From Sminthopsis crassicaudata (lineage: Eukaryota), in contig NC_133620.1 in NCBI RefSeq assembly GCF_048593235.1, positions 216,444,852 through 216,508,851 on the forward strand: DNA of 64,000 bases, read 5' to 3'. The notes beneath the pieces were generated by a model. It made no database searches. It worked only from the letters and a program-made list of their open reading frames with translations, and was not told the origin of the DNA. Shown here piece after piece: positions 1 through 64,000 of this stretch (the stretch's first letter is position 1; each line of letters opens with the position of its first letter). The position numbers and the translations under genes are program-made.

Positions 1-549
1 AAAAGGAGAGACCTTTCAGAGCTAACAAAGTAAAAATGAGTTAGAAGAGACAAAGATGTCAAAGAGAATGCTGGAGACGAGTTGAGGAAGAATTAGCTAA
101 GCTTTGAGTAGAAAAAGAAGAAAGAAAGACACGGGATTTATTACTTTGAAGACAAATGAAGCAGCACAGAAGAACCAGTCATTCACATGATTCTTTATAA
201 TAAGACCAAGATCTTTGGCCAAGAACAGCTTGCCTGCTATCCAGATCAAGGAAAAGAGTGCAGGAATTTTTAAAGAGATGGTAGAATCAGGGAGAAGAAA
301 AGTTCGTCAAGACATGAATACTTTCAAGTTGGTGTCAGTTTCTTAGAACTCATTATTATGATACACACATCTTTGATACTGAAATGACTTAAGAAGGAGA
401 AGTATGGTTAGAAATTTATTATCATTGCTGCAACTAATTCTGATATGCCAAATAACCTCTTGTCAATGATTTCAGTTGACCTGCCATCTCTTCTCTTCTG
501 TGGCAAGACCTGTGAGATTTTCTTAGCAAAGCTACTGGAGTGGTCTGCT

Positions 550-698
550 CTTTCCTTTCTGGATCATTTTATAGATGAGGAAACTGAGGACAATAATATT
601 AAGTGTCTATCCTGGGATAACATAATAAGTGCAGCAATTCAGATTTAAATTCAGGTCTTCCCATCTCCAGGCCTGACATTCTATTCACTGTATCATCT
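550..698 (-). mobile_element. MIR/CORE-SINE fragment
   Basis: Antisense CORE motif ttttatagatgaggaaactgagg, followed by gatttaaattcaggtctt (B-box reverse complement). Confidence 0.75.
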
Positions 699-1771
699 AA
701 ACCTTAAGGATAAAGTATTGTCTATGAGAAAGGCCAGAAGTCCAGGATATAGTCCTTCAATGGCTGAGTTGCAAAATATATTGTTGCTTTATGTAGCAAC
801 CTTATCAAATCAAGGGAAATTTTCTTAAAGGCAGGAACAGCAGGTTTGTAGAAAGGATAATGATAAATTTAATTCAAATTTAGCTAACCAGAGTCTGGAA
901 ACATAAGAAAGGATGAGCCCATAGCATAAAATTGGACTCCAAATTAATTTCCAGGAAGAAAATAGTAGCTTTAACCAGACAAGAAAACACAAGTCTTTCA
1001 TACTGTAGGTGAATGGTAAAACACATAAATATTTAAATAACAAGTTTTGGAAGCAGCATTTAACATTGTTTTACTCAGACTTCAAGTAGAGTGAGTGATA
1101 TGCCTTCCACCAATTCAATGAGGTACAGTTACTAATAGAATGAACTGAAGTCTCACAAAATCAGCCATCTTTGTATTTGTTGATTATTCATTTGGAGCAA
1201 CTGTAGCTGGTGTAATCATCAAGGAAGTACAGAATGAAACACACTTTTGGACTCACAGGGAAAGATATGTAGGCATATAAGAATAATATCTAGTGTTGCA
1301 TAGTACTTTAAAATTTGCAAAACATATAACAAATGTTATTTTATTTCATTCTTACAACCCTGGAAAGAAGATGCTATTTTTACTCCCATTTTAAAATTGA
1401 ATCCCATGACTGTACTGAACCAAACTTAAAAGTTCCTCAATCAGTTCTCCAAACACTATAGGACACTGAAAATAAAGTATGAGGAGGGTTAATTTGCACA
1501 TGCCCACATTAGAAGTCTTTTCTTTTTTCCATATAAGGCTGCTCTTACATGAAAGAAAGGAAGGCCCTAGGGAAATTAGTTGCAGCTGCTGCCCTCTAGC
1601 CATGCTCATATTTTAACAATTTATATTTAAAACAAGAAGAGCACCTAAATTTTTCTTTCTTAATCTTATTTGAGTTTTTACCACCTATAGGTTCCAGGAG
1701 CTCTTTTGGGACTGGGTTGCTGTTTTGTTTTATTTTGCTTGTTTTGTGTTTTTGTTGTTGTTGTTTTGGTA

Positions 1772-1832
1772 TTCCCAGTGCTTAATAGAGTATCTGGAAC
1801 ATAATAGGTGCTTAACAAATGCTTGTCAGGTG
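1772..1832 (+). mobile_element. L2 LINE 3' tail
   Basis: cccagtgcttaatagagtatctggaacataataggtgcttaacaaatgcttg resembles the L2 3' terminus. Confidence 0.65.
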
Positions 1833-2121
1833 ACTATTGTCTACCTAACTTGAAGCAGAATTAACAATGACTCAGGGTAGACCCCCTCTTTAGAAAAATC
1901 ACTTAAAGAACTTGGAAAAGAAGTCCAAGAAAAGCTTGCTTTAAAAACCAACAACAAAATACTCAGTTTCATTTTACTCAGATCTTATATAATTCAAAAA
2001 TATGTTGACTATTCTCCCTGGCTCTCCCCCAAAGAAAAATAAAATCCTAACTCATTTAAAACTCATCCCCAAAGTATGGTTCAGAGGGGAAGAATGTATA
2101 TTTTGATTTATTAGTTGGAAG

Positions 2122-2905
2122 TGATGAGATTAGGGTTCCTGGTGGTCAGGGAATTAAATGATTAGGTTAGTGGCAGGTTCAGGCTTCAGGGAACGAAATG
2201 AAGAGGTTTGGCTCCCCTAAATTCCCCTAGGATTCAACGCATGGCAGGGAATTTTGGGAACCCCCTTCTGGTGGTGCAGAGGTCCTTCGTAAAGTAATTT
2301 ACCAACTCAAAAAGCTAGACTGGTAAAAAGAAGTTTATTATTCGTTTTAGGAAGTCAGCCTTTGCTGTGCATGAAACTGAATTCCTTAGTGGCAAGGTCC
2401 TGGCAGAGAGATATAAAGTTTCTAGTAGAGAACTCCTGGCAGAGAGATAGAGAATTTCTAACAGAGAAATCCCTACAGAGAGGTATAAAGTCTTATTAAG
2501 GAAATAGGTGAAAAAGATAAAGAGAGGGTAACACTGAAAGAGAATATCATTTTAGCGGGAGGAGGTTGCTACTATGCCAGGGAGAGGTTCCTTGGCATGT
2601 TAGGTCCTCTGCAAGGACTGAGCCCCAGGTTGGCTCATTTTATAAGCTTTGGCTACAAGCTGGGGCTTGCTCTTGATGGGGGCTGGGTGTGATCTGAACT
2701 GGAAAATCTTGGAATTGAATGAGTCTCTGGGCTAATCTTTAATTCAATAGGGGTGGCATTCTCCAGCTCTGGGACTCAACTAGATAATAGAATGAAGCTG
2801 TTTGTCCTGTTTCCCTCCAGTGGGGTCTTTTACAAAGGCTAGGATTCAAGGAGAATCTCTCCTTAAAGGAGTTTTAGAGAGCATTTTGGGGTCTCCCCCT
2901 CGTCA
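2122..2905 (-). mobile_element. ERV solo LTR, antisense to EPHA7
   Basis: 784 bp GC-richer block bounded by TG...CA with short inverted termini TGATGAG/CTCGTCA. On the minus strand: TATAAAA (2638-2644) upstream of AATAAA (2334-2339). Contains internal 36-bp repeats. TSD is not clean (gaag/gagg). Confidence 0.7.
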
Positions 2906-5309
2906 GAGGGACTATCTGTAGATTGACTTTCCCATAAAATTACTAACCATTTAATTTTGGATTAGTCAGCTCTTTGGGCCTTCTTTTCCTCATTTGAGGA
3001 GTTTTACTTACATAGCTGATTGAAATCCTGTTTACACCAGATTGAAGATTCTCTGATAGAACCCTTTCATTGTGAAAAGGGGTACTCAGAGAAGGTTGTG
3101 GATAAATTTTTAATACCTACTTCATGATAGTAACCAGGTAGTTACTCAAAGCAATATTCTTTCACGATTTTTTTTTTCTTGATTATGGTACTCTCTTCTC
3201 TTCCAATGTTGCTGATTTTTAAGTTATCCTTTTCTCCCCTCCAGTTAAGGAAACTTTAATAAAGTTGCTTTTCACCCAATTCCCAGTGAAGTGTTATTGA
3301 AAACTTAAGTAGGTCAACAAATAGTTTCTGAGATGACTAGCTTTCATGAACAAGATAAATGGGAGTAAAGGTAATAAGGGCAGGGGTTTAGATAGTTCTT
3401 AAAATATTGCATTAGTAATCAGTTTCAGCCTTTGAAAATATAATCAGTTCATGGCTAAAATTTATATTCTCATTAATAAGTAGTTCTTGGGTTTCTACTT
3501 TTATTTAGCAGTAACCTCTAAGTTAAAAATTTTCATCTTTCATGTAAACATATCAATAAATTTTAAATTTGGGGTCTTTTTTCTTTCTTACTTCCTAGTA
3601 ACTCTTATAGTTATCCTGCTAAGATTATTCCAAATTGAGTGATTTTTTTTTAACATTTCAAAGAATTTTTTCACAACATATGGCCTTCAAAAAAAAAAAA
3701 AAAATGTCATTACCTTAGTCACTTCTGGGTACAGAACAAATCTAACTTGGAAAACTGCTAACTGTTTCCTTAATTTCCTCTGAGTTTTTAACCACACTTA
3801 AATTCAGATCCATAAAGCCAAATATAAGAATAATTATTTGAGTAATTCAGCTCTAACTCCTTCCTTCTGCTCTCCATATCCCTCCATTCCCACCAAAAGA
3901 AAGACAAAAGGAAGGATTTTATCAGAATTCCCTTGACAATTGCAGACACCTTTCTGTTGACAGACCCCATCCATAAATTAGCCACTTTTTAGTACCAGGG
4001 ATGTTTTAACTCTTCCCTTCCCTTTTCCTATTTCCATTTTAAGCTGTCTACATTGGAAATCTATATTAAACCAGGATTATATTTTGTAGTTCAGCTATTC
4101 ATATGGCCTCTAATTCTGGTACCTTTCCAATACAAATAGAAACTTTCAGTGGTTTCCAATAGTACAGACTTTCTTAACATTTACTTTCAGTTGCAATCAG
4201 AAGTTGTGATTTGTGGGATAGCGGAAGAGGAAATGAGAGAAATGAGAAGTCTTTAAGAATGTTAAGGGATTTCATATTGAAGAATATTAAATTCATTCTA
4301 CTTGGCCTCAAAGGAAAAAATATAATTTTAAGATAAAAATTGCAAAAGACTCAGATAAAGACATTGCAAGGAAAGTCTTTCTAATAATTTTAGGTACCCC
4401 AAAGTGTGGCAAGTTTGTGTCAAATGTCTTTCCCTTCATTAGATATAATCAAAGTCTGGGGGGGGGGGTTCCCTTTTAGAGTATGTCATAATATTGTAGA
4501 GAAAATTTGTGTTCAGAAATGTGAAATGATTTTAAAAATCTGTTTCAATTCTGAGATCTTATGATTTTGTGATTGCTGAACTAAATTCCAATTTGGTATA
4601 TGTATAGTAACAGAGAGATAAAATCTACATCTTCAGTTCTTTGATATTTCATATTGTGGCAGGATAAAGGAGCCTCTACTCCATAACAAACAATAATATC
4701 ATAGACTGTTATCTCATTTCTTTTTACATATTATAAACTGAAACCCATAGAAGTAAAATTATATATCCAATTTTTACCCTCCATGAAAATATCTTATAAC
4801 TTGAATCTCTCTAAAGGTAAAATAATTCCTTTGTAATAAGAAAGAGACTTCAGGATAGGTTATTCACTCATTTATCCCACTATAGTAGGCACTATTTAGT
4901 GTATTTCAGCTTTGCTGTTTATTTTTCATTGTAAGGAATAATTTCAAGCACCATTATACTGTATTTTATTCTGTCTTAAATTTCCAGTGCTCATACTAAA
5001 TTTTCTGAATTTTTGTCAGTATGATATGTTAGATAGAAGGCCACCTTTGGATTTAGGAGACCAAAGTTCAAATAATTCTAGTATCTGTTACACATTAGCT
5101 ATATGACTCTATGCCAGTCACTTAAATATTTTTGCCAAAGGCAAACTCTAAAATTAAAAATGGTTAATATGTATTAGGAAAGATTCTCCATACCGAGCAT
5201 ATCCCAAACTAATGAAATAACTGTTGCAGATTCCCCTCCTTTACATGATATAATTGTCCTTTGTCACAACTGGTTTTCTTTTCTTTGTGACTCATACAAG
5301 TTTTAGGAA

Positions 5310-5505
5310 GCATAGTGTTATGGAAAGAAAGTACCCACAAGCACAAGAATTTGGTATGTCTCACACTCTGGTATTATTACTTACTACATGTGTGATCAAT
5401 CATTTACCTTGCCTCAAGTGTTTTCCTGTTTGTTCCAAAAGTGGAAGAGAAGGAAGGAGTATAGTCTCAAAGATTCTTGATGACTCTAAGATCATAAACC
5501 TATGA
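5310..5505 (+). mobile_element. MIR3-like SINE
   Basis: Degenerate tRNA-like head and CORE, ending ...ctctaagatcataaacctatga. Confidence 0.5.
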
Positions 5506-7397
5506 GGATGTTGATTTTACACAAAAGTAAAGCTCGTGATCTCTAACTAAACTTCTCTACATTTCTCCTTTCACAGAAGCTTCTATCTAGAAAATTGTTC
5601 ATGTCAGTTGCTATCTTCAATTTCTTAAGTAGCTTTTTACATCATAATCTTATTCTTGAAAGTCAGTGAATATTTTCTGTATTTTTCCTTAAAAAATTAA
5701 AATCATTTTCAATATAGGGTTCATTAACTTTTCTTATAGTAAATATTTCTGTTCACTTCAAGTCTTTATTTTGTCAAATATTTGGAAGCAGTGTATTATT
5801 GTTGTACAATCACAGTTCTTTAGGCATTTTAATGATATGACTGTCAGTTTCAATGTTCTTGAAAACCCTCATAAAGGGTAATATAACATATTTTGTTTTT
5901 TTTAAACAAACCCTTTGTGCCATATCCTCCTATCTTCCAGTTATTTTTATATTTTTTGCAATTCAATTTCTCTCTCTTTTTTCTCTCTTTTTGTCTCTGT
6001 CTCTCTCTCTCTCTCCCTTCCATCTTTCTTTCCATAGAAATCCAAATGGTCCAGTTTGAAAGAAATAAATTTAAGTCTTAGTTCTTATGCCTGTCTTATC
6101 AGTTCATAATGTTCATCTTTTTTTCTATTATTTACTCCATTTTTAAATTCAGAATCTTAATATCTTTATGATATCTAGCATAAAAATAGAATGATTAGCT
6201 CAAGGAAAAGGCAATGTAAGAATATAGAATTCCAAGCTTCAGAGCAGTTATATATGCATATTATGGTGCTCTCTGGATTCCTAAAATAAGCATTTTACCA
6301 ATGTGATAAAGGACTAGCACTTATTTTTTTTTTCCAATGGCAATTTAAATGCATACCCATTTGAAAAAGTGTCATTGTAAATATTTGGAAAATCAATGAA
6401 ACTAATCATTTTAGGTAGCAATTTTCCATTATACTTTGCACAGTTTGGAAATATGTGGGTAAATATGTTTGCTTCCTGCTATATCTAAGTCAGTTGTTTC
6501 TATTACATTCCCTATTTTGAAAATCTCTGGGAGAGCATTAATAATATTGCCATCTACTGTATCCCATATGAACTTAAATATAGTTCCCTTGCTGCTGAAC
6601 TAACTAGAAAACTTAGTTATATTAAATATAATATATGATATAATAGTTATATTTGGTTTAAAAATTATACTGCATTTTAGCCTAATATCCTTAACCTTGA
6701 GTCTTTGAGCTTTTTTATATTTACTTTATTTTTTTCAATATATTTGATTTTCTTTGTTAATCTCATGTAATTTATTTTAAACATTTTAAAATATTTTTCC
6801 TATAATGTATCCATACTTTTCCCAGAGTTCAGGGGGGAAAATAAATAAATAAATAAAAAGCTTAAGAAATCCTGTCCTAGACAAACTTCTTTAATATTCA
6901 CAAGTGTTATGTATAAAATATACTGAATGTTATATGGCTATTTGAAAAATCTTTATTCAAACAAATTCTATTCTACTTGATCAATTTTGATCAAAATTAA
7001 AAATAAATCAATATGGAGGGCTGAAAACTTTACATTTTATTTTTTCTTCTATTAATGAGTATTAAAAGTCGGATACATTAAAAAAAACATAAGAAAAATG
7101 ATCATGTAAGAAGAAATAAGTTTTTAAAAAGGAGATTGGCAAAAATTTTGTCTGTAAACTTCTTTTTACCATTTATTGAATTCACACTGAAAGAAGCTTA
7201 TATTTCATTCAAAATATTAATGTCCATATTGTCTTGATTTTTTAAATCCTTTCTGACCTTCTTTATTATTTTGATATTGCTTTTGTATATTGTTTCATTG
7301 TTGCATTACATGTTGACCATTGTTAGTAATCTGATTATACACAGATAACTCATTCAGTGTTGTCAATCACTATTTTTAATGCCATTTTCACTATTAG

Positions 7398-7591
7398 GTT
7401 ATAAAAGCAATTGAAGAAGGTTATCGTTTGCCAGCACCCATGGACTGCCCAGCTGGTCTCCATCAGCTAATGCTGGATTGTTGGCAGAAGGATCGTGCTG
7501 AAAGGCCAAAGTTTGAACAGATAGTTGGAATTCTGGATAAAATGATCAGAAACCCAAATAGCTTGAAAACACCCCTGGGAACCTGTAGCAG
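7398..7591 (+). CDS. EPHA7: EPHA7 exon: end of tyrosine kinase domain (194 bp)
   Basis: ctattag|GTT...AGCAG|gtaagt. Translates [64 protein letters not shown](R), the EphA7 kinase C-lobe. Confidence 0.98.
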
Positions 7592-8142
7592 GTAAGTGCC
7601 AATTTCTATCAGGGATAAGAATTTGACATGTTGGAAAATTTTTGCACAGGATAAATTCAAGCTTTCTTAGAAAAGTGAATTATACTTGCAACATGAATGC
7701 TAGTTTAAATATAGTAATCTTTCCCCAAATATTCTTATTTGATATCTTGTTTAAATATGTTAAGCCTAACTACTAGTTTTAGTTTCCATTAACCAACTCC
7801 CCCCCATGAGAAGTTGCCATCTATGCCACATATTATCCATTCTTAGAAGGTGTGTCTTAAAAGACATTTTTCTTCTAGCTTTTTGTGACAAAGTAATATC
7901 CTGTTTAAATAATCATTTTTTTTAACCTATAATTTTATTTCTATCGCTCTAAATTTGTTTTTTAATTTTTCTTGAGGTAATTGTGCAGAGAACACATTTA
8001 TAAATGACAATACAATAAAGTAAGAAAGAGGAATATCTATTTAGTAAAAAGAATCATGACACTTAATTCATTTTCATGAGTAGTTTTCCTGGATAGTAAC
8101 ATAGGAGTTGTTATTTAGCCCCCAGCTGCCTTGTAATCCTGG

Positions 8143-8323
8143 TATTCCTTGGTTGTTATTGGTAGTAAGTTAGACCCTTCTAAAGGTGTATTAACTCATG
8201 CAGCCCACAAGGGTGCCATTACTACGGTGGAAGAGTAATTTACTAAATAGTCCCCTTGTGGCCTGAACAAGTTAGTGTAGCGCCAAATGTGCTTAATTTA
8301 CTAGCAGTTACTTCCAGAGAAGA
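8143..8323. repeat. Long degenerate inverted repeat (arms 8143-8220 / 8246-8323)
   Basis: Hand count: 50 of 78 positions Watson-Crick complementary with no gaps about a single symmetry axis (~8233). Confidence 0.85.
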
Positions 8324-8381
8324 AGCTGAGCAAATATTTACTGAATATAAATAGTGCAGTCTGTACTTAAACACATACACT

Positions 8382-8414
<33 letters not shown>
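8382..8414. repeat. (CG)3(CA)n microsatellite
   Basis: cgcgcgcacacacac... read directly. Confidence 0.95.
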
Positions 8415-8630
8415 TCAGAAGACTTAGCATAGTAGTTTTAAAATCTGAATAAAGACAAAATCTAGGTGGCTACAACTTTTATATTAAAAAGATAGTAGTA
8501 AAGGATTTTCTTTATTTTTCAGTATATAAAAACAAAGGAAACATAGCTGACAATTCTATTTGTGCCATAAATTTGTATTGTACCTTTACTTTGGTCAGTC
8601 AAGGTTTGCCTTGCTCTCGCTTTTAACTAG

Positions 8631-8786
8631 GCCAATTAGTCCTCTTCTGGATCAGAATACTCCTGACTTCACTACCTTCTGTTCTGTGGGAGAATGGTTA
8701 CAAGCAATCAAGATGGAAAGATATAAGGATAATTTCACAGCAGCCGGCTACAACTCTCTTGAATCAGTGGCCAGAATGACTATTGA
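8631..8786 (+). CDS. EPHA7: EPHA7 exon: linker and N-terminal half of SAM domain (156 bp)
   Basis: ttttaactag|G...ATTGA|gtaagt, phase 2 at both ends. Translates (R)PISPLLDQNTPDFTTFCSVGEWLQAIKMERYKDNFTAAGYNSLESVARMTI(E). Confidence 0.98.
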
Positions 8787-9309
8787 GTAAGTGTGAGTTT
8801 GAGTTATTTCAAGGGGGTTAGAGATCAAGTGGCTTATTGGGTTCATTTGAAATTATACTACTACGTCTGCCATGCTTAAAAAGTTAGTCTTTTCCAGCCA
8901 AGTGTCTTGTGCTGCAAACATGAGGCAAAAATTCATTCTGGACCATTTCTTTCCACTCCATATACCTTTAAGTTTACATATGCTGAGAAGCCTGTAGGGA
9001 AGAAAGTTTGTGCTTAAAGTGACAGTTTACGAACAGCAATCCTATTGGGCATAAAATTTGAACATACCATAACCAAAGTGCACCAAGGAATGCATTATGG
9101 TGATTCCTTTGAATTGAACTAGGGAACCATGATTCTCAACTTGTTATTTACTTAACCCAATTAATTTTTTTTGCTGAAATTTCTGCTGCAACACTTTGCC
9201 CTAAATGTCTTTGATGTTATTGTAAAGTGAATCAGTAACAACAGCAGCAAGCGTAGTAAAACTATTATTAATATAGTTCTTTATGATTTACAATGTAGTT
9301 TACGACTTT

Positions 9310-9500
9310 TTTTTTCACTTTATCAACATAACATTCATGGGAGGTAGATGATATTATTACTCTCATTTTATAGATGTGGAAATTGAGGCAAGCAGAAGTT
9401 AAGTGACTTACCCAGTATTATATAATTAATATCTAAAACTGAAATTTGAACTCACATTTTCCTTATTCCAGATCCCATGTTATATCCACTGCATCTCCTA
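9310..9500 (-). mobile_element. MIR-family SINE
   Basis: ctcattttatagatgtggaaattgaggc...aagtgacttacccag...atttgaactcac. Confidence 0.75.
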
Positions 9501-10280
9501 GTTTTCTGACATTTGGCTTGTCAAATCACCAAGTATTTTGTACCAGTTTGTTACTTCTTCCTATGACCTTTAGGGAATTCATTTAACCTCCAGAACTTTA
9601 TTTGTATCTAAAATGAAGAAAGCAGCAGCAAGCCTATGTATGTCAAAATAATGCTATAACATAATATGATTTTTTAAAGTGTAAAAATATATGCAAATAT
9701 GAAATATGATTCATTGTTTTGGTAGCCAACCAGTACTATGAAGGATCTATTCTACACTCAAGGGCAGATGATCATAGAATTAGAATCAAAATGAGACATT
9801 CCCAGAAGACATATACTTGATGCCATTGATCAGTAAATGTATACTGTTCATCTTTTTGATGGCATCAGTTTTTCTTGATTCTACCTCTGCTGGTCACAGC
9901 AGTGAGCCTGGAGATTCTCCCATATGTACTATTCAAAGAGTTACTACCTATGAACCAAAAGAGTTATCAAAATCCTACTATACAACAGCTGTGGAGCGCT
10001 TCAGTACTGTGTTATATTCAGACTTTAGAGGTCTCTATGCTGAATAATGCATACTATCCTACTTTTAACATCTATTTTGAGCCGAAAGGTCAAAGAAAGA
10101 AAGGAGTAAAAGAAAAACAAGCTTCAACTACATGTCTGAGAGGAATTCATTATTTTATGCACCTGACTTCAATATTCTCACCATGAATTTTTATGGCATA
10201 CAGTCATAACAATTTACTGAATTAAAGAAAATTTATAAGTAATGGTATCTTCAATAAGCACTTCATAAATAATGAGCTAG

Positions 10281-10584
10281 NNNNNNNNNNNNNNNNNNNN
10301 NNNNNNNNNNNNNNNNNNNNNNNNNNNNNNNNNNNNNNNNNNNNNNNNNNNNNNNNNNNNNNNNNNNNNNNNNNNNNNNNNNNNNNNNNNNNNNNNNNNN
10401 NNNNNNNNNNNNNNNNNNNNNNNNNNNNNNNNNNNNNNNNNNNNNNNNNNNNNNNNNNNNNNNNNNNNNNNNNNNNNNNNNNNNNNNNNNNNNNNNNNNN
10501 NNNNNNNNNNNNNNNNNNNNNNNNNNNNNNNNNNNNNNNNNNNNNNNNNNNNNNNNNNNNNNNNNNNNNNNNNNNNNNNNNNNN
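10281..10584. other. Assembly gap (N run)
   Basis: N characters. Other gaps: 11629-11830, 13051-13190, 30426-30565, 49928-50660, 63470-63614. Confidence 1.
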
Positions 10585-10834
10585 TTCAATTACTTCTAAA
10601 TTCTGCTACTACTACTAGCTAAGGTTTGATACCAGAGAACCTAGTTTCAAATTCACTCACTTGCGTATAATCACATTTAAAGCACCTGAGCTTTCATATC
10701 CTTTAAATAAAAAAAAAAGCAATAATACATAAAATGATGATTTCATTAGATTATATCTTAGTTCTCTTCCTTTTCTCCATCTTGTGATACCATGAATATT
10801 GCAACTCCTTTTCATGTGGCAAGTGGAAACATTT

Positions 10835-11000
10835 CTGTTTTTGGAGTCAATAAATATGAGCTTGAATTCTGGCTCTGCTACTTAAAACTTTTAAGGCTTC
10901 CTTGAACAAGTACATAATCACTCTGGGGTCTGAGGTTTGAAGGAATTTATATAGATGGTCCTTAAGGTCTTTTTCAGGCTCTAATTCTATGATTCTATAA
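10835..11000 (+). mobile_element. MIR3-like SINE
   Basis: gagcttgaattctggctctgctactt...aaggtctttttcaggctctaattctatgattctat (MIR3-type tail). Confidence 0.6.
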
Positions 11001-11305
11001 TGTACATAGATTCAAAGCTAGCAAATTTTAATTTTTGAACTGCTTATAAATTCAGTTATCAAAGATCAAATCAATAAAATCAAAATCATTTCACATAATT
11101 ATTAAACTGAGCATTTGAGCAATGAAATTTTTTGCAAAATTGAGCAAGACTTTAGGGCACAAAGCTGAATCATTTTTATAATAACATGAGGACAGTGACT
11201 GGTGGCTAAGATCAAAAGATTACTTAATGACATGATTGTTAGCAAGAAAACACCACATAACCACTATGTAAGGTAACTAATTGAAAATTTCTTTCTCTTC
11301 CCCAG

Positions 11306-11420
11306 GGATGTGATGAGTTTAGGGATCACATTGGTTGGTCATCAAAAGAAAATCATGAGCAGCATTCAGACTATGAGAGCACAAATGCTACATTTACATG
11401 GCACTGGCATCCAAGTGTGA
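11306..11420 (+). CDS. EPHA7: EPHA7 terminal coding exon: SAM C-terminal half, PDZ-binding motif, stop
   Basis: ctttctcttccccag|G GAT GTG...CAA GTG TGA (stop 11418-11420). Translates (E)[37 protein letters not shown]. Confidence 0.98.
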
Positions 11421-12290
11421 TAGACAAAATTTCTCCCTTATGAGGGAGGTGACAGACTGTGAGAGAACAGTACTGGCCTTCATTATAGGCGAGGAGTGCT
11501 GCTAGAAGACACTTGATTTGCTGGTTCCTTCCTGCAGTAAACAGATCTACAAGAAGCACCTAAAGACTTGAACTCCTAAGTGCCACCAGAATTCACAAAA
11601 AGGGAATATGGATCCACCACTGGTGGCCNNNNNNNNNNNNNNNNNNNNNNNNNNNNNNNNNNNNNNNNNNNNNNNNNNNNNNNNNNNNNNNNNNNNNNNN
11701 NNNNNNNNNNNNNNNNNNNNNNNNNNNNNNNNNNNNNNNNNNNNNNNNNNNNNNNNNNNNNNNNNNNNNNNNNNNNNNNNNNNNNNNNNNNNNNNNNNNN
11801 NNNNNNNNNNNNNNNNNNNNNNNNNNNNNNTTAAAATCAGTTTTGTTTATTCTTCATAAGGACTTTGTTTTAGTAAGTTGTTTATAGCTTTGGATCTTTT
11901 TAGTGTTAATTCTGTGACACATTACTACACTGGGTACCTTTGAAGGAATCTCAAGTTGTTAGAAACATAGAAAGCATGACTGAAAATGTATTTCCGTCGG
12001 AACATTGGTATTTTTTCTGTGCCATTTTCTTCTGTTAAATCAGTGCTGTTCTGACATGGTTTGCTAATTGGCAGGTCATCAAGAAAATGCAAGTTGCCAA
12101 GAGCTCTGATATTTTTAGAATACTTTTTTGTAAAAATCAGACACTATCTTTTCAATGAAAATTTAAAAGCAATAATGACCCCTAAATAGTATAAGGCACT
12201 TTTAAAAAAGTTATTTGTAGGATGATTTTACTAGACATAATTTAATAAGAAAGCTCAAATTGTAGATCCACAACTTTAAACAAAAAGGGG

Positions 12291-12321
<31 letters not shown>

Positions 12322-14310
12322 GAAGCGCTTCCTGTAATGAACATGTGTGTAGCCATGTCTCAGAGCAGGAAGTTATCCAGTGTTACCTAAAATTTGATCT
12401 GAGCACATCATGATTTTTCAATATCTGAACACTAGGAAATTTAAGAGAAATAGTTGGCATATATTTTATATCTGATTCAGTTGAATGCAGTCCAAATGTG
12501 AGCTTAAAGAATTAGATTTTATATTAGAACTTGGGAGCATGATGAAAGGGGCAGTTCACAATTTTCTCCTTTTTAGAACAAATTTGCTGCTCAGAATCCT
12601 ATCACTGCAGTGAAAAGTCTTTCCTTTGGGAACACTGATGCAGAAAATTTTTACTTTAAAAAAAAGAACTCTTTCACACAGTGAGGAAGAGTGGGAAGGG
12701 CCTAGCTTTTTTTTTTTTTTAACTTTATTTATTGAAGTATATGATTTGACAAAGTTGTTAGAATATCATAAGCAATAATCAAATGTGTCTTTATAGATAT
12801 TGCAAGAATGTATACAAAAAGTGAAAGTGAGGCTTTCAAAAGTCAGGAAAATGATGAACTACCCCAGAAGAGAACTGTTGTACTTCCAAAGAGAATTGGG
12901 CTGTTTATATTGATTTTAATAGAGAAAAGATCCCAGGGATCGGTCATAAATTGGTCTTGTTTGATAATGTGGGCATCCACACAAAAACTGTAAATGTTCC
13001 TTTGTAAAACTTGTAAATTTTATTTATACTGTCTTGTTTTGTATACATATNNNNNNNNNNNNNNNNNNNNNNNNNNNNNNNNNNNNNNNNNNNNNNNNNN
13101 NNNNNNNNNNNNNNNNNNNNNNNNNNNNNNNNNNNNNNNNNNNNNNNNNNNNNNNNNNNNNNNNNNNNNNNNNNNNNNNNNNNNNNNNNNATTTAAATGG
13201 ATTGCTCCCACCCCTCCCCATGACCTTCTAGTTCCCCCTTTTTACTTTTCTTTTAGATCACTGTACAGTGTTATTTGACAGTTTATTTATTTTTCGTTTG
13301 ATCAGCTAGAAAAGCAGTCAATATAATTTCACTAAACTGTTTTCTTTTGTCCCTTAAGAAAAAAAAAATGTAAAAAATGCTTTGAATTAGCATAATCCCG
13401 TTCCATAGACACTTCCATTTGTAATCTTTGTAATAGACTGTAAATATATTTTTGGAACTATAACACCATGTGCTCGAGGGTTATTTTTCAGTGTCGGCAG
13501 TGTATATCAGTGTTTATACTAAGTACAGCACTTTACAATTCTAATCAGTAGCATTGGCCTTTGAGAGAGTGAGTGAAAGAGACTGAGTGAGTGCTATTAG
13601 TACAGTTTAGCTTTTAAACTCACTAATAATGGGGTTCTTTTCTTGTTCATAGCTTAAGGTGCTTATTTTTTCTATTAGAAATCAAATTAACAAAAAAGCC
13701 ATTCTAGACCTAGGAGATATAGCATATGGTACATGCAAATTGTGTCTTTCCTGCTTTTTTCTAGCACTAGATTTATAGCTGAGTAATCTTTCTTGAGTAG
13801 AAGGGCAGAATAAAAGTGTTGGGTTTGTTTTTTTCAGAAATGACTTTTTTCTTCAGCAATATACCTCATCTGCCTTAAATTTTTTACAGCTCAATACAGG
13901 GAAAAGGGAGAAGGGATGGGAAAGACACAGAGCACAATAGGAAATGTATGCTTACACCGCTATCTCATTTTAGGTCAGTTATCCCCTTCACCATTATCAT
14001 TTTGGATTACATGTATGTGAACCAAGTATTGACTCAGAGAGACTCAACATTGTAATGCTGATTGTAATGCTTTCTTTCAGAAAGAGATGAGACAGCATAA
14101 TGACAAGAATGTACAAATTGCACCTTGAAACTTTTATTGAGAAATTAGTGCTCAGGGGAGGAAAAGATGAGAAAGTGAGAGTCAGTAATAAGATTCCGAA
14201 ATTATAAAGCTGCAAAGGACATGGCCTCCTTGATTTAATCTAGCCACCTTTTTTTTTTTTTTAAAGAACACTGTCTTCACACTTGACTTGTGTTTTGCCT
14301 TCAGTACTGA

Positions 14311-14316
14311 AATAAA
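14311..14316 (+). terminator. Candidate polyadenylation signal AATAAA
   Basis: tcagtactgaAATAAAaataactgttttattaaa, with a second hexamer ATTAAA just downstream. Confidence 0.55.
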
Positions 14317-14874
14317 AATAACTGTTTTATTAAATCTGGATCTAACCTTTTCTGAGCAATTGGATTGGGCCTTGTTTGCTGGAACTCTTGGGTAATGCTT
14401 GTCAGAGCCCTATTAGTTGGATCATGCTGTATACTCATGTAATCTACATTAGCTAGGACTATTTGGAACTCTTTTAATTGCTCTTATCAGTGTTTTTACA
14501 TCAATTGAAAAAATGGGTGTAATTCACCTTTTAAAAAATATATTATTTAGGCAATGGTGGTATTCTCCCTTCTGTTTCATGATGAGCAGCCTGAAAAGCA
14601 GACTGCTCATTCACTGTATGACTAGGAGATGTGCATGTGCAAAGCGATTGTCAATGTAAATTTTTCTTTCTAGATGTTGAGAAATCATGGGGGAATTGGG
14701 GAGAGATATGCTTTTTTTTTTTTGTTTGCTGGATTTGTCCCTCCTTGCCTAAGAATTACCACAAGGGTCATCCTTTTATAAGGTCAAACTGACTTTGAAC
14801 AGTATCTTAATGTATCAAGCACAAATAACTCTTTCTTCAACATCAATCTTAAAAAAGTCTTTTTACCAGCGCAA

Positions 14875-14907
<33 letters not shown>
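14875..14907 (+). terminator. (AAT)10 repeat ending in AATAAA (14902-14907), candidate distal poly(A) signal
   Basis: Followed by a CA dinucleotide ~28 nt downstream and GU-rich ggattgtttggtgt. Confidence 0.5.
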
Positions 14908-15234
14908 CAAGTCTAATAGACTATGTAAAGAATACACTGTCTGTAATCATTGATGGATTGTTTGGTGTCCCTACCCATCCTTTATTTTCTTATTTAGTGT
15001 TAGGAAAGAGGCCCCAGAACATTCAGTGTTTTATTCAAACATTTAATTGAGCCAATCTGGTTCTGCCAGAAACTATCCTCTCTCACACTTTACTCCCTAC
15101 TTGTGTATACTCCTTTAATCTTCTAGTCCTTTGGTACTATTATACATGCCTGCAGAAAGGTATGCCTTCAAAACACTATTGACAAGCACCTGGGCCAAAA
15201 GCTTTTTACCTTGGTCATTCATATACAGGGTAGG

Positions 15235-15490
15235 TAGATAGCATTTCTGAATAGAAAGAACAGTAGACATAGAGTCAGAAGAACTGTATTAGAGTCTTAG
15301 CTCATAGCAAGTATTTGTCATGTGATCTTGAACAAATCAATTCACCTCTCTGAGCCTTCATTGTCCTTATCTGTAAAATGGGGACAACATAACTTGCACT
15401 GCCTACCTCACAGGGTTGTTGTGGGGAAAGTGCTTTATAAAATGTATTGTGCTATAAACAATGTGAATTATTATTATCATTATTATTATT
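15235..15490 (+). mobile_element. Near full-length MIR SINE
   Basis: Head, CORE (ctctgagccttc...atctgtaaaatggggac) and tail (cctacctcacagggttgttgtg...tattattat). Confidence 0.85.
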
Positions 15491-15724
15491 ATAGCAAGAA
15501 AAAATTTCAAAGAAAAAAAATTGAATGAATTTCCCTATATTCTTCAAACTTCTATTTAAATGAGTATAGTATAGAAGTCAATGGAAGTGGTTTGGGATAT
15601 TTGAATACTAGTAAATCAACCATAGAATAGGAAGAAACCTCAGAAATTAGTTCAATTCATACCAGAATAAAAACGGCCTCTCTAATAGCCGTCATCTATA
15701 TCTGAACTTCTTAAACTTTTTCCA

Positions 15725-15892
15725 TTCTTAACCCCTTCTGACCCATGAAATTTTTATGTGACCCATGAAATTTTTATGTGACCCAAGGTATATAGGTATG
15801 TAAAATACTGATAATAAATCATAGTTTTGCGATCCCCACTTTCAGTTACATGACTTTGTATGAGATCATGATCCAATATTTAAGAAGCTTTT
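15725..15892. mobile_element. hAT (Charlie-type) non-autonomous DNA transposon remnant
   Basis: ttaacccctt...gttttgcgatccccactttcagttacatgac...atttaagaagctt resembles marsupial hAT MITEs. Contains a perfect 20-bp tandem duplication. Confidence 0.5.
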
Positions 15893-16953
15893 ATCTAGAT
15901 ATCATTTGAAAATTTCTAGTGCCCAGAAACTCAGTGCCTTTCAAAGCAGCCAGTTCCATTGATTTTTGACAATTTTATTAGGATTTTTTCCCCCAATTAG
16001 ATATGGTCAAATCTGTCTCTCAGGTATTTCTACCTCCACAATTTCCTCTGCTCTGTTCTCTATTCTGGCCTAGGATAAAACTAAGTGAACAACAATACTT
16101 CAAATATTTGAGGGATGTGAAAACTGCAATCATGTCCCCCACTCAGACTTACAGATTTTGTTCTGCATTTTTAAATCTGTTCTTCATTCATTTTTATTCG
16201 AACTCATGTCATTTTCTTTCTAATGCCCTCCACTTGACAATACTGATTCTAAAATATCTTTGAGAGATAGAACTATAGTTGTAGTCTGACCAAGATTCAC
16301 TCCTTATTACATCACCACACTCATGCTCCCCTTGGATGCTGTGCTTTCATTAAGAAAGCAAATGATTCCATTTGTTTTCTTGACCTCCCACATAACACTT
16401 CTGTCTAATAGAGAGCTTCTAGCACAGTAGCTAATTTGCTGCCTGTAGTGATCATGAGATCCTAGAAAAGAGAGACAAAGACAAAGAGAAATACAGGCAG
16501 AAAAAAACAATGACTTAGATAGATGGAGGAAATATAATCCTATTGGCTGGCTAAATCTCTTTTTAGCTTAAAATTTTGGTTTTGAATAATGCAAAATTAT
16601 TGCCTCCACACTTCTTTTCATTAACTTTGAGGCCTACTGAATAGACATTGATATGCTTTAGCCTGTCATTGCCTGAACATAACAATTCATAATAATTAAT
16701 AACCCCTGGTAACAATATTTCTGTTTTCACAAACATGAGTTTATAAACAGTGATCTGGGAAGATGCTATTAGTTACATATATGTGAAAATGAGAGGCAGA
16801 CAGGTAGATAACTAAAACCCACAACTAATCCATAAAGCTCATTCTGGCTAGTAGCTTTAACTTCTTCTCCATCAGATACATAGCCCCCAAAACATCCTTC
16901 ATTTTCTTTATCCACAGTACCCGACCAATTAAGCACATTCAAGAGATGGAAAA

Positions 16954-16987
<34 letters not shown>

Positions 16988-17744
16988 TCATCTTTTGGAC
17001 AATATACAAAAAGATGATTAGACTGGTTAATTGAAATAAAAACTATATATTTCTTTAAAACATGGGATTTCTTAAATGATATACAAATACAAAGTTGTAC
17101 TAGTACCAATGATTTTTCTCTGACTCTTTCTGTGTTTTTCTCCTTCTCCTAACCCTCCCTACATGAATATCAATACAACTTTAATATTGCTGAAAGATAA
17201 CATGTCTTTGGAAAGTGCAGTCTTCTAATTTAAATCCTGCTAAAATACACATTTTTCCCTTTCATTTTTTGAGTTATGTGCATATCTGAAATGCAGGCCC
17301 ATCCATGGTTTCTTAGATTTGTGGCTGAATGGAAGGAACATATATACAAAGCTGAGAAATGATCAAGTTGCTAAGGTCACAGAATCATAATTATTGATAT
17401 TCAGAAAAGACTGAATAAAATATGTGATTCTCTGTAGTTAGAGCATTTTCATTAAATTCTGGGTGATTCTCTAAAGCAACAATGAAGAGAATAGCAGCTT
17501 TCTTTTCTTTATGTTTGCACCCTGCTCAATGAGCCTCCATCTGACATTTTTTTTTCTTCCAGTAATAGCAACCAAAATGTAATTAGAAACATAGGTAAAG
17601 GAAACCTCCATATTTTTTCAGAAGCCTTTTTTATAAGCCTCATTAAAGAGCAAATATTTTTAATGGATTTCCAATAGCAATGTGAGCTGAGGAAATGAAA
17701 AATATTCTCTCTTTCTCATTGATTTTTGGAATAAAATCAACCAA

Positions 17745-17870
17745 TCAATCAAACAATAAAGATTAATTAAGCTCCTACTAGGAATCAATCATTGTGCTAA
17801 ATTCAGGAGATAAACAAAGAGATAAAAGAAAATCCCTTCCCTCTAGGAGCTTACCATCTAATGGAACAAA
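17745..17870 (-). mobile_element. L2 3' end
   Basis: aatcaatcaaacaataaagattaattaagctcctact...cttccctctaggagcttaccatcta (antisense L2 tail). Confidence 0.6.
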
Positions 17871-19321
17871 ATGAATGCACTCATCCAATGACAATGATTC
17901 AATTGCATGTTGATTGACAGTATCAATAGGCCTGCCTTAATCAAATTTTCCTAGAGTCCAAACAACTGATCTTAAGTTCTCAGGAGAAGAGATTCTAAAA
18001 CTGAATTTAAAATAGTACTTAAATATGACATTCTCAGTCTAATAATCTTATTTTTTTTAGTATTTCCCTTATTAACAATCTTGTAAGGTAGGTAGTACAA
18101 AGTTTTGGATTCCTAAATCAGGAAATCAGTAAATGAAATTTCAGAGCAGAACAATAACTAACTCAACATCATTCAGCTAGCAAATAGAAGCTAAGATCCC
18201 AAAGGTCTAGATAATGTTTTAAGACTCCAACTAATTCTGACGTTCCAGTCTCCTTCCTGAAACCCAAACCCTTCTATCTGAACTCTACGTCAAGTGGACT
18301 CAGTGGTGAAGTAAGGTAGGCAATATGACTTGGAGCCAGGATGAACTCTGATAATTACTATTCATATGAAAAGGTAAATGGTTTTTCTATTAAGATCTTA
18401 TAAAATTTAGATAATAATGCCCTTAGTAGCTAGGTCACAGGGTTGCAGCAAGACTCAAATATAATTTATGTAAAAGCATTTCACAAACCTTCAAATATTA
18501 TATAAATGACTTGTTATTGTGCTTTTCTTTTATCCCAACAATATAGGTTCTAAATGATGAAGTCTTGCCTATATATGTATGTATCTATTTATCTAGATAT
18601 TTAAATATATACCTACCTATCTAGAGAGATAGGTCAGTAAATAAGATATAATAAGATATAGACATATACAAATACAGGTATATGTGTGTATATGCATATC
18701 ATATGTATGTGTGTGGATATGGGTGTGGATGTATGTATGTATAGATATAGATGCATATATATAATTTATATATGTATATATAATTATATGTTTGTGTGAA
18801 ATCATTATTTTGGAACTAGAAAAGAATTTAAGTTCATCCACTCTTTTTAGAGATAAAGAAATTGAGATGAGATCTCAAAATATGAAATAACTCCCTAAGG
18901 TTACATGATAAATGGCAAAACCAGGATATAGTCAAGACTGCATTATGTGCTTCTGTATGTATACATATGCACGTATTCCTGCCTGCATATTTGATCAGAC
19001 CTGTGATTTCATTAATATACTGAATAATACTGATGAGGAAATCTCCTCTTCTAATTCAGATTTGCATTTTAAAGAATTGCATATGGAGCACTAAGAGATT
19101 GCCCAAGGTCATGGTCATGGATTTCAAGAGGCAAGACCAGAAGCTAGCCTTTCTGATTTTAAGTTTAGCTGACAATTTAGTATATAAAAGTATATAACAT
19201 ATATACACACAAATGCATATATATATATACATACATACATACATACATACATACACATATATGTATGTACATGTATACTTGTAAACACACATATATGTAT
19301 TAGGGTATATGTATGTGTATG

Positions 19322-19557
19322 CACATGTGTGTATATAAAGTAGCTAGATGGTACAGTAAGTTGAATCAGGGAGACCTGGGTTCAAATCTGCCCTCAGGCA
19401 CGTCCTAACTAAATGACCCTGGGTAAGTCCCTCAACCTGTTTATCTCAGTGTCATCTGTTAAAATTAGCTGGAAAAGGATATAGCATTCAACTCCAGTAT
19501 CTTTGTTAAGAAAATGAGATCATGAAGTCAGACATGACTGAAATACTACTGAACACC
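19322..19557 (+). mobile_element. MAR1-type SINE (CORE-SINE with RTE-derived tail)
   Basis: tRNA-like head (gggttcaaatc), CORE, then ctccagtatctttgttaagaaaa...agtcagacatgactgaa (BovB/RTE-type 3' end). Confidence 0.8.
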
Positions 19558-20715
19558 AAAATGTATATAACTATATATATATTTGTGTGTATATCTGCTT
19601 ATGTGTCTATATTTAGTATGCGTAACTAGTATTTATCTAAGGATTTCAAAGTATTATATGTGTGCATGTATATATGTTTATATACTGCATATGATTTAGT
19701 TAAATTTATGACATGACATAATGAAAAGTTTTGAATTTTACATCAGAAAACCCATTTTTAAATCTAGTTCCACAACTTACTGTGTAAACTTGGGCAAGCT
19801 TTTTCATCTTTTTGAATGGCATATTCTTTATCTTTAAAATGAGGAGGTTGAACCAGATGATATAGGTAGACATGTTTGTGTCTAAATATTTAAAATGCAC
19901 ATTTTATTCAACTTAAGTAGATATCTTATCTAGATAGTATTTTGTGGAGCATACCTACAGGATTTAAGCATGTGTAAGAAATGAAGAATTAGACTAAGTG
20001 AAGCCACATGTTCCACACATTATAGGTGTTCAGGAAAAGAAACAATAATGAGCATGAAACAGATCCAATAACAGCATACATTGAAGATAACCAAGTTAAA
20101 TGGACTAACTGGATATATGGAACCAGGATATAAAAAATAATAGAAAGAACATACATTCTGAAGCATTGGTTCTATGAATTATAGCTAATATTCTTCTTAA
20201 TAAGAATTTAAAAATTGAATAGAATAGATGGAGGAACCTACAAAGCTTTTTTTTTAACTTTTTATAAAGATAATGAGGTTACAATGACCCGGATTTCATT
20301 GAAACTGATAGTAGCATCAGAGAAGACTTGGTAATGAATCACATTAGAAATTTCAAAGGTATAACCTGACCTCTTCCCATCTTTTTTGTTAATAACTTAC
20401 ACTGGGACATTCAAAGCAAGACTGACTGGAAAGCTTAAATTTACAATGAACATGAGCAAGGGCTCACCATTTTCTGGGTTCTAACATCTTGAGTCAATTG
20501 AGCAGGTGAAACTGGCTATCATTTTGAGATTAGGCAGGGTTATTGAGATAAACTGAGGGTGCTCTCCAGAGGCTTTGTAATAGTTCTATGCTGCCATTTA
20601 GTTATGTGCTTAGTACAAAGCCTCATGGGCCTTTTATATGTTTATGCCATAGACCCAGCACTTAATTTCAATGAAAACCTAGTTCTTTAAGGTTTAAAGG
20701 ATAGCAGTATAGCTT

Positions 20716-20880
20716 CAGAGATTCATAACCTTTTTATGTATGTTGTATATGCCTTCCCAGAATAATGTTTTTAAGTGCAAAAAATAGCATCCACAAGATT
20801 ACAAAAGTATGAATATATTGAAATACAGTTATCAACATTCAAAAAAAGTTTATATACTTTTAAGGTTAAGAATTCTTAAC
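20716..20880. mobile_element. hAT-Charlie MITE remnant
   Basis: cagagattcataacc...cagaataatgtttttaagtgc...attgaaatacagttatc...ggttaagaattct, with degenerate terminal inverted repeats. Confidence 0.5.
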
Positions 20881-21459
20881 TGGTAAATAAATGAATTAAT
20901 TAAAATATTCATTAAATATTTACTATGTGACTGGGCTGAGAATACAAATATGAACAAGCAAAAAGACTCTGCCCTCAGAAAACTTTCATTTTAATAGGTG
21001 AAGATAATTGTCTTGAATTGTAAAATCAGAAGGAATCATTACTGGTAAGAAAATTGATTGAAATATTCTAAGTGAGAATGGTAAGGATTGATCTGATTAT
21101 AGCTATCAGAGCTATCAGGGAAAAGCACACTTGCTTATCAGGCATGTAATGAATGCATGTTTACTGATTGATTGTGGTAGCCTTGAGGTAGCCAAGAAAT
21201 AGTATAAATTGCCTAAGTCAAGGTAAAAATGGATAAAAAAAAAAAAAAATGAGAATGGGACCTTCAATTCCTTAAGGAAAATTGGTGGCATGACGTGGAA
21301 ATGGCTGGAAAATGTTTAATAAATATTTGATTAATTAAATTCAATTGATGGGGCAAAGAAGCATGACCTGATACTTGCCTGATTAGTGACTTTAATCACC
21401 TATTTGACTGTTCTGTCAAGAAATATTTTGAGTCTACTATATTCTGGGATAATAGTATA

Positions 21460-21538
<79 letters not shown>
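21460..21538. repeat. (GT)n(AT)~33 microsatellite
   Basis: Read directly. Confidence 0.97.
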
Positions 21539-21540
<2 letters not shown>

Positions 21541-23767
21541 AAAGGAATTCAGAAGTAATATAAAACACAATCTTTTTCCTTATGGAATTTATAAGCTAAG
21601 TAGAAAGATAAAACTAAAAAATACAGAATCACATAGGAGATTGCATTTGATAAAAGAGTGAAGGGGAAAAGTGTGAGGGAGGGGTTTCAGGGGATTCCCT
21701 GATAAATTTGATTACTTTCCCCATCAATAGGTTGAAATTATCAGGTGTGGATCTTAGACAGAACTGTAACACTTCTCATGATAATAGTTTCTTGACATAA
21801 CATAGGAAACTTTCCTAATTGGTTAATAATGACTACCTTTTGATAGACTGGGGTTTTTTTAAAAGTATTTGTTAGAAGAACAAGGGGTTGGAATCTCACG
21901 AGAACAACTAATATCTCACCTCTGCTATGCAAAATTTAGCTAAAATACCAGTTTATGGTGTTATGAGTTTAACACCAATATTCATGTGTTTTGTTAATTC
22001 CTGGATTTCCAAAGAAGAATGCAATTTCCCTTAGAAGAGACCATGGCAATTATCAGTTAAGGATATAGCAAGCTATACTGATGTCCAAATGATCTGATAT
22101 AAGAATTCATAGACTTTGGAATTGTGGTCACTTTCTGCCTTTGTTTTCTTTGCTGAACCCAGATCTACAGTTCTTGAAAATGGATTTTCACTCTGCTATA
22201 TCATAGCCACTGGAATATTGGTTGAATTTTTACAGAAGCACAAGAAAGTAGTGGATATATATGCTTAATTGTAGTTTGAAAACAGTTATACACAGATAAT
22301 TGCATTGACCCCCTTATCTTCTGTGTAGAAGATGTAGTTATGGTTTGGATTCCCAAAGCTTGAGGATCCCAGATCCTAGTCATTTGGCTTATGTATTTTC
22401 TATAGTGGTGAAAAATACAATAAATAAAGGCTGCCCTTTCTCTGATGTTCATACTTTACATAAAGCATTCATATGGAAGTTGAAGAATCTCTAAATTCAA
22501 AAACCAAATTCAGAAAGCATTGAGTTATAACCAAACTTTATTTCAGAGATTTTTCTCAATTAAAATTGTAGGATGGGGGCAACAAGCCAACAAGAACAAA
22601 TGATGCCCATATAGGTCAAGTTCTCAGGCTCAAACCCAGTCTGAGTGACAGACCTCATTGGAGGAACTTGTAACTTGATATTGGATAGTTTGGCCAATGC
22701 TGGCCAATTGAAACCTAAAAAATATAAGCAGACACCTCTGAATTTATAAAAACAATGTTGAAGGAAGTTAGTCTGGCTGTGATATGCACAGAAGCTAGCG
22801 AGGAAGTTCTTGAAATAATGCAAGTTTGAAATCAAAAAGAAGTTCTAAGTTGTATATATGAAACAGGACAGACACAAGATACATTTCAAAAGAGAAATTC
22901 ATGGAAAAAAAGAGAAATTCATAGTGAAAGGTGAAGAAAGGGGAATTAAGGGGAAAATGAATAAAATTTTTGTGGTTTTTAGCTTTGACTAATGAAAAGA
23001 TTATGCTTCCATTAATGAAGACAGAAAAGTTGAGAGGATAAACTGGCCTAATTATTCTTTATCAACCTGAGATGCTAGAGCTAAAAATAAAATGACAATT
23101 GTTACACATTTATTTATTAAGCATCTACTATGAGTAAGCACAGTTCTAAATGCTGAGGACAATGAATAAAAACAAAGCAGTCTCTACCTATGAGGAACTT
23201 TTAGTCTATTTAAGGGTTGGCACTGGTAGAAAGACCTCTCTGTTGTCTCCAGGCCTAACCTAGATATTAAGAATCCCATGGATATTTCCCTAAAATCCAC
23301 AGAATTTTATTCATTCAATCCCATTTTACCATCTTTGTACCTATTTCAGATTTATTTGCCACTCTTCTAGAATTACTAATTTATTTTAAAAGGCTCTGAA
23401 CCAGGTGAGATTGAGCTATAGATTGAACTTTAGGTTTTTCCATAGATTTTTTCTTTTAGCCTATTATAGTAGTTAGACAGGGCCTACAAATGAAACATTC
23501 CTATTTGATAGGCCAAACTCCTTCTAAACTAAGGTGCTTCCTTAGTACTTGTAAAGAATGCTGTCAACATTCTCTCTCAGACAAAAGAAAGGAATTTCTG
23601 AGAATGTCACTGGGTAAAAGACACTGACAGATCAGTCTTCCTTCAAAAACATCTTAATTATAGTCATTCTTTGGTTTAAAATGTCCTTAAGTATAAATCA
23701 AGAGATAAAGCTGTTTTTATTTTAAAAGTTTAAGTTTTTTTTTTTTCCTGGTTATATGTGTACTTGA

Positions 23768-25634
23768 ATTTTTTAAATATACATTTCTTTATGAATCATA
23801 TTGGGAGAGAAAAATCAGAACACAAAGGAAAAGCCATGAGAGAAAAAAAAAAATACCAAAAAAAAAAAAATTGAACATAGTATGATAGTATGTGTTGGTT
23901 TACATTGTCTCTATAGTTCTGTCTCTGGATATAGATGGTATTTTCTATACAAAGTTTATTGGGATTGCCTTGGATCACTGAATCACTGAGAAGAACCAAG
24001 TCCTTCATAGTCAATCATCACACAATCTTTCTGTTAGTGTACACAATATATTCTTGATTCTGCTTGTTTCATTCAGTATCAGTTCGTGTAAATCTTTATA
24101 GGCCTTTCTGAGATCATCTTGTTCATCTTTTTTTTTTCCGCTGAGGCAATTGGGGTTAAATGACTTGCCAGGGTCACACAGCTGGGAAGTGATAAGTGTC
24201 TGAGGCCAGCGTTGAACTCGGGTCTTCCTGACTTCAAAACTGGTGTTCTATCCACCTCGCTGCCCCTTGTTCATCATTTTTATAGAAAAATAATATTCCA
24301 TTACTTTCATATACCATAACTTATTTAGCCGTTCCTCAATTGATAGGCATTTATTCATTTTCCAATTCTTTGCTATTACAAAAATTGCAAATGTGAGTCC
24401 TTTTCCTTCCTTTATGATTTCCGTGGGATACTGACCTAAGAGTAGCACTGCTGCATCAAAAGATAGTCACAGTTTTATAGACCTTTGGGCATAGTTTCAA
24501 ATTGCACTTCAGAATAGTTAGATCATTTCACAACTCCAGCAACAATGCATTAGTTTCCCAATTTTCCCACATTTTCTCCAACTTTTATCATTATTTTTCC
24601 TGTCATCTTAGCCAACCTGAGGGGTATAAGGTAGTAGTACCTCAGAGTTATTTTGATTTGCATTTCTCTAATCAATATTGATTTGGAGCATTTTTCCGTA
24701 TGACTCTAGAAGGCTTTAATTTCATCATCTGAAAATTGTCTGCTCACATCCTTTGATCATTTATCAAATGTGGAATTATATTTTTATAAATTTGACACAG
24801 TTCTTTATGTATATTAGAAATGAGGCCTTTATCAGAAACACAGATTGTAAGACTTTTCTCCCAGCTTTGTACTTCCCTTTTAATCTTGTGTTGGTTTTAT
24901 TTATGCCAAACCTTTTTATTTTATGTATTCAAAGATGTCCATTTTGTATTTCATAATGTTCTCTAGTTATTTGGTCATAAATCCCTTCCTGTCCAAAGAT
25001 CTGACAGGTGAACTATTCCTTGTTCTCCTAATTTGTTTTTGGTATCATCCTTTATGCTCAATTCATGTACTCATTAAGACCTCATTTTGGTATGTGGTGT
25101 GAGATGTAGGTCTATGCTGAATTTCTGACATATTATTTTCCAGTTTTCCCAGAAATTTTTGTGCAATAGTGAGTTCTTATCCCAGAAACTAAAGTTTTGG
25201 GGTTTATCAAATACAGAATTACTGTAGCCATTGATTATTGTGTCATCTGTATCTAAACTATTCCACTGATCCATTATTCTATTTCTTAGCCAATACCAAA
25301 TGGTTTTGATGACTTCTGCTTCATAATATAGTTTTAGGTCTAGTACTGATAAATCACTGCCTTTTGAATTTTTTTTCATGAATTCCCTTGATATTCTTGA
25401 CCTTTTGTTCTTCCATTTGAATTTTGCTTTTATTTTTCCTAAAAAAAAATTTGGGGGCAGTTTGTTGCTATGGAACTGAAAAAGTAGACCAATTTAGGTA
25501 GAAATTGTCATTTTTATTTTTTAGCTCAGTCTATCCATGAGCAATGATATTTTTCCAACTCAATAGATCTGACCTTATTTGTATGAGAAGTGTTCTGTAA
25601 TTGTGTTCATATAATTCCTGAATTTGTCTTGGTA
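23768..25634 (-). mobile_element. 5'-truncated L1 (ORF2 3' part plus 3' UTR), copy 1
   Basis: Minus-strand ORF 25074-25379 gives LKLYYEAEVIKTIWYWLRNR..DQWN..FDKP..KNSL..WENW, typical L1 ORF2p. Interrupted by a SINE. Confidence 0.92.
24128..24266 (-). mobile_element. WSINE1-type SINE nested in L1
   Basis: Reverse complement of ggggcagc...gagttcaa...gaccctggcaagtcatttaacccc. TSD ttgttcatc at 24119-24127 / 24267-24275. Confidence 0.9.
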
Positions 25635-25999
25635 GTATAAGGCCTTCTTGATTCAGTCCAACTCACCAAACATTTTATTAAGTGTCTATTATGGTCAAAT
25701 AATTAGAGATCCAAACACAAAATAAAAATAATCCCTTCTTTCCAGGTACTCTACTAGATAGATAGGTATATTTCAGACAATTAGAAGAGGGAGAGACTAC
25801 TCAACAATTAGACAGGTAATGAAAGCTTCCCCTAAGAAGTGGCATATTTACTTAGCTTTGAAGAAAGATATCACAATCTTCTCCCTTATAGCCTAGATGA
25901 GTTTCAAAGCTTTTTCTCTGCTCCTTGACAAGGTTTAAGAATTTTTTTAATTAGTTCCAGAGGCAACAACAGTCACAGATCAATGCTACCATTTCTGGA

Positions 26000-26215
26000 A
26001 AGAATTATCAATCACTTTTCCCATGACTTTCCTCACTGTCCTATAACTTCCCAAAACAAATCATGCTTCACTGTCCACTATTCCACTAAAAGTATTTAAA
26101 ATATAAATTCTTTGAAGATAGGGACTGTCTTGCTTTTGTGCATTTATAACTTTAGCATTTATTTTGTACAGTGTCTGACATAAAGTAATAAATAAATCCT
26201 TTTCCATCCATTCAT
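26000..26215 (+). mobile_element. L2 3' end
   Basis: aaattctttgaagatagggactgtcttgcttttgt...cagtgtctgacataaagtaataaataaat. Confidence 0.6.
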
Positions 26216-27179
26216 TATAAATGATGATAGGAGGTAATTAGCACCTGTATGCATGTAACATGTAACATGTAAGATGATGTCTAAACTACAGAACACATGA
26301 AATAGGTTGGTGAACTTAAATTCCTTGGCTCTGCTGAAATATGCTAATATTGAAGTTACTTATTAAAATATACAATGTTATGCTTGAATATAATTCTTGT
26401 CATAAGAATATTTCTGATCTAGAAGCTTCTAGAAATAATGTAACCTCCAATTACTAAATGTTTATTTTTCATTTTATTTTAAACCACTTGAAACAAAACC
26501 CTTCTTTTACTAAAGAAGGTGGTTGTACTAGTTGAATGCAACATGACTCAAATAAAGAAAATATATAGTTACAGTCTTCAGATTTAGGCTCACAGGAATG
26601 CTCTGGAATTTTATAGTGATTTGCCTTTTTTGAAAGTAGGATAGAATAAATAGAAATTCTGGAATATATAATTTACTTGTTATTTTGCTCCTTCTTTGTA
26701 TAACTTTAGAGAAAAAAGACCCAATTATGAAGAATAATAATTATATTAACCCATATAATACAGGTTTTAATTTTAAGATTTTAATTGACTGTGAAGTAGT
26801 ATAAATACTATTATCCTAATTTACAGAAGAGGAAATTGAGGTTTCTAGAGTATAAACTATTTCAATAAATTCACAGTGAGCAAAATAGCAGCATAAGAGA
26901 CTTCAAATCATATCACTGAATCATTTGCCACTGTAATATGCTTTCATTTATGTTAATTCTGAGAATGGACTCCCCACTTCTTATATCTAATCTGTATTAT
27001 ATATAATAAATTTGATACCATACATAAAGAATATTTTGTTCTCAATGTAATCCTTCATAGATATCTACATATTCTATGTCATTATTTTCAAAGTCAAGAC
27101 TCATGAAAGGTGAATTATGTTGTTTTTCCTGGCTCTTTTCACTACCTCTCTCTGCCTGCAGTTCATGCCTTCTACTTAG

Positions 27180-27430
27180 TAATAATAATAGCTAATAAAT
27201 ATTAGCTTTTATGTAAGGACTCACTATGTATCAGTATACTAAATACAATTATTTCATTTGATCCTCACAACAATCCTGAGAGATAGATATTATTTTTACA
27301 AATAAGGAAATAGAGGCAAGCAGAGAATAACTAACTTGTCCACATAGTCAATAAATATCAGATTGGATTTGAACTCAGGTCTTTCTGATTTTAGGCACAG
27401 TGCTCTAGCCACTGTACCGTTAACTGCTAC
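27180..27430 (-). mobile_element. MIR SINE
   Basis: tttcatttgatcctcacaacaatcctgagagatagatattatttttac...ggatttgaactcaggtctt. Confidence 0.8.
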
Positions 27431-28477
27431 CTGTACCTGTAGTCTGCTCCCTCTCTAATACCTATAACTTTCAACAGAAGTTGTACACCACTTTCTACAG
27501 TCAAAATCCTTTCTACTATGCACTTTAGTCTCCCTAGTTAGTGCTATCTTGTATGCAGTTCTATGCATTTTATTGTCAACTCCATAACTCACTGTCTTTC
27601 CCAGGAATCAAGATCCTCACCAGGCCTCAGAGTGGGAAAGCCCTTCAGAATCCCATTCATGACAAAATTCATGGCTCAGAACACAATTCCATTTCTGAAG
27701 ACTTTCCATGGACTAAGCTCCCATGATCCTGGCCTTTGCAAAATAGATAATCCACTGAATAGCAATCATTCCACTGCATCTGTTGGCCCAGTGAAAGTTT
27801 TATACTTTAATGTCATCCCTCACCCAATAATGTCCTCTCCCCAAGCATATAAGTGATTCCTATGGGTCTAGAGCTTCAAGACAGTACCCCATTCTCACCT
27901 TCTAAGTCCCCTGAAATTTCCTTTGTAGAAGCTAGATATGATTATTTTTAAAACTCCAGGGCTAATTCATGAAGTAGCTAAGATAAGATAGGAGATTCAA
28001 AGACTCTGTAGGCATTACCATATACTTGGATTAGAAACATTTTTTATTCTCAGGTCAGATTCACTTAAGAATAAAAATGAATACTGAGCAAAGTCTCTGA
28101 TTTACAAAGTTCAGTCATATGAATGAATCATATACCTAATGCAACCACTGCCACTGTTTTTCTCTGTCCCCAGTGGTAGTAGAATATCTGTTTCCCTAGT
28201 CTTTGGAGTAGTCATGAAAAATCTTGTATTTTTCATATAAACTATTATTTTCTGAGTGTACCTTTTCAGTGCAGTGAAGGGAGAAAATGTGGAATCAAAA
28301 GAAGGCAGACTCTTAATAGAGCTGATCCACTTAGCAATAGGAGTTATCCCCCATACCAAAATATATTTGGCCATATTATATTACCTGAATTTTTTTCACT
28401 TTATCACACTTTCTAAAATCTTACCACTTAAAGATCCATTTGGAATAATGAAGAGTCTCTTTTTAAAAATGCAAACA

Positions 28478-28634
28478 CACCAGCCCTGAAGTCAGGAGAA
28501 TCTAAATTCAAATCTGCCCAGCTTTGTGACCTTGGGCAAGCACTTAACCCTAATTGCCCTAGCAATAAATAAATAAACGAATGCATGCATGAATGAATGA
28601 ATGAATGAATGAATGAATGAATGAATGAAAAATA
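28478..28634 (+). mobile_element. 5'-truncated WSINE1-type SINE with (AAAT)n/(GAAT)n tail
   Basis: caccagccctgaagtcaggag...ttcaaatc...gaccttgggcaagcacttaacc. 13-bp TSD aaaaatgcaaaca at 28465-28477 / 28635-28647. Confidence 0.8.
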
Positions 28635-29582
28635 AAAAATGCAAACAGCTGAATTAGGTAAATATCAGGCACATACATGTCTGTGGGACTGAGGGGGAGG
28701 AATGTCCAGACCTGTGATTTCTTTAACAGTGAAAACTGTAAGGAAGGAAAATTTTCTATCAATGAAGATGAACAACTTCTAGTCTTAAAGTATTACATGG
28801 GGACATTTATGGCCCAAATGATTTAGCATAGTAGATTTAGAACGAGAAGGGACCAAGGGGTTACATAATCCAATACTCTCATTTTACAGATAAAGAAACT
28901 AAAGACCAGAAAACTTAAAAGATTTGTCCAAGATCACACAGCTAAGAACTGACAGGAGACTCGAACCTGATTTTTTTGTTTGTTTGTTTGCTTTTGTTTT
29001 GTTTTCCCCCAGAATTAAAGGCTAACTCTCATCTACTATAACATGCTTCTTTTCACTGTAATGTAGTATAAATTAGTTTAGTCATATTGCTTTACTTCTA
29101 ACATTTTCTAAGAGTACAAGTTTTCATCAGGGAAAAAAGGATAAGTAATTTTTGACATGGTGAATGGAGCCATACTAATAAGGAAGGACTAACATGATTT
29201 TCTTTATTAAATGCCTAAGGGCCTGCAGATCCGGATACAAGAAGGTGAGAAAGGTGAATAAACGAAGATGAGAGAATGGCAAAGATAAATTTTATTCTTT
29301 CACATTCTTTTTCAGGAATTGACCCTTTACTTAGAAAAAGACAGTGTCTTTTTTCCCGTTTTTCTTCCTCTCTCCTCAGAGCTCGAGCTAGCTGAATTAA
29401 TAATATATTAATTCATGAGTAATATAGTTCTTTAGAAGACATCACATGAACCAAAACACAATTTACAGTATTGGAGCAAAGGAAAAAATATTCTTTATTT
29501 CAAATAATACAGTTATAAGGAAGCTTTCTGATAATTTGTAGATTCCATATATTCTATAATTCTAAAGTAGAAATCTCATTGC

Positions 29583-29584
<2 letters not shown>

Positions 29585-29646
<62 letters not shown>
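29585..29646. repeat. (GA)31 microsatellite
   Basis: Read directly. Confidence 0.97.
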
Positions 29647-29648
<2 letters not shown>

Positions 29649-29799
29649 CGTCTCTTTAGGTTCTAAAGGTAAAGACTAAGTAACTCAAGGTATTCTCAAT
29701 AATTTCATCAATTCCTTTCTACAGAAAATTGAATAATTATCAACAACATTCAATAGTCATCTCTGTTCAGATGCCTCAAATTTTATGTAATTAATGTTT

Positions 29800-30900
29800 T
29801 TCTCATTCTTGAGTTACATTCCCATAGCCCTGACTGATGAACAATTATACTTGAATATCTCACTAGCATTTCAAACTCAATATAACCAAAACATAACTAA
29901 TTTTGATCATTTCTGAAGATCAGTCAATAAACATTTATTAAGCACTTATTATGTATCAGACACTATGCTAACAATTGGTGATATAAGTTTAAAAAGGAAG
30001 GAAGGAAGGAAGAGAGAGAGAGAAAAAAAATGAAAGAAAAAGAAAGGAAAAAAAAAAAAAAAGACTGTGTTGAATTCTGTTTTTAAAGAAAACCTGGAAC
30101 TTGTGACCCTGCCTTCCAGTCAAAGGATGAACCAGAAGAACATATGGTACTGATAAATTATAAGTACCAGGCAGATCCAATCATGCAGGAAAATGAAATT
30201 TCTTAAATATGTATCTATGGCATCTCTATCCTTTTAGTAATCCAGTTTGATAACCTCAGTAATCCTAGAGTTTTCCCCCTTTTTATCTCTTCAGGTATCC
30301 AAATTATTTGCCAAATCTTGTCAAACCTTTCCTCAACATCACCTACATAATCTATCTTCTTTGCATTTAAATACCCCCTACTCTAGTTCAGGCTCTCACT
30401 ACTTCTTGCCTAAGATGTTACAATANNNNNNNNNNNNNNNNNNNNNNNNNNNNNNNNNNNNNNNNNNNNNNNNNNNNNNNNNNNNNNNNNNNNNNNNNNN
30501 NNNNNNNNNNNNNNNNNNNNNNNNNNNNNNNNNNNNNNNNNNNNNNNNNNNNNNNNNNNNNNNNNCCATTCTCCACACAGCTATTAAGATAATCTTTCTA
30601 GTGCACAAAATATAACCATTTGTCTTCCCTGCTCAAGAATGAAAAATAGGATAAAATATAAACTCTTCATTTTGGTATTTAAAGTCTTCATAATATCAAG
30701 CCTACTTTATCTTATTCCACTAAACTGCCTTCCACACATTCTAAAGCCCAATGATTGGTTCTATTGCTGTTTCCTATTCTCATTCTTTCATGTCCTGCCT
30801 CTATGACTTTACTAAGTAGTATCCCTTTCCTGGAATGTACTTCCTTCTCATAACAAATCTTTGCTCACTTGCCATCTCCTGCAAAAAGTATTCCTGAGTC
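29800..30900 (+). mobile_element. Fragmented L2 LINE body
   Basis: L2-like segments gcatttcaaactcaatataaccaaaac, ccaaatcttgtcaa...tctagttcaggctctc and ccattctccacacagct...taggataaaatataaactc. Spans a gap and later insertions. Confidence 0.65.
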
Positions 30901-31038
30901 CCATAGCTGTTGGTATATTCTCCCTCATTTTTTTTTTTATATTTATCTAAGTAGGACATGATTTTCACATTATTTGGTTCTTACTTGAGTTAAATACAAT
31001 AATCACTAATGCTCACAAGAAGTATCTATTAAATTTTC

Positions 31039-31188
31039 TTTCTTTTTTTTTTTTTCTTGAGGCTGTGGTTAAGTGACTTGCCCAAGGTCACACAGCTAGG
31101 AAGTGTTAAGTGTCTGAGACCAGATTTGAACTCGGGTCCTCCTGAATTCAAGGCTGGTGCTTTATCCACTGCGTCACCTAGCTGCCCC
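31039..31188 (-). mobile_element. WSINE1-type SINE inserted into a hAT MITE
   Basis: Well-preserved copy with CpGs. TSD tatctattaaattttc (31023-31038) / tacttattaaattttc (31189-31204). Confidence 0.92.
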
Positions 31189-31388
31189 TACTTATTAAAT
31201 TTTCAATATGAGCATGTATACCTTAAAAATCAAGGACCTTAAATTAAGATTTTATTACTTTGTTGATTGTGTAGATTTAATAAAGTAATGGAGAAAATGT
31301 TAATGCAGATTAAACTTCAAACTGTATTATGCATTCTTTTTTTTTTTTTTGGAGAGCTGGTAGTTGAACATTTACTATCATATCACTG
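31189..31388. mobile_element. hAT-Tip100-type MITE remnant
   Basis: attttcaatatgagcatgtatacc...gcagattaaactt...gagctggtagttgaacatttactatcatatcactg (Tip100-type terminal repeat). A related copy lies at ~55075-55300. Confidence 0.55.
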
Positions 31389-32872
31389 AACTGACACAAG
31401 TATTATCATTTTATTATGTAAACCTTAGAATTTACTTTTCCCAAAGAATTGGGACAAAAGATTGCCTCTGGGGAACAAAACCAAAAAGAACATATTATTG
31501 TTTGTTTGTTTAAGGTTAATATCACATTTAAAAGTCACAAGTTGGAGTTTGTGTTGGTTGAAAAAAAGCCTTCCATAGTAATAGAATCTTTGAACTATTT
31601 AAATATTGTTTCTTATTTATTTTTAATGTATTGGCATATGAATGTTAGTAATTACTTTGTCTGTACCTATACACACATAGATGTGCATATCTCTGTCTGT
31701 GTGTTTGTAGGAAATATATTTTCTTTTTTTTCCCCTTACTTTTTCATTAGACTAAGAAGAATCATTTTCTTCCTTAAGTAGTTTGCTCATCTTAAAAAAA
31801 GACTTTCATTTGCTTTATCAGTTTGAGCAACATTTTCCTACATTGAACAATTGTACTATCATTTGTTCCAGTGTGCTATTATTAACCTCATCTCAAAGAA
31901 ACATGTTTTAGAGCTATAAAAGTATAGAATAACAGTGTCAGAAAGGAATTCAGGGATCATTTGATCCAAATCTCATTTTATAAAAACAGAAACAAAGGTC
32001 CAGAAATGTGAAATGATTTGCTATACAGTTGTTTATTGGTCAAGATGAGACATTACCTGCTACATGTTGGAGGCCTCATAACAAAAATATTGTCTGAGAT
32101 CCTATTCTACTTTTTGAGTGCCAGAGCAAGTTGGCTTGAATTGGTTATGTTACCAGTTGCTTCCCCATCTGTCTCAATTTAGTTTCTTTGACAAATTCCA
32201 ATCTGTGTTTAGGAGAGAAAAAACAACAACTCACCAGTGGTATAATAACGTATCTGCTTTACCTAAGGTTATTAACCATACTTTTTTAAAAAATGGCTCT
32301 TTTGAAGAAAGCAGAGAGGAAAAATATCTCTCTTCATCCCCAAATATTTTGGTGTCTCCTGACCTCTTGCAGCTATGTGGGCACCATGACTGGAGAGTGA
32401 CGTATTTCTAGCAGTTCAACATTACCCCCTGTGTTATTCTCGCTTCAGTGCCTTCCAGTCAAGCGCAAACTCAAGTTCAAGGTTCTTTTTTTTCCTTCCC
32501 TTTTAACTTCACAAGCTTTCTGCGATCTAACTGCACATAACCTGTGAGGTCTCTTAATCCCATAAACTCTAAATCATGTCTTCCACGCTCTAAACTACAT
32601 ACCATTTATCTGTTCTTAAAGCCCACCTGGAGTTCCCTGGCTATCACACATTCAGTGCTTTGGCCCCAAGGTTATGGGCTGGGAATTGAGGAGGGGGATA
32701 GTTTTAGTCCCTTCAGTGTAAGTGTAAGCTGAATTTTAACAGTGTTATGTCTTTAATCAATTATTTTTGCTTATTTGATTCCACTCTGGGGGGGAAGGGT
32801 GTACAATTTTATTTAACTATTTTAATCTTGTTTTTATGTAGCTCTAATGATGCTTGTTTTGTTAAACACACT

Positions 32873-32932
32873 GTGGAAGGAAATCATTTGGTCTTGCTAT
32901 TAGTGGAAGGAAAGCATTTGGTCTTGCTGTTA
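32873..32932. repeat. 30-bp tandem duplication (2 copies, 2 mismatches)
   Basis: gtggaaggaaatcatttggtcttgctatta / gtggaaggaaagcatttggtcttgctgtta. Confidence 0.95.
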
Positions 32933-35799
32933 CAGAGAATTGACTCATTGTGAAGTGCCAACTATAGGATTAAAACAGGACATCTTGAATTGAAACAATA
33001 TGACTGGACTGGGTCAATAATTCTTTTGGGATTAGTGTAATTTTAAAGATTTACAACCTGAATGTAAATACTTACCTCAGTCATGGGAACCCTCATCTGA
33101 CCCTTCTCCCCAGGTTTCAGGTCATTTGGAAATGAAATAAAATGACTGACAATATATCAGATAGCTAAAAAAAAAAAAAACTTTTGACATTAAATGTCTT
33201 GAAATCATATCATTATAGAGGTGTACAGCATCTTAGATACAATCTGGTCCAACATCACCATTTTACAGTTTATGAAAGTAAATACAGAGAGATTGACTTA
33301 AAGGTGAAAAAGACCTTAGAGGCAATTTGGTCAAATCTTTTTATTTTATTAATGAGGAAACTGTGATTTATACAAGATTATATGGTTAATAAGTACCAGA
33401 GTCAAGACTGCAATACTATTTTTCTGATGTAGTACAGTGATTTTTTTCAATAAAAATAAAATATAATCATTATTTTACTGCAGTTTTTGAGCTCCAATAT
33501 TTTAGCTATGTAAATATATGTATATATGTATACTCATATATACAACAAACATGTTTGTATCTATATAGGTATGTGTACATATATGTATATATGATGTTTC
33601 AGGAAAAGGCTATCATTCTGTCTTCATGATAACTAATAGAAAAAGGGGCTAAGAGAGGTCCCTGCTCTTTTCCTTTTTGACAATAGTTCCTTTGGTAATT
33701 TTGTAGATGATTATCAAATTGCCTCATATAGAAGCAGTATGAGAAAGTGTATAGCTTACTGTACCAGTCCAATACAGTAGTGGTTAAATGCGACTTCATA
33801 TACCTACTAAGTTTGTGAGTATATGAAAGTCATACAACATCTCAAAGCCTCAGTTTTTTCATCACTATGGCATACTGATAAGGGAAGACCTTAATCATTT
33901 CAATGAATACTCAATCAACTTTATTAGATTATACCTTAACAATAAGAGTTAATCATAATTACTACTACAATTACTACTACTACCAACAACAACAACACAA
34001 ATATTGTCTAGCTATTATAGAGTCAGGACATTTTTAAGAGATCATCTCCCAATATAATAGACATTGAAATGAATGTCAACTGAAACAAAACAGAGAATTC
34101 CTCTGAAAAATTCCTAGGAACTGGAACTGTCTCTTTATAATCTGCTAACTAAGGTACTCTGTAGTCTAAAAGATTGGAGTACAGCAAGTAGAGAACAAAA
34201 TCTCTTTCCACCCTGCTCTTTCTCCTTTCTGTCTCTTTCTCAATCTCTATCTAGCTAGCTAGCTAGCTATCTCCGTCTCTTTCTCTCCCTCCCTCTTTCT
34301 GTGTATCTCTCCACTCAGGAATAGAAAATGGAAAATTTCAGGAAAATTACATGAACAGTGGTTTATGCTTGCTCAGTAGAAAGTGAGAAGGGAGTTCTTG
34401 AATATTAAGTTTCTGATTGCCTACTTTCTATTTCTTTTTGTGAACATTGTCCAGAAACTATTGATTGGATATTGTATGTATTCATGGAATAGTATAGCCC
34501 AGATTTATAAGGGAAAATGTTTTGAATCTAATATTCTTACTATTGCTTTTTAAGTAAATTCTATCTCTAAACATTAACTGTATTTGTTAACTTATTATTA
34601 ATTGGAAAAATCTTGGTACATATTCATGAGATAGAGTAGCAAAGATAGTGACCCTCAAAGTAACTACTAAAAGCTGAGGTACCAGCCAAACTTTGGGGAT
34701 CTAACCTATGGCTGTACGTGAAAGTCAGGAGAGTAATCTGGTAGAGCTGTGCATATGACACTGAAGAAAGCAAGTATATCATCCAATATTGATGTATTTC
34801 CCTTAATTTTAATAATCTTGGCAGAGGTGTTGGCAGGCACCAATGAGATACAGATTAAAGACTCTAGTCCACTACAAAGAGGTAGTTGGAGTTGGCTTCT
34901 AAGATGTTATGATAAAGTAAGTGACTTCAGAAAAAATGAAAAAACAAAGAAACAAAGCAAATGAATCTCATCAGGCTTTGCTTTGGAGTTTTAGGATGAA
35001 TAAGGATTTGCAAAAGCATAACTAAGGAAGTCCTTACTTGTTAAAAGTCCTCTCTTCTTCATGACTACTCTGAGAAGTAGAGGTACAAAATGAGGTGTAG
35101 AGCATAGATAACTAGCCTCTTACCCATACATGATATCAAAAGAGAAAAACAGATTCAGAAGCAGATCTTCTGACAGTTATTTCTGAGAGGAGGTAACAGG
35201 GATCATGCTAGAAACAGCAATAGAAAACAAAACACTGTCCACTATTCAATTACAGTGAGATCTGAAAGCCTATATTGCCCTATAGTGGCCCCATCTAAAA
35301 CTTTCCCCAACTCTTCCCTCCATTCATGAGGCAAAGTCAGATCTTGCTATGGTCCATAAGCACTGATGTTACCATGTCTAATTTTTGTTATGACTAGCAA
35401 AATTATTTGTAGAGGGAGCAATAAACTGGGGATACCTTATATTTAACCAGTCTTCCAGATTCTTATAGATGCAAAATATTTAAATTATTCTGAATTAACA
35501 AGTGAATAGCATATTCTTATAATTGAGAAGATATCACAAATACAGAAAATGTAAACAGAATGGGACAAGGCAATATGATTAGGGGCAAAAATAACAAATA
35601 GAATGAAAATTTTGACATGTATGATTAAACAAAAAAAATCAACTAGGTTCAGAGTATGCAAATATACAAATGCTTATACACATACATATATATATACATA
35701 CTCATATTAAATATGTATTGTATATGTATATAGCATGTCCATTGTTTTAAATGTATTTTACATGTATGAATGTATCTATATGCTTATCATCTATCTAAA

Positions 35800-36170
35800 T
35801 AAGGGACAGCATGGTATCGTAAATAGGAAACCAGCATTGGAGTCAGGTATGTCTTGTTTTAAATCCTTTGTCTCTTACATATACCAGATGTGTGATTATG
35901 AACAAATCATTTAATCTTTAAGTGCCCCAAGCAACTAAAATTGTATGTGGAAGAAATAGAGGATCCTCCTAGGAGACTAGAATACCTGTTTCAAGTCCTG
36001 CCTCTGACACATACTAGCTGTATGACAAAGGATAAGCCACTTTATCCTTCACTTACTTTTATCCTCACGGTCCCTGGGCAATCTCTAAGACTATAAGTTA
36101 CAGACTGTTGAGGTTGAGGAAATTTCCATACCAGGAGTTCCCTATCCATATGAACGCACAGATTTGGACT
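35800..36170 (+). mobile_element. Two tandem Mar3/MdoRep-type CORE-SINEs
   Basis: taagtgccccaagcaact and ccctgggcaatctctaagactataagttacag...ggagttccctatccatatgaacgcacag (Mar3-type tail). Confidence 0.6.
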
Positions 36171-37694
36171 TCCTCTCCATTCATTCCCATCCAGCCCTCT
36201 AAATCAAGTGACTTAATCTGGTAAAGTGATCAAATGTGATAGCATGACACTTTTAAAAATAACATAACCTAATACTGAACAATTGTTTAATTGTCCCTGA
36301 AAGGCCAACATAATCTAATGGGGAGGAAATCTAACCCGGAGAAGGGAATATCTAATTATTTTCCCTTTACATTTAATCTTGTTCTTTTCTCCAAACTATC
36401 TCATTGGTGGTTAATTTAAAGTAAAAGATATCCATAATCTGACTTCCTGGAACTGTGTAAGCATACAAAGGCTGTTTTTTTTTTTTTTTCTTTTCCTAAT
36501 GCATTCTAGATATTCATGAAAATTATAGGGAAATAAGATCTCTCTTCACATTGTCTTTATCTATTGTCACTGGAGTGAAATTTCCATCTTGAAGTTATTC
36601 ATCATTCTACATGTATAAGGGAAGCTATTCTAATAACTATAAAAAAGAACATGGGCAAATAAGTATTAAGTAAGTCTCAGGAGTATCTAAGCTCTGTTCT
36701 TATATAAATATTTTAAAATAGGATCATGTATACCTCAGATTTTTCCCCCACATCAGATAGTATAAAGCAATTTGAACTAAAAAATTCTAGCTAGACTAAT
36801 GATATATGTGGTAATGATTCTACATGAAAAGTAACATGACACTTGACATTTTTTTGTTGATTTTTTGCTTTCCAATGATGATCTTTTATTTTAGTTCCAA
36901 AGAAAGATGAAATTTTACATAATTATGTTTATCCTGTCTTCTTGTGGCAACTGCCTTCTCATTTAGATGCATTTATCACTGATTTTTGCTATATTAAGTT
37001 TTTTCTTTCTTTCCCCCTCCTCCCTCTTTGAAATAGAGGGAATGGTTTCTAATTAGCCCTGTGTTTAAAAACATATTTCCTAGGTGTAAAATTAGTTTCA
37101 TTATATAAGTGGGAGTCATGAATTAAGAAAAAATATTAAGAGCAATAAACAAATATAATAAGTCAAACACTAATAGATAATTCACTTGAATTTCAGTTTC
37201 ATGTCCTATAACTTTTATGACAACATCCTGAAACATTTGCAATTTGCCTACAATATTTCAGGAAAAAATAAAATAGAAACATCATTTGATAAGAATCACC
37301 ATGACAACCAGGGTTTTCTGAAATTGTAACCAAATTTGGAAGCATTTGTCAAAACCCAAGAGAATTTGTAATTTTCTTTAAAAAATTTTTAATTTTGCTT
37401 GAGAAAATGTGTAGTGACAGAGCTTTATTCTTTCTCATAACTTGAAACAGAGTTTTATATGTTTTTTTGTGTGAAAGGAAGTATAATGATATATGTAGAT
37501 ATTGGTTGGTTGTCCTTTGTGCTCAAAGATGACCAAAATGATATTACTATGTCAATTCAAGGTGCAGTGCATCCACTTGTGACCAATTAGACCAATACAA
37601 GCTCGAAAGCCTATTTGATGAGTCAAGCACAAATGGTTTATACGGACATTTGGAGTAGAGAAGTCTCTAAACTGGATGGTCTCATATATCTCTT

Positions 37695-39355
37695 CTTATT
37701 TTTATTTCTTTTTTTTAATTTATTTTTTAACACACATTGCTTTATGAATCAAATTGGGAGATAAAAATCAGAGCAAAATTTAAAAAACAGAAAAAAAAAA
37801 AAAAGAAATGAACATAGCATATGTTGATTTACATTCAGTTTCCTTAGATCTTTTTCTGGTTGCAGATGGCATTTTCTGTTCAGAGTCTATTGGTATAGTT
37901 TTGGATTATTGAACCATTAAGAAAAACCAACTTTTTCATAGGTGATAATTGCACATTCTTGCTATTATTGTATATAATGTATTCCTGGTTCTGCTTATTT
38001 TGCTCAATATCAGTTCATGTAAAATTTCAGCTTGTTCATCATTTTTTATAGAACAATAATATTCCATTACCTTCGTGTACCATAAAAATCTACTCATTTT
38101 TCAATTCTTTGCTACTACAAAAAGAACTGCTACAAACATTTTTCCATATGTGGGTTCTTTTCCCTCCTTTATGATTTCCTTGGAATATGACTCAATAATG
38201 GCACTTCTGGGTCAAGGCATATGCACAGTTTTATAGCCTTTTAGCCATAGTTTCAGGTTGCTCTCCAGAATAGTTGGATAATTTCACAACTCCACCAACA
38301 ATGCATAGGTGTCACAGTTTTCCCACATACCCCTCCAACATTTATCATTATCTTTTCCTGTCATCTTATCCAATCTGAGAGGTATGATGTAGTACTTTAA
38401 AGTTGTTTTAATTGCATTTCTCTAATCAATAGTGATTTAGAACATTTTTTCATATGATTATAGATGGCTTAAATTTCAGCATCTGAAAATTGTCTGTTCA
38501 CATCCTTTGACCATCTATCAACTGAGGAATACCTTTTATTGTTATACATTTGACACAGTTCTTTACATATTTTAGAAATGAGACCTTTATCAAAAATAGG
38601 CTGTAAATATTTTTTCTCAGTTTTGTATTTCCCTTTTAATGTTGTTTCAGTTGGGTTTGTTTGTGCAAAACCTTTTTAATTTAATATAATCAAAGTTTTC
38701 CATTGTGCCTTTCATAATGTTCTCTAGTTCTTCATAAGATCTAATAGGTAAATTATTCCTAGTTCTTCTAATTTGTTTATGGTATCATCCTTTACGTCCA
38801 AATCATATATGCATTTTGACCTCATATTGATATGTGGTGTGAGATGTAGGTCTATGCCTAGTTTCTGACATTATTTTCCAGTTTTACCAGCAATTTTTGT
38901 CAAATAGTGAGTTCTTACTCCAGAAGTTGGAGTTTGGGGGTTTACCAAATACCACATTGCAAAAGGCCTTGGTTATTGTGTCATGGGTATCTATCTAATC
39001 TGTTCCACTGATCCACCACTCTAATTCTTAGCCAGTATCAAATGATTTTGATTACTGCTGCTTTATAATAAAGTTTTAGGTTTGTTACTACCAAGCCACC
39101 ATTCTTTGTAATTTTTTTCATTAATTCCTTTGATATTCTATAAAATAATATTTTGGGAATTTGGCACTGATCAAATCTATTTAGGCAGAATTATCATTTT
39201 TATTGTATTAACTCAGCCCAGCCATGGACAATTGATATTTTTCCAATTGTATAGATTTGACTTTGTGTGAAAAGGGTTTTGTAATTGTGTTCATATAGTT
39301 CTTTGGTTTGTCTTGGTGGGTAGAACACCAAGTATTTTATTTTGTCTACAGTAAT
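37695..39355 (-). mobile_element. 5'-truncated L1, copy 2, nested in RTE
   Basis: Colinear with copy 1. Decayed TSD tcatatatctctt / tcatttttctttt. Confidence 0.9.
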
Positions 39356-39651
39356 GATGGTGTCATTTTTCTTTTGAGCTACTATAATCCTGCTTTAGCT
39401 ACAGACCATAATTACTCTTTTGATATAGGCATTCCACACTGTGCGGTCCTGAGCGGTGTCTCTTATGTCTCCCAACCAATTCCAACAATCTTCAGGAGAA
39501 CCTTGATAGTGTCCTTGTGTCACTTCTGGCATCCATGTCAGTGCTTTGCTTGTGTGAGTTATCAGGAAAGCAGTATTTTTAGGCAAACACATGTTGGGCA
39601 TTTAAACAATGTGGCCAGACCAGTGGAGCTGTACTTTCAACAATGCAATAT

Positions 39652-39797
39652 TATTTTCTGGGTGAAGTAATTGAGGTCAAGTGACTTGCCCAGGGTTTCA
39701 TAACTAATAAGTGTTAAAATTTGAGGCCTATTTTGAACTTAGACCCTACTGACTCCAGGGCTGATACTCTTTGTATTGTACCTTTTAGCTGCCCCTC
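39652..39797 (-). mobile_element. Older WSINE1-type SINE nested in RTE
   Basis: gtcaagtgacttgcccaggg...tttgaactt...tagctgcccc. TSD tgcaatat at 39644-39651 / 39798-39805. Confidence 0.8.
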
Positions 39798-42601
39798 TGC
39801 AATATAGTTGGAATTTTTGGCAGTTCAGCTTGAGAAACTATTAGTGTCTGGTTCCTTATCTTACCAAGTGATCTTTAAATGGTGCTGAACTTGCTCCTAA
39901 AATGGGTGCATCAACTTCATTGTCAGTGTGTATATCCCTGGAAAATATATTTCCAAAGCAAGTAAACATATGTGCAGCATTTTTCTATTCGCTGTAAGTA
40001 ATGGTTCTATATGTGGGATAGTGTGATTCTGACTGGTGGAGAACCTTTATTTTCTTGGTGGTGTTAGACCAAAATTAACACAAGTGCAAAGAATCAGTTT
40101 ATATTCTGATGCATTTCAGCCTCATTCAGAGGCATTTCAGAGGTTCCATTGAGTGCTCAATCAACTGTGAACAAAAGATTGTAGATCAACTTTCCTTCTG
40201 CTTTAGTCTTGGCTTGCAGTCTTTTCAAGTTAAATAATTTACCATCAGTGTTGTTGATAACTTTGAAGCTGTTTTTATTCTTACTGAAAGTATCTGACAA
40301 TATTGTTGAAAATTTCCTGCTAAAAACCATGGGAACAAGCACACAGCTCTGTTTCACTCCATTGGTGACTGGGAAAGTCTAAGAGTATCATCTATTATTC
40401 AGTTTAAGCATGCCATCATGAAACTTACATGTATGTGTATATAAGAATATAATGGCATATAAATATACAAATATATAAACATAGACATATTTTTCTACAA
40501 ATAATATAGATGGAGCTTGTCTCTCATGAATAATATAAAATCTACTGATGGTGATTGTGTTCTTGTCTCTTTGTCTTCTGCTACTGTGGACTCCTCCCTA
40601 TTAGTTATGGTGATATTTATCAGCTTTAAAACTGCACCAGATGCCAGTGTTGCCTTTTTTTTCTCACTTGTGCACTAATTTAGGATCTGGTTACTTGATA
40701 GCCTAAACCTCATAGGATAGGAAGCATGACTAAGTAGAGATTCCAGCTAAATTTTTGCTTGAGGGTAAAGCAATCTTCAGCTTGCAAATACCTATTATAT
40801 AAGAGTCCTGATAGAGGGGGCTAAAATGGGGGCTTCATGTTAATATGCCCATCTGTGGAATCACAAGTTTCAGCTTAGGCAGCTGTCTACAAAACAACCT
40901 AAAACAGTCCCCACTCCACTTGGAATATGTTTATAAAAAGACCATTATGTGAAAACTATCTTTTATTTTTCCTTCCAAATTACTAAGTAAACTGAAACAG
41001 TTGCCAGTGTCTTGCAATTTTTCATAGAACTTTAGAAGCATCTATAATGGATGGAAGTGGGGAGGGGGGGAAGAATTTCTGGTGAAGAATATTCATCTTA
41101 ATTACGTTAATCCTTCCCAGCTATGAAATGGGAAGTTGAGATCATCCCTCTGGATCACCATGGATATGTTGATTATTGCCATAAAATTGTTTTTATGAAA
41201 CTTGAACACATTAGGAGGTTCCTTCGGGTTTGTCAGGGATTCATGAAGCGGGAACATATTTCCCTATGGGTCTCTCTATAACATGGTACAATACCAAAAG
41301 CTAAGATTTTTAAAGTTTTCTAAATGTTATTACAGGGTTATAAGTGAATAGGTTAGCGAGTACCTCTAACTCTACACTAGACATGGTTTTTCTTTGTGAA
41401 AAGTTCTCAGCTATTCCCATTTAACACTTTTATGGAGCAACAACTTTCAGTCATAGAATAAAAACACTTTGTACTTTCTGCGCACAAAAGATTATCGAGA
41501 ATTATTTTAAGGTTCACTTTTGCATAACCCATATGAGATAAGTAAATATGTTTAGCTTCATTTTACATGGGATTAAATTAAATCAAAAGAAGGCTAAGTG
41601 AGTTCTGAAGACTATCCTGAAAATAAGTGCTAATCTTATTAACTGAAATATAGAAGCATCTCCAATATACCTCTGCTTTAAAATAAATAACAACAGAAAG
41701 CCAACACAATTTCCTGAATATTCATATGCTTTTTTGGAAAATATTTCATTTTTATTATATATTACATTTATTGGCTACTATCAACCTGGATCACCAGGGA
41801 AGTGCAATTTTTCTAAAATCCCTAAGTCATCACACGGTATTGTAAATAGCATTTGATTATTTTATTCAATTCTGATTATACTTTTGTACCTACTCTTAAG
41901 GCAACCTTCAGGAGAACTGAAGTCCTACACCAAACAAAAAATATTAAGATAGAAACATTCTCAAGTAACATCTGAACTTTTTACTTTCTATCAAAACATT
42001 TGGTGCCATTTAGACATAGCTGGTGTTATGCCATGATTTAGTGGGAAGATGAACATTATTCAGTAGTTGACTCTGTTTTCAGAATACATTCTTAGACTTA
42101 ATAAATCCAAAACATTATTTAATCATCACCAACTGTACATTAATCCAGGCACTTGTTTTCTTTCCCTTCAAAAAAAAAAAAAAATAGAAACTGAACCGTA
42201 AGAAAAATCTTGTCAAAAGAAAAATACTGAAATGACGCAATAAACCAAATTAAAGTTTTCATCCTATGGTCTTCTTGTGATGAAATTTGTTTCAAAGTGG
42301 ATTGAAATCCATAGGAAATCTTTAATGTTTTACAGGAATAATATCCATGTGAAATCAATGCCAAACAATATGTTTTGCTTTTTTAGATAATCCAAGATTA
42401 GGAAAAGAGAGATCTGATTGAGACTGATCTGGTGATACATTGCCTAATAAAATTATTTACTTCCTTCAGTACTCAAATCAAGCATCACCTGAAGCATTTT
42501 TTGATGCTCCCATGTTAGTACCTTCCCTCCAAAACTATTTTATAATTGACTGTCTTATATTTATTTTGTATTCAATCTGCATATATTTTTTTCTGTATAT
42601 G

Positions 42602-42604
<3 letters not shown>

Positions 42605-42640
<36 letters not shown>
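42605..42640. repeat. (AC)18 microsatellite within an L2 fragment (~42450-42780)
   Basis: Read directly; flanks are L2 3'-like. Confidence 0.9.
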
Positions 42641-42647
<7 letters not shown>

Positions 42648-42890
42648 ATTTCTTCCCATAGACTGCAAACTCTAATAGGGTAGGAATTGTTTTATTTTTG
42701 TTATCTTAGAGCCAGTGCCTAAAACAGTACCTGATGCAAATTACATGCTTAAGAAATTCTTGTTAATTAGTTATTTCTTTAGATTCACAACAATAAAATA
42801 TAGAATGACCTAGAAAGATATTGAGATATACTAAAATAAATAAATAAATAAATTCTCTATTTACTTATGTGGCTAAAAATTCTACTTAAT

Positions 42891-43045
42891 TTTTTTTTTC
42901 TTGTAAGGTAATTGGGATTAAGTTACTAAATTAAGTATCAGGATCACATGGCTAGTTAAGTGTCAAACATCTGGGGGCAGATTTGAATTCTAATTCTCCT
43001 GACTCCAAGGCTGGTGTTCTATGCACTGTGCTACCTAGCTACCCC
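42891..43045 (-). mobile_element. WSINE1-type SINE
   Basis: T tail...gatttgaattc...ctcctgactccaaggctggtgttctatgcactgtgctacctagctacccc. Confidence 0.8.
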
Positions 43046-43194
43046 TATTTAACTTTTCAATACCTTATTTTCTTTTTTTCTAAAATAATAGTGTAAATTG
43101 TCCTCTAATTGTCCTCTCCCAAGAGATTGTTAATTGGGATAAATTCATGTATATCTTTAAGTGGCCATTTCAATTTCTAAAAATACAAATTAGC

Positions 43195-43490
43195 TTCATT
43201 TTCCAAATGATAAATGGTCAAATGATATGAACAATTTTCAGATAACTAAATTAGAACCATCTATGGTTATATAAAAAAATGCTCTAATCACTATTAATTA
43301 GAGAAATGCAAATTAAAACAAGTACCACTGAAGTACCACTTCATATCTCTCATATTGACTAATATAACAGGAAAAGATAATGATAAATGTTGAAGGAGAT
43401 ATGGGAAAACTGGGACACTAATACATTGTTGGTGGAATTATGAAATTATCTAACCATTCTGAAGAGTAATTTGGAATCATTATGTAATCA
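43195..43490 (+). mobile_element. L1 ORF2 internal fragment
   Basis: tgataaatggtcaaatgatatgaacaattttcag...agagaaatgcaaattaaaac...gggacactaatacattgttggtggaa, colinear with 60380-60660. Confidence 0.85.
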
Positions 43491-43876
43491 CATTGTGCCT
43501 TCCTGATTTAAAAGTGTGTAATCATCATTCTAAGTAACCAAAGAAAAGTGCTTACAAAATTTTAAAACTTGAAGCTAGAGAATGATATGTATGATACTAA
43601 TTGGATACCTACATTTGTTGTGAATAAAAAAATTTATGAATTGAAAAGTGCTATGTAAAAGTATTGCTTATCATGTAAGGAATATAAGACACCCTATAAC
43701 TGAAATGAATATTTAAGTTTCCTCTTTATTCCCCCTTTAAAAGTTCTCTGTGTGCAGATCCTCCCATCATGGAATGGAAACTTTCCACTATGTTTGGCAC
43801 TCCAATATTTCCACTTTTTTTGCCCATGAGCCTTAGCATTTGGCTGACTAACTTTCCCTATTCCACTTCACTTTTC

Positions 43877-44292
43877 TTTTTTTTTTTTTTTATGAATTTT
43901 ATAATTATAAAATTTGACAGTATATATGCATGAGTAATTTTTTTATATCATTATCCCTTTCATTTTTCCAAATTTTCCCCTCCCTCCCTCTACTCCCTCC
44001 CCTAGATGACAGGCAATCCCATACATTTTACATGTGTTACAGTATAACCTAGATACAATATATGTGTGCAAATCCAATTTTCTTGTCGCACGTTAAGTAT
44101 TGGATTCCGAGGGTATAAGTAACCTGGGTAGATAGACAGTAGTGCTAACAATTTACATTCACTTCCCAGTATTCCTTCTCTGGGTGTAATTGTTTCTGTC
44201 CATCATTGATCAACTGGAAGTGAGTTGGATCTTCTTTATGTTGAAGATATCCACTTCCATAAGAATACATCTTCATACAGCATTGTTGTTGA
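43877..44292 (-). mobile_element. Young, heavily 5'-truncated L1 (3' UTR only)
   Basis: Poly(T), polypyrimidine cccctccctccctc tract, perfect 15-bp TSD tccacttcacttttc (43862-43876 / 44293-44307), TT/GAAAA-type target site. Confidence 0.88.
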
Positions 44293-44789
44293 TCCACTTC
44301 ACTTTTCAATGAGATTTCTAACTTTTCTCCCCTCATAGACATCATCTAACACAGGTCGGGGTTGAGGGGTAAGGTGAAGAAGAAGGCATTTGATTTCAAC
44401 AGATGCTTCACACTGATAACAAAATCATCCTCTTTATTCATAGATCTAAGCCATTATGATACTTATGACTTAAGTATTATCTTCAGGACAAATTAAACCT
44501 TTTTTTTTTTAGCTGTACTTCATATTCTTCTCTTTACATAGAGTCTCCTTCAAATGCTGTATGTTCTAGACAACTGGAGTTCTAAATCTTTTTTGATTTT
44601 ACTGTTCTGGTTTGGTTGTTTCATATATCCTGGCCTCTATTACTGAAACATATTCTTCTTTATTATTACTACAATTTATTTTTGTTTTTGTCTTTTTTTT
44701 TCTTCAAGGCTTATTTCAGATGCCATCTCCAGCATGAAACTTTCCCTGATCCTGCCAGCTAAAAGTTTTCTCTTGATCTTTACTTTATT

Positions 44790-45027
44790 ACTATTTCAGT
44801 TGTATTTAAGTCATGTCAAGCTCTTCATGACCTCATTTGAGGTTTTCTTGGCAGAGACAGTGAAGTGGCTTACCATTTTCTTCTCCAGATCATTTTATAA
44901 TTGGGGAAATTGAGGCAAACTGTATTAAGTGACTTTTCCAGAGTCACATAGCTGCTAAATGTCTGAGGTCAGATTTGAACTTCTGATTCTGGGCCTGGTA
45001 TTCTATCTACTATACCACCTACCTGCC
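44790..45027 (-). mobile_element. MAR1-type SINE
   Basis: ttcagttgtatttaagtcatgtc...ggttttcttggcagagac...tcattttataattggggaaattgaggc...gatttgaact. Confidence 0.8.
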
Positions 45028-45109
45028 CATCTTTTCATTTACTTATCTTTTTATCATCTTTTCATTATCTAAAAATGAAGAAACTGACCATAATCTCTTC
45101 TAATAATAA

Positions 45110-45350
45110 CATAATAATAGTTATCATTTATATAACACCAATCTGGCAGAGGCTAAATGCTTTACAATATTGTCTCATTGGATCCTTACAACTCAGTAAT
45201 GTAGATGTTATATTTATCCTCATTTTATAGTTGAAGAAACTGAAGCAAACAGATAAAGTGACTACCTAAGATCATACAGCTAGAAAGAAGCTGAGCAATA
45301 TTTGAACTCAGGTCTTCCTATCTTTGATCTCTGTATCACCTTACCTATCT
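45110..45350 (-). mobile_element. MIR SINE
   Basis: ctcattggatccttacaac...cctcattttatagttgaagaaactgaagc...atttgaactcaggtctt. Confidence 0.75.
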
Positions 45351-45427
45351 TGTGGCATGGTAATTTTATGACACTATTTTCCTACAACTTCAATAAACTT
45401 TGTCTTTTGTTGGCAGTAACTATGTGT

Positions 45428-45458
<31 letters not shown>

Positions 45459-45574
45459 TAGATATAGATATATATAGATATAGATATATCTTGTTAGACC
45501 CAGTGGCAGGTACATAAGTATATAAGTATATCTATGCAACATATATGAATATTTTTGTACATATAGAAGCATAG

Positions 45575-45615
<41 letters not shown>

Positions 45616-45720
45616 GTTGTGCTTTATGTACACATATATGCATATCCATATCCACCATGGGCAATGTGTATATTATATTGTAATAAGTGTAGATATATGC
45701 ATATAAATGTAATATATATG

Positions 45721-45745
<25 letters not shown>
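45428..45745. repeat. (GATA)n, (TA)n and TA-rich low-complexity cluster
   Basis: Read directly. Confidence 0.9.
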
Positions 45746-45751
<6 letters not shown>

Positions 45752-46499
45752 TATATAGTAGATTTGTGATTTCAATGGTATAGGGAAGAGTTTCTTAAAT
45801 TATTTCCATTTATAACCCCTCTAGAGTATAGGGAATTCTTTATAAAAAGGCAAACAATACCAATGCAGATCTATAATCATTGGGTAATGAATAGAATCTA
45901 AGTGAATTTCGTGGGAAATGTTATTTGACTAAAGGAGGGTCACACATCCTGTTTAGAGTTGGACAGTTCATATGAATCCATGTCTTCCTATTTCTAAAAT
46001 GAGTTCTCTATACTATGTTGCTTTTCTCCAGTTACAGAGGAAGCACTCAATAAAAAAAAATGTTAACTTTAATCAAACTGACGTCCCTAATCCCCTTTAC
46101 TTATTTCCTTCTCTTTGGATATCTAATTTGAGTATATTCATTAATCAGTCATTATAGTTGGCTCTTTCTTTTGGGTAAAGGATAACTCTTCCAGGTTCTA
46201 ACTTAGATTCATATCTGTGCTCTATTTCTTTTGCTAGGTGTTTCTTTTTTTAGGTTTAGGCTGCCACTTTAAGTTGAGTATGTTGTAGGATGATCAGAGC
46301 ACAGATTTAGAACTGGAAAAGACCTTAGAGGTCATCAAGTATAATTCCCTCATTTAATAGATGAGAAAACTGATTTCCAAAGAAGTTAAATGACTGTCTT
46401 GTGGTGGTATTTGTCAGGAAATGTCAATGCCACCTTCTATAAGTATTCACCCTTGGCTAAGCCCCAAGTCCATTTCTGACCTAAGATAATTGATAAAGT

Positions 46500-46670
46500 T
46501 GAAGTGACAAGTCGATGCTAATCCTTGACTCTGTCATTTACTAACCGTGTGACCTTGGGAAATGTGCTTATGCTCTCGAAGACTCAGTTTCCTCATTTGT
46601 AAAATGAGAGGATTGGTCTAGAAGGATATTTACTAATTTCAGCAATACTATAAATCTATGATCCTATAAG
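46500..46670 (+). mobile_element. MIR/MIR3 SINE
   Basis: gtgtgaccttggga...ctcagtttcctcatttgtaaaatgagagg...ctatgatcctat. Confidence 0.75.
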
Positions 46671-49600
46671 ATTCCCCTTTTATGACTATGGTTCTATGCT
46701 AGGACTGTCCACATGCTATAGTTTCCTAGATATCATCACCCCTAGATTACACTGATGTAGGCTACCTAGAATTCAAATGCCTTCCTCAGGACTGGAGAGG
46801 AAGAGAATTATTTCTTAGAGTTCCATTCATTATAGATTTCCTTCAATTATTTAAAAGTTCCATACTGTTATGGCCTATACCCTCCCCTCCACCTTAATAG
46901 AAGTTACTTCAGGAGTTGCAGTGGCCAAAAAAAAAATTCATCTGGTGGCCAACCTTCTGGTAATGAGCTTTCCAAACTTAGCCAGACTCACACTTAGGCG
47001 ACAGACACACAGTCTGTCACTGGACCCAGACTCAAAGATTTTGCAGCTCACACTGGAAAGTTTGCCAAAGCTTGCATTCCTCTGGCAAAGGCTTCAAGAA
47101 CACAGCATTACCCTCATACTAAAGGGAGGGGAGGAAGCTCCAAAGAATGGCTTTCCTGGAGGCATTGTATACTTACAATAGGGAAAAATATTTTATCTGA
47201 ACAACCTTCTTCAGTAAAGGTAGGTCATGACAGCTCAAGAACTACAATTATGACATCTTCTGCATCTATATGTAAAAATCTTGAAAACTAGAGTGATTTT
47301 CCCCAGCTTTAATGTTCCTATCTTTATATCTAAAGTAAAAGTTGTAATTCTTTTAAGTTTCTCCCTGCCCTCTTGCCTCCTTCCTCCCCCTCACCTCCCA
47401 CACACGTTTCCTATTAACTTGAATATACTGGCCTGTTTCCAGATATCTTTACCCTGGAACACCTGTACAATCTGTTAAAGTATCTTTTGGTAGAAGACTA
47501 AAGTAGCATATAAATTAAGGGCTGAAATGTTCAATTCTTGCTTTGCTATCATGGTCACCTGTTAAGAATTGCTTCTGTTAGAAGTGACATCTGCTCCCTG
47601 TACCCCTCCCCTCAGCCCCCTTACACACTCCTACCAAACAGCTGAATTCAATAACTTTCTCTGGCAGGTCTCCTGGGTGCCCCTTTTCAAGAATAGGTTC
47701 TTTCTGCTGGGTAGGAGGTCCAAAGAGGATTGTTCTCCATGTTTCATTATTATCCAAAATTTTTGGTATTCCTTGTCTTTGTTCATGTCATCTCTCATGG
47801 CTGAAATCTCTCCTATCCAAGTCTCCATCTGTTGAAGTCTCTTCCTTCCAGGTTCATCTTAAATGCCTTTTCTCTTGATCTGAGACTTTCTGTTTTCAGT
47901 TGAAATTATCTGTTTCTTCTTAGTTTTAGTTTAGTTTAGAACATTTAGGACACATTTCAGTACTTATTTTAGTGCTTTTTGTGTAATATTTTGGTGAATT
48001 TTACTATCATGGATACTTTCTTTAACAAACATAGTTAATAACCTCCTCCTGTGCAATTATCAATCACATTTCCATGTAATTTCTCCATAGAAAGTCCATC
48101 CAGCTCTCTTCCAACTAATTCATTTACTACTGATTAGATGTAACTCTGAAACTGTCTTTTATCTCTCTTTCTGGTTATATGTCTGACCTATTTCATTTCC
48201 TATTTTTTGCTTTTTATATCATCTCTGCATATCAATATCATTGGGAGTATATCATAGTCTCCTTACACCCACTATAAGTGTTTTCACTCCTTTGAAACTT
48301 CCTCTGAGATTATAGTCCACAGAGTGGCACTTAAATATTTTTTGAATGTCTGATGTTTTGAATGAAGACAATGAGGTGTGAAGAGACAGCAGTTAACTTG
48401 ATAGTGAAAACTTTCTATCAGCATCTTCATCTATTTTTATCTTGCTTATTTCTGGTGTCTAATGATCTGATTTCTGACTACCCACCCAAACTTGCATCAC
48501 ACTCCCTTACTGGTCATTAGCAGGCTTCACTTTGCTATTTAAAGTTAGTCACAAATTTTGACTCATGATTTCGTTTATTTTCAATTGTATGTACTCCATT
48601 TGGGATTGGTTTCTCTATTCCTAATTTCTACAATAATTTTGATTCCAGGTTCTCTTTCTTCTGTGTTTCTACTTCTTTCTGATTGTCTTTCTTTCCTCTC
48701 CCCAACTCTTGTCTTTTTTATTTATCCCTTCCCACTTCGAGATATTCACCATTCTGGTGCCAGACTTACTGATATAAATCAAAATACCTTCCAAAATATC
48801 TGTCTTTCAGGTAATTCAGACTTTTATCATAGCTTCTTCATCATCTGCCATTTTAATAACTCTTCAGAGTTGCTTGTCCCCTACCATCATTTATACCATG
48901 GTATAAAATCATGCAAATACAGTTATCTGGTGTCTGATTATTTGACAATAATCAGGCATAAAAACCCCACTAAATTTGAAATTAAAGGAACTTATTTCAA
49001 ATCTCAGTTCAACCATTATGTCTTGGAAAAATATTTATTTATCAATTTTGGATTTACAAATGATATCTTATTTTATCCTTATTCTGATCTTGGGAAGTAA
49101 GTGCTATTATTATCTCCATTTTGCGGATGAGGAAAATAAATAAATAAATAAATAAATAAAAAGCTAAGTGATTTGCCTAGACTCACATAGCTAAAAAGTG
49201 TCTGAGACAGGATTTGAATTCAAATGTTCCTTATAATATGAACAAATCAATCAATTGCTTTACTTTAATTTTCTTATCTTTAACATAGGAAATGGCAGAA
49301 AAAGTGATTTCTAAGATTCCTTCTAACTCTAAATCCAATATTCAGGTTAAAAAAATAGACTATATTTATGTTGATCATTCACAGCACCATGGAATATCAG
49401 AACTAGAAAATACTTCAGATGGCATCCATTCCACTTACACTTAAGACAATAATTATCATTATCACATTTTAGACAAGGGCTTGTCCAATTTTTGTTTAAA
49501 GTCTTCAGTGAGAGGAAAAGCCACCACATCCCAAGAATATCATTTTTAGATTTGCAGCATTTTTTTTTCTTAAATTAAGCTCAAAATAAGCCTGTCTGCA

Positions 49601-62729: not shown

Positions 62730-63210
62730 TCTGACTATTTCACCTTTTTTTCCCCTTAGAAAGTTTCAGTTGCTCACTATTGCCTTAAGGATTAACCTTT
62801 GGCATTTTAAACTCTTCATAATCTGGCTCCCATTCTACTTTTCTGGTCTTATTCCCTAGTAGTTTTCCTTAACCAATTTGTGTTATAGTCAAAATGATTT
62901 CTTACTCCTAGAACATGATATCCCATTTCTCATCGCCATATCTTTGTCCAAATTATTCTTCATGCCTAGAAAGCTTCACCTGTTTAACTCTGTTTCTTAT
63001 AATTTCTAGTTCTATTTAAGGCTACACTCAGGAGTCATCTTCTAAACAAGGTCTTACCTCATTTTTCTATTAATTAGTATGTCTCTTCCTGAAATTATTT
63101 TCTATATATTTTGTCTTAGTTTTCCATATATTATGTCATTTACCCAAATCAAACGTTAAGCTTCTTGAAAGCAACAATCATTTCACTTTTGTTTTTCTAT
63201 GCCTTGCTGT
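62730..63210 (+). mobile_element. L2 3' region
   Basis: ttgctcactattgccttaagg...tggcattttaaactcttcataatctggctccc...aagcttcttgaaagcaac. Confidence 0.6.
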
Positions 63211-64000
63211 GTTAAGTGGCTGGTACTTTTTGCCCAGATTTATAATTCCATTGATGCAGAAAACTTGCACTACCAATGCAGATCAGCTTGCACTTATAGT
63301 CTTAAGAGATTTCCCTGAGGCACTGTGAAATTAAATGATTTACTTTGGGTAATACAATCAGTATAGGTCAGGGGAGAGATTTGAACTCAGGAATTCCTCA
63401 CCTGTCAGCTCTCTAACCACTGATATCAAACTCTAATAGAATCAGGGCCTCTAAACCATACATAAGGATNNNNNNNNNNNNNNNNNNNNNNNNNNNNNNN
63501 NNNNNNNNNNNNNNNNNNNNNNNNNNNNNNNNNNNNNNNNNNNNNNNNNNNNNNNNNNNNNNNNNNNNNNNNNNNNNNNNNNNNNNNNNNNNNNNNNNNN
63601 NNNNNNNNNNNNNNTGTATTTTTTCATCTGTTCTAAATGCTATACCATCACAAGTCTTGTTGATTGAAAAGACTTTAATTTTTTCTTCTTCTGTTGTGTG
63701 CCAACAGTATCTTGAATATAAAATAGCTATTAACAAATGATCTTTGAATCAAATTGAATTGAGTAAGGCACAGTTCTTGTAGCATTCTCAGGAATTATTT
63801 TTCTTTTCTCTTTTTAAGTAAAATTGACTACTCTCAATTACCACATGTATAATTTCTTGTCTAGCCCTAAGCCCCATTGGGAACTCCAGGCTAGCCCATC
63901 TGATAAATTGGTTCCTAAGAATTTGCTTAAATTTCTTGCTTCACTATCTCTCTGACATTGTCTTTCTGGCGACTGTCTTTTCTCTGCCTTCTGTTCTGCT

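Follow-up and report, generated by a model that had tools for sequence, protein, structure and literature searches.

A worn palindrome in a conserved intronic island of EPHA7 in Sminthopsis crassicaudata is most likely a molecular fossil

The intron that separates the kinase and SAM domains of EPHA7 in the marsupial Sminthopsis crassicaudata carries an imperfect palindrome that is most likely a molecular fossil. Our preferred reading, to which we give a probability of about 0.62, is that it is what remains of an eroded inverted repeat that arose before marsupials and placentals separated and is decaying in a weakly constrained intronic element of the gene. This reading is carried by the statistical strength of the symmetry in the window (the whole stretch of 64,000 nt that was analyzed), by the weaker symmetry in the same register that orthologous contigs retain, and by the failure of these contigs to preserve a common fold.

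The palindrome and its setting in EPHA7

The palindrome lies in an intron of 1,039 nt, between the last kinase exon and the first SAM exon. With the SAM exon used alone as query, the best solved-structure match of its ORF was the SAM domain of EphA7 (3h8m, E=5e-26), ahead of EphA4, and SAM_1/SAM_2 domains are found in 19 ORF fragments that cover this exon. The final coding exon of EPHA7 is found near 11306-11420. The features that concern us here are the following:

7398 to 7591, plus strand: last kinase-domain exon of EPHA7, from frame translation, with donor GT at 7592 and 91% identity to L011/L012 133-327
7994 to 8379, no strand: conserved island of about 385 bp holding the palindrome, from blastn to L002, L008, L011 and L006, an nhmmer profile and sliding identity
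8143 to 8220, no strand: left arm of the imperfect palindrome, with 50/78 Watson-Crick pairs and an orthologue identity of 41/74 to 51/76
8221 to 8245, no strand: spacer of 25 nt between the arms, with the symmetry centre at 8233
8246 to 8323, no strand: right arm of the imperfect palindrome, with an orthologue identity of 53-55/78
8631 to 8786, plus strand: first SAM-domain exon of EPHA7, 156 nt, with 3h8m as best solved-structure match

Positions 8143-8220 pair with 8323-8246 (i with 16466-i), the arms showing no indel relative to each other. Our recount confirmed the 50 Watson-Crick pairs in 78 ungapped positions that the original prediction had reported; the other positions comprise 8 G:T, 8 A:C and 12 other mismatches. 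The three helices that had been singled out (8163-8172/8294-8303, 8189-8196/8270-8277 and 8201-8213/8253-8265) were all correct on re-reading, as were the equal numbers of G:T and A:C sites (7 and 7) in 8155-8220 and the placement of the palindrome some 310 nt upstream of the SAM exon, the right arm ending 307 nt before 8631. A 6-bp apical stem (ATTACT/AGTAAT at 8218-8223/8234-8239) does exist as described, though it overlaps the spacer and lies in a different register from the arms. The weaker outer matches claimed to extend to about 8111/8337 did not hold up, since pairing outside 8143/8323 is at chance level, and no flanking duplication or terminal repeats are evident there. Such marks of terminal repeats and target duplications may be erased after more than 160 Myr.

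The symmetry is highly unusual for its surroundings. When the surrounding 3 kb were shuffled 200 times with dinucleotides preserved, the best ungapped palindrome of 78 nt had on average 39.1 pairs (sd 1.36, max 44), compared to the 50 observed. When all symmetry centres of the 64 kb were scanned, the only rivals, scoring 49-53, were (TA)n-type microsatellites near 19.3, 21.5 and 45.6 kb. A blastn comparison of the stretch with its reverse complement gave E=1e-7, and Smith-Waterman alignment to the self-complement gave z=7.4. One could still argue for a chance alignment, given the many centres open to a scanning reader. However, a z of about 8 against shuffles, uniqueness in 64 kb bar microsatellites, and enrichment of the same register in independent orthologues (see below) refute this explanation, whose probability we consider negligible. 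The competing microsatellite tracts, long runs of (TA)n, (TG)n and (GATA)n, occupy 19.2-19.35, 21.45-21.55 and 45.4-45.75 kb and are the only other places in the window where a palindrome scores at the top.

Neither blastn nor a profile of the orthologues recovered a second copy of the palindrome within the 64-kb window; the palindrome itself was counted by script, its 64% identity falling below the default floor of the repeat search. Searches of Rfam families at E<=10 returned sub-threshold matches only: miRNA models reached 16-20 bits where 84-94 would be needed, and SCARNA7 reached 26 bits over a (CA)n tract. Preceded by CGCGCG, this (CA)n microsatellite (8386-8414) directly borders the island on its right side and has no counterpart in the orthologous contigs; the SCARNA7 and mir-297 matches, both sub-threshold, arise from it.

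Orthologous contigs and the conserved intronic island

Orthologues were reached through the stop-to-stop ORF over the SAM exon: a word search with this ORF yielded the 19 ORF fragments, from Logan, ENA and JGI contigs, and their DNA was then fetched. The contigs reaching far enough upstream were L001-L003, L008/L009, L006 and L011-L015, and L007 covers the right arm only; the comparison leaves out the placental-type clusters P0001, P0002, P0003 and P0008, which have ORFs over the same exon and one of which may be human. None of the contigs compared was judged to be human, L002 and L006 deriving from rare single-project runs. Contigs L011-L015 differ from each other by 1-3 bases in 400 and are probably ruminant host DNA, the sample label of L012, L014 and L015 (XIEF21-1) fitting the study of ruminant gut by Xie et al. 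2021 (PMC8199421). In mutual alignments, the intron that follows the SAM exon is 62-66% identical among L001, L006 and L011. A MIR-like SINE fragment, orthologous and recognized by eye, is located downstream of the SAM exon in L001 (860-1090) and L006 (900-1130), in a region to which the downstream intron of Sminthopsis does not align. From the mutual alignability of their introns, the MIR-like element and the ruminant study label, we take the mammal-type contigs to be placental.

Only part of the intron can be aligned between Sminthopsis and these contigs. Blastn matches to the island (contig, identity, columns, E value) were as follows:

L002: 68% identity over 328 columns, E 7e-39
L008: 65% identity over 384 columns, E 8e-33
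L011: 61% identity over 388 columns, E 3e-24
L006: 59% identity over 300 columns, E 4e-6

The remaining kinase/SAM intron gave no alignment to the mammal-type contigs (35-45% identity, the level of forced alignment), and neither did the intron downstream of the SAM exon when Sminthopsis was compared to placental-type contigs. The island thus has the hallmark of a conserved non-coding element, being alignable across the split where neighbouring intron DNA is not. Since the palindrome sits inside an island that is conserved beyond the species and aligns to four mammal-type contigs, a young neutral MITE is refuted. Constraint on the island is nevertheless weak: among themselves, the placental-type contigs are 63-79% identical in the island and 62-73% identical in the flanking intron. 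The proposal that the element was exapted is only weakly borne out. Alignability to placental-type contigs, which the flanks lack, speaks for it, whereas a conservation barely above that of neighbouring intron among these contigs and the deletions they tolerate speak against it. Indels of 1, 2, 6, 7, 8, 14 and 23 nt separate the orthologues, a tolerance that excludes a coding role of the island; its ORFs are short and have no relatives.

The reach of the island was explored further. Profile searches in three more distant vertebrate orthologous contigs found no match in L024/L025, which cover the whole intron (exon 75% identical), in L027, which covers 631 nt upstream, or in L010, which covers 567 nt upstream. 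The sole likely non-therian amniote contig, L005, ends 166 nt before the exon. Word searches for other species with the ORFs on the island returned nothing, and a metagenome scan with a marsupial-type island pattern gave 0 matches. A general degenerate pattern of the island matched a single contig (L022, 3186-4265), in which a bacterial-type ORF of 359 aa spans the match; we rejected this candidate as a chance match and not an orthologue.

The ruminant-type contig shares 80% identity with the best-conserved block of the island (8298-8347). TTTACT-type motifs, which we take to be forkhead-like candidate sites, occur at 8239, 8297 and 8337, with a further copy in reverse orientation at 8043. The orthologues retain the copies at 8297 and 8337, which are direct and not inverted repeats, and the motif at 8239 is not conserved. 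These observations bear on the possibility that the symmetry reflects a function at the DNA level, with the island acting as an enhancer-like element whose binding sites would be arranged in mirrored orientation. An island that is conserved when its flanks are not, and a well-conserved block that carries candidate motifs, are what such an element would show. However, mirrored partners are not kept in orthologues, the one conserved motif pair is direct, the 8239 site is lost, and whole helix segments have been deleted in orthologues. We consider a mirrored element distinctly improbable.

Two further repeats were noted in the island. A perfect 12-nt inverted repeat (CTATTTAGTAAA / TTTACTAAATAG, at 8037-8048 and 8239-8250, 190 nt apart) connects the island's left portion with the spacer of the palindrome. 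In addition, a spacerless inverted repeat of 30+30 nt (8037-8096, 70% complementary and AT-rich) occupies the left part of the island and is probably due to chance.

Conservation of symmetry and fold

Among the species compared, strong symmetry was found only in Sminthopsis, with a self-complement z of 7.4 as opposed to 2.0 in L002, -0.6 in L008, 0.2 in L011 and -0.3 in L006. Even so, 34-46% of positions in the orthologues pair in the Sminthopsis register (46% in their majority consensus), compared to 24-27% in slid registers (z 1.7-3.9). This residual pairing indicates that part of the symmetry predates the marsupial/placental split, and it upholds the ancient origin proposed originally.

The sense strand of Sminthopsis is predicted to fold into a hairpin of about 180 nt (-57.8 kcal/mol, z -2.4 to -2.6) with 35 long-range pairs. 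This prediction, together with arms that lack mutual indels and discordant sites that favour complementary bases (described below), is what could be expected of a hairpin in the EPHA7 pre-mRNA that was selected in marsupials, for the timing of SAM-exon splicing or for ADAR, and lost in placentals. However, the z score is modest, the antisense strand (fold z -1.9) and the DNA fold almost as well as the sense strand, only 64% of positions are paired, and the strand-specific excess of G:U over A:C was not seen (8 vs 8). Furthermore, the structure is kept in no orthologue. The orthologous stretches fold with energies that match those of shuffles (z -1.6 to +1.2); in the right arm, the ruminant-type contig is missing 6 nt from the best helix and another 14 nt, and L006 is missing 23 nt. 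RNAalifold returned a consensus structure with 0 pairs, and the 7 compensatory pairs detected across five species are at the background level of slid registers (4.6±1.8, max 9).

The sequence comparison therefore indicates that the palindrome is not a conserved RNA structure. The 180-nt pre-mRNA hairpin that had been put forward is not supported as a conserved functional structure, with its lack of covariation, the empty consensus and the shuffle-like folds of orthologues, and we judge it very unlikely even as a hairpin selected in marsupials and lost in placentals. Conversely, the preference expressed at the outset for a decayed DNA palindrome over a strand-selected RNA stem is supported by the equality of G:T and A:C sites, the lack of covariation and of a consensus fold, and the orthologue deletions inside helices.

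Direction and age of change

Cross-species arm complementarity is multiplicative (q_dd·q_ee 0.146 vs q_de·q_ed 0.155), which implies that species differ by one-sided and not by compensatory changes; the test excludes two-sided changes only and gives no polarity. At discordant sites where the partner base is shared, the Sminthopsis base is the complementary one by 20:7 when judged against the consensus, the other counts being 21:6, 27:7, 12:1 and 13:5. The majority consensus is to be preferred here, an ancestor built by the outgroup rule being biased toward Sminthopsis bases. Three of the differences are packed into an 11-nt stretch of the right outer helix (TTAATTTACTA vs TTCCTTTACTC), and all three raise the complementarity of Sminthopsis. 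The excess is partly a matter of ascertainment, as the element was picked for its symmetry in Sminthopsis. In this outgroup-free comparison involving one marsupial, it would fit a loss of pairs in placentals and a gain in marsupials equally well.

A gain in marsupials could have come about by replication template switching, a mutational process in which a short segment of one arm is copied into the other, so that an imperfect inverted repeat comes closer to perfection (PMC5453318, PMC8794818). Under this explanation, most of the symmetry would have been created or restored along the marsupial (dasyurid) line by switching between arms, without selection. The excess of complementary Sminthopsis-specific bases (20:7 to 27:7) and the three clustered changes in the right outer helix agree with it. 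However, the clustered stretch is an imperfect copy of the other arm, with one mismatch left inside, the asymmetry is in part ascertainment, and the orthologues are already significantly symmetric in the same register. We find this explanation improbable when taken by itself. Template switching and lineage-specific selection taken jointly are a more serious contender, though still an unlikely one. The particular scenario in which marsupials kept or rebuilt the hairpin, by selection or by repeated template switching, to control SAM-exon splicing or to recruit ADAR while the placental copy decayed, is one to which we give very little credence.

Decay is favoured because the orthologues are already symmetric in register and because substitutions mostly break pairs: for random single substitutions, pair breaking is about 3.5 times commoner than pair making. 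Two points weigh on this account. The arms in Sminthopsis have kept the same length throughout, with no indel between them. Moreover, approximate divergence dates make the lineage that leads from the ancestor of therians to the dunnart longer than the one that leads to the ancestral placental, and pure decay thus needs an unusually strong constraint in marsupials or a burst of change on the placental stem. On the assumption that the arms were perfect at the start and that rates stayed constant, a comparison of arm complementarity between species (q≈0.39) with orthologue identity (q≈0.57) would place the origin of the palindrome very roughly 200-300 Myr ago, an estimate with wide error.

Evolutionary interpretation and relation to known systems

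We propose that decay of an ancient inverted repeat proceeded as follows. The putative source is either an insertion of the fold-back or MITE-like kind or an inverted duplication made locally, and the starting state may have been a perfect inverted repeat. By the time marsupials and placentals separated, the repeat would have been in place and already imperfect. Each arm would then have changed on its own, accumulating single substitutions and, in placental-type lineages, deletions as well, with Sminthopsis retaining more of the original symmetry. The island of about 385 bp evolves at roughly one third of the neutral rate, a slowing that points to a weak role at the level of DNA or linear RNA, perhaps as an intronic regulatory or splicing-control sequence. 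The symmetry itself would do no work, and no selected hairpin would be involved.

The palindrome is an already known kind of feature. Conserved non-coding elements derived from ancient repeats, such as the Eulor, UCON and MER classes of Repbase, have been reviewed (PMC5753468). Like these, the EPHA7 element is short, low-copy and non-coding, is kept across a deep mammalian split and resides in the intron of a developmental/neuronal gene, and its repeat-like palindromic interior suggests a putative mobile origin. Unlike the ultraconserved classes, it is weakly conserved (56-68% identity to placental-type contigs, with deletions), and while Eulor families reach fishes, the EPHA7 element was not found in the three more distant vertebrate contigs. 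It also differs in that the 64-kb window contains no further copy.

With the template-switched quasi-palindromes described in PMC5453318 and PMC8794818 the element shares lineage-specific and partly clustered changes that would raise arm complementarity. However, the events described are short, recent and perfect copies, whereas the EPHA7 arms are 78 nt long and 64% paired.

Resemblance to RNA-based systems is also partial. The inner stem (8189-8277) faintly matches several miRNA models, on both strands, and in this recalls intronic pre-miRNA hairpins. All scores are however far below gathering thresholds, the apical region is too open (about 39 nt) for a pre-miRNA, and the stem is not conserved. 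Long intronic inverted-repeat dsRNA, for example that of inverted SINE pairs, is edited by ADAR, and an intronic sense-strand hairpin of about 80 bp, as predicted for EPHA7, is similar in kind. ADAR substrates are nevertheless much better paired and stem from young repeats, while the EPHA7 hairpin is 36% mismatched, with a fold z of about -2.5 that comes from a sequence-only prediction.

If our reading is correct, the intron of a neural guidance receptor gene would provide another weakly constrained element that carries an inverted-repeat fossil predating the separation of marsupials and placentals. Such a fossil would be useful for repeat annotation and would offer a dated example of palindrome decay without selection on pairing. 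If, on the other hand, the complement-favouring bases of the marsupial prove to be derived, the element would be a clean case of long-range palindrome reinforcement by template switching or selection.
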